The notes under the pieces were generated by a model. It did no database searches. It had not been told where the DNA came from and saw only the letters and a list, made by a program, of their open reading frames with translations. Of a stretch of DNA of 47,274 nucleotides, positions 1 to 47,274 are shown piece by piece (positions within the stretch are counted from its first letter, which is position 1; each line of letters begins with the position of its first letter). This DNA comes from Chthoniobacteraceae bacterium (GTDB taxonomy: Bacteria; Verrucomicrobiota; Verrucomicrobiia; Chthoniobacterales; Chthoniobacteraceae). Where the stretch lies: the NCBI GenBank assembly GCA_031409335.1, contig JANNWY010000021.1, positions 1 through 47,274 on the forward strand, in the 5' to 3' direction. Position numbers and translations under genes: made by a program.

Positions 1-7
1 CAAGGCC

Positions 8-649
8 ATGCCGCCCCTGGGTGGCAGGTGGGCATTCGTGCCGGCAACCAATGCGGACCCGGCCCTGCCCCGCGTGTTGCTGATTGGCGACTCGATTTCC
101 ATCGGCTACCGGCCGTTCGTCATCAAGGCGCTGGCCGGCAATGCCAACGTGGAGGCGTGGCCGCATCCGCTGTTCCAGTCCGAAAAACTGAATCAAGCGC
201 TGAAAAAGATTCTCGTGAACGGGCCTTACGACGTGGTCCATGTGAACCTTGGTTTACACAGCGTGGCGGAGGGTCGCATCAAGCCCGGCACGTATGAGCC
301 ACTGACCCGCGAATTCATTCAGATCATCCGCGACACGATGCCCAAGGCGAAAATCATTTGGGCGAACACCACGCAGTTCACGATCAAGGGCAAGCCCACC
401 GAACTCGATCCGGTGAAGAACCCGACCGTGCTGGAACACAATCGCCTGGCCGCGAAGTTGATGGCCGAGTTGAACATTCCCGTGAACGACTTCTACGGAT
501 TGCTGATCAACAAACTGGAGCTGGGTCGCGGCGACACGGTTCACTGGACTCCGCCCGCTTACCAAATACTCGCGGACAAGGCGACGGCTTCAATCGTGCA
601 GGCACTGGGGCAGAAAGCGGCGGTCGAAGAGAAGGGTAAAGCACCATGA
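8..649 (+). CDS. SGNH/GDSL hydrolase family protein (may be 5'-partial)
   Basis: LLIGDSIS block I, VNLGLH block III, DTVHW catalytic D-x-x-H. Stop overlaps the next ATG (ATGA). Confidence 0.85.
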   Translation: MPPLGGRWAFVPATNADPALPRVLLIGDSISIGYRPFVIKALAGNANVEAWPHPLFQSEKLNQALKKILVNGPYDVVHVNLGLHSVAEGRIKPGTYEPLTREFIQIIRDTMPKAKIIWANTTQFTIKGKPTELDPVKNPTVLEHNRLAAKLMAELNIPVNDFYGLLINKLELGRGDTVHWTPPAYQILADKATASIVQALGQKAAVEEKGKAP

Positions 650-1593
650 AACGCCGGCGATTCTTGAAACTGACGGCGCTGGGTGCTGTGGCGTTGACCG
701 GGCTGCGGGTGTTCGCGGCCAACGCCGATCCCGCCGTCGGAGTTCCGACCGCCAAACCGTTCGTTCACCCCGGACTTTTGCACAGTCGCGTGGAGTTGAC
801 GTTCATTAGGAAGCAGGTCGCGGCGGGGGAAGAACCCTGGAAGACCGCCTGGGAAAAACTGCGGGCGTCCGCGTCGGCTTCGCTCGACTACAAGCCTCGC
901 CCGCGCGCCGAGGTGGTGCGTGGGCCTTACAACAATCCGAACATCGGCAGCTCGGAATTGTCCGCCGACTCAGGCGCTGCCTACACCCACGCCTTGCAGT
1001 GGTGCCTGACCGGCAACGAAGCGCACGCGCGGAAAGCGGTAGAAATTCTCAACGCGTGGTCCACCACCCTCAAGACCGTCTCCGGCCACGACACCAAGCT
1101 GCTCATCGGCATGACGGGCGTGCAGCTCTGCAATGCCGCTGAACTCCTGCGGCATACCTACACCGGTTGGTTGAAGCCCGAACAGGAGCGATTCGAGCGC
1201 CTGCTCCGGGAGATTCTCTATCCTCCGATCAAAGACTTCTTTCCCGCCGCCAACGGCAACTGGGACGCCTCCATGATCCAGACGATGCTGGCGATGGGCG
1301 TCTTTCTGGATGACCGGGCGATGTTCGACCGCGCGGTGAATTACTACCTCAAGGGCGAAGGCAACGGCGCCATCCGGAATTACTTCAACGCCTTTGGCGA
1401 ATGTCAGGAAAGCGGCCGGGATCAGGCGCACACCCAGATGGGGCTGGGCTTCCTCGGCGGTGCCGCCGAGATGGCTTGGCAGCAGGGCGTGGACCTGTTT
1501 GGCGCAAGCAGCAACCGGCGGGTCTTGCGAAAAAGCCGAATGCCGGGCAAAAGCCGAAACGCCTCGAAAAAGAGTGAACCAAAACACCAATGA
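646..1593 (+). pseudogene. Tat-exported alginate lyase family protein, C-terminally truncated
   Basis: MKRRRFLK twin-arginine signal, FVHPGLLH, NGNWDAS, QESGRDQAHTQMGLG. Family-like sequence stops after DLFGASSNR (~1518) and runs into unrelated sequence. Confidence 0.7.
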
Positions 1594-3134
1594 ACCCGCT
1601 CCACCTATTCCAAATCACCTGGCTGAAACTCTTACCCATCGTCGTTGCGTTCCTTGCGCTCGTTTGCAGCGAAGCCCGCGCGGCGGCGGATGCAAAGCTG
1701 AACGTCGTTTTCATCCTCGCTGATGACCTCGGCTGGGCGGATACGACACTCTATGGGCATACGAAATTTTACCAGACGCCGAATCTCGAACGTCTCGCCA
1801 AACGTGGGATGACGCTGAGCCGCGCGTACTCGGCGAGTCCGCTTTGTTCGCCGACTCGCTCGGCGATTCTCACGGGCTTGAGTCCGGCGCGCACGGGCAT
1901 CACTTCGCCGAATGGACACGCTGCCAAGGCGGAGCTTGAGGCAGTCGTGGCCAAGACCGCGCCGCCGAATTCGCCGACGCTGAATGTATCAACGGTGACG
2001 CGCCTGAAGCCGGAGTATCGGACGCTGGCGGAGGCGCTGAAGGACGCGGGGTATGCGACGGGGCATTTTGGAAAATGGCATCTCGGTCCGCCGCCGTATT
2101 CGCCGCTGGAGCAGGGATTCGATGTGGATGTGCCGCACTTCAATGGGCCAGGGCCGAAGGGATTTGTCGCGCCGTGGGATTATGGAAAAGTGAAATCGGA
2201 AACGCCCGGCGAGCACATCGAAGACCGTATGGCGCTGGAAGCGGCGGCGTTCATCGCGAAGCACAAGGAGCGGCCGTTTTTCCTGAACTACTGGATGTTC
2301 AGCGTGCATGCGCCGTTCGACGCGAAGGCTGCGCTCATCGAAAAACACAGGGCGCGCGTGAACCCTGCTGATGCGCAGCGTTCGCCCACGTACGCGGCGA
2401 TGATCGAGAGCATGGACGATGCGGTGGGTGCGCTGCTCGATGCGCTGGAGAAAAACGGAGTGCTCGAAAAGACCGTCATCATCTTCACCTCCGACAACGG
2501 CGGGAACATGTATAACGAAGTGGATGGCACCACGCCCACGAGCAACGCGCCGCTGCGTGGCGGCAAGGCCAGCATGTATGAAGGCGGCACGCGCGTCCCG
2601 TGTGTGGTCGCGTGGCCGGGTGTGACTGCCGCCGGCACTCAGTCCGCGGCGCAGGTGCAGAGCGAAGATTATTTTCCCACGCTGCTCGATGGCCTCGGCC
2701 TTGCGCAGCCTGACTCGCAGCGCTTCGATGGTCGCAGCATTCTTCCCGCGCTGCGCGGTCAGGCGTTTGAACGCGGGCCGCTGTTTCAGTTTTTCCCGCA
2801 TCATCCGCCGGTGCCGGATTGGATGCCGCCATCGGTCTCGGTGCATCTCGGTGATTGGAAACTCATCCGTCTTTTTCACGCTGGAGAAAAGGCGGCGCAC
2901 CGCTACAAGCTGTTCAATCTCGCTGACGACATCGGGGAGAAAAACGACCTCGCCGCTGCCCAGCCAGAGCGGGTGAAGGAACTTGATGCGCTCATCGAAA
3001 AATTCCTCACCGAAACCAAAGCCATCGTTCCCGCGCCAAATCCCGTCTTTGATCCGGCGAAATACAATCTCGCTGACGAAGGCCAGGCAAAGCCGAAAGC
3101 CAAAGCCGCTCCCAAAAAGAAACCGACACCGTGA
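1590..3134 (+). CDS. Formylglycine-dependent sulfatase (S1 family)
   Basis: [17 protein letters not shown] (CxPxR), [14 protein letters not shown]-terminal signal peptide, Lys/Pro-rich tail. Confidence 0.95.
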
Positions 3135-5446
3135 AATCGCTCGCGCATTTCTCCATCGCACTCCTCGCCGCGTCGGCGCTGGGGCAGGAGTCTTTGCGTC
3201 CGCTCGTAGAGCAACACTGCATCGATTGCCACGATAGCGATACGGCGAAGGGGAAGCTGAATCTCGCGGCGCTGCTGGCGGAGGATGTCACCAAGCATCC
3301 GGCGGTCTGGGAGAATGTGGTGCGACGGATGGCCACGCGGCAGATGCCGCCGGCGAGCCGGAAGGAGCGTCCGACCGAGGCGGAGTATGCGGCCACCGTC
3401 GCCGCGCTGGCGGGGCGGCTCGATGCGGAAGCGGCGGCGCATCCGCAGCCCGGACGCACGGAGACGCTGCGGCGGCTGAATCGCGCGGAGTATCAGAATG
3501 CCATGCGCGATTTGCTCGCCGTGGAAGTGGACGCCACGGCGCTGCTGCCGCCGGATGAGGCGAGCCACGGCTTTGACAATATGTCCGTCGGCACGCTGCC
3601 GCCCACGCTGCTCGACCGCTATATTTCAGCGGCGCAAAAAATCAGCCGTCTCGCCGTCGGCGCTGCGCAGCGCGTGCCGGGCGGTGAGACCATCCGCATC
3701 AAGCCCGACATCACGCAGCAGGAGCGCGCCGAGGGTCTGCCTTTTGGCACGCGGGGCGGCGCGGCGATTCCGTTCACGTTTCCGCAGGATGGTGAATACG
3801 AAGTGCAGCTCCGGCTCACGCGCGACCGCAATGACGTGGTCGAGGGCCTGCACGGGCCGCACGATGTGCTCGTGCTGCTCGACCGCGCGCAGATGAAGAC
3901 ATTCACCGTGCGTCCGCCCGGCGGAAAGGGGCACGACCTCGTGGACGCGCATTTGAAATTCCGCCTGCCGGTGAAAGCGGGTCGTCGTGAGCTGGGCGTC
4001 ACATTTCTGAAAGACTCCGCGTCGCTGCTCGACGACAAGCGCCAGCCTTACGAGGCGCGGTTCAATTTTCACCGCCACCCGCGCCCCGCGCCCGCGCTCT
4101 ATCAAGTGTCCATCACGGGGCCGTTCGATGCGACGGGACCGGGCGACGCGGCGAGCCGCCGGCGCATTTTCATCGCGCAGCCGCAGTCGCCGGCGGATGA
4201 AGTGGCGTGCGCGAAAAAGATTCTCGCCCCGCTGCTGCGCCGGGCCTGGCGGCGTCCGGTCACCGACGCGGATGTGGCGCGGGTGCTGCCGCTGTTCGAG
4301 GAAGGGCGGAAGGAAGGCGGCTTCGACGCAGGCATCGAGTCGGCGTTGAGCGCGGTGCTGGTGAGCCGGGAGTTTTTGTTTCGCGTGGAGGCGCAGCCGG
4401 CGGAGGCCAAGCCGGGCGCGGTGTATCGCGTGAGCGATGTCGCGCTGGCCTCGCGGCTCTCGTTCTTTTTGTGGAGCAGCATTCCCGATGACGAACTGCT
4501 CGCACTCGCCGAGCGCGGCGAACTTTCGCAGCCCACGGTGCTCGAAGCACAAGCGCGCCGGTTGCTCGCCGACCCGCGTGCGCAGCAGTCGCTCGTGGCG
4601 AATTTCGCCGGGCAATGGCTGCACCTGCGCAACCTCGATGGCATCACGCCGGACGGGCGGTTGTTCCCCGACTTCGACGACAATCTTCGCCAGTCCATGC
4701 GCCGCGAGACGGAGCTGCTGTTCGACGAAATCCTGCGCGAAAACCGCAGCGTGCTCGCGCTGCTGAAGTCGGACCACACCTTCCTCAACGAACGCCTCGC
4801 GAAGCACTACGGCATCCCGCACATCTACGGCGAACGCTTCCGCCGCGTCGCGCTCGGGCCAGAAACACAGCGCGGCGGATTGCTGCGGCATGCGAGCGTG
4901 CTCATGGCCACGTCCTACGCCACGCGCACCGCGCCGACCATTCGCGGGAAGTGGATTTTGGAAAACCTCATCGGCACCCCGCCGCAGCCGCCCGCGCCGG
5001 ACGTGCCCTCGCTCGACGAAGGCGTCGTTTCGGAAAAACTTCCGGTGCGCCAGCGTCTCGCCGCGCATCGCGACCAAGCGGCGTGTGCGACCTGCCACGA
5101 ATTCATCGACCCGCCGGGCTTTGCGCTGGAGCACTTCGATGCCGTGGGCCGCTGGCGGTCGCTGGAGGCCGGGGTGCCGGTGGATGCCTCAGGCGGACTC
5201 CCGGACGGCAGCCGATTCACCGGCGCGGATGCTCTCGAAACCGGCCTGCTTCAGCGGCCCGAAATTTTCGCGACCACGCTCGCGGAAAAACTGCTCGCCT
5301 ACGCCCTCGGACGCGCCATCGAGCCGCACGATGCGCCCGCCGTGCGCCACATCGTGCGCCGCTCCCAGGCGCAGGACTTCCGCTTTTCCGAGTTTGTCAC
5401 CGCCCTCGTCACCAGTGTTCCATTCACCATGCGCCAATCCTTATGA
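3131..5446 (+). CDS. DUF1592/DUF1588-family protein with c-type heme motifs (planctomycete cytochrome-like)
   Basis: GTG start with signal peptide, CIDCH and [40 protein letters not shown]. Confidence 0.9.
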
Positions 5447-6792
5447 GCACCTTCACCACCCGCATTGCCCTGCCGCGCCGCACCTTTCTCCGCGGCCTCG
5501 GCGCGACCCTCGCGCTGCCCTTGCTCGATGCGATGGTGCCCGCACTCGCCGCAGAGGCCAAGACCGCCGCCAAGCCGGTGCGCCGGCTCGGCTATCTTTT
5601 CATGCCGATGGGCGCGGACATGACGCGCTGGACGCCGACGGGCGGAGACAAGCTCGAAGAACTGCCGTTCATCCTCGAATCCCTCGCGCCCGTGAAGGAC
5701 CACGTCAGCATCGTGAGCAATCTCGAAATCCGGAACGCCTACCCCGGCACGCACGCGACCTCGAATGCGTCGTTCCTGAGCTGTGCCCGCGCGAAGCACA
5801 CCGAGAGCACGGATTATTTCCTCGGCACCACCGTGGACCAGATGGCCGCGCAGCAGCTCGGCCGCGAGACGCAGCTTCCCTCGCTGGAGCTGGCCATGGA
5901 CATGATGCAGACCGTCGGCCAGTGCGACAACGGCTACGCCTGCGTCTATCAAAACAACCTCTCGTGGTCCTCGCCCACCACGCCGCTGCCCGCCGAGGCG
6001 CACCCGCGCATTGTTTTTGAAATGCTCTTCGGCGAAGGCGGCAGCAAGGCGCAGCGTCAGGCCGCCCTGCGCAAGCGAGCCAGCCTGCTCGATTTCGTCA
6101 AAGACGACATCTCCCGGCTGCAGCGCGAACTCGGTGCCGCGGACCGCGAGCGGGTGGGGCATTACCTGGAAAGCGTGCGCGATGTGGAGCGGCGCATTCA
6201 AAGAGCCGAGCAAGGCTTGGCCGAGAATCCGCTCCCGGACCTCGACCGCCCGACCGGCGTGCCCGCGAGTTATGCCGAACACGCGCGGCTGATGTTCGAG
6301 CTGCAACTGCTCGCCATGCAGGGCGACATCACGCGCGTTTTCACCTTCCAGCTCGCCCGCGAAACGAGCAACCGCACTTACCCCGAGAGCGGCGTATCCG
6401 ACCCGCATCATCCGCTCTCGCATCATGGCAACGACCCGGAAAAAATCGCCCGCATGGCGAAGATCAACCGCTTCCACGTTTCGCTCTTCGCCGAGTTCCT
6501 GCAAAAGCTGCGCGCCACGCCCGAGGCCGGTGGCACGCTGCTCGACAATTCGCTTTTCCTCTACGGCAGCGGCATGGGAAATCCCAACGTCCACGACCAT
6601 GTGAACCTGCCCATCATCGTCGCAGGCGGCGCGGCGGGCGGGATGAAAGGCGGACGCCACATCCGCTACAAAGAGCCCACACCGCTGGCGAATCTGCACC
6701 TCACGCTGCTCGACAAGGCGGGCGTGCGATTGGAGAAATTTCAGGACAGCACGGCCCAGGTGGACGGGCTGTTTGCGCCGCTCGGAATCTGA
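5443..6792 (+). CDS. DUF1552 (HXXSHH) family protein
   Basis: ATG at 5443 overlaps the upstream stop. RRTFLRGLG Tat-like signal, TVDQMAA, HHPLSHH, TLLDNS. Confidence 0.92.
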   Translation: MSTFTTRIALPRRTFLRGLGATLALPLLDAMVPALAAEAKTAAKPVRRLGYLFMPMGADMTRWTPTGGDKLEELPFILESLAPVKDHVSIVSNLEIRNAYPGTHATSNASFLSCARAKHTESTDYFLGTTVDQMAAQQLGRETQLPSLELAMDMMQTVGQCDNGYACVYQNNLSWSSPTTPLPAEAHPRIVFEMLFGEGGSKAQRQAALRKRASLLDFVKDDISRLQRELGAADRERVGHYLESVRDVERRIQRAEQGLAENPLPDLDRPTGVPASYAEHARLMFELQLLAMQGDITRVFTFQLARETSNRTYPESGVSDPHHPLSHHGNDPEKIARMAKINRFHVSLFAEFLQKLRATPEAGGTLLDNSLFLYGSGMGNPNVHDHVNLPIIVAGGAAGGMKGGRHIRYKEPTPLANLHLTLLDKAGVRLEKFQDSTAQVDGLFAPLGI

Positions 6793-6822
6793 ACGCCGTG
6801 ATGAGAAGTGAACTCACTGGCA

Positions 6823-7041
6823 GCCCCAAGGGGGCGAGGCAACAAAGCCCAAGGCAAGCGACGAAGGAGCGCAGCCTTGGGTTGCCGAGTAGAATGGATG
6901 CAGCCCTGAAAGGGCGGGGCAACCCCGTGTCCGCCGGTTCGTTGCCTCGCACTTTCAGCGCTTCATTTTCTGGCGATGCAGACCTGGGGCTGCGCTCGTT
7001 CCTCGCTTGCCCCAGGCTTTGTTGCCTCGCCCCTTTGGGGC
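6823..7041. repeat. REP/MITE-like long imperfect inverted repeat
   Basis: ~60-bp arms (6823-6882 gccccaagggggcgaggcaacaaagccc... and 6982-7041 ...ggctttgttgcctcgcccctttggggc) plus an inner stem. Intergenic. Confidence 0.85.
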
Positions 7042-7108
7042 GAAACGCATGCCACGATTCATCGGGTTCGCTGCGTCTTTTGCGCCCTGTTTTTCAATCC
7101 GCGCACGT

Positions 7109-8656
7109 ATGAACACGGAATCGCTTTTGCCACACTTCGCTCGCCCGCTGCTCGCCGCCCTATTCTTCGCGGGCACAGCATTGGCGCACGCTGCGGCTCC
7201 GCTCGCCGATGCTGCGGAAAAGGCGGACTGGCCGCGCGTTCACGTTCTGCTCAAAGAGCGCGCCGAGGTGCAGGCGAAGCAACCCGACGGAGCCAGCGCA
7301 CTGCACTGGGCGGCGTATCACGATGACCTCGCCAGCGTGCAGGCGCTGCTCGCTGCGGGCGCGGATGCGAAAGCCGCGAATCAATACGGAGTCGCACCGC
7401 TTTCCCTCGCCAGCGTGAATGGCAGCGAGAGGGTCATCACTGCATTGCTCGACGCGGGAGCAGATGCGAACACGACCACGTCCGGCGGCGAATCTGCACT
7501 CATGACCGCCGCGCGCACGGGCCGGACCGGCGCAGTGAAAGTCCTGCTGGCACGCGGAGCGAAAGTGGACGCCGCCGACCGCAAAGGCCAGACCGCGCTC
7601 ATGTGGGCGGCTGCCGATGGCCACGCGCCCGTGGTGGCGCAACTGCTCGCTGCCGGAGCGGTGCGCGACACGCGGTTGAAGTCCGGCTTCACCGCGTTTC
7701 TTTTCGCCGCGAGGCAGGGCCGCATCGAGGTCATCCGCACGCTACTCGCCGCCGGAGTGGATGCGAACGAAGCCATCGCGACGGAGAAAGCCGGTGGCCG
7801 CCAGCCCGACGCAGGCACCAGCGCGCTGCTACTGGCGGTCGAGAACGGTCACTTTGAACTCGCGCTCGAACTCGTCAAAGCAGGCGCAGATCCCAACGAC
7901 CAGCGTTCCGGCTTCACCCCGCTGCACACGCTGACTTGGGTGCGCAAACCACCGCGCGGCGACGACCTCGATGGCCAGCCCCCGCCCGAAGGCTCGGGCA
8001 CGATCACCGCGCTCGAATTTGCCCGCCGCCTCATCGCTGCTGGTGCAAACGTAAATGCGCGCCTCGACAAGCGGGCGAGCGGGCGTGGACGACTCAAGCT
8101 GGATGGCGCGACCGCGCTGCTGATGGCGGCAAAAAATGCTGACCTCGATTACATGAAACTGCTCGTCGAGCTCGGCGCGGACTCAACCCTTTCCAACAAA
8201 AACGAAACCACGCCGCTGCTCGCCGCCGCGGGCCTTGGCTGCTTCGCGCCCGACGAGGAAGCAGGCACCGAGGCCGAGTGCCTCGAAGCCGTCGCGTGGC
8301 TGCTGAAACTCGGCGGCGATGTGAATGCCGTGGACCAAAATGGTGAAACCGCCATGCACGGTGCGGCCTACAAGAGCCTGCCGAAGATGGTGCAATTCCT
8401 CGCCGACCACGGCGCAAAGACGGAAGTGTGGAATCGCAAAAACAAATCCGGCTGGACGCCCGTGCTCATCGCCGAAGGCTTCCGGCCCGGCAATTTCAAG
8501 CCCTCGCACGAAACCCTCGCCGCACTCCACGCGGTCATGCGCACCGCAGGCCTCACGCCACCGCCACCCACCCCGCGCACCGGCCCGCAACCCATCGGCT
8601 ACGACGACGGCAGCAGCCCGCCTCCCGCGAAGCCGAAGAAAAAGAAAAGCCCATGA
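7109..8656 (+). CDS. Secreted ankyrin-repeat protein
   Basis: Signal peptide from ATG 7109. Repeated G-x-(S/T)-(A/P)-L-(H/M)-x-A-A and LLxxGAD units. Confidence 0.92.
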   Translation: MNTESLLPHFARPLLAALFFAGTALAHAAAPLADAAEKADWPRVHVLLKERAEVQAKQPDGASALHWAAYHDDLASVQALLAAGADAKAANQYGVAPLSLASVNGSERVITALLDAGADANTTTSGGESALMTAARTGRTGAVKVLLARGAKVDAADRKGQTALMWAAADGHAPVVAQLLAAGAVRDTRLKSGFTAFLFAARQGRIEVIRTLLAAGVDANEAIATEKAGGRQPDAGTSALLLAVENGHFELALELVKAGADPNDQRSGFTPLHTLTWVRKPPRGDDLDGQPPPEGSGTITALEFARRLIAAGANVNARLDKRASGRGRLKLDGATALLMAAKNADLDYMKLLVELGADSTLSNKNETTPLLAAAGLGCFAPDEEAGTEAECLEAVAWLLKLGGDVNAVDQNGETAMHGAAYKSLPKMVQFLADHGAKTEVWNRKNKSGWTPVLIAEGFRPGNFKPSHETLAALHAVMRTAGLTPPPPTPRTGPQPIGYDDGSSPPPAKPKKKKSP

Positions 8657-8799
8657 ACTTCCACCCATTCCAACACACGGCATTCGCGCTAGTCGGTCCC
8701 GCCCTGAAAACCTTCATTCGTATTTGCAAGGCTGCAAGTCTTCCACTTCCGCGGGTGCCAACGAGTAGCGCCGCGACGCAAACCAGAGCGCCCTTTGGC

Positions 8800-9584
8800 A
8801 TGAACGCCCGTTGCGGTGTCTTGTTCGCCCTGTTGCTCTCCGGTTCGGTGTCCCTTGCTGGCGACGGTTGGCACCAAGACTTCGACGCTGCCCAGGCCGT
8901 CGCCCGCTGCGATGGGCACGATATGCTCATCGAATTTGGTGGCAGCGATTGGTGCGCGCCGTGCAGGTGGCTCAAGGATCGCATCACGTCGAAGCCGGAA
9001 TTCATCGCCGCCGCCGGGAAACATTTCGTCCTAGTTGACATCGACGACCTGCGCCGGGCGACATCGAAGATGCCCGAGCGCTCCGCGCCGTGATGCAAAT
9101 GGCTGCCGGCGACTTCACCGCCGCCGTCGCATCCCTCAATGAGATGGTCAAAGCGCATGCCACCGCCTCCCGTTTCGATCTCGGCGATCTGCGACCGCTG
9201 CCCGAAAAAGCGGCGAAGGAAATCAGCGCCATGCTCGTCGTCGCCCGCGCTCCCGCCACCGGCAAGCTCAGCCAGTTGCGGGCACTGAATCACATCATGG
9301 AGGAGCAATTGCCCGACCCGTGCGAGATCTCATGCGGCGAAGGCTTCAACTCCGGCAGGCTGGCCCGCCCGATTCTGGCCGAGGCGTTTGGCCGCCAGTT
9401 GCTGGCGGAGACCGCGTCGCTGGAAAGCGAAGCGAGGGCGAAAGCCATCGGCGAGGCGCTCGAAGGGACAAAATTTTTGCGGAGCGGCGCCATCGCCGAA
9501 ATTTTCCAGACCGTCCTCCCCGCCATCGGCAAGGACACCGCGCACAAGCACCTCCCCGCTCCCTACCGCACATGGCTGGAGTGA
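8800..9584 (+). pseudogene. Thioredoxin-family protein, broken (N-terminal WCAPC part plus a downstream remnant ORF)
   Basis: Signal peptide, FGGSDWCAPC, FVLVDID. The fold is interrupted near 9060 and the frame stops at 9093. Whether ORF 9090..9584 belongs to the same gene is inference. Confidence 0.55.
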
Positions 9585-9608
9585 CAGTCAAGGCATAGGC
9601 CGTCGAGC

Positions 9609-9791
9609 CGCGGCGCACTGGAAAACGTGCGCGCCGTGCTCCTCGAAAACGCCGACCGCGAACTCTTCACGCAGGCCATCAAGCTCGCGCAAGGCAATCA
9701 GGCGAAGGCCGCGCGCTGGCTCGGCGTCTCGCGTCTGACCATGCGCGAAAAGCTCACGCAATTCGGCAGCCATCCGGCGCAGGCGGAGTAG
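9609..9791 (+). pseudogene. Orphan Fis-type HTH, C-terminal remnant of an NtrC/sigma-54 activator
   Basis: Translates as ...ELFTQAIKLAQGNQAKAARWLGVSRLTMREKLTQFG...*. No AAA+ domain upstream, and an in-frame TGA lies at 9582-9584. Confidence 0.8.
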
Positions 9792-9794
9792 GCG

Positions 9795-12700
9795 CTATTG
9801 CACGAGCACGCGATAGAACGTCCGGCCAGGTCCGGGCGCGGGGTCGATGACGATCAGTTCGGTGCCGGTCGCGACTTGCGCGGATCCGAGGTTCAGCCAG
9901 GCCGAAAAATCAATCGTGCGCTGGAGCGTGTAGGTGCGCCCTGGCGTGGTGGTGAATCGGATCTCCGCGCCGCCGGGCACGAAGACCGGCGGCGTGACGA
10001 GCGTGAGCACATTGGCCGCGCCGGGCGTGGGCAGCGTGAGATCGAGCACTGGCGCGGCTCCGTCGGGGAAGCGGCCCTGCGCGTCGTTGCGCGTCTGCCG
10101 GCCAAAGGTGACGAGATCGCTGACCTGTCCGGTGGGCGCGATAAGCTGGATCGAGTCCCCGTTGTTGTTGAGTTGGAAAGGAACGTGCAGTGCGCTGCCG
10201 GGGCCGGGCGACGCTGGATTCTGCACGGGCTCATTGTCCGCCCAGACGAGCAGGTAGCCGCCGGCGGGAATGCTCCAGCCATTCGGCACGATGAAGGGCG
10301 ACGGCGAACCGGGTTCGTCGGTCAGCTTCCAGCCGGCGAGATTCACCGCGACGGCGGTGGGATTGTGGATCTCGAACCAGTCGTCGCTGTCGCCGAACTC
10401 GTCGAAAAATGCGCCGTTGTTTTCCGCGAGCCATTCATTGATCCGCAGCACCGGGCCGGTCGGGTCGAAGGGATTGTTGACCGTGAGCGAAGAGGTCGCA
10501 CCGACGACGACCGCGCCGTTGAAGTCGATGCCGCGGATGGTCAGCAGGTTGCTCCCCGCCGCGAGCGGCACGACGACACGCCAGGCGGTATTCGACGACC
10601 ACACCGGCGTGTAGAGCTGCCCGTTCACCTCGATGAAAACGATCGCGACGCGCGCCGTGCCGGTGATCGCCACGGTGCTGTCGGCGGCCACGGCTCCGGC
10701 GAAGGTGAGGAAGTTCGTGGTCGTCGGGAGCTGGCTCAGGACGAAGCTCGCGCGCGCGCCGATGTAGGCCAGCGTGCTGGAAAAATCCTGACCCGCGACC
10801 GCGCCGTAGTGCTGCGTCCACCGCGTCATGTAGCCGGTGTTAAAACTCTTCTGGATGAGATCGAAGAGGTGCGCGTAGTAACGCCGCGTGAGGTCCGGGC
10901 TGGTCGTGACCACCTTCGCCAGATTGCCGCCGCCGAGCAGCGAGGCATTCGTGGCGCGCTGAAACGACGAGTCCCAATCCCATGGCAGATAGAGCGCGCG
11001 CCCGTCGTTCGGGCGGAGGTAAAAGCGAAAGTTGTGAATGTTCGAGCCGGTGTAAGCGGCATCGGCGGGGCCGACGAGCGACTGGTAGGCGAGCGTGCGC
11101 AGCCATTCCTCGACATCGAGCCGGAGCGCGGCATTGGCGGCGAAGGTCGCGCCGGTCTGGCTGAAGAGTTTCTCCAGCGCGACGAGCCCGGCGAAGTTGT
11201 CCGCGTCGCGATTCATGAGCTGGAGCGCGGTCCAGCGGTACGCCTCCTTGTCGTTGCCGTAGTCCTGCACTTCCAGATTCGCGAAGCCGGTCCCGCCGCC
11301 TTCGTTGCCCGGCAGCTTCGGCGACTCGGGATTGCCGTCGGTCGTGTTGAGATTCCAGCGGATGACCTCGAACTCGAACATCTGCCCGTCGGTGCCATTC
11401 TGGAATTGCGTGTCGAGATACTCCTCGTCGAAACCGGCCAGACGCAGCGAGGCATTCGAGGTGTAGGTGCCGAGCGGATGGATGAAGCGCGCGAGATCGT
11501 CGTACATGCTCGGGACACCGCCCGCGGCGACGGCGACTTGCTTCGCAATGATCTCGCCAACGCTGATCGCGACGTGCTGCGAGCGATCGACGGCCACTTT
11601 ATCGAGCACGCCGCGGAAGAGCTGATCCGGCCCGAAGGCCACGGTGAAGCCGACGCGCCCGACGTTGCGCCCGACGAAGCTGCCCTTCAGCCGCGCGCCC
11701 ACATCGTAATACACCTCGCGCTCGCCGACGATGATCGTCGCGCCGAGGAATTCGTTGCTGAGCGTGTTGACCGGCGTGTGGAGGAAGGTGGTGTCCGCAT
11801 TCGTCATGACGAGGCGGAAACCGGGCAGCGCGGGCGCGGTCTGGCCGTCCTGCACGACGTAGAGCGCGCGCGACGCCGGGCCGCGCGCCGGGAAGGTGCT
11901 CACCGCTGCGAGCGGGTCGCGGCCTTCGACATAAAACTGCACGAGCGTCGCCGCGCCGAAGCCGGGCACGACGGCGGAAAACTTTGCGCCGTCGGGGCTC
12001 GTCATCGGCACCGTCTGCCAAACGCCACCGGCGGCGGAATACTTCAAGTCGAGCGCCTGGATGCCATCGCTGTCGGCGGCCTGCACGGAGACGGTGACGG
12101 GTTCGCCGGGCGCGGGGATCGTCGGCGAATGTGCGAGCGCGGCATAGGTCGGGCCGGCGTTGGCGATGGCGCGGGAATTGGGCGCGCCGGGGGTGCCGCC
12201 GTTCGCCACGACATCGAGGACGTGGGTGCGCGGGAGGCGGTTGAAATAGAGCCGCGTGTTCAGCCGCCCACCACCCGCGAGCCAGCGCACGCGCAGCGAG
12301 TTTTCGTACACGCGGTTCGCGACGAGCGCCTGATTGCCAAGAAAGGTCGTCTCGATCTGATTGCCCTGATATTCCCCAGCCCCGCTGGCGATCAAGTGCA
12401 GGACTTGATTCCCCGGCGCTCCTGGCTCCGGTTCCACGCGCGAAGCGCGATGATTGCCCAGGAACCGCCACTTCGACGCCCCGGCATCGAAGCCGCCATT
12501 TTGCATGAGATTCGCGCTCGTCACGGTGTCGGTCACGCGCACGTCGTCGATGAGACATTCGCCGGGCCCGTCCACGAGCAGGAGATTCAGCTCGCGCCAG
12601 ATCGTCGGCTCGCCGGATTGCGAAGGGACGTTCGGGCCGCTCCACGTGAAAGTCTGCCAGCCAGCCTTCGCGCTCTCATCGCTCGCTGCCCACGCCTCAG

Positions 12701-15349
12701 GCTTCGCGTTGTCGGAATCAGGATCGCGCAGCTCCAGACTCGATCCGCGACCGTCGGAGAATTCCGGCCAGCGTCCGCCGCCGGCGTAGCGCACTTCATC
12801 CGCGCGATTGCCCACCACATCGCGCAGCCGCACGCGTTCGGAGCGCCCGGTGAGATTTCCCGACCAGGGACCGAAAACATGCGTCGCGGGAAGCCCGTGG
12901 ACGGCCATCACTCCCGCGGGATCTTCCGCCACGACGACATAGCCGCCCGGCGGCAGCGACGCTCCGGCCGGGAAGGTGAAGCTCACCCCGTCGGTGAACG
13001 CCCAACCCGCGAGCGGCACGGCAGCACCGCTCTTGTTGTGCAGCTCGATCCATTTCCCCGCGCGCGGAGTGGCCGGTGGAAAGTAGGCCGCGTGCGGCGG
13101 ATCGAACATGATCTCGCTGATCACCACCGCCGTGCTCAACGCCACCTGATTCGCCGCGCCCGGCGTCAGCGCGACGGGGCGCAGCCATTCCCCCGTCCCA
13201 TCCGGCGAGCGGCTGCGCGGCGTCCCTTTCACCTCGAAGGAATCGAGCACCGTCGTCCCGTCCGGGGCGAGGAGCAGCACGCGGTCGCCGGAATTCAGCG
13301 CGAGCGCGATCTGCTGAAAGCCGCCCGCCGCCACGCTCTGCGCCGGAACCGCGCTGGCGACGGCCCCGGTCGCGGTCACGCGCACGATCGTCAGCCCGCT
13401 GCTGTTCGAGGCGGTGCCGAGATTCATGATCTCGATGCCGGTGGTGGAAATTTCGTTCAGCAGAAAAGTCGGCGAGGCCTCGGTGGGCAGCGTTTCGTGG
13501 CGATCATTTCCGCGGCGAAGACCGCGTCTATCGTATCCGCGCCGCCCGCACTCGGCGCGAACGCCGCGTTGTAATGCTGCGTGATTTCGCCCGGCGAGAG
13601 CGCGCGATTGAAGACCGCGACCTCGTCCACGGTGCCGCTGAAATTCAGATCGTAGGCGGAGCTTCCCGAGTTCTTCCGCGCGCCGATGCTGATCTCGTGC
13701 GTCGTGCTAATCAGCGTTGACGGCGGAGCCGCCGAGGCCACCTGCGCGCCATTCACATAGAGCCGCATGATCCCACCCGCTTGATCGAAGACCGCCACGA
13801 CATGCTGCCAGGAGTTGTTCGGCGCCACCGAAGACTGCGCCGCCGTCGCCGCGTTCGGGCTTCCGCCATTCCACAGAAAGAAGCGGTAATTTCCACCGGC
13901 GACATCGACGCAGAACTGCTCGCCGCCACCGCCCGTCCCTTTGCAAAAGACCGCCGCACCCGACTCCTGCCCGCCGCCACCTTTCACCCACGCCGAGACG
14001 GTAAATTTTTTCAGCGTGGAGAAATTGAAAACGCCCGGATCGGGGAAAGTCGCCGCGTCATTGCCGCCGTCGCCGTTGCCCTGAAAGGCGGGCGCGGCAT
14101 TCCCCGCCTCAAAGCCAGTGAGCGGCTGGCCGCCGATCGTGTCCGCAGGCCGCGGTCCGGCGTTCGCGAGACTCCCCGCGGCGAGGCCCTGCAGCGTCCC
14201 GTTTTGATCTCCCTGCTCCGGCGCGCCCGCGACATTGGCGAGGTCCGAAGCCGCGCCGACCGCGGTGGAAGTTTCATCGAGCCGCCAATAGGCGAGCGGC
14301 CCGGAAACCAGCACCGCAGCGGGATAAGCGGGCAGCGCCCCGGCCTGATGCAGCTCGGCAGCGAGCACGTTGCCGCTCGGCTGGAGGAGCGCGGCGGGCA
14401 CGGCGAAGTCGCGCCAGATGGGCGCGCCGCGCCGCGGATTTGTGGCCAGCGTCGTGGCGGTGGCGGCGGGGGCAAGATTCGCGCGGACGATTTCCGCGCC
14501 GTTGAGGAAAACCGCGGAGCCATCGTCGATCAGCAGACGGAGATTGAGTTGGGTGAAAGCTGCCTGTCCGCCGAATCCAAACGTGCGGCGGAAATAGTAA
14601 GTCACTGGTCCAGCGGGCAGCGCGGTATTCGCGAGTGCCGGAGTCGGCAGCGGATCGGAGCCAAGCTGGAACGCGGCATTGCCCGCCGACCAGCCCACTT
14701 CACTCGCGAGCGGCTGCCGCCACGCAGTGCCGAGATCCGCCCCGTCCGCGCGAAAGACCCATGCACCATTCGTATCGAGCAGCGTGCTCATCGTCGCCGG
14801 TTGGAAGGCGGGGAAATTTTCCGCGCCGAGGGTGCCACCGAGCCGCGCGCTCGTCCGCCACGAGACCGCTTCCTCGGTGTCGAAATTCACGCCCCGCTTC
14901 GCCAGCGATGCCCCGCCGCCATCCGGCCCGCTCGGCCAGTCACCGCTCGTGCCATAGGTCACCTCATCCATCACCCGCCCGTCCCGGTTGCGCAGCCGCA
15001 AGTTTTCTCCGCCGTTGTCGAGCTTGCCCGACCAGGGCCCCAGCGCGCCCGAAAAGCCCAGCGCCACAGGATTCGCGGCGATCACCAGATGCGCACCCGC
15101 CGGCAGGATGGTGCCGGCGGCGAAGGTGTAATTGACGCCGCCAGTGATCTCCCAGCCGCTCATTTCGATATCCACCGCCATCTGATTGCGCAGCTCGATC
15201 CACTCCAGCGCCTCCTCCGCCGCGGCATTCGGAGCCGCCGGGTGATACATGATTTCGTTAAAGACAACGACGACATCCGCGCGCGCGAACAAACCAAAGA
15301 CCAGCAGTGATATCGCGCAAAGCAGCGCGGTGGATGGACGGGGGTTCAT
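9795..15349 (-). CDS. Large secreted lamin-tail-domain/LamG/CotH-kinase protein (~1850 aa), split by a 1-bp frameshift near 13496
   Basis: LTD motifs FNEIMYHP/ISEIMFDP/INEWLAEN, LamG (WQHVVAV, FSGTVDEVAVFNRAL), CotH (HNFRFY, LPWDWD). ORFs 13457..15349 and 9795..13427 join if one G is restored. Confidence 0.85.
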
Positions 15350-15474
15350 GCGTAAACGCTAGCTGGGGACGCACGAAACGCACGAAGCGAATTCCGCCGA
15401 CGAAGACTCGCGATGGACAAAGTCCTTGCTTTCCCTCAGCAATTTTCCCAGCCTATTCAGACCGATAACCCCCT

Positions 15475-16467
15475 ATGAAAACTCCATCATCCTCCATGAA
15501 CTCCCTCCGTCTCTCCACCGCGCTCCTCATCCTGAACAGCGCGATCGCCACCGCCTCCATTCTTCCCTCGCCCATCGCCACCGGCAGTGCCCCGCCCTTC
15601 AATCCGAGCTTCGCCGCGGCCAACACCGTGGACAATACCGAGCTCGAATACGCCTAGGCGAGTCAGGGCACGAACACCTTCCTCGAATATAGCTTCGGCT
15701 CTGCGCAATCCTTCGACAGCATCGTCGTCATCAATCGCGACAGCGGCGGCATGAGCGACCTGATCGGCAACTTCACGCTCACTCTCGACGGCCTGGCCAC
15801 GGTCTCGGTCCTGCGCACGCCGGAGCGCGGCGCGAGCCTCGTGCATTCGCTCGGCGGACTCTTCACCGCGACCTCGGTCCGCCTTGATGTCGATACGATC
15901 GGCATCGGCGACAGCTTCAACAACACCGGCGCGATGGAGGTGCTCTTCGTCCGCAAGCCGACGGGACAGACGCCCGTCGCAGCGGGTATCTTTGATTCGG
16001 CACCTGCCTTCAATGGCTTCTTCGCCGCCAACAACTCGATCGACGGCGTGGTCGGCCGCAGCAGCGACGGCGTCGATGGCCCGGAATACGCCTCGGCCAG
16101 CCTCGGCGCGGGCACCTTTGTCGATTTCGACCTTGGCCTGGAAATGCTCGTGGGCGGCTTCGATTTCTTCGACCGCCTCGCCGATGAGGATCGCACCACC
16201 GGCTTCGACCTGATCTTCAGCACCGATCCCATCTTTGGCGATGTCGGCGATGTCGTGCGGTCCTATGGAAACACGGGCGTCGGCACGAGCGATGTCTTTG
16301 CGGGAATTTCGGCGCGTTTTGTCCGCTACGATGTCACCTCGAATCTGGGCGGTGCCGCAGCCAATACCGGCATCAGCGAGCTCACGTTCTATCAAGTGCC
16401 CGAGCCCTCGACCGTCGCACTGCTCAGCCTCGGCCTGCTCACCGCGGCCCGTCGGCGGCGGGCCTGA
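15475..16467 (+). pseudogene. PEP-CTERM surface protein with two discoidin-like repeats and an in-frame TAG at 15655-15657
   Basis: Signal peptide. ORFs 15475 and 15751 are in the same frame. C-terminus is VPEPSTVALLSLGLLTAARRRRA. Confidence 0.85.
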
Positions 16468-16607
16468 TTCCGAGAGCGGCCCGGACGCTTTTCACTCCGG
16501 CGGCCAGACGACGATGCGCATCCATTGCGCCGTTTCTCCCCGTGCTTCGGGAACGCTAATGCTTCGCCATCGCGGCGGTTCTTTAGATTCTGACACCACC
16601 CATCCCG

Positions 16608-19250
16608 ATGCGCCTTCTCGCCTTTTTCGCCCTCACCGCCTCACTCCTCTCCGCCGAAACTCCGCAGGATTACCGCTTCAAAGTGGAGACGCTTTTCGAG
16701 GGGATGCCGCAGCCGATGGAACTCGAGATCGCGCCGGATGGACGGATCTTTTTCAACGAGTTCGGCGGAAAGCTGAAGCTCTGGCAACCGGAGACGAAGC
16801 AGATCGTGGAGGCGGGGAAAATCGAGGTGACGACCGAGCAGGAGAATGGCTTCCTCGGCTTCGCGCTCGATCCGAAGTTTGCGGAGAACGGGTGGATTTA
16901 CTGCCTCTACTCGCCCAAGGGATTTTCCGGCCAGCACCTCAGCCGGTTCACGATGAAGGGCGATACGCTCGAACTGGCAAGCGAGAAGCTGCTGCTGAAA
17001 TTTGAGGAGCAGCGGAAGGAATGCTGTCATCACGGCGCGTCGGTGGAATTCGGGCCGGATGGCTGCCTGTATTTTTCCGTCGGCGACAACACGCATCCGC
17101 ACGCCGACTCAAATGGCTTCGCGCCGATCGATGAGCGCGAGGGCCGGGCGCCGTGGGACGCGCAAAAATCGGCGGCGAACACGAACACGTTGTCGGGAAA
17201 AATCTCGCGCATTCGCCCGAAAGCGGATGGCACTTACGACATCCCGCCGGGGAATCTTTTCCCGCCCGGAACGCCGCAGACCAAGCCGGAAATTTTCGCG
17301 ATGGGCTTGCGCAATCCGTGGCGAATGTCGATCGACCAGAAGACGGGATTTGTCTATTGGGGCGAGGTCGGGCCGGATGCGGGCGACGACGGGCCGCGCG
17401 GGCCGCGCGGCTACGATGAGATCAATCAGGCGAAGCGCGCGGGTAATTTCGGCTGGCCGTATTTCATCGGGAATAACTTCGCGTACTTCGACTACGACTA
17501 CGCCACGAAGACGCTCGGCAAGCAGTTCGACCCGCTGCACCCGATCAACGAAGGACCGAACAACTCCGGCCTGCGCGAACTGCCGCCTGCGACGCCAGCG
17601 CTGATCTATTGGCCGTATCGCGGGCCGCGTGAATTTAAGGAGATGGGCGAAGGCGGTCGCACGGCGTGCGCGGGTCCGGTTTATTACAGCGGCGCGGATG
17701 TCGGGAAAACGAACGGCTTCCCGGCGCACTTCGATCGCTGCCTGTTGTTTTGGGATTGGGAGCGGCCCGCGCTGAAATGGGCGCGGCTCGATGCCGACTC
17801 GAACTTGGTCGGCATTGAGCCGTTCACGATCACGGTCGTGCTCGGCAACAAGCCCGAGCAGATCGACAAACTGAAACCGGCAATCACCGCAGGCGCGACG
17901 TTGCTGAAGCGGCCGGTCGATGCGGTCTTTGGAAAAGATGGCTGCCTTTACCTGCTCGACTACGGCGAGACGTGGGGCGCGAACAAGGATTCGAAGCTCG
18001 TGAAGATCAGCTACGTGCGCGGCAACCTGGCGCCGGTCGCAGTCGCTGCGGCGAAAAATGCCGCGGGCCGCGAGCCGTTGATGGTCAGCCTTTCGAGCGC
18101 GGGCTCGAAAGATCACGAAGGCGATGCGCTGAAGTTCGCGTGGCGTTTGCAACCGGGCGGCGCGGTCGTTTCCACGGAAGCGAATCCGCAGATCACGATC
18201 AAGGAACCCGGCAACTACATTGCGGAATTGCGCGTGACCGACGCGCAAGGGGCGAGCGGCGCGGCGAGTTTTCCGCTCATCGTCGGGAATAGCGCGCCGG
18301 AGGTGAAATTCGCGAGCCCGCAGGACGGCGACTTTTTCACGCCCGGACAGCCGGTGAAGTATGCGATCGCCGTGCAAGATGCCGAAGACGGTGCCTCGTC
18401 CGCAAAGCCCGAAGAATTCGGTGTCCGCACACTCGTCAGCAGCGCATTTGTCCGCGCCGATGGAAAGGAAGCCGCAAGCGAACCCGGGTTCGCATTGATG
18501 AAATCGAGCGACTGTTTTAACTGCCATGCGATCGAGCAAAAGGTCGTCGGCCCGGCGCTCGTCGAGATCGCCGAAAAGTATCGCGGCCAGGCTGGCGCGC
18601 TCGATGCGAGCGTGAAGCGCGTGCGCGAAGGCAGCACGAAAATCTGGGGCGAAATCCCGATGCTCCCACATCCGCAGCACACCACGGATGAAGTGACAAT
18701 CATGCTGCGCTGGGTCTTCGCGATCGAGAAGGGCAAGGGCGGGCCGACGCTCATGCGCGGCCTCGTCGGCGAAATCGTCGCGCCGAAAGTGGACAAGGCC
18801 GGAGCGTTCGTCCTCGAAGCCACCTACACCGACACGGGTCGCGCGCCTGCGGGATCGCTCAGTGGCAAGGCGAGCGCGAAGCTGCGCCCACGCCGGCTCG
18901 AAGCGGAAGCCGCGGAAATCAATGGCGCGAAGAATCTCGGAAGCTGCGTCGGTGCGATCGACCACGGGCATCACGTGAAATTTGCCGGGGTGAATCTCGC
19001 CGAAGTCGCCGCGGTTACCGCGCGCGCAAGTTCGGGAAATGTCGGCGGCAAGATCGAGTTCCGCGCCGGTTCGCCGAGCGGCGACTTACTGGGCTCGGTC
19101 GAAGTGCCGAACACTGGCGGCTGGGACAAATGGATCGAGCCCAAGATGCCGCTGAGTGCGCAAACTCGTTCCGACGTTTACGCCGTCTTTATCAATCCTG
19201 GCAAAGGCGGGTTGCTGAATCTGGATTGGGTGCAGTTTGACGCGAAGTAG
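16608..19250 (+). CDS. PQQ-dependent sugar (glucose/sorbosone-type) dehydrogenase with PKD, cytochrome c and CBM6-like domains
   Basis: ECCHHG, GLRNPWR, GNFGWPY, PKD-like segment, CFNCH heme motif, VPNTGGWDKW...NLDWVQF CBM6-like end. Confidence 0.88.
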   Translation: MRLLAFFALTASLLSAETPQDYRFKVETLFEGMPQPMELEIAPDGRIFFNEFGGKLKLWQPETKQIVEAGKIEVTTEQENGFLGFALDPKFAENGWIYCLYSPKGFSGQHLSRFTMKGDTLELASEKLLLKFEEQRKECCHHGASVEFGPDGCLYFSVGDNTHPHADSNGFAPIDEREGRAPWDAQKSAANTNTLSGKISRIRPKADGTYDIPPGNLFPPGTPQTKPEIFAMGLRNPWRMSIDQKTGFVYWGEVGPDAGDDGPRGPRGYDEINQAKRAGNFGWPYFIGNNFAYFDYDYATKTLGKQFDPLHPINEGPNNSGLRELPPATPALIYWPYRGPREFKEMGEGGRTACAGPVYYSGADVGKTNGFPAHFDRCLLFWDWERPALKWARLDADSNLVGIEPFTITVVLGNKPEQIDKLKPAITAGATLLKRPVDAVFGKDGCLYLLDYGETWGANKDSKLVKISYVRGNLAPVAVAAAKNAAGREPLMVSLSSAGSKDHEGDALKFAWRLQPGGAVVSTEANPQITIKEPGNYIAELRVTDAQGASGAASFPLIVGNSAPEVKFASPQDGDFFTPGQPVKYAIAVQDAEDGASSAKPEEFGVRTLVSSAFVRADGKEAASEPGFALMKSSDCFNCHAIEQKVVGPALVEIAEKYRGQAGALDASVKRVREGSTKIWGEIPMLPHPQHTTDEVTIMLRWVFAIEKGKGGPTLMRGLVGEIVAPKVDKAGAFVLEATYTDTGRAPAGSLSGKASAKLRPRRLEAEAAEINGAKNLGSCVGAIDHGHHVKFAGVNLAEVAAVTARASSGNVGGKIEFRAGSPSGDLLGSVEVPNTGGWDKWIEPKMPLSAQTRSDVYAVFINPGKGGLLNLDWVQFDAK

Positions 19251-19417
19251 CAACTCCGGCTCAGCGGGGGCGTCAGTCGTTTTTTTGTCAACATTTGGCC
19301 GACCCATCGATCGGGATCTCCGCGGCTGGAAGTGCAATTTATCGCTAACAATGCGAACATGCGGACGCTTCTTAAAGTGATCGCGACGACCGCCGAAACA
19401 CCCAAAACCGCCAGCCG

Positions 19418-20728
19418 ATGATTCCGACAACACGACGCCAATTTCTCCGCAGCCTCGGCCTCTCCGCCGCGGCGCTTCCGTTTCTGCCTGCGCTCCATCG
19501 CCTGCGCGCCGCCGAGGTGTCGCCCATTCAGCGCATCGTTTTTATGTTTTCGCCGAATGGCACGATCCCGCCGGATTTCTGGCCCGATCAGGTTGGGGAA
19601 GATTTTCAGCTCAAGCGAATCCTCGCGCCGCTGGAGCCGTTTAAGAATCGGCTGATGACGCTCAAGGGCATCGCCAACAAGATCCGGGGCGATGGCGATG
19701 GGCACATGCGCGGGATGAGTTGCCTGCTCACGGCGATCGAGCTGAACGCGGGAAATATCCAGGGTGGTAGCGACCGGCCTGCGGGCTGGGCGAAGGGCAT
19801 TTCGATCGATCAGGAGATTCGCAATTTTCTCCAATCGAAAAAGGAAACCGCCACGCGTTTCGGCTCGCTGGAATTCGGCGTGCAAGTCGGCAATCGCGCC
19901 GATCCGTGGACGCGCTGGACTTACGCGGGGAACAATCAACCTGTCGCGCCGGTCAACAGCCCGTACGAAATCTTCGACAAACTTTACGGTCAGGTGAAGG
20001 AGCGCGAGAACCTCGGCAGTGTGCTCGATGACGTGAGCGAGGATCTCAAATTGATCTCGAACAATCTCGGAAAAGACGAACGGCAGATGCTCGAAAAACA
20101 CGCGACGTTTGTCCGGCAGATGGAAACCGATCTCGCCGCGATGGCGGGCCAGACGCTCCGTTTTCCCGCGCCGAAACTCGAGCCCGGCGTGGAACTCGAC
20201 AACGACGGAATCCCGAAGATCAGCGAGATGCAGACCGATCTGCTCGTGAACGCCTTCGCGAACGATCTCGCGCGCGTCGCAACGCTCGAATTTAGCAACT
20301 CCGTCGGCCAATCGCGCATGCGCTGGCTCGGCATCAACGACGGCCATCACGGCCTTTCGCACGAGCCTGATACGAACAAGGACGCGCAGGAAAAGCTCGT
20401 GAAGATCAACACCTGGTTTGCCGAGCAACTTGCCGCGCTCGCGAAAAAATTGGACGCCATCCCCGAGCCCGGCGGCACCGGCACGATGCTCGACAACACG
20501 ACGATCATCTGGACGAACGAACTCGGCAAAGGCAACAGCCATTCCCACTCCGACATCCCGTTCGTCGCGCTCGGCGGCGGCCTTGGATTCAAAACCGGTA
20601 GCGCGCTGCAATTCGACAACATCGCCCACAACCGGCTCTGGCTCTCGATCGCGCACGCTTTCGGCAATCGCATCGAGACGTTCGGAAACAAGGATCACAG
20701 CCAGGGCGGCCCGCTCGCGCTCGCGTAG
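19418..20728 (+). CDS. DUF1552 (HXXSHH) family protein, second copy
   Basis: TRRQFLRSLG Tat signal, GISIDQ, HHGLSH, TMLDNT. Confidence 0.9.
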   Translation: MIPTTRRQFLRSLGLSAAALPFLPALHRLRAAEVSPIQRIVFMFSPNGTIPPDFWPDQVGEDFQLKRILAPLEPFKNRLMTLKGIANKIRGDGDGHMRGMSCLLTAIELNAGNIQGGSDRPAGWAKGISIDQEIRNFLQSKKETATRFGSLEFGVQVGNRADPWTRWTYAGNNQPVAPVNSPYEIFDKLYGQVKERENLGSVLDDVSEDLKLISNNLGKDERQMLEKHATFVRQMETDLAAMAGQTLRFPAPKLEPGVELDNDGIPKISEMQTDLLVNAFANDLARVATLEFSNSVGQSRMRWLGINDGHHGLSHEPDTNKDAQEKLVKINTWFAEQLAALAKKLDAIPEPGGTGTMLDNTTIIWTNELGKGNSHSHSDIPFVALGGGLGFKTGSALQFDNIAHNRLWLSIAHAFGNRIETFGNKDHSQGGPLALA

Positions 20729-20754
20729 GCGCGTCGTCGGGATCGGCGACTACA
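20725..20754. repeat. Short GTAG-type REP-like hairpin remnant
   Basis: Minus strand reads GTAGTCGCCGATCCCGACGAC, a GTAG overlapping an imperfect palindrome. Confidence 0.3.
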
Positions 20755-20955
20755 GACTCTGCTCTTTATCCGGTCCGCTAACCGGAGGTAGCGCTTCCAT
20801 TCATGGGACAGCGGTTTCGCGAACCGACTGCGGCGAGTTGGCCTTCCGTCATCGCCGTTGTGCTACGTTTAGTCCGCGTTCGGCGCGGGCAATGCCGATG
20901 CGGTATCGGATGGCAGTCTCGTGAATCGCTGAACGCAGGAGCCGCCGAGCGTGTA

Positions 20956-21255
20956 TGGCACTTCGACTGCGCGGAAGAAGAGGCTGGACGTCGAGGGCTG
21001 GACGATACCCGTGCCGAATGTCGCCTGTCCGTTTTGATCCGTCGCCCTAAAGGTGCTTCCAAGCCACTGGGGAGACGTGAGCGAATCGCTGGCCTGAAGC
21101 TTGAAGGTCAAGCCAGGCCAGCCCTTGCGATCGAGGGTGAAGGTGTTGCTGCCGGTGCGGTTGATGCTCAGGACGGGCACGGTGGACTTGCCTTCGCTCC
21201 CGGCGCCCCAGAGCGCCTGCACTTCGGCGGGGATGACGGCGTGACCGTATCGGGG
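20956..21255 (-). pseudogene. Remnant 3' end of a secreted protein (LamG-like tail plus C-terminal FFR domain)
   Basis: YGHAVIPAEVQALWGAGSEGK...FKLQASDSLTSPQW...SLFFRAVEVP, with no start or N-terminal region. Confidence 0.6.
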
Positions 21256-21289
21256 CGTCCCCATTTGCCGGCGAATCTGCGGCGACCTG

Positions 21290-23080
21290 CTACGGAAAGG
21301 TGAAGCGATAGAATCGGCCATTGAGACTCGCCGCGTCGGCGTCGTCGTATTGGAGATTGCCGGTCGCATCGCTAAAGACGGGAGCGATGGTGAGAAAGCT
21401 GGACCCATCCGGCATCGCGGAGGCTTGCACGGAATGCGCCGCGTTGGGCAGGCCGATGCCTTCGAGCAGGATGTGCCCATTGGCGGGTCGCGTGATGGAA
21501 GTAACTCGCAGGGTGGAGCTGCCAGACTCGAATGCGCCGATGTCGGAAGCGTCGCCGCCCGCCAGACCCGCCACGCCCGGCGTGTCGGTGTATCGCGAAA
21601 AGCCGCGTTGATCCGTGACGATGCCGAAACCGGGGCTGCCGACGTCGATGGCGGGGCTGCCCGCTTGCAGCGCGTGGGTCCGGGTCAATCCGCCATTGTC
21701 GGCCAGCGGATCGAGCAAAGGATTGATCGCTGCGCCGCCGGTGCCACCGAGTAAATCGCCGGAGAGGGTGTTAAAGCCGACGACGCCGGCGTTCACGCTG
21801 CCGATCATGTTGAAACCCTGGGTCGTGAAAGTGCCGGCAGCATCCACGGTCCCGCCGGGAGCATTGAGGCCGGTGTTTCGTGCGATCAGATTATTGCGGC
21901 AGGTCACGGTGCCTCCTGAGGCGACCGCCACACCGCCTCCCGAAGTAGGACACGAGTTGAACGCGATCGTGCAGGAAGACAGGTTGGCCACGCCACTGAC
22001 GGAATTGTAAATCCCTCCACCCCGAATATTCGCGGCGGTGACGGAATTGCCGGAGATCGTCGAATTGGTCAGTGTCAGCGTGCCCGTATTCATGATGCCT
22101 CCACCGCCCGCGCCACCGGTCTGTCCGGCGGCGGTGTTTCCAGAGATGGTGCTGCGGATCACGGTCAAGGTGGCGCTGTTCGACAAGCCTCCGCCGATCC
22201 CGTTCGAGTTGGTCGCCGTATTTCCCGATACGGTGGTCGCCGTCAGCGTCAAAGTGCCTCCGTTTGAAATACCACCGCCATCCGCGAGCGGCGCGAGCAC
22301 TTGGTTGGAATCCACGCTTCCTCCCTGGATCGAAGCCGAGCCCAGATTGTAAATTCCTCCACCGATTCCCACGGCGGAATTTCCCGCGATGCGGGTATTG
22401 GCCATCGTGCAGGAACTGGTGGCTGAAACAAAGACTCCACCGGCGCGCGAACCGGACGCCGTGGCCGAATTACCGGAGATCGTCGAACGCGCCACGGTCA
22501 CCTCCGCGCCGATGGTCGTCGGAGTGCCGATGCCCCCGCCAAAGGACGCACTCGAGTTGTCGCGCACGACGCTGTCGAACACGCCCAGACGGGTGCCCGA
22601 ATCCGCCATGATTCCGCCACCGAAGGCACCCGCGCCGGGTGCGGTGTTGTTGGCCACTACGCAATTGAAGAGAGTCAGGCCGCCCTGTTCGAGATGAATC
22701 CCCCCGCCGTTAGCGGTGGTGGTTCCGTCGGCGATCTTCAGTCCCGAAATCGTGGCCCCAGCGACCCCGGGCGTGGTAATCCGCACCCTCAAAACCCGCC
22801 GCGCATTCGCCCCGCTGATCGTGAGTTGATCCGCGCCCGGTCCGCGGACGGACAGGCTTTTGTTGATCACCAGCTCCGCGCTCGTCAACGTGATGGTGGC
22901 CGGGAGGCTGCTGAGATTGAAATCAATCGTGTCGCCGGAAACAGCGCTCGCCAGCGCCGCGCGCAGACTGCCTGCGCCGGTGTCGTTGGTATTGGTGACG
23001 GTAATCGTCGCGCCCAGGAGAGCGGATTTCCCGCAGAGTGTGAGCGCGAAGACGTGGAGGAGAAATAGTCTGGGTGTCAT
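21290..23080 (-). CDS. Secreted beta-helix protein with choice-of-anchor Q domain
   Basis: Signal peptide, VTNTNDTGAGSLRAAL, many N-x-A...GGGI repeats, LADNGGLTRTHALQAGSPAID, TDQRG, DIGAFE. Confidence 0.88.
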   Translation of the reverse strand: MTPRLFLLHVFALTLCGKSALLGATITVTNTNDTGAGSLRAALASAVSGDTIDFNLSSLPATITLTSAELVINKSLSVRGPGADQLTISGANARRVLRVRITTPGVAGATISGLKIADGTTTANGGGIHLEQGGLTLFNCVVANNTAPGAGAFGGGIMADSGTRLGVFDSVVRDNSSASFGGGIGTPTTIGAEVTVARSTISGNSATASGSRAGGVFVSATSSCTMANTRIAGNSAVGIGGGIYNLGSASIQGGSVDSNQVLAPLADGGGISNGGTLTLTATTVSGNTATNSNGIGGGLSNSATLTVIRSTISGNTAAGQTGGAGGGGIMNTGTLTLTNSTISGNSVTAANIRGGGIYNSVSGVANLSSCTIAFNSCPTSGGGVAVASGGTVTCRNNLIARNTGLNAPGGTVDAAGTFTTQGFNMIGSVNAGVVGFNTLSGDLLGGTGGAAINPLLDPLADNGGLTRTHALQAGSPAIDVGSPGFGIVTDQRGFSRYTDTPGVAGLAGGDASDIGAFESGSSTLRVTSITRPANGHILLEGIGLPNAAHSVQASAMPDGSSFLTIAPVFSDATGNLQYDDADAASLNGRFYRFTFP

Positions 23081-23200
23081 AACTTCAGCGTGTGGCGGAC
23101 ATGGCGAGCGTGAGTGGTGCGGCGACGATGGCGCCGCTCAGTGGGATTTGTAGTTTCATAGGATGTAGCGGGATCGGGATTTTGCGGGTTCGTTTATCCA

Positions 23201-23228
23201 ATGCGGATTTTTCCCGGCAGGCTGGCCA
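23201..23228 (-). promoter_or_regulatory. Candidate ECF promoter TGGCCAG-N15-CCGCAT facing the beta-helix gene
   Basis: Same bipartite motif and spacing as 24200-24227. Confidence 0.6.
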
Positions 23229-23324
23229 AATATTTTTACGAAAACGCGATCAGGGCCGCGACGGGCGGGCGAGTCCTTGAAAACACGGTTCGCTCCGGCA
23301 TAGTTCGGCGCCCCACGTTCCCGA

Positions 23325-23885
23325 ATGAGCACACCCCCTCAGCCACCACCAGACAGCGCCCGCCTTCAGGACATGCCGGCGTCGGAGCTGCTGCCGCTCG
23401 TTTATGAAGAGCTGCGCGGGCTGGCGGTGCGGAAGATGCAGATGGAGGCGCCAGGGCAGACGCTCCAGCCGACGGCGCTGGTGCATGAGGCGTGGCTGCG
23501 GCTTTCGGGCGAACGGGACGTGCGGTTTGAAAATTGCGCGCATTTTTTCGCGGCGGCGGCGGAGGCGATGCGGCGGATTCTCATCGATCGGGCGCGCGCG
23601 CGGCAGGCGTCGAAGCGCGGCGGGAAAATGGAGCGCGTGGATTTGGACGGCGTGGAGTTGGCCATCGCGGCGGACGATGACACGCTGCTCGCGGTCCACG
23701 AGGCGCTGAACCGTCTGGCGGATCACGACGCGGACGCCGCCGCGTTCATTCAGCTCCGCTTTTTTGCCGGGATGACGAATGAGGAAGCAGCGCTGGCCTT
23801 GGGCATCCCGGAGCGGACGGCGCGGCGGCAGTGGAGTTTCGCGCGCGCGTGGCTTTACCGGGACATCCAGCGGCAGAGGGGATGA
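23325..23885 (+). CDS. ECF RNA polymerase sigma factor (TIGR02999-like, kinase-associated)
   Basis: LLPLVYEELR, TLQPTALVHEAWLRL, AEAMRRILIDRAR, LRFFAG, ARAWL. Confidence 0.95.
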   Translation: MSTPPQPPPDSARLQDMPASELLPLVYEELRGLAVRKMQMEAPGQTLQPTALVHEAWLRLSGERDVRFENCAHFFAAAAEAMRRILIDRARARQASKRGGKMERVDLDGVELAIAADDDTLLAVHEALNRLADHDADAAAFIQLRFFAGMTNEEAALALGIPERTARRQWSFARAWLYRDIQRQRG

Positions 23886-23910
23886 AAATGGGCAGTGGCT
23901 CAATTCTCCG

Positions 23911-24132
23911 CCGTCCCGGAGGGACATCAGAAATTAGCCGGTGGTGGAGCGAGTCTGCGAGCGGGAACCACCGGACCCTTGCGCAAATCCAACCCCGCCC
24001 CGGAGGGCGCGGCAGAAGGCATCGCCCGGAGTTCCATCGTCCCTCCGGGACGGGATCGCGTCTGGTGGATGATCCGGTGGTTCCGCTCGCGGACTCGCTC
24101 CACCACCGGCTAATTTCTCTCAAGCCTCCGGC
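23911..24132. repeat. REP/MITE-like inverted repeat between ECF and kinase genes
   Basis: gtcccggagggac palindrome. Arms agaaattagccggtggtggagcgag... (23929-23975) and ...ctcgctccaccaccggctaatttct (24073-24118). Confidence 0.85.
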
Positions 24133-24199
24133 TTAGGGCGGATGGCAGGATGTTTTCAAACCGAGCACTACCTAAAAATGCGGGGCCGGATGATTTTTC

Positions 24200-24227
24200 T
24201 GGCCAGACGCGCCCGCTTTTTCCGCAT
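24200..24227 (+). promoter_or_regulatory. Candidate ECF promoter TGGCCAG-N15-CCGCAT before the kinase gene
   Basis: Exact motif match to 23201-23228 on the opposite strand. Confidence 0.55.
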
Positions 24228-24229
24228 CC

Positions 24230-27200
24230 ATGAGCATCAAAACTGAAACTCTTCAACTGCGGGAAATCTTCGACGACGCTTCGGAAATCGCGGACGCCGG
24301 TGAACGCCGCGCTTTCGTGCGGAAGGCTTGCGGCGAAAATGCGGCCTTGCTCCGCGAGGTGGAGGATCTGCTCGCGGCGCACGATACGGCGGGCGGATTC
24401 TTCGATGCCATGACTCCGACGGAGCGCCCGCCGCTGCCGCCGCCCGACGAGGAAAAAATCGGCAATTACCGGCTGATCGAAAAACTCGGCGAGGGCGGCG
24501 GCGGCATCGTCTGGCTGGCGGAACAATTCGAGCCGGTGCGCCGCCGGGTCGCGCTCAAGATTTTGAAGCCGGGCATGGACACGCGCTCGGTGATCGCGCG
24601 CTTCGAGGCGGAGCGGCAGGCGCTCGCGCTGATGGATCATCCGGGAATCGCGCGCGTGTTCGATGCGGGGACGAGTCCGCTGGGCCGGCCGTTTTTCGTG
24701 ATGGAACTGGTGAGCGGCATTCGCATCACGAAGTTTTGCGACGAGCGCCGCATCGAGACGGCGGCTCGGCTGGAGTTGTTCATCCGCGTCTGCCAGGCCG
24801 TGCAGCACGCGCATCAGAAAGGCATCATTCACCGCGATCTAAAACCGTCGAACATCCTCGTCTCGCCGAGCCCGGATGAAGGCGGAGCGCCGGCGCCGAA
24901 GGTGATTGATTTCGGCATCGCCAAAGCGACCACCGACCTGCGGCTGACGGAAAAAACGCTCGTCACTCACGCGGAAATGCTCATCGGCACGCCCGCTTAC
25001 ATGAGCCCGGAGCAGGCCGAGTTGGGCGCGGTGGAGATCGACACGCGGAGCGATATTTATTCGCTCGGCGTCCTGCTTTACGAACTGCTCACGGGAAAGA
25101 CGCCGTTTGAGAGCGAGACGCTGCTGAAATCCGGCTTCGACGCCATGCGGCGGACGATTCGCGAAACGACGCCGACCCGGCCATCGACGCGGCTGATGAC
25201 GCTGGATGTCGCCGGCCTGACGGAAGTCGCGCGACGGCACCAGGCGGAGCCGGACCGGCTGGTTTCGCTGCTCCAGGGCGACCTCGATTGGATCGTGCTG
25301 AAGGCTTTGGAAAAAGACCGCGCGCGCCGGTATGAATCGGCCAGCGGACTCGCCGCCGATGTGCAGCGTTACCTGCGAAACGAACCGGTGGAAGCGCGTC
25401 CGCCAAGTTCGCTTTACGCACTGCGAAAACTGGTGCGCCGCCACCGCACGGCGTTCGCCGTGGCGGCGGGAGTCGCGATATTGCTCGTGGCGGCCTCGAT
25501 CATCAGCCTTCGTCTGGCCTGGCGCGCATGGGAGGCGGAAGGCCAGCAGCGGGCATTGCGCGCGGTCGCGGAATCCGCCAGACGCGACGCGGAAAATCAC
25601 GCCGAGGAAAACCGGCTGCGACTCGTGCAGTCGCATGTGGCGCGCGGAAACCAACTGATCGGCGAGGGCGATTTTTGCAGCGCCCTGCTTCCGCTGGTGG
25701 ACGCACTGAACCTCGAAGAATCCGCCGGTCAGCCCACCGCAGCCGCAGTGGAGATCCAACGCCGTCGGGTCGGCGCGACGCTGCGCCAGGCTCCGCGGCT
25801 GATGGAGTGCTGGTCTTTCCCGGACGACTCCGGCACCGCGCATTTCAGCCCCGATGGGCGAAAGCTCGTGGCGCTTGAAAAAGGAACGGTGCGCGTGCTC
25901 GATGCGGACACCGGCCAGCCCACGGGAGCGGCTTTCACGCTGGATCAGCCAGCGAGCAAAGTCTGGCTCCCGCTGCCGGATCGCGTGCTCGTGGCCGATG
26001 CCGCCGGACGCCTGCGTTTGTGGGACGCCACCACCGGCCAGCCGGCCACGCCGGTGATGGACACGCGCAGCGCCTCCGATCGCGGAGCACAGTATGACGC
26101 CGACCGCTGGGATGTTTCGCCCGATGGCCGCTGGTTGCTGGCTCCAGTTGAAGGCGGCGCGCGCCTCTTCGATCTCGCCACGGGCCTGCCAACCGGGCCG
26201 TTGATGGCCGAAGGTCTGGCGATTTACCAGCTCGGATTCAGCCCGGATGGCGGAAGCGCTTTTCTTTCATGTTGGGGCGGCGGTGGCTTGCGCCAAATCG
26301 AAGTGCCCTCCGGCAGCGTGCTCTGGCAGGGGCCATTCGCTGAAAAAACCACCGCCGTCGCGTTTGCGATCAGCCTCGACGGCGCGCGGCTGGCCATCGT
26401 CTCGGGCAAAAATATCGCGGCTCTCGATCTCTGGGATTTGGTGGAAAAGAAACCGCTCCACAGCCTCGTGACGGATGGCTACATCGTCGATTGCGCCTTC
26501 ACGCCCGATAGCCGGCGCCTCGTGGTGGCCAATCGCGCGCGGACGCAGGTGTTCGATGTCGCGACCGGAAAGGTCGTCGGCGAGCCGGTGGCGCATCGGA
26601 GTTTTGTCACGTCCGTCGCAGTGAGCCCGGATGGGAAAACTTTCGCGTCCACCACTTTCGAAAACGTGACGCGCATCCACGACACCACCACGGGCCAGCC
26701 GCGGTCTCCCGTGTTTCACCACCCGGGCCGCGTGGAAGAAATTCAGTTCGGCCTGGATGGCCGGCGTTTTCTCACGCGCAGCCTCGGCGGCATCACGCGC
26801 TTGTGGGACGTTTCCGGCGCGGATGCCGTGCGGCTTTCCCTCCCGCACGGCGGCCAGGTGCAGGCGATGGAATTCAGCGGCGATGGTCTGCGAATCCTAA
26901 GTTGCAGCCGCGATGGCACCGCGTGCGTCCGCGAAGTCGCCACCGGGCGGCTGCTCGCCCGCTGCACGCACCCCGCTCCGGTGGTCGCCGGCCATTTCAG
27001 TCCCGATGGAAAGACGATCGTCACGGGATGCAGCGACGGCAGCGTGCGGATTTGGCGAGCCGGCGAAAGCGAATCGCTGATCGCATCCGCCCAGCACACC
27101 GCCGCAGTGCGGCAGGTGAGTTTCAGCCCGGACGGGCAACTCGTGCTCTCGTGCAGCGATGACAAAACCGCCCGCCTCTGGACCGCCGCGACCGGAGCCC

Positions 27201-27952
27201 CCGCTGGCCCCGCCCTCACCCATCGCAGCGCCGTGTGGTGCGCCGTTTTCAGCCCCGATGGCCGCCGCTTCGCCACCGGCGCAGACCGCGAAGCCAGCCT
27301 CTGGGACCCCGCCACTTGCAAGCGAATCGGCCAGCCTCTGCCGCACGACCGCATCGTCACCGCCGCCGCCTTCACGCCCGACGGAACCCGACTCGCCACC
27401 GCCCAGCTCCGCTCCATTCAGCTTTTTGAAACGGCCACCGGAAAACGCCTCGGCCCGCCCATTCCCAGCGACGACGTGACCTCCACCCTGCGCGCCAGCC
27501 CCGACGGCAGCCGCATCCTCGCAGCATCATGGCTCGGCACCGCCTCGCTCTTCGACCTCGGCACCGGAATGCCCGTCGCACCCGCTCTGCAACACCGACT
27601 GAAAGTGAATGCCGCCAAGTTTAGCCCGGATGGGAAAATGATCCTCACCTTCAGCGAAGACGGCACCGCCCAAGTCTGGGAAACCGCCACCGGCCAGCCC
27701 GTCACGCCACCGCTCCGGCACGGCGGGAATGTCGTCTGCGGAGCCTGGAGCCCCGACGAAAGCCTCGTCGCCACCGGTTCCTCCGATGGCACCGTCCGCC
27801 TCTGGGATCTTGCCCCGATTTCAGAACCCGTCGCCGACCTGCGCCTGTCCGCGGAACTTCTCTCCACGCGAAAACTGCAAGCCGGAGCCGGAGCCATCGC
27901 CCTCACCAGCGCCGAGATCGAGGATCGCTGGCGGAAGCAGGCAAAGCGTTAG
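24230..27952 (+). CDS. Hanks-type Ser/Thr protein kinase with TM helix and WD40 repeats
   Basis: LGEGGGG, VALK, HRDLKPSN, DFGIAK, GTPAYMSPEQ, SDIYSLG, a hydrophobic segment, and many FSPDG...WD repeats. Confidence 0.95.
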   Translation: MSIKTETLQLREIFDDASEIADAGERRAFVRKACGENAALLREVEDLLAAHDTAGGFFDAMTPTERPPLPPPDEEKIGNYRLIEKLGEGGGGIVWLAEQFEPVRRRVALKILKPGMDTRSVIARFEAERQALALMDHPGIARVFDAGTSPLGRPFFVMELVSGIRITKFCDERRIETAARLELFIRVCQAVQHAHQKGIIHRDLKPSNILVSPSPDEGGAPAPKVIDFGIAKATTDLRLTEKTLVTHAEMLIGTPAYMSPEQAELGAVEIDTRSDIYSLGVLLYELLTGKTPFESETLLKSGFDAMRRTIRETTPTRPSTRLMTLDVAGLTEVARRHQAEPDRLVSLLQGDLDWIVLKALEKDRARRYESASGLAADVQRYLRNEPVEARPPSSLYALRKLVRRHRTAFAVAAGVAILLVAASIISLRLAWRAWEAEGQQRALRAVAESARRDAENHAEENRLRLVQSHVARGNQLIGEGDFCSALLPLVDALNLEESAGQPTAAAVEIQRRRVGATLRQAPRLMECWSFPDDSGTAHFSPDGRKLVALEKGTVRVLDADTGQPTGAAFTLDQPASKVWLPLPDRVLVADAAGRLRLWDATTGQPATPVMDTRSASDRGAQYDADRWDVSPDGRWLLAPVEGGARLFDLATGLPTGPLMAEGLAIYQLGFSPDGGSAFLSCWGGGGLRQIEVPSGSVLWQGPFAEKTTAVAFAISLDGARLAIVSGKNIAALDLWDLVEKKPLHSLVTDGYIVDCAFTPDSRRLVVANRARTQVFDVATGKVVGEPVAHRSFVTSVAVSPDGKTFASTTFENVTRIHDTTTGQPRSPVFHHPGRVEEIQFGLDGRRFLTRSLGGITRLWDVSGADAVRLSLPHGGQVQAMEFSGDGLRILSCSRDGTACVREVATGRLLARCTHPAPVVAGHFSPDGKTIVTGCSDGSVRIWRAGESESLIASAQHTAAVRQVSFSPDGQLVLSCSDDKTARLWTAATGAPAGPALTHRSAVWCAVFSPDGRRFATGADREASLWDPATCKRIGQPLPHDRIVTAAAFTPDGTRLATAQLRSIQLFETATGKRLGPPIPSDDVTSTLRASPDGSRILAASWLGTASLFDLGTGMPVAPALQHRLKVNAAKFSPDGKMILTFSEDGTAQVWETATGQPVTPPLRHGGNVVCGAWSPDESLVATGSSDGTVRLWDLAPISEPVADLRLSAELLSTRKLQAGAGAIALTSAEIEDRWRKQAKR

Positions 27953-28229
27953 CCGATCTTTCGCACTTGTGCGTCCGAGGATCCCTCCGTCAGAGAGGCC
28001 GGGCGGATTTTGTGGCAAAGGTCGGCCACACAAAATCGCGCGACACTCGCTCTTCAGCCTGCGGGCGGAGGGGCGGCGCGGATGCGGGGCGGGGGTTGGG
28101 CGGGCAGGGTCCAGCCCAGTTGCAGGAGCAGGGCGGCTTGTTCTTTTTCGGGTTCGGTGATGCGCGGCAGCACCAGGCGGCGGCCGTCGCGGGTGTCGAA
28201 CTCCACGTCCACCATGACGATGGCGCGCA

Positions 28230-28254
28230 GCGGCTGCCCTAGCGCAGCCGAAGG
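28230..28254 (-). repeat. 25-bp palindromic mini-insertion (family A)
   Basis: ccttcggctgcgctagggcagccgc. Removal restores QVLTHLRAIVMVDVE. Confidence 0.8.
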
Positions 28255-28340
28255 GGTGGGTGAGCACTTGCCAGGGCGTGAGGCTCGGGGCGCGCGGGGC
28301 GGCGAGTTTTTTCAGGCACACCCACATCGCGTAGCCGAGG

Positions 28341-28432
28341 AGCCGAGCGTAGCGAGACAGCCAGCCGAAGGCTGCCCCGAAGCGAAGCGGAGGGGTGAGC
28401 GCCGCAACGGGGCGATGTGGGCGGCGTGAAGC
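28341..28432 (-). repeat. 92-bp palindromic mini-insertion (family B)
   Basis: Ends ...ggctgtctcgctacgctcggct. Removal restores AHILVAFLGYAMW. Confidence 0.85.
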
Positions 28433-29175
28433 AACGCGACCAGGATGTGAGCTTCGACGCGTTCCTCTTTCCAATGCCAGATGGGGCGCACTTTGATTTC
28501 GCTTTTCAAGGTGCGGAAGGCGGCCTCGGCTTCGGTAAGCTGGATGTAGGCGGCCCAGAGCGCGGCGGGGTCGTTCTGGCCGGGCCAGTGCGCGCGCAGC
28601 AGATACGCGCCGTCGCGGGCGACCGAGGCTCGCCATTTGTCGCGGTCCCATTCCCACTCGACGCGGCCGTCGCGCAGTTCGTAGCGGAGTAAAAAGCGGC
28701 GCATCGGCCGGTGGCGCTCCTCCAGCCACGCCATGCGGCGCTCGATGGTGCGCGCGTCGGTGCGCGCGCCGCCGCATGGCGTGCTCTTTTTCCACGCGGC
28801 CCGCGCTGCGGCAGAGCACGTAGATTTCCTCCGAGTCGGGGCAGAGCTTGACTTCGACTTCGCCGCTCGCCCGCGTCCAGTCCGCGTCGGTGAGATGCTG
28901 CTCGAAGTCGCGCAGCTTGGGCTTGGGCGTGCCCACTAGGTAATGTGCGCCACGTTCGCGCAACCACGCGAGATTTTCCTCGCTGGTGATGCCGCAGTCG
29001 AAGAACCACACGCGCCGCGCCGCGCCGTGTTTGCTTTCCACCTGCTCGACGATCGTCTTGAGCGTGCTCACGTCCACGGTGTCGCCGCTGAAGATTTCGT
29101 AGGTGAGCGGGAACCCCTCGGGCTTGACGATGAGCGCGATGACGAGCTGCTTGCAATCGGGCCGGTGATCGCGCG

Positions 29176-29243
29176 AATCGAGCGGAGCGAGATAGCCAAA
29201 GGGCGGAGCCTTTGCCCGAAGGGCAGCGCCGGAGGGCGCTGGC
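29176..29243 (-). repeat. 68-bp palindromic mini-insertion (family B)
   Basis: Ends ...ggctatctcgctccgctcgatt, with ATT at both junctions. Removal restores RGYSRDHRPD. Confidence 0.88.
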
Positions 29244-29312
29244 AATAGCCGCGCCGCGCCTTGGGGATGGTGTCCGCGCTGCCCTCGAAATACGTGCTCG
29301 TCAGATCGTAGA

Positions 29313-29352
29313 GCCGTTTCGACAAGCTCAAGGCCCTGAGCGGAGCCGAAGG
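29313..29352 (-). repeat. 40-bp REP-like mini-insertion (family A)
   Basis: ccttcggctccgctcagggccttgagcttgtcgaaacggc, with GC at both junctions. Removal restores FDVVLYDLTSTYFEG. Confidence 0.88.
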
Positions 29353-30222
29353 GCACCACGTCGAAGCTCGCGTTGAAAAGATCCTTCCAGCGCGCGGCGA
29401 CGTGCTGCTCGATCGCCGCCTTGTGCTCCACGAGCCGATCCGGGCAGCGGTAAAGGCGATCCTTTTCCGCCGCCGCAAAATCGCAGTCCAGCAACACGTC
29501 CATCGCCGTCTGCGGAAACCATTTCTCGTGGACGAAAAGTTCACTGCGCGGATCCAGCAGACGGTTCACCGCGAGCAGCTCGAGCACCTTCTCCCACGGC
29601 ACCTCGCCGCGCTCCTCGCCCAGCCGCGCGCGCCAGAACTCATCGAGCCCCAGTGCGCGCCACAGCCGGCATCCCGCCCAGCAATCCCCGAAACGCCGCG
29701 GCGCGCACCCGCAGCGAGGACAGCCGCACCTCCACCACATCGTCCGCATCGGGCGGCGCCGCGCCATCGCGATCCGTGAAGAGCTGGCGCTGGAGCCGTG
29801 CCCCGTCCTCCTCATTGAGGATCTCCAGCGTGCGCTGCCAGCTCGCCGTCTGCGTTGTGTTCAACTCGCCGAGGTGAAGCACCTGGCGCTGCACCACGCG
29901 GCCCGAATGCACGCGCAGACTTTCGCACAGCGCGTAGTGGACATGCTCTTTTCCGTCCTTCCTGCGGACACGGCGTTTGAGAAACATGCCCTCCGATGAT
30001 AGCCCCGCCGCCATGAAAGCAAGAGGGCAGGTCGGCCCACAGGGGGGTGGCGCATTTTGGGAGAAGAACGACCAAACAGCCAGAACGCTTTACGCCAGGC
30101 GGACCCACGAAAATATTCCAAAATGCCCGATATCTGCGAAAGTTGGGCTAGAGTTCCCGTCCTCACAATTTGTGATTTCCGTGTCAGAAGTTGTGGCCTG
30201 TTTGCAGACTGCCATTTCGGCC

Positions 30223-30425
30223 AGCCCAAAGGGCTGAGACAAGCCAGCCCAGGGCAAGGAGCGCAGCGACACCGCCCTGGGTGATGTGTGGAAAAAGGGC
30301 CAAGCGCTGAAGGGCGACACAAAAGCGCACATGCTTTGTGTCGCCCCTACAGGGCTTTGCGCGTGTGTCGCGGGTGAACCCAGAGCGTTGCCCCTGAGCT
30401 GGTTTGTTGGCTCACCTTTGGTGCT
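30223..30425. repeat. REP/MITE-like inverted repeat related to the 6823-7041 element
   Basis: agcccaaagggc...agcccagggcaa...gccctgggt...gcgctgaagggcgacacaaa / tttgtgtcgcccctacagggct... Confidence 0.75.
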
Positions 30426-30493
30426 CAAGACTGCCTCGCTCGTGTGACTCGCATTTCAGAAAACCTGATGCGCGGCAGTATGATCGAATTCTC

Positions 30494-31195
30494 TCAGCGC
30501 CCGTCCGCCTCGTGTCGCGCGATCAGCCGCGATTGCTCGAAGCCCGCTTTGCATTGCATGAGGATGAAGCCGCCGATCAGCGCCACCCACCAATCTTCCT
30601 GCTTCAGCCCAAAGAACACGAGTGCCACGCCAGCGAGCGCGCCGATGATCGTGACCACGAGCAGGCTCTTCGCGCGACCGATTCCAAACCAGAGCAGCGA
30701 TTGCAGGATCTGGCCGCCATCGAGCGGATAGACGGGCAGCATATTAAAGATGAGCAGTCCGAAATTGATCCACGCCACGGTATTGGCGAACTGCATCAAA
30801 TCGGTGCCCGCGAGCGCGCTGCCAGCCACGAGTTTCTCCACGACCAAGAGCACCGGGATTAGCGCCACATTCACCAGCGGCCCCGCGGCGATGCTCCAGA
30901 GGACGGCTCCGGGCCGCACCGGCGGACTGACGAAGGCCACGCCGCCGAGCGGCCAGAGCACGATGCGATCGGCGGTGCCGCCGACTTGCCGGCATGCAAA
31001 GGTATGGCCGAATTCGTGGAGCAGCACGATGCCGAAGAGTGCGAGATATTCCCACAGGTTCCAGATCATCGACTGGTAGGCCGAGCCGCGGAACTGGACC
31101 TGGTAGCCGGCGACCAGGAACCACATCCAATGGACGAAGACATCGACACCGCGAAAACGGAAAAAATGCAACGAACCGGGATGGCTGGGATTCAT
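30494..31195 (-). CDS. Site-2 protease (M50) family membrane metalloprotease
   Basis: HEFGH zinc motif, AAGPLVN, NMLPVYPLDGG, several hydrophobic helices. Confidence 0.93.
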   Translation of the reverse strand: MNPSHPGSLHFFRFRGVDVFVHWMWFLVAGYQVQFRGSAYQSMIWNLWEYLALFGIVLLHEFGHTFACRQVGGTADRIVLWPLGGVAFVSPPVRPGAVLWSIAAGPLVNVALIPVLLVVEKLVAGSALAGTDLMQFANTVAWINFGLLIFNMLPVYPLDGGQILQSLLWFGIGRAKSLLVVTIIGALAGVALVFFGLKQEDWWVALIGGFILMQCKAGFEQSRLIARHEADGR

Positions 31196-31241
31196 GGAGC
31201 GCGGAGGGTAGCACGATTCGCGGCGGCCCGGTTGGGGGAAA

Positions 31242-31386
31242 TGAGGTGCGCTAGCTTCTTGGACCAGAACCCACTAAAGAAAGCCCAAGAATGGAAACCA
31301 AAGAACGCAAGCAATACACGGCGGAATTCAAAGCGCAGGCCGTCGCGCTGATGGCGACCGGGAAGCCCGTGGCGCAGCTCGCCGAC
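31242..31386 (+). mobile_element. IS3-family left end and truncated OrfA
   Basis: TG-initiated end at 31242. ATG 31291 gives METKERKQYTAEFKAQAVALMATGKPVAQLA, then the sequence breaks off. Confidence 0.75.
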
Positions 31387-31576
31387 TGCGGCGGATGGGA
31401 GAATCTATATCATCAACGAGAAGGGGACGGTTTTCGTCTGCGAGGCAGGGGATAGCTTCAAAATCCTCGCGACGATCCCGCTGGGCGGCGCCGAGGGCAC
31501 GCGCTCGTCGATCGCCATCTCCGACGGCCAGACCTTCATCCGCACGACAGAGAATCTCTTTTGCCTCGGGAGGTAG
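31379..31576 (+). pseudogene. C-terminal remnant of a PQQ-like beta-propeller (BamB-like) protein
   Basis: SPTAADGRIYIINEKGTVFV...SSIAISDGQTFIRTTENLFCLGR*. Confidence 0.75.
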
Positions 31577-33245
31577 CGTGTCGGCGGGCCATCAGCAAGA
31601 GCCCGCCGCAGCCGAGCAGCAGCGCTGCCGCCGGCTCGGGCACGTTCGTCTTGAGGATCGCTTGCGAGTCGTCGGTGAAGGTCGCGCTAAAGACGAGTTG
31701 GCCGGCGTCGTTGAGGGAGCGGGCCGCCGTGAAGGCCGCGTCGAAATTCCCGTGGACGGTGGAGACCGTGCGGGTGACGCCGGGCGCGAGTACAAGGCTT
31801 TCGCCTTGGATGGCGATCTTCATCAGCCCGAGCCCGGGGTCCCAAGCCCACAGCCCGCGCCGGGTCACGGTGCCGGCGGCATTTTGCGCCTCAGCGAGGA
31901 AGGCAAACTGGCCGAGTTCGTTGAGCACCGGGCGAACCGTGGCGAGATCGCCGAAGACGAATCCTGCCGGCGCGCCGGGGGCGAGCTGCCCTTCGCGCAC
32001 CACGGGCTGGAGCGTGATCAATTTCCCGGTCCAGATCGCCGAATCGTTGCTGGCGTTGATCCCGGTTCCGGCGACGAAGGCTTTGAAGACCACGTTGCCC
32101 GCGTCGTTCACCTCGGCCCCGTCGAAAGGGTTCGCGCCGCTGTTGGAAAAGTTGACGCCGCTGGCGAGGCCGGGCGCGGGCGCGCTTTCGCGGGCGGCGA
32201 GCAGGGTATTCCCCGCGACCCGCGCCCAGAGCCCGTGCTGATTCGCGGAGATGACTCCGCCAGCGCCGGTCGTGAGCAGCGCGGGGAAGGCGAAGTTGCC
32301 CACCGGGCTCACGCCGAAGCGCCGGTCGGCACCCCGCGCGAGGGTGGTCTTGTCGAAAAGCGCGCCCACTGGAGCGCCTGGCGCCTGCGCGCTGCCGAGG
32401 GCGATGAGGCTCACGCCCGCCGCCGAGTTTCCGAGCCAAATCCCGCGGGTATCGTCATTGAGCCGTCCGCCGAAAACCACCTGGCCTTGATTGCTCAGTT
32501 GCAGCCCGGTAAAGGGCATCACGTCGCCCGAGCCCGAGCTCGACTGGAAGGTCCGTCCGCCGCTCACGCCCGGCGCGGGGCTGCCTTCGCGGGCGAGCAT
32601 TCGCAGCCCGGCGGATTGTTCGTTCACCCAGATGCCGACATCGTTGGTAGTGCTCACGCCGCCCACGCCGGACTTGAGGAATCCTCGAAAACCGACCTGA
32701 CCGCTGCTGTTCGAGACCAACTCGAAAAAGTCGCTGAACACTGCGCCAGCGGGCGTGTCGGGCGCGGCGATGCCGGTGCGATAGATCGGAGTGAGCGAAC
32801 CGGGCGCACCCTGCCAGAGGGCCTTGTTGTTGTCGTTTGTCACGCTGCCCGTGCCAGTCGTGACGATGCCGCGAAAGGTGACGCGTCCGGCGTCATCGAG
32901 ATAGGGACCGGAGCTGGCGTTCAGCGTGAGCGAGGAGAAATTCACGCCCGCCGGAAGGCCGGGCGCCTGCACACCGGCTTTCGCAACCCGCACCGTGGCG
33001 GTGCCGTCATTCCGCCAGATGCCATCCGCCGTGTTGAAGGATGGATCGACGCGCGCGCCAAAGACGACCTGCCCGCCGTTGCCGACTTCGAAGCCGTTGA
33101 ACTCGCGGAAATTGATCCCGGTATTTTCCCCTGGCGCCTGCGTGCCGGTCCGCGCGACGACGGTGATGATCGGTGCGGCGGTCGCGGGTCCGGGGAGCAA
33201 GAGTGCGGCGAGAGCCGTGGTTGCGATGAGGTGGATGGGTTTCAT
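31536..33245 (-). CDS. PEP-CTERM protein with NxxGxxAF tandem repeats
   Basis: Signal peptide. Repeats NSSGQVGF, NDAGNVVF, NELGQFAF, NDAGQLVF and REG..APG. Ends VPEPAAALLLGCGGLLLMARR with a run-on tail. Confidence 0.9.
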   Translation of the reverse strand: MKPIHLIATTALAALLLPGPATAAPIITVVARTGTQAPGENTGINFREFNGFEVGNGGQVVFGARVDPSFNTADGIWRNDGTATVRVAKAGVQAPGLPAGVNFSSLTLNASSGPYLDDAGRVTFRGIVTTGTGSVTNDNNKALWQGAPGSLTPIYRTGIAAPDTPAGAVFSDFFELVSNSSGQVGFRGFLKSGVGGVSTTNDVGIWVNEQSAGLRMLAREGSPAPGVSGGRTFQSSSGSGDVMPFTGLQLSNQGQVVFGGRLNDDTRGIWLGNSAAGVSLIALGSAQAPGAPVGALFDKTTLARGADRRFGVSPVGNFAFPALLTTGAGGVISANQHGLWARVAGNTLLAARESAPAPGLASGVNFSNSGANPFDGAEVNDAGNVVFKAFVAGTGINASNDSAIWTGKLITLQPVVREGQLAPGAPAGFVFGDLATVRPVLNELGQFAFLAEAQNAAGTVTRRGLWAWDPGLGLMKIAIQGESLVLAPGVTRTVSTVHGNFDAAFTAARSLNDAGQLVFSATFTDDSQAILKTNVPEPAAALLLGCGGLLLMARRHATSRGKRDSLSCG

Positions 33246-33477
33246 GGAGGGGGGGGTTCAGGAATGCGTGCGGACGACAGCGCCCGGTGAAAACGCGCCC
33301 TTTGGGTTAGCGGCTCGGAGCAGCCCTGTCGAGCGCGATCCCGGCGAATCTTTCACCGCCGCCCGCTCGCGCCCGGCGCTGGGCCGCACCATGATCCCGG
33401 CCCTTTTTCCATGCATCACGATCCCGCTCTTCTCTGCTCGCTGGGCGCGAATGTCGGCACGCCGTTCTGGCTCTACG

Positions 33478-33597
33478 ACGCGCAGCGACATCTACAGCCT
33501 TGGCGTGCTGCTTTACGAACTGCTCACCGGCTATAACCCGATCGACACGGCCACGATGGCTCGGGCGGGCATGGATGAAATCCGCCGCCTCATCCGC
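33478..33597 (+). pseudogene. Orphan Ser/Thr kinase fragment (subdomains IX-X)
   Basis: TRSDIYSLGVLLYELLTG...DEIRRLIR, paralogous to ~25040-25160. Confidence 0.8.
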
Positions 33598-33751
33598 TTT
33601 GGGTTCTGCGTTGGCGAGGGCGTTTTTTTGGGGGTGGAAAAGCGACACGCTTCGCGCATGGCACGCGGGCAGCGGAATGGCGTGCGTCTCGTGCGAGCGA
33701 AAATGCCTGGCCTGCTCGACACGCGAAAGGTTTCTGGCAACGTCGCTGGAC

Positions 33752-34927
33752 ATGAACCCAAGCGCCGGAAAAACATTCGCTGAATTCTTCGCTGGCATCG
33801 GCCTCATGCGCATTGGACTCGAGCGTGCGGGCTGGCATATTGCGTTCGCCAACGACATTGATGAAGACAAGTGGCAAATGTATCGCGAGCACTTTGGCGA
33901 CACGGGCGAGTTTATTGTGGACGACGTTCACAAGATTGATGCGCGCACAGTGCCCGCCGTCGCGCTGGCGACGGCTTCATTCCCCTGCAACGATCTTTCA
34001 TTGGCGGGCGCGCGCAAGGGTCTTGCGGGCGAGCAATCGTCCGCATTCTGGGGCTTCATCGAAGTGCTCACCAAGATGGGCGCAAAGCGCCCGCCGATCG
34101 TTCTGCTAGAGAACGTCACAGGGTTCCTGACCTCGCACGACGGAAACGATTTTCGTGACGCGCTAATCGCGCTGAATCGTCTCGGTTACGCCGTGGACGC
34201 CTTGATCATTGATGCGGTGCGATTCGTGCCGCAAAGCCGCCAACGCTTATTTGTCGTTGGCACGAGAACCGAAAGTGTCTCAGCGGTGAATGAAACTCCC
34301 AGCTTTTACGAGAGCGACTGTCGCCCTCCTGCACTCGCAGACTTCATTCTCTGGAATCCTGAAATCAATTGGCGCATCCGTGAGATGCCACGGCTTCCTG
34401 AATCAAAGCTGGAGCTTTTAGACATTCTCGAAACCGTGTCGCCCAACTCGGGGATATGGTGGAGCAAGGAGCGATGTGACTACCTGCTGAATCAAATGAG
34501 CGCGAAACACCGCGCAGTTGCGGATGAAATGATTCGCGGCACGAAGACGACATACGGAACTGTTTTCCGGCGTGTGCGGAATGGAAAATCAATGGCGGAG
34601 CTTCGCACCGACGGCATTGCCGGATGTCTGCGGACTCCGCGCGGCGGCAGCGGTCGCCAAATCCTATTCGCGGCTGGCAGAGGCCGCTTTGCCGTGCGCC
34701 TCCTCACCGCCCGCGAATGCGCGCGGCTTATGGGCGCTGGCGATTTCAAAATCAACGTCCCGCTCAATCAGGCTTTGTTCGGGTTTGGAGATGCGGTGTG
34801 CGTGCCCGTGATTGAGTGGCTTGCGCGGAACCATTTGAATCCGGTTTGGAAAGAGGATTTCTCAGCACCGCCGCCAAGCCCGCCGAGACCCGAAACCGTG
34901 TCCTATCGGAAAGCTGCGCGTCGCTGA
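33752..34927 (+). CDS. dcm: DNA (cytosine-5)-methyltransferase
   Basis: Motifs I FAGIG, IV FPCNDLS, VI ENV, VIII QSRQR, IX RECARLMG, X GDAVCVPV. Confidence 0.95.
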   Translation: MNPSAGKTFAEFFAGIGLMRIGLERAGWHIAFANDIDEDKWQMYREHFGDTGEFIVDDVHKIDARTVPAVALATASFPCNDLSLAGARKGLAGEQSSAFWGFIEVLTKMGAKRPPIVLLENVTGFLTSHDGNDFRDALIALNRLGYAVDALIIDAVRFVPQSRQRLFVVGTRTESVSAVNETPSFYESDCRPPALADFILWNPEINWRIREMPRLPESKLELLDILETVSPNSGIWWSKERCDYLLNQMSAKHRAVADEMIRGTKTTYGTVFRRVRNGKSMAELRTDGIAGCLRTPRGGSGRQILFAAGRGRFAVRLLTARECARLMGAGDFKINVPLNQALFGFGDAVCVPVIEWLARNHLNPVWKEDFSAPPPSPPRPETVSYRKAARR

Positions 34928-34936
34928 TTGCATCCA

Positions 34937-35884
34937 ATGAGCGCAACGACCAGCAGGCTCGCATCGCTATGCAAAGAGCATCCGAAACTTCTACGGAAGG
35001 GTGGGCTTTGCGTAGCCCTGGTTCTCACAGAGACAGCAAAGGAAAAGGGCTTACCGCTCACTGCGGAATCATTGCGAACTGAGGAAGGCGGACAGGTCGC
35101 GGGACTCGGCAAAGCAGCAGTGCAAAAGATTCTTGAGGCCCACGGCATTACCAAGGTTCTCGCGGAGGAAGGAGGCAGAACAAGCCGCGGCAGCCTTGGA
35201 CTGATGAAGGCTTACATTGAGGCGTTGAACGCGCTTCATAAGCGCGGAGCTGCAAATCTCGACGAAGCTCTTGCATGGTGGATTGAGCGAGTGCGCGCCC
35301 ACTTCGCAGCGGAGGGGCCGAAGTTCCATTTCGATACCGGCAAGTCACTGCGGGCGAACATTGGCGATTTGCTTGAACAGGCGCGTGAAATACAGGCCAA
35401 TGCGGGCGGGACAAACTACGTCGGCGCAATGCTTCAACACCTCGTGGGCGCGAAGCTCGATTTGGTGCTCGGCGCGGGCAAGCTCAAGCACCACGGGGCG
35501 TCGGTTGCCGACCATTCCACCGACCGCGCAGGCGATTTCCATGTTGAGGCGGTGGCGATTCACGTCACCACAAACCCGAGTGAGGCTTTGGTGCGAAAGT
35601 GCAGCGACAATCTGAGCGCCGGGTTGAAGCCGCTCATCGTCACCATTGGGGATGGCCTCATCGGTGCGGAGTTCCTGTTGAAAAACGCTGGTCTCGCCGA
35701 CCGAGTGGACGTGCTTGATGCGGGCCAATTCCTGACGGCGAATGTTTATGAGCGGAGTTTCTTCAAAGCCGCCGAATGCAAGGTGACGCTCGGACGGTTG
35801 CTCGAACGTTACAACGAGATTGTCGCATCGTGCGAGACGGACCCGACGCTGCAAATCAAACTCCCCGTCACGAAAGCGCATTGA
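34937..35884 (+). CDS. DUF4928-like protein, putative restriction endonuclease
   Basis: EEGGRTSRGS, GAMLQHLVGAKL, GDFHVEAVAIHVT. Lies between the C5-MTase and vsr. Confidence 0.7.
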   Translation: MSATTSRLASLCKEHPKLLRKGGLCVALVLTETAKEKGLPLTAESLRTEEGGQVAGLGKAAVQKILEAHGITKVLAEEGGRTSRGSLGLMKAYIEALNALHKRGAANLDEALAWWIERVRAHFAAEGPKFHFDTGKSLRANIGDLLEQAREIQANAGGTNYVGAMLQHLVGAKLDLVLGAGKLKHHGASVADHSTDRAGDFHVEAVAIHVTTNPSEALVRKCSDNLSAGLKPLIVTIGDGLIGAEFLLKNAGLADRVDVLDAGQFLTANVYERSFFKAAECKVTLGRLLERYNEIVASCETDPTLQIKLPVTKAH

Positions 35885-35902
35885 GCACGGGTGCGGCGCA
35901 TC

Positions 35903-36205
35903 ATGTCCGATGTGTTCACTACGGCAGAATGAAGCGAGATCATGGTGCGCATCCGCTCGCGCGGGAACCGCGCGACGGAACTCCGCCTCATCGCGCTGCT
36001 GCGCGAGCACGGCATCACCGGCAGGCAGCAGAACGTGCGCGTTTTCGGCAAACCCGATTTTGTGTTCCGCCGGGAGCGTGTCGCCGTGTTTGTGGACGGT
36101 TGCTTTTGGCACGGCTGCCCGCGCCACGGGTGCGTCCCTGCGTTCCGCCGTGCGTATTGGCGACCGAAGCTCACTCGAAATGCGCAGCGCGACCGCGCCA
36201 TCAGC
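35903..36205 (+). pseudogene. vsr: Very short patch repair endonuclease pseudogene
   Basis: MSDVFTTAE*SEIMVRIRSRGN, GKPDFVF, FVDGCFWHGCPRH, YWRPKLTRNAQRDR. TGA at 35930-35932, and the C-terminal GW..WE part is missing. Confidence 0.88.
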
Positions 36206-36278
36206 CCCGTCTGTGGTGTGGAGTCCGCGCCGCTCCGCGCGCTTGCATTTGCGGGGGTGCGCGGTGGAGTCTCCCGCG

Positions 36279-39194
36279 ATGATTTCCTTTCCTCGCCTTC
36301 TCCGATTCACGCGGGCCGTGCTCTTGTGCTCGATCGGGTGCTGGGAGTCGGTGGCTTCGGCGGCAGAGGCGATCCGTCCGCCGGGTAATCGTCCGCTGCC
36401 GGCTTCCGTGCATGCATTGGTCGGCGGGCGGGTGGTGGTGAAGCCGGGCCAGGAGTTGGAGCGCGGGACGATCCTGCTGCGCGACGGGCGGATCGTGGCG
36501 GTGGGAGCGGAGGTCGCGGTGCCGGCGGAGGCGCGGGTGCATGACATGGCGGGGACGACGATCTACGCCGGGTTCATCGATGCGCATGTGGTCTTTGCGA
36601 AAGGCGGTGGGGAGCGCGCGGCGGCGCTGGATGCCGGGCCGGCGGACGATGCGCCGGAGGATCGTGCGACGGGTCCGGGGACGGGATTTCTCGGGGCGAC
36701 GTCGGTCGCCGTCGGAGGAAGTGCGAAGTCGCTGGTGACGCCGGAGCGGCGGATGGCGCGGGAGTATGCGCCGGAGAAAAAGGCGCTGGAGGCGTTGCGC
36801 ACGGAAGGTTTCACGGCGGCGAATGTGGTGCCGGATCGCGGGGTGATCCGCGGGGTGAGCGCGCTGGTGTCGCTCGTTTCCGGTGATGCGAACGAGGCGC
36901 TCATTCGTCCGGAGACCTTCCAGCATGTGTTGCTCGATTTGCCGAAGGGGACGAAGCCGGACGAGGATTCCGAGCGGCCCGAACCTTATCCGCACTCGCT
37001 CATGGGCGTGATCTCGGCGGTGCGGCAGACGTTTTTCGATACGCAGTTTCAGGCGGCGGATTTCGCGCACTTCGCCGCGCATCCGAAGGATCGTCCGCGC
37101 CCCGCTTTCGACGCCTCGCTCGATGCGCTCCAGCCCGCGGCGCGGAAGACGATGCCCGTGGTCTTCGAGTCCTCGGCGATGCTCATGGTGGATCGTGCGA
37201 TGCAGCTTTCCCGCGAACTCGGGTTGCAGCCGATCCTGCTCGCGACGGGGCAGGAGTGGCGTCGCCCGGACCTCGTGCGCGCGGCGGACGCGCCATTCAT
37301 CGTGCCGGTGGATTTTCCCGAAGCGCCGAAGCTGCCCGAGGACGACGACTGGCTCGCGGTGCCCTTCGAGACGCTGCGCGCGTGGGATCACGCGCCGGGC
37401 AATCCCGCGCTGCTCCGCCGCGAAGGTCTCGACATCGCGCTCACCACGCACGGTCTCGGAAAGAAGGACAAATTCCGGGCCAACGTCCGGTTCGCCATCG
37501 CGCGCGGCCTGACCGAAGCGGACGCGATCGCCGCGCTGACCACGACGCCCGCGCGCATCTGCGGCGTGGCGGATCAGCTCGGCACGATCGAGCCCGGCAA
37601 GCTCGCGCATCTCACGGTGGTCGAGCGCGGGCGCTACTTCGACGAAGACGCCAGCGTGCGCGAGGTGTGGATCGATGGCCGGCAATTCCTCGCGCCGATC
37701 AAGGACGACAAAAAGAAGGACGCAGACAAGAAACCCGACGCCAAGGCCGACGAGAAAAAGAAGGAAATGGAAAAGGTCCGCGCGCAGCTCACCGCCGCGC
37801 CGGCGCAGAAGGATCGCGGCCCGTTGCTCGCGCCGAAGGCGGTCTTCATCAAGTCCGCGACGCTCTGGACGAGCGGCCCGCAGGGGCGCATCGAGAATGC
37901 GAGCCTGCTCATCGTGGACGGCAAGATCCGCGCGGTCGGAACGATTGCGGAGGTGCCGCCCGATGCGCACGTCATTGACCGCCCCGGCATCCACGTCACG
38001 CCGGGACTCATCGACTGCCACAGCCACAGCATGATCATTGGCGGAGTGAATGAGGCCACGCTGCCTTCCACGGCGATGGTGCGCATCGGCGACGTGGTGA
38101 ATTCCGAAACCGAGACGATCCACCAACAGCTCGGCGGCGGACTCACCGTCGCGAATCTGCTGCACGGCTCGGCCAATCCCATCGGCGGACAGAATTGTGT
38201 CATCAAGCTGCGCGACGGCGCCGCGCCCGAAGACCTGAAGCTCGCGGGCGCGCCCGGCGGCATCAAATTCGCCCTCGGTGAAAACGTGAAGCAGTCGAAC
38301 TGGGGCGCCGCCTTCAAGTATCGCTTCCCGCAGACGCGCATGGGCGTGCCGACCTTTCTCACGAACCGCTTCACCGCGGCCCAGCATTACGCCGCCGCGC
38401 TCGAGAAGCAGCGGCGCGAGGGCGGCCCGCCGGTGCGGCGCGATCTCGAACTCGAGGCCATCGCGGAGATCATCCGCGGCGAGCGCCTCATCCACTGCCA
38501 CAGCTATCGGCAGGATGAAGTCGTCGCTTTTCTCCGCGTCATGGAGCGCTTCGGCGTGCGCGTGGCCACGCTGCAACACATCCTCGAAGGCTACAAAATC
38601 GCTGATGAAATCGCGAAGCACGGCGCGGGCGCTTCGGCCTTTGCGGATTGGTGGGCTTACAAGTTCGAGGTCTATGACGCGATCCCGTATGCCGGCAGCA
38701 TCATGCGCGAGCGCGGGGTGAATGTGTCCTTCAATTCCGATGACAGCGATCTCGCGCGCCGGATGAATCTGGAAGCAGCCAAGGCCGTGAAATATGGCGG
38801 CACGTCTGAGGAGGAGGCGCTGAAATTTGTGACGATCAATCCGGCCAGGCAGCTCGGGATCGACCGGATGGTCGGCTCGCTGGAGGTGGGGAAAGACGGC
38901 GACTTCGCCGTGTGGAGCGGGAGTCCGCTCGCGACTTCGAGCGTGTGTCTGGAGACGTGGATCGACGGGAAACAATACTTCGAGCGCGACGCCGCCCGCC
39001 GGCGCGGAGAAGCGCGGAACGCCGAGCGCCTGACGCTCATCGAGAAGGCGAAGAAGCTCGCCACCGAACCCGACGACGACCCGGCCGCGGCAAAGGCGCA
39101 GGAGAAGTTTTTCTTCCGCGCACTGGAAGACCGCGCGGTTCTCCGCTGCACCGGCTGCTGCCTCGACCACCAGATGATGCCATGGAAAAACTGA
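36279..39194 (+). CDS. Secreted two-domain amidohydrolase family protein
   Basis: AGFIDAH and PGLIDCHSH, LHGSANPIGG, KFALGENVK, IHCHSYR, GSLEVGKDGD. Confidence 0.9.
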   Translation: MISFPRLLRFTRAVLLCSIGCWESVASAAEAIRPPGNRPLPASVHALVGGRVVVKPGQELERGTILLRDGRIVAVGAEVAVPAEARVHDMAGTTIYAGFIDAHVVFAKGGGERAAALDAGPADDAPEDRATGPGTGFLGATSVAVGGSAKSLVTPERRMAREYAPEKKALEALRTEGFTAANVVPDRGVIRGVSALVSLVSGDANEALIRPETFQHVLLDLPKGTKPDEDSERPEPYPHSLMGVISAVRQTFFDTQFQAADFAHFAAHPKDRPRPAFDASLDALQPAARKTMPVVFESSAMLMVDRAMQLSRELGLQPILLATGQEWRRPDLVRAADAPFIVPVDFPEAPKLPEDDDWLAVPFETLRAWDHAPGNPALLRREGLDIALTTHGLGKKDKFRANVRFAIARGLTEADAIAALTTTPARICGVADQLGTIEPGKLAHLTVVERGRYFDEDASVREVWIDGRQFLAPIKDDKKKDADKKPDAKADEKKKEMEKVRAQLTAAPAQKDRGPLLAPKAVFIKSATLWTSGPQGRIENASLLIVDGKIRAVGTIAEVPPDAHVIDRPGIHVTPGLIDCHSHSMIIGGVNEATLPSTAMVRIGDVVNSETETIHQQLGGGLTVANLLHGSANPIGGQNCVIKLRDGAAPEDLKLAGAPGGIKFALGENVKQSNWGAAFKYRFPQTRMGVPTFLTNRFTAAQHYAAALEKQRREGGPPVRRDLELEAIAEIIRGERLIHCHSYRQDEVVAFLRVMERFGVRVATLQHILEGYKIADEIAKHGAGASAFADWWAYKFEVYDAIPYAGSIMRERGVNVSFNSDDSDLARRMNLEAAKAVKYGGTSEEEALKFVTINPARQLGIDRMVGSLEVGKDGDFAVWSGSPLATSSVCLETWIDGKQYFERDAARRRGEARNAERLTLIEKAKKLATEPDDDPAAAKAQEKFFFRALEDRAVLRCTGCCLDHQMMPWKN

Positions 39195-40459
39195 CCTCCA
39201 TCCTCTGCGCGCTGGTGGCGCTCGCCTTCACCGCCCACGCGGAGACGCTGCTCCTGCGCGGCGCGACGGTGCATACCGTGGCCAAAGGCACGCTCACTCC
39301 CGGCGACGTGCTCGTGCACGATGGCAAGATCGCGGCCGTCGCCGCGCGCATCGACGCAGCGGCGGACCGCACCGTGGACCTCGCGGGACTGCATCTGTTT
39401 CCCGGCTTGATCGCCGCCGCGACGGATCTCGGACTCGTGGAAATCGACGGCGTGCGCGCGACCGTTGACGCTCGGGAGGCGGGCGACTTCACGCCCGAGG
39501 TCGAGTCGTGGCTCGCGGTCAATCCCGACTCGGAATTGATCCCGGTTGCGCGGGCGAATGGCCTCACCCATTTCGCCCCCGTGCCGCAAGGCAACCTGCT
39601 GGCGGGCACCTCGGGAATGGTCGCCGCAGCCGGCTGGACGACCGAGGAAATGCTCGTGCGCCGCCGCACCGCGATGCACCTTTTCTGGCCCGATCAGGCG
39701 CTCACCATCCCAGGGCTGAATGCCCCCAAGAAAACCAAACCCCTCGACGAACAAGCCCGCGAGCGCCGGGAGAACGTGCGCGGCATCGAGCAGTTCTTCG
39801 CCGATGCCGAGGCGTGGGAAAAGCGCCCCGCCGGCAGCCCCGCCGTGCCCGCGTGGACAGCGCTGCGACCCGTGCTCAGCGGCGAGATCCCGCTGATGAT
39901 CCACGCCAGCGGCCAGCGGGAAATCCGCACCGCGCTGAAGTGGTCCGAGTCGCACCCGCGCCTGCGCATCGTCCTCGTCGGCGGGCGCGACGCCTGGATG
40001 TTTGCCGACGAACTCGCTCGTCGAAAAGTCGCGGTCATCTACACCGAAGTCTTCACCTTGCCCCCGCTCGGCTCCGATGCCTACGACGTGCAATTCCGCG
40101 CCCCCGGCATCCTGCACCAAGCCGGCGTGACGGTGGCAATCACCACCAGCCTCACCGAGATGAACGCCTCCCTGCAGCGCAATCTCCCCTACCTCGCCGC
40201 CCAAGCCGCCGCCTTCGGCCTGCCCGCCGACGCCGCGCTCGCCACGGTCACCCTCATCCCCGCGCAACTCCACGGCGTGGCCGACCGACTCGGCTCCATC
40301 GAACCCGGCAAGGACGCAACCTTCTTCGCCGCCACCGGCGACATCCTCGACATCCGCTCGGAGGTGAAGCGGCTCTGGATCAGCGGCACCGAGGAGTCGC
40401 TCGAATCCCGCCACACCCGCCTCTCCGAGCGGTATCGCGCGCGGCCGAAGGCGAAGTAG
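39182..40459 (+). CDS. Amidohydrolase-fold partner protein
   Basis: Signal peptide, PGLIAAAT (no HxH), TLIPAQLHGV...GSIEPGKDAT. Confidence 0.88.
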   Translation: MEKLTSILCALVALAFTAHAETLLLRGATVHTVAKGTLTPGDVLVHDGKIAAVAARIDAAADRTVDLAGLHLFPGLIAAATDLGLVEIDGVRATVDAREAGDFTPEVESWLAVNPDSELIPVARANGLTHFAPVPQGNLLAGTSGMVAAAGWTTEEMLVRRRTAMHLFWPDQALTIPGLNAPKKTKPLDEQARERRENVRGIEQFFADAEAWEKRPAGSPAVPAWTALRPVLSGEIPLMIHASGQREIRTALKWSESHPRLRIVLVGGRDAWMFADELARRKVAVIYTEVFTLPPLGSDAYDVQFRAPGILHQAGVTVAITTSLTEMNASLQRNLPYLAAQAAAFGLPADAALATVTLIPAQLHGVADRLGSIEPGKDATFFAATGDILDIRSEVKRLWISGTEESLESRHTRLSERYRARPKAK

Positions 40460-40550
40460 CGGCGGGACGCCGATGGGTCGGACGGCTCTGCGGGCAGTCG
40501 GTGGACTTTGCGGTTTCTGCTAAGCAGGCGGGCTGATTCATTCTGCCTCC

Positions 40551-41097
40551 ATGGCCGACATCACCCTCCTCCTCGACGCCATCCAGCGCGGCGAACCCGA
40601 CGAACCCGGCGCGCTGCTCGCGCAGGTCTATGACGAGCTGCGCCAGCTCGCCCGCGCGAAGATGGCCCGCGAGCAGCCCGGCCAAACCCTCCAGCCGACC
40701 GCACTCGTTCACGAGGCGTGGCTCAAGCTCGGCGACCAGCGCTTTGAAAACCGCGCGCACTTTTTTGGCGCAGCCGCGGAGGCGATGCGCCGCATCCTCG
40801 TCGATCGCGCCCGGCACAAGCTCGCCGCGCGTCACGGCGGCGGGTTGGAGCGGGTCGATGTGGACGACATCGAGATCGCCGCGCCGGTCAAGCGGAGTGA
40901 TCGCCTGCTCGCCATCCACGAGGCGCTTGATCGCTTCGCCACCGAGGACCCGCAGAGGCCGAACTCGTGAACCTGCGTTTCTTTGCCGGCTCACGCTCGA
41001 TGAAGCTGCCGGCGTCCTCGGCCTCCCGGAGCGGACGGCGCAGCGGCACTGGGCCTACGCGAAGGCGTGGCTCTTCGAGGCGGTCCGCGGCGGATAG
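40551..41097 (+). pseudogene. ECF sigma factor (TIGR02999-like) with two 1-bp frameshifts
   Basis: TLQPTALVHEAWLKL, AEAMRRILVDRAR. Region 4 (ELVNLRFFAG, TLDEAAGVLG...AKAWL) is spread over frames, with shifts near 40956 and 40990. Confidence 0.85.
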
Positions 41098-41111
41098 CAC
41101 GGCGGTGGATT

Positions 41112-41276
41112 TCCGGGGAGCATACGCGTCCCGCGTGTTGGCGAAGTCGTCCCGCCTTTGTGGACTTTCCAAACACGTCGCTCGTGGAAAAGGACACGAA
41201 CTCCAAAATGGCGCGGAGTGAAGTTCGTTTCGGCGGGACGCCGAAACCAACACGCGGGACGCGTATGCTCCCCGGA
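41112..41276. repeat. REP-doublet-like element with 30-bp perfect inverted repeat
   Basis: tccggggagcatacgcgtcccgcgtgttgg (41112-41141) and its exact reverse complement (41247-41276). Confidence 0.92.
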
Positions 41277-41352
41277 TTCCGCGGCGCGCGATTTCCTGTA
41301 ATCACGCCGGAATTCTCCTGAGCAAGTGAATGGAACCAATCCATCTCACACC

Positions 41353-43131
41353 ATGAAACACCGCTCACTCCGCCTCGCTCTCGCAGCGTTTTTTTTCACC
41401 GGCGCGCTCCACGCGCAAGTCCCGCGACTGATCAATTACCAGGGCCGTGTCGCGGTCGATGCGGTTAATTTTGAAGGCGCGGGAGTTTTCAAATTCGCGC
41501 TCGTCAACGCAGCGGGCGACACCACGTTTTGGAGCAACGACGGGACGAGCACGATCGGGAACGAGCCGGCCTCGGGCGTCACCCTGCCGGTGAGCAAGGG
41601 TCTTTATTCGGTGCTACTCGGCGACATCAACGTGGCGGGAACGGTGGCCATCGATCCCGCGGTTTTCACGAATCCCGACGTGCGGCTGCGCGTGTGGTTC
41701 GACGATGGCGTGAATGGCGTGCAACTGCTCGCGCCCGATCAGCGGCTCGCTCCGGCGGCGTATCTTTCGGATGGCGCGGTGACGACGGCGAGCATCGCGG
41801 CGGGCGCGGTGACGGGCGCGGCGGTCGCGCCGGGGTCGCTGGATTTTAGTCATCTCACGGTGCCCGCGGTGCCGGGCGCGGGGCAGGTGCTTTCTTTCGA
41901 TGGCGCGACTTTGAATTGGGTCACACCGGGCGCGAGCGATGGCATTTGGGCGCTCAATGGGACGAGTGCTTTTTACAACGCGGGCAGCGTCGGCATCGGC
42001 ACGGGCAGCCCGACGGCGACGCTCGATGTGCGCGGTTTGCTGACGCTGGAGAACGGCGGCGATGCCGGCATTTTCACCGGCACGGGCGCGCTGGAAATGA
42101 ATCGCTACCTCGTCCTCATCAACTCGCCGTCGGTGCAGAGCGCGTCGGGCTTGAAAGCGGGCGGCGTCCTCGTTTCCGACAACTATGCCTTCGCGAACCC
42201 CTCGAAGAACAACTTGATCGTGAAAGGCAGCGTCGGCATCGGCACGCCCACGCCAGGCGCGAAGCTCACCGTGAAGACGCCGTCGGGCAGCGTCTTTAGC
42301 GCGTACGGCATCGAGCACACGGACGGCGACGTGCGCCTCACGTCTTACATCGGCGGCGGCGAGGCTTGGTTCGGCACCCGCAGTAATCATGCGCTCAACT
42401 TTTTCTACAACGACGGGCTACCGAGCATGACGATTGGTGGTGGCGGGGTTTCCATGGCTTCCAGCTCGGGATTCTTCACCGTCGGTTCGCCGAATGCGGA
42501 AAGCGGCGCGTCGATCCAGCGCGGAGGAAATCGCGGGGACATCCGCTTCGATGGCACGTCGCTCAAGCTGGTCGCCGGTCCCGGCAACGGCCCGCCCGGC
42601 TCGCTCTCGGGCATCGCTGTGAATCGGTCGGGCAATGTCGGCGTCGGCACGACCGACCCGCAGGCGAAGCTGCACGTCATCGGCACGACGCGGACTTCTG
42701 TGCTCACGATCACCGGCGGCGCGGATATCGCGGAGCCGTTTCCGATGAAAGAGGATGCGCTGGAAAAAGGCTCGGTGGTGGTGATCGACGACGCGCATCC
42801 GGGCCGCTTGAAGCGCAGCGTGTCGGCTTACGACAAGCGCGTGGCCGGCATCGTGAGCGGGGCGAATGGGATCAACGCGGGCATCTCGCTGCGGCAGGAG
42901 GGCGTGATGGATGAAGGGCAAAACGTGGCGCTCAGCGGGCGCGTGTATGTGCGCGCCGATGCAAGCGGCGGCGCGATCCAGCCGGGCGATATGCTGACGA
43001 CTTCGGACACGCCAGGCCATGCGATGAAGGCCGGCGATCCCGCTCGGGCGCAGGGCGCGGTGATTGGCAAAGCGATGAGTTCACTCGAAGAAGGGCGCGG
43101 GCTCGTGCTGGTGCTCGTCACTTTGCAATGA
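41353..43131 (+). CDS. Secreted fibre-like protein with GxVGIGT repeats and a C-terminal chaperone-like domain
   Basis: Signal peptide, QVPRLINYQGR, three G(S/N)VG(I/V)GTxxP repeats, GGADIAEPF...VALSGRVYV...IQPGDMLTTS...GKAM. Confidence 0.75.
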   Translation: MKHRSLRLALAAFFFTGALHAQVPRLINYQGRVAVDAVNFEGAGVFKFALVNAAGDTTFWSNDGTSTIGNEPASGVTLPVSKGLYSVLLGDINVAGTVAIDPAVFTNPDVRLRVWFDDGVNGVQLLAPDQRLAPAAYLSDGAVTTASIAAGAVTGAAVAPGSLDFSHLTVPAVPGAGQVLSFDGATLNWVTPGASDGIWALNGTSAFYNAGSVGIGTGSPTATLDVRGLLTLENGGDAGIFTGTGALEMNRYLVLINSPSVQSASGLKAGGVLVSDNYAFANPSKNNLIVKGSVGIGTPTPGAKLTVKTPSGSVFSAYGIEHTDGDVRLTSYIGGGEAWFGTRSNHALNFFYNDGLPSMTIGGGGVSMASSSGFFTVGSPNAESGASIQRGGNRGDIRFDGTSLKLVAGPGNGPPGSLSGIAVNRSGNVGVGTTDPQAKLHVIGTTRTSVLTITGGADIAEPFPMKEDALEKGSVVVIDDAHPGRLKRSVSAYDKRVAGIVSGANGINAGISLRQEGVMDEGQNVALSGRVYVRADASGGAIQPGDMLTTSDTPGHAMKAGDPARAQGAVIGKAMSSLEEGRGLVLVLVTLQ

Positions 43132-43147
43132 AACCGGAGAACGCATC

Positions 43148-44839
43148 ATGAAACGTCAGCTTTCGATTCAACTACTCATCGGCTTCGTTTTCGCGGTCGT
43201 CGCTTTTGCCCAGGCTCCTTTGCAACCGCGTCAGGCCATCGCGAAGCCTGCCAAAACTGTCGTCGATGCGAAGAAACACGACACGGAGCGCATCCATGTA
43301 AAATTCCGCGACGACATGCCGGTGCGTTTGCGCGAGGGGAAACTCGCCGCCGCAGGCGCGCAGGCGAACGCGCTGAGCGCCGCGACCGGCTTGCTCACCC
43401 GCCTCGCAGCAGGCGGAGCGAAGTGGGAGCGGCAGCACAGCGTCGCGGAGGAGAAACTCAACGAGATGCGGGCGAAGGCGCAGCGCAACACGGGCAAGGC
43501 GATGCCGGATTTGAACATTGCCTACATCCTGCGCGTGCCGAAAGGTCTGAGCTCCGCGCAGATCATCGACGAGCTGAACGCGCTCGACGCGGTGGAAATC
43601 GCGCAGCCCATGCTGCTCCCGCCGCCGGACCCGGTCGCGGGCAATTATCAGTCCGAGCAGGGCTACCTGAACGTCGCGCCCGGCGGAGTCGATGCGAACT
43701 ATGCGTGGACGCAACTCGCGGGCGCGGGCGGCAATGTCTGGATCGGCGACATCGAATCGAACTGGAACTTCAACCACACCGACCTCAACAATCCGACACT
43801 CATCGGACCTGCCTCGACATTGACCGCGCAGAACAACATCGACCACGGGACCGCCGTGCTCGGCATCCTCAACGCCCGCAACGACGGAATCGGGACGACG
43901 GGCATCGCTTACAACAGCACGATCTTCGTCGCCGCGCGGCGAACGGCCGCGGGCTACGATCCGGCGGCCGCCATCACCCGTATGACGGCGGTGCTGCGGG
44001 AAGGCGACATCATGATTCTCGAAATGCAGGCCGACGGGCCGCTGGACGCCGTCGATGGCATGGGCGCGGCCACCGATCTGGTGCCGATCGAGTGGGAGTC
44101 GGCGTCGTACGATGCCATCCGCCTGGCCGTGGGCATGGGCATCGTCGTCGTGGCCGCCGCCGGCAATGGCAACCAGAACCTCGACGATCCGATCTTTAAT
44201 ACCGGCCACGCGCCGTTCCTCGCCGCGAACGATTCGGGCGCGATCATCGTCGGCGCGGGAGGCGTCCCCGGCGGCAGCGACACCGATCGCGCGCGGCTCG
44301 GTTTCACGAGCTATGGCTCGACCGTCGATCTTCAGGGCTGGGGCGAAAACGTCGTCACCACCGGCTATGGCGACCGGTATTTGGCGGATGGGATGAACAG
44401 CTTTTACACGGCCACGTTCAACGGCACCTCCAGCGCCACGCCCACGGTCGCGGGCGCGTGCGCCGTGTTGCAGGCGCACTACAAGATCACGAATTTCGGA
44501 GCCGTCCTCTCGCCGCTGGAGATGCGCGAAATCCTGCGCGCGACCGGCTCGCCGCAAGTCGCCGGGGCGAATCCTGTCACCCAAAACATCGGCCCGCGGC
44601 CCAACCTGCGCGCGGCCCTGACCCTCGCCACCGGACAGACGAGATGGGTGGACTTCGCCTACTTTGGGACGGAGCTGGGCACCTTTCCGCAGCCCTTCAA
44701 CACGCTGCCCGAAGGCGTCAATGCCGTGCCGGTAGGTGGCAGCGTCTTTTTCAAAGGCGGGGCCAGCAACTGGACTGGAACCATCACCAAACAACTGAGC
44801 CTCAAAGCCTACGGAAGTCCCGTCACGCTCGGGCAATGA
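43148..44839 (+). CDS. S8 (subtilisin-like) serine protease
   Basis: Triad D (IGDIE), H (DHGTAVLG), S (FNGTSSATP), AAAGNG oxyanion motif, signal peptide and propeptide. Confidence 0.93.
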   Translation: MKRQLSIQLLIGFVFAVVAFAQAPLQPRQAIAKPAKTVVDAKKHDTERIHVKFRDDMPVRLREGKLAAAGAQANALSAATGLLTRLAAGGAKWERQHSVAEEKLNEMRAKAQRNTGKAMPDLNIAYILRVPKGLSSAQIIDELNALDAVEIAQPMLLPPPDPVAGNYQSEQGYLNVAPGGVDANYAWTQLAGAGGNVWIGDIESNWNFNHTDLNNPTLIGPASTLTAQNNIDHGTAVLGILNARNDGIGTTGIAYNSTIFVAARRTAAGYDPAAAITRMTAVLREGDIMILEMQADGPLDAVDGMGAATDLVPIEWESASYDAIRLAVGMGIVVVAAAGNGNQNLDDPIFNTGHAPFLAANDSGAIIVGAGGVPGGSDTDRARLGFTSYGSTVDLQGWGENVVTTGYGDRYLADGMNSFYTATFNGTSSATPTVAGACAVLQAHYKITNFGAVLSPLEMREILRATGSPQVAGANPVTQNIGPRPNLRAALTLATGQTRWVDFAYFGTELGTFPQPFNTLPEGVNAVPVGGSVFFKGGASNWTGTITKQLSLKAYGSPVTLGQ

Positions 44840-44861
44840 ACGCCGCCATTTTTCACTGCCC

Positions 44862-45767
44862 ATGAAAACTCCGCTCCTTCTCCTGCTGGCCGCGTTACCC
44901 GGATCCGCCATCGCGGCCCCACGCAGCAGCGCGAACTACTCGATCACCGCGGACACCATCGACGCCGCCGGGGCGCGCGCCATCAGCACGAACTACTCGA
45001 ACGCCGGCAGCGCGAGTTTGATCGCGGGCGTTTCCAGCGGTGCCGCGCCAGCGCAAATTGCGAAGCACGGCTACATCGCGCAGCTCTACGATGTGTCGGG
45101 TTTGCTGCTGAATTCCGCCGCTCCGGATGTGAATGAAACTGTGACGCTCCAACTCGCCGCGTGGCAGCTTCTCGACGACGCGACTTTCCTCGCGACCGAC
45201 GCGAACGCCGTGACGTGGAGCATCGCCAGCGGCCCGCTCACGAGCATCTCCGCGAGCGGCCTCGCGACTGCCGGGCTCGTTTTTGAAAACACACCCGCGA
45301 CCGTCGAGGGCGCGTTCGGCGGCTTCACCGGTGCGCTGAATTTCACCGTGCTCGACACCATCCCCGACAACTTCGGCGCGTATGCCGGCGATGGAATCAG
45401 CGACGACTGGCAGGTGCAGTTTTTCGGCCAAAACAACCCGCTCGCCGCGCCCGCGCTCGATCCCGACGGCGATGGCGCGAACAACATTTTCGAGTTCGCC
45501 GCCGGCCTTACCCCGAATGATCCCGCGTCCACATTTCACATGACGATCGCGCCCGTTCCCGGTCAGCCCGCGCGGAAACGGATCATCTTCAGTCCGCGTC
45601 TCGACGGCCGCACTTATGTGGTGAAATTCAAAAGCGATCTCCCCGGTGCGACGTGGGTGCCGCTGACCAGTTCCTCCTTCACCGACAACGGCGAGGAGCG
45701 CACTGTGACCGACCTGTCCGCGATCGGCCCGCGGCGATTCTATCAGCTCGAAATCACGAAGCCGTAA
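44862..45767 (+). CDS. Secreted hypothetical protein with Ig-like segment, DxDGDG Ca-binding motif and C-terminal FY domain
   Basis: Signal peptide, GDGISDDWQ...DPDGDGANNIFEF, ends RRFYQLEITKP. Confidence 0.8.
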   Translation: MKTPLLLLLAALPGSAIAAPRSSANYSITADTIDAAGARAISTNYSNAGSASLIAGVSSGAAPAQIAKHGYIAQLYDVSGLLLNSAAPDVNETVTLQLAAWQLLDDATFLATDANAVTWSIASGPLTSISASGLATAGLVFENTPATVEGAFGGFTGALNFTVLDTIPDNFGAYAGDGISDDWQVQFFGQNNPLAAPALDPDGDGANNIFEFAAGLTPNDPASTFHMTIAPVPGQPARKRIIFSPRLDGRTYVVKFKSDLPGATWVPLTSSSFTDNGEERTVTDLSAIGPRRFYQLEITKP

Positions 45768-45871
45768 CCTCGGACAAGGGCGCGCCCGAGGGCAGCCAGT
45801 CAACGATGTGGAACGCTGCGCGCTGCGAATGGCGCTGGTCTTCCCGCGGAAAGAGAGCAGCGTGAACGGTC

Positions 45872-46624
45872 ATGAAACCCGTCTTCGTCGCTGGCTTGCT
45901 CTGCGCGCTGTTCACCGCGGGTTGCGGCAAGGCAGCCACCCGTTCGCGTCGCGTGCAAACGACCAACGGGAAAACGTTCATCAGCGCCGACGCGAACGGG
46001 GTGACGCGCAAACTCGACGCGGCGTGCGAATTCTCGATCGACAAAGGCCGGCTGACCGCGCTCGCGAAGGGCGGCGTCCTCCGCCTGCAGGAGAGCGGCG
46101 GCTCCGAGGCGCGCGAGGCGGAATTACGCGAGAAGGACGGGACCAAGGAACTGTGGATCAAGAAGGGAGACACTTTCCGCGAGGCCACGGCGGCCGACGA
46201 TTTGTGGCTGCAAGGGTTTCTGGAGGCGCTGGGCGGTGAGAGGTCCATGTCCGTCGCTGGAGGCTCGTTCGTGATCACCGGAGGCAATGGGAGCGCGCCG
46301 AAGGAAGAGATCCTTGACGAAAACGCGACGGTGGCCGCAGTGCTCGCGCAGCTCAAGCGGCGCTCCTTTTCCCACGAAAGGCAGAAGGGGATGGTGGCGC
46401 TCCTGGCCAAACGGACTCTCGAGCCGCCGGATCAGGTTGCGGTAGTCGAGGCGGTCTTCGCGCAACTGGACTTCGGCCACGAACAAGTGGCTGTGCTAAA
46501 GAAGTTGATCGCTTCGCCAAACTTCTCGCCCGAGGCAAAAAAGGCGGTGATTCAGCGGATCGAACGACTCCCCTTCGATCACGAAAAGGTCGAAGTGCAA
46601 AAGGCGCTTCTTGAATTGAATTGA
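45872..46624 (+). CDS. Hypothetical lipoprotein
   Basis: Lipobox LFTAGC. Helical C-terminal repeats F(S/G/D)HE. Confidence 0.75.
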   Translation: MKPVFVAGLLCALFTAGCGKAATRSRRVQTTNGKTFISADANGVTRKLDAACEFSIDKGRLTALAKGGVLRLQESGGSEAREAELREKDGTKELWIKKGDTFREATAADDLWLQGFLEALGGERSMSVAGGSFVITGGNGSAPKEEILDENATVAAVLAQLKRRSFSHERQKGMVALLAKRTLEPPDQVAVVEAVFAQLDFGHEQVAVLKKLIASPNFSPEAKKAVIQRIERLPFDHEKVEVQKALLELN

Positions 46625-46629
46625 GGTGA

Positions 46630-46790
46630 GCGAGGCGCCGCGGAGGTGCTGGCGGATTTGGGTGAAAATCCACGGGTTGCGAATCGCGCCGCGCCCGATC
46701 ATCAGGCCGCGCGCGCCGGTTTGCGCGAGCACCTCTGCGGCACTTTTCGCGGAGTGGACGTTGCCATTCGCGAGCACGGGCCAGGGCAGC
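46630..46790 (-). pseudogene. dus: tRNA-dihydrouridine synthase internal fragment
   Basis: PVLANGNVHS...GARGLMIGRGAIRNPWIF, with no N-terminus. Confidence 0.8.
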
Positions 46791-46986
46791 CGCGCGGAAA
46801 CGGATCATCTTCAGCCGGCGTCTCAATGGTCGCGCTTACATCGTGCAAAGCCGCCTCACCGTCGCCGCGCCGCGGCAACCGCTCGGCTCAAACACCCAGA
46901 GCGATAATGGAAGCGAGCGCACGGTCACGGACCTCGACGCAGTGGGCGCGGGAAAATTCTACCGCATCGAAATCACGAAGCCGTGA
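46790..46986 (+). pseudogene. Orphan paralogous C-terminal domain of the 44862..45767 gene
   Basis: ARKRIIFSRRLNGRAYIVQSR...ERTVTDLDAVGAGKFYRIEITKP*. 25 bp identical to 45568-45592. Confidence 0.8.
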
Positions 46987-47070
46987 TTCCGCGCAGGGTG
47001 CTGCCGTGCCAAATGCGGGAACGGCGGGACGACGGCGTTCCCCCAGGGCCGACGCATCAAAACCAAAAGC

Positions 47071-47274
47071 TGTCATTTCGACCGGAGCGCAGGCGGAAAG
47101 GTGGGCGGAGCGTAGTGGAGAGCCGAGTTCGCGAGACGGCCCAGTGGAGACGTGGGGGCAAACCTCAAACTTTTCTTCGGGCCAGGCGGTGCGGAGCACA
47201 AACGTCCTGCGGCTCCGCCCCGCCTTCGCCCGCCCAAGAAAAGTTTGAGGTTTGCCCCCACGTCTCCACTGGGC
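47071..47274. repeat. Composite REP-like element ending in a 39-bp perfect inverted repeat at the window edge
   Basis: tgtcatttcgaccggagcg... start. Arms 47139-47177 and 47236-47274 are exact reverse complements. Confidence 0.8.

Follow-up and report, generated by a model that had tools for sequence, protein, structure and literature searches.

Why does a single transposase gene of a Chthoniobacteraceae bacterium hold four short palindromic inserts, and what put them there? The gene lies on contig JANNWY010000021.1, of which positions 1-47,274 are the window. An earlier note, made from the sequence alone, had read the inserts as clean insertions from two mini-element families, A and B, and had proposed a strand-specific insertion system that hits mobile DNA. 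The features concerned are these:

27953..30147, minus strand: IS1634-family element with imperfect terminal inverted repeats at ~27953-27967 and 30133-30147 and flanks TTAG and CTAG, read from the sequence
28054..29987, minus strand: IS1634 transposase pseudogene with four insertions, two deletions and 9 private changes, including R296C and L183P
29702..29708 (near 29706), minus strand: 2-bp deletion in a GC run, a frameshift unrelated to the mini-elements (tblastn and L260 alignment)
28757..28765 (near 28761), minus strand: deletion of ~59 bp, a frameshift unrelated to the mini-elements (tblastn and L260 alignment)
29313..29352 (alternative parse 29314-29353), plus strand: A40, a family A doublet of 40 bp whose plus strand has GCGGAGC and CCGAAGG mini-hairpins
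29176..29243, plus strand: B68, the 68-bp variant of family B (L260 alignment)
28341..28432, plus strand: B92, the 92-bp variant of family B (L260 alignment)
28230..28254, plus strand: A25, a single family A hairpin of 25 bp (L260 alignment)

The host element has inserted where a kinase-WD40 gene has its stop codon, and a relative, L260, shows the same ends. Intact relatives are known as protein (P0001, 589 aa, ~91% identical, which matches NCBIfam IS1634, NF033559, at 305.9 bits against a cut-off of 100) and as DNA (L260, 91% identical in nucleotides, with 172 mismatches in 1884 aligned bases). The DNA alignment to L260 contains exactly four window-only gaps, of 40, 68, 92 and 25 bp, and tblastn with P0001 yields contiguous pieces (aa 97-212, 213-235 and 236-375, then a piece ending at 504, 504-531 and 532-589), which together confirm the four clean insertions. 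Removing each insert was said to restore the local frame, but the gene as a whole stays closed because of the 2-bp and ~59-bp deletions, which the earlier note had missed; the latter measures 89 bp against L260, which is itself 10 aa longer. The boundaries of A40, B68, B92 and A25 can each be moved by 1-3 bp, and the junction duplications of that size reported earlier are this ambiguity, with no target duplication needed. Pattern searches found no such inserts in the other genes of the window, in agreement with the first description.

The differences between the pseudogene and L260 are mostly synonymous (87 vs 56), and the pseudogene has 9 private changes among 333 invariant columns, a number within the range of intact relatives (4-15). 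Consequently, the transposase died recently and took its four hits in little time.

We searched public contigs for support of the inserted and empty alleles. One X1 contig, possibly from the source sample, spans A25 and B92 with zero differences. Both X1 and X2 contigs also connect A40 with its right flank and, for B68, the left half with the flank on that side. The summed depth of B68 is 94-321 vs ~3-13 in its flanks, zero contigs span it, and near-identical copies lie in an IS3 (two copies) and an IS4-like gene of the same genome. Related IS copies show empty sites, with 40 positions skipped in three X4 contigs and 94 skipped in one X2 contig, but no insert-free allele of the source strain was seen among the public contigs, which drop rare variants. 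Of the runs X4-X20, which hold small shares, X4 alone was covered. The best 80 metagenomic IS1634 relatives, ranked by intactness, held neither A nor B.

The anatomy of the inserts is that of single-stranded elements with one distinctive strand, and to this extent the reading of the earlier note is supported. The plus strand of the four inserts carries six GCGNAGC and five C(C/G)GNA(G/C)G motifs, and the minus strand none. Every insert has GCGNAGC and CCGNAGG-type motifs, on the strand opposite to the one described before, and all four bases occur at position N. On general grounds, the stems of these mini-hairpins would be extended by tandem G.A pairs. In the available part of PMC13037366, GCGNAGC is described as a DNA mini-hairpin that contains a sheared G.A pair, resists exonucleases and is formed by GNA loops only. 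ViennaRNA folds were excluded from the evidence; sheared G.A pairs are not modelled there. Both families have two unlike ends and neither terminal inverted repeats nor target-site duplications.

We surveyed the genome (7.9 Mb in 326 contigs, 98% complete) for further copies. A strict A pattern matched 29 times and a strict B pattern nine times, compared to one and zero matches in a Markov control (order 6) as large as the genome, so both families are real and multi-copy. A profile search added few B copies. Loose A-pattern matches (137 vs 140 in the control) were set aside as chance, and three hits were dropped as likely chance (C149:30266, C316:58812 and C164:14561). We merged C15:31663 with C253:21811 (overlapping contig ends) and C208 with C235 (one IS5 site), and counted C15:30662, inside a REP, as intergenic.

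This left 44 events, 33 of family A and 11 of family B, and 22 of them lie within transposase genes. The families hit are IS1634 twice (four and seven events), IS3, IS4-like, IS5, IS630, IS1182, IS1380, ISL3 and two Y1/RAYT genes; half of these mobile-gene events (11/22) are thus clustered in just two IS1634 copies, and IS genes with open frames, such as ISL3, are also hit in frame. The other events fall in an integron-integrase fragment (1), an hsdM pseudogene (3, one B nested in another), a broken fragment (1), ordinary genes, all in frame (6: smc, sua5 and four others), and intergenic DNA (11, in ~747 kb of non-coding sequence). The density is ~280/Mb in IS, RAYT and RT loci vs ~15/Mb in intergenic DNA, a ~19-fold excess computed over 52 loci (79 kb with each padded to 1.5 kb) whose census queries were partly drawn from hit loci and may miss families and collapsed copies; when the IS census is doubled in size, the excess is still about tenfold. 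The second IS1634 (L027, C316:232-1885) is more decayed and holds seven A and B inserts; the first three share a strand and the last four lie on the opposite one, a pattern that would suit two episodes.

We compared this excess with broken genes of non-mobile origin. No event was found in 53 candidates (115 kb), a rough control in which a Pfam check of 40 showed 5 to be adjacent genes, few to have confirmed mid-domain breaks and most to have no family. Per locus, the difference is 11/53 vs 0/53 (p=0.0005), and vs 2/37 under a harsher count (p=0.065). The control therefore favours targeting without settling it. The proposal that the elements hit mobile DNA stands as an excess in mobile genes here and in B across 21 genomes (below), but not as exclusivity, given the copies in smc and sua5 and the distribution of A elsewhere.

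The two families use different and very short targets. Family A, whose tail is variable and which needs no target duplication, enters at W-G^ on the GA-rich strand (G in 21/24 sites, W in 23/24), which on the TC strand is C followed by A or T (C^T/C^A, 21/24 sites). Family B enters at D-T-T^S on the other strand than the GA-rich one. A fixed orientation was not borne out: relative to the host gene, 23 mobile-gene events divide 14 vs 9 (p=0.40), and a proxy for replichore gives 15 vs 11, no bias. Neighbouring events share a strand in 11 of 15 cases (p=0.06). Outside IS elements, nine of the 12 A copies tested lie in REP loops or heptamer arrays, compared to a 2.7% background; B targets in mobile genes show no excess of local hairpins, and B nested inside B was observed. 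Three genes, smc, sua5 and one more (C153:3361, C197:842 and C166:2583), contain in-frame heptamer arrays that host A copies, and one heptamer forms 127 tandem arrays in the genome.

We next examined the bases that border B. A single nucleotide position has been hit in diverged hosts by different B variants (IS3, IS66, hsdM, hsdR and IS4), and base -3 is C in 0/51 sites vs 37% in the background. In three IS3 copies with 61-65% identity, the empty site would read DIS, vs D-x-T-Y in 112/112 matched intact homologues. HsdM shows K to N in 7/7 proteins with the insert after Y, while K is kept in the other 18; the second IS1634 shows L to V at its B junction, where 0/20 relatives have V, and an IS256 shows H to Q. 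Both B inserts of the window differ silently from L260 at junction positions, and at base -3 the B92 junction has G, against C in L260 and in an X2 contig. The simplest reading would be that up to three B junction bases come from the donor, by annealing and repair rather than by a clean cut-and-join. Such overwriting favours the templated option of the earlier note, which had suggested a HUH/RAYT-like or templated system, and overwritten bases could serve as a signature to tell insertion by repair apart from strand transfer by a HUH enzyme.

Is the bias towards mobile genes repeated elsewhere? Within the same bacterial family, 21 of 60 genomes contain the B tail, and all 73 copies were retrieved. 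Genes for transposases, Y1 proteins or reverse transcriptases account for 34 of them (assigned by Pfam in 18 cases, by tblastn in 12 and by motif reading only in 4); 8 copies are in hsdM or hsdR, 1 in yhcG, 5 in ordinary genes and 19 in intergenic or unplaced DNA. A further 4 were placed by eye at attC-like sites, and 2 in genes that are prophage-like or unknown. A wider sample gives ~21/81 B copies in mobile genes, and the 15 copies in three more distant genomes (G114, G110 and G156) were read by eye as intergenic. Records titled as Verrucomicrobiota groups supply 73/80 B loci. Family A is widespread, in 39/201 genomes of the class and 102 viral stretches, but 0/29 copies sampled at one per genome from other Verrucomicrobiae lie in transposases. 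For B, the mobile-gene bias is therefore strong in this bacterial family; for A, it is strong only in this genome. Plasmid searches for A and B returned chance-level matches only.

Frame-breaking, which the earlier note had found in all four inserts, is not the rule. The commonest form of B is a 63-bp version that stays in frame, and A is in frame in smc and sua5. The 68-bp, frame-breaking B lies in mobile genes in 13/14 copies, while 18/43 B copies in mobile genes have lengths that are multiples of three. In six IS3 copies the insert has entered at the orfA/orfB junction; in several genomes (L568, L583, L585, L603, L604 and L632) B lies at or beside this junction, where OrfA would stay intact. 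Among the HsdM homologues P0241-P0265, 18/25 bear in-frame peptides derived from B, a share biased by a query that itself bore one. The two sites concerned lie within the DAAEYKH motif, five bases from each other. By eye, B also lies within putative integron attC sites (L571, L578, L613 and L614), and one prophage gpA terminase region holds three B copies (L053-L055).

We searched for an enzyme flanked by the same hairpins. A GIY-YIG query, picked because A adjoined it, matched 19 loci; at 13 of them A is upstream of the gene in sense orientation (7 strict matches and 6 by-eye variants), on one side only, and it is absent from the other 6. The A-linked genes encode ~90 aa and mostly follow tRNA 3' ends, and their proteins (the L216 clade) are GIY-YIG by Pfam and Atlas, with UPF0213 structures nearest in the PDB. 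In A-rich genomes, A is within 300 bp of 3/23 GIY-YIG matches. For A, such a neighbour is thus seen in other genomes only: the A-type gene was not found in this assembly. No enzyme was found for B, which is near GIY-YIG genes in 0/80 genome loci and 0/45 viral loci and whose profile gave no score against GIY-YIG loci. The sole small GIY-YIG gene here (L047, C129:651-986) encodes an Ssn-like protein of 111 aa and is flanked on both sides by a third, SRM-like repeat family with ~25 intergenic-looking copies, one at window position 47072. The genome has no DUF559 nuclease. Small GIY-YIG genes at tRNA 3' ends elsewhere (L442-L452, L455, L460 and L207-L222) are accompanied by duplicated tRNA fragments and several further hairpin families. 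The genome also has 11 Y1 matches and further RAYT-like genes, and A sits, nested, in two RAYT-flanking REPs and in two Y1 genes; in A- and B-rich genomes, 0/30 Y1 loci are flanked by A or B.

Three kinds of published system come close. According to the available text of PMC11893778, SsnA, a GIY-YIG nuclease, acts on a hairpin repeat as ssDNA and cleaves just one of its strands, a few bases upstream, and for Ssn nucleases cutting is demonstrated there and insertion is not (Chenal et al. 2025). Like A, the Ssn/NTS-SRM repeats are short directional hairpins of which one strand is functional; they adjoin a single-domain GIY-YIG gene of ~90 aa, as A does at loci of other genomes, and the A core resembles the CGTC/SRM stem-loop. 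However, A and B have no GTC head, 2% of NTS are intragenic whereas A and B are often in genes, and the A-linked proteins differ from Ssn in being nearest to UPF0213 structures and at tRNA ends (PMC11893778, as far as available). The published degenerate SRM pattern matches 0/4 window inserts on either strand and is barely above background genome-wide (70 vs 57), but it is narrow, since it also misses the repeats adjoining two Ssn-like genes.

The CGTC- and GTAG-tagged REPs, which the accessible part of PMC3733652 (Di Nocera et al. 2013) reports in large numbers from the verrucomicrobium O. terrae, share with A and B palindromes of 20-40 bp, dimers (as in A40), nesting in palindromes and in-frame intragenic copies. 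The same part leaves the CGTC class without a transposase and mentions "a few fortuitous associations" with transposase genes, whereas half of the A and B events here are inside such genes; A and B are also untagged, with variable tails and overwritten junctions, and neither GTAG nor CGTC stands at the hairpin foot of the four inserts. REPIN/RAYT elements are likewise non-autonomous ssDNA hairpins inserted without duplication (PMC6006769 and PMC8266576, in the parts available), but insertion at CT or CA (PMC8266576) is found for A only (21/24), with B at D-T-T^S, and REPINs are mostly extragenic and of high copy number, whereas 11/44 events here are intergenic and copies number tens, not hundreds. 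In overall behaviour, A and B thus seem to work like CGTC-REP/SRM and REPIN elements and yet fail their defining tags.

Weaker likenesses were also found. The E. coli RtT (record L506) has a head like that of some B copies and lies in a duplicated tRNA-Ser 3' end, where it occupies TT^C within the T-loop; BLAST gives only E=5, the B profile fails on RtT and the B copies in this genome are away from tRNAs, which makes it a lead and not a homology. At E<=5, Rfam covariance models, including that of RtT, gave no relevant match to the inserts. Rickettsia palindromic elements and MITEs are likewise small in-gene inserts, in frame where the gene works, but MITEs have the terminal inverted repeats and target duplications that A and B lack (both from the available text of PMC3733652). 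We found neither the families nor such a mobile-gene bias described in the literature, where supplements and figures, such as the REP consensus figures of PMC3733652, may list relatives.

How, then, did the inserts arrive? We consider it roughly an even chance (probability about 0.5) that they belong to two gene-less, REP/SRM-like hairpin families enriched in mobile and other accessory DNA, which would spread as short ssDNA pieces, be cut by small GIY-YIG (Ssn-like) nucleases and be patched in by repair at targets of 2-4 bases. By likeness to SsnA, a small nuclease would recognise the GA-rich strand as ssDNA and cut nearby, and the mini-hairpin would shield the released fragment. Its 2-4-base end could then anneal to exposed ssDNA, where repair would fix the fragment and at times overwrite bases. 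Accessory DNA would be hit most because it may most often be single-stranded, in hairpin loops, in slipped repeats and in the recombination loops of regions that one partner alone carries. Purifying selection would strip frame-breaking copies from working genes and leave the in-frame ones. Counting against this explanation, the matching A-type GIY-YIG gene is missing here and a B enzyme was not found; we also know of no joining step for a GIY-YIG hydrolase. The choice of a query that A adjoined, the unbiased A of other Verrucomicrobiae, the intergenic B copies of the three distant genomes, the lack of a hairpin excess at B targets in mobile genes, the clustering of events, the rough broken-gene control and the RAYT-like A target weigh against it too. 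A bolder form, which we hold only tentatively, is a transposase-free class of mobile DNA: exonuclease-proof GNA mini-hairpins, released by tiny GIY-YIG nucleases and written in by short-patch repair with overwriting of target bases, that home to population-polymorphic DNA looped out in recombination. They would then be sequence-blind hyperparasites of the whole mobilome, from IS elements, introns and prophage to restriction islands, attC sites and repeats.

A resident RAYT, the HUH tyrosine transposase of REP/REPIN-type insertion, could instead mobilise the hairpins in trans by cutting ssDNA at C^T/C^A and joining it again. The A target has the cleavage dinucleotides of TnpA-REP (available text of PMC8266576), duplications are absent, resident RAYTs are plentiful and partly carry A, and REPs within tnpA-REP genes are on record (PMC6006769, part available); these points keep a RAYT alive as the main rival. 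But A and B have no GTAG guide, the Y1 loci are unflanked, B has another target with overwritten bases unlike clean strand transfer, and A tracks a GIY-YIG clade, which makes a RAYT rather unlikely. We also find it unlikely, and more doubtful, that there is no targeting at all, such that insertion occurs anywhere at 2-4-base sites and copies last only where no selection acts, with dead IS genes as the freest space. The tiny targets, the in-frame copies in working genes, the two other lesions of the window IS1634 and the unbiased A of other genomes would all fit. Against it stand the ~19-fold density and the empty non-mobile controls, four hits in a gene that shows no measurable decay, intergenic copies confined to other repeats, in-frame hits in open IS genes and a B bias repeated in 21 genomes.

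That the host maintains the hairpins as a defence that inactivates transposons by frame-breaking, an option raised in the earlier note, is very unlikely. All four window inserts break the frame, the 68-bp B is nearly confined to mobile genes and the IS3 junction is hit six times; however, in-frame B is the commonest form and over a third of mobile-gene copies (18/43) are multiples of three, the window IS has two other lesions, the host's own hsdM and hsdR are repeatedly hit, core genes carry A, and no dedicated locus was found. Scarcely credible is an origin in assembly chimeras, by which an abundant community repeat was joined to low-coverage IS contigs. The depth of B68 and its want of a spanning contig would suit such joins, but empty sites are base-exact, one set of junction rules holds in >80 loci from many assemblies, copies in genes show in-frame selection and one contig spans A25 and B92.

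The explanation by nuclease release and repair would have wider consequences. If it is true, such hairpins influence how long IS elements last, insert loops into core proteins and change type I restriction genes time and again. The case bears on how RAYT-less REP-like repeats spread; it offers a candidate enzyme-hairpin pair, A with the L216-clade GIY-YIG protein, and an excess in mobile genes measured across one bacterial family.

Several smaller observations concern the same genome. A comEC-like gene is present, which is too common to count as evidence. An otherwise coding-like gene at window positions 15496-16020 has an in-frame stop, with no Pfam family on either side, and cytochrome oxidase subunit I has a mid-gene stop codon at C37:50037, which could reflect a genuine lesion or a fault of the assembly. 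Beside the IS1634 element, at window positions 30240-30410, lie REP-like palindromes, one of which has a GCGCAGC motif in its loop.
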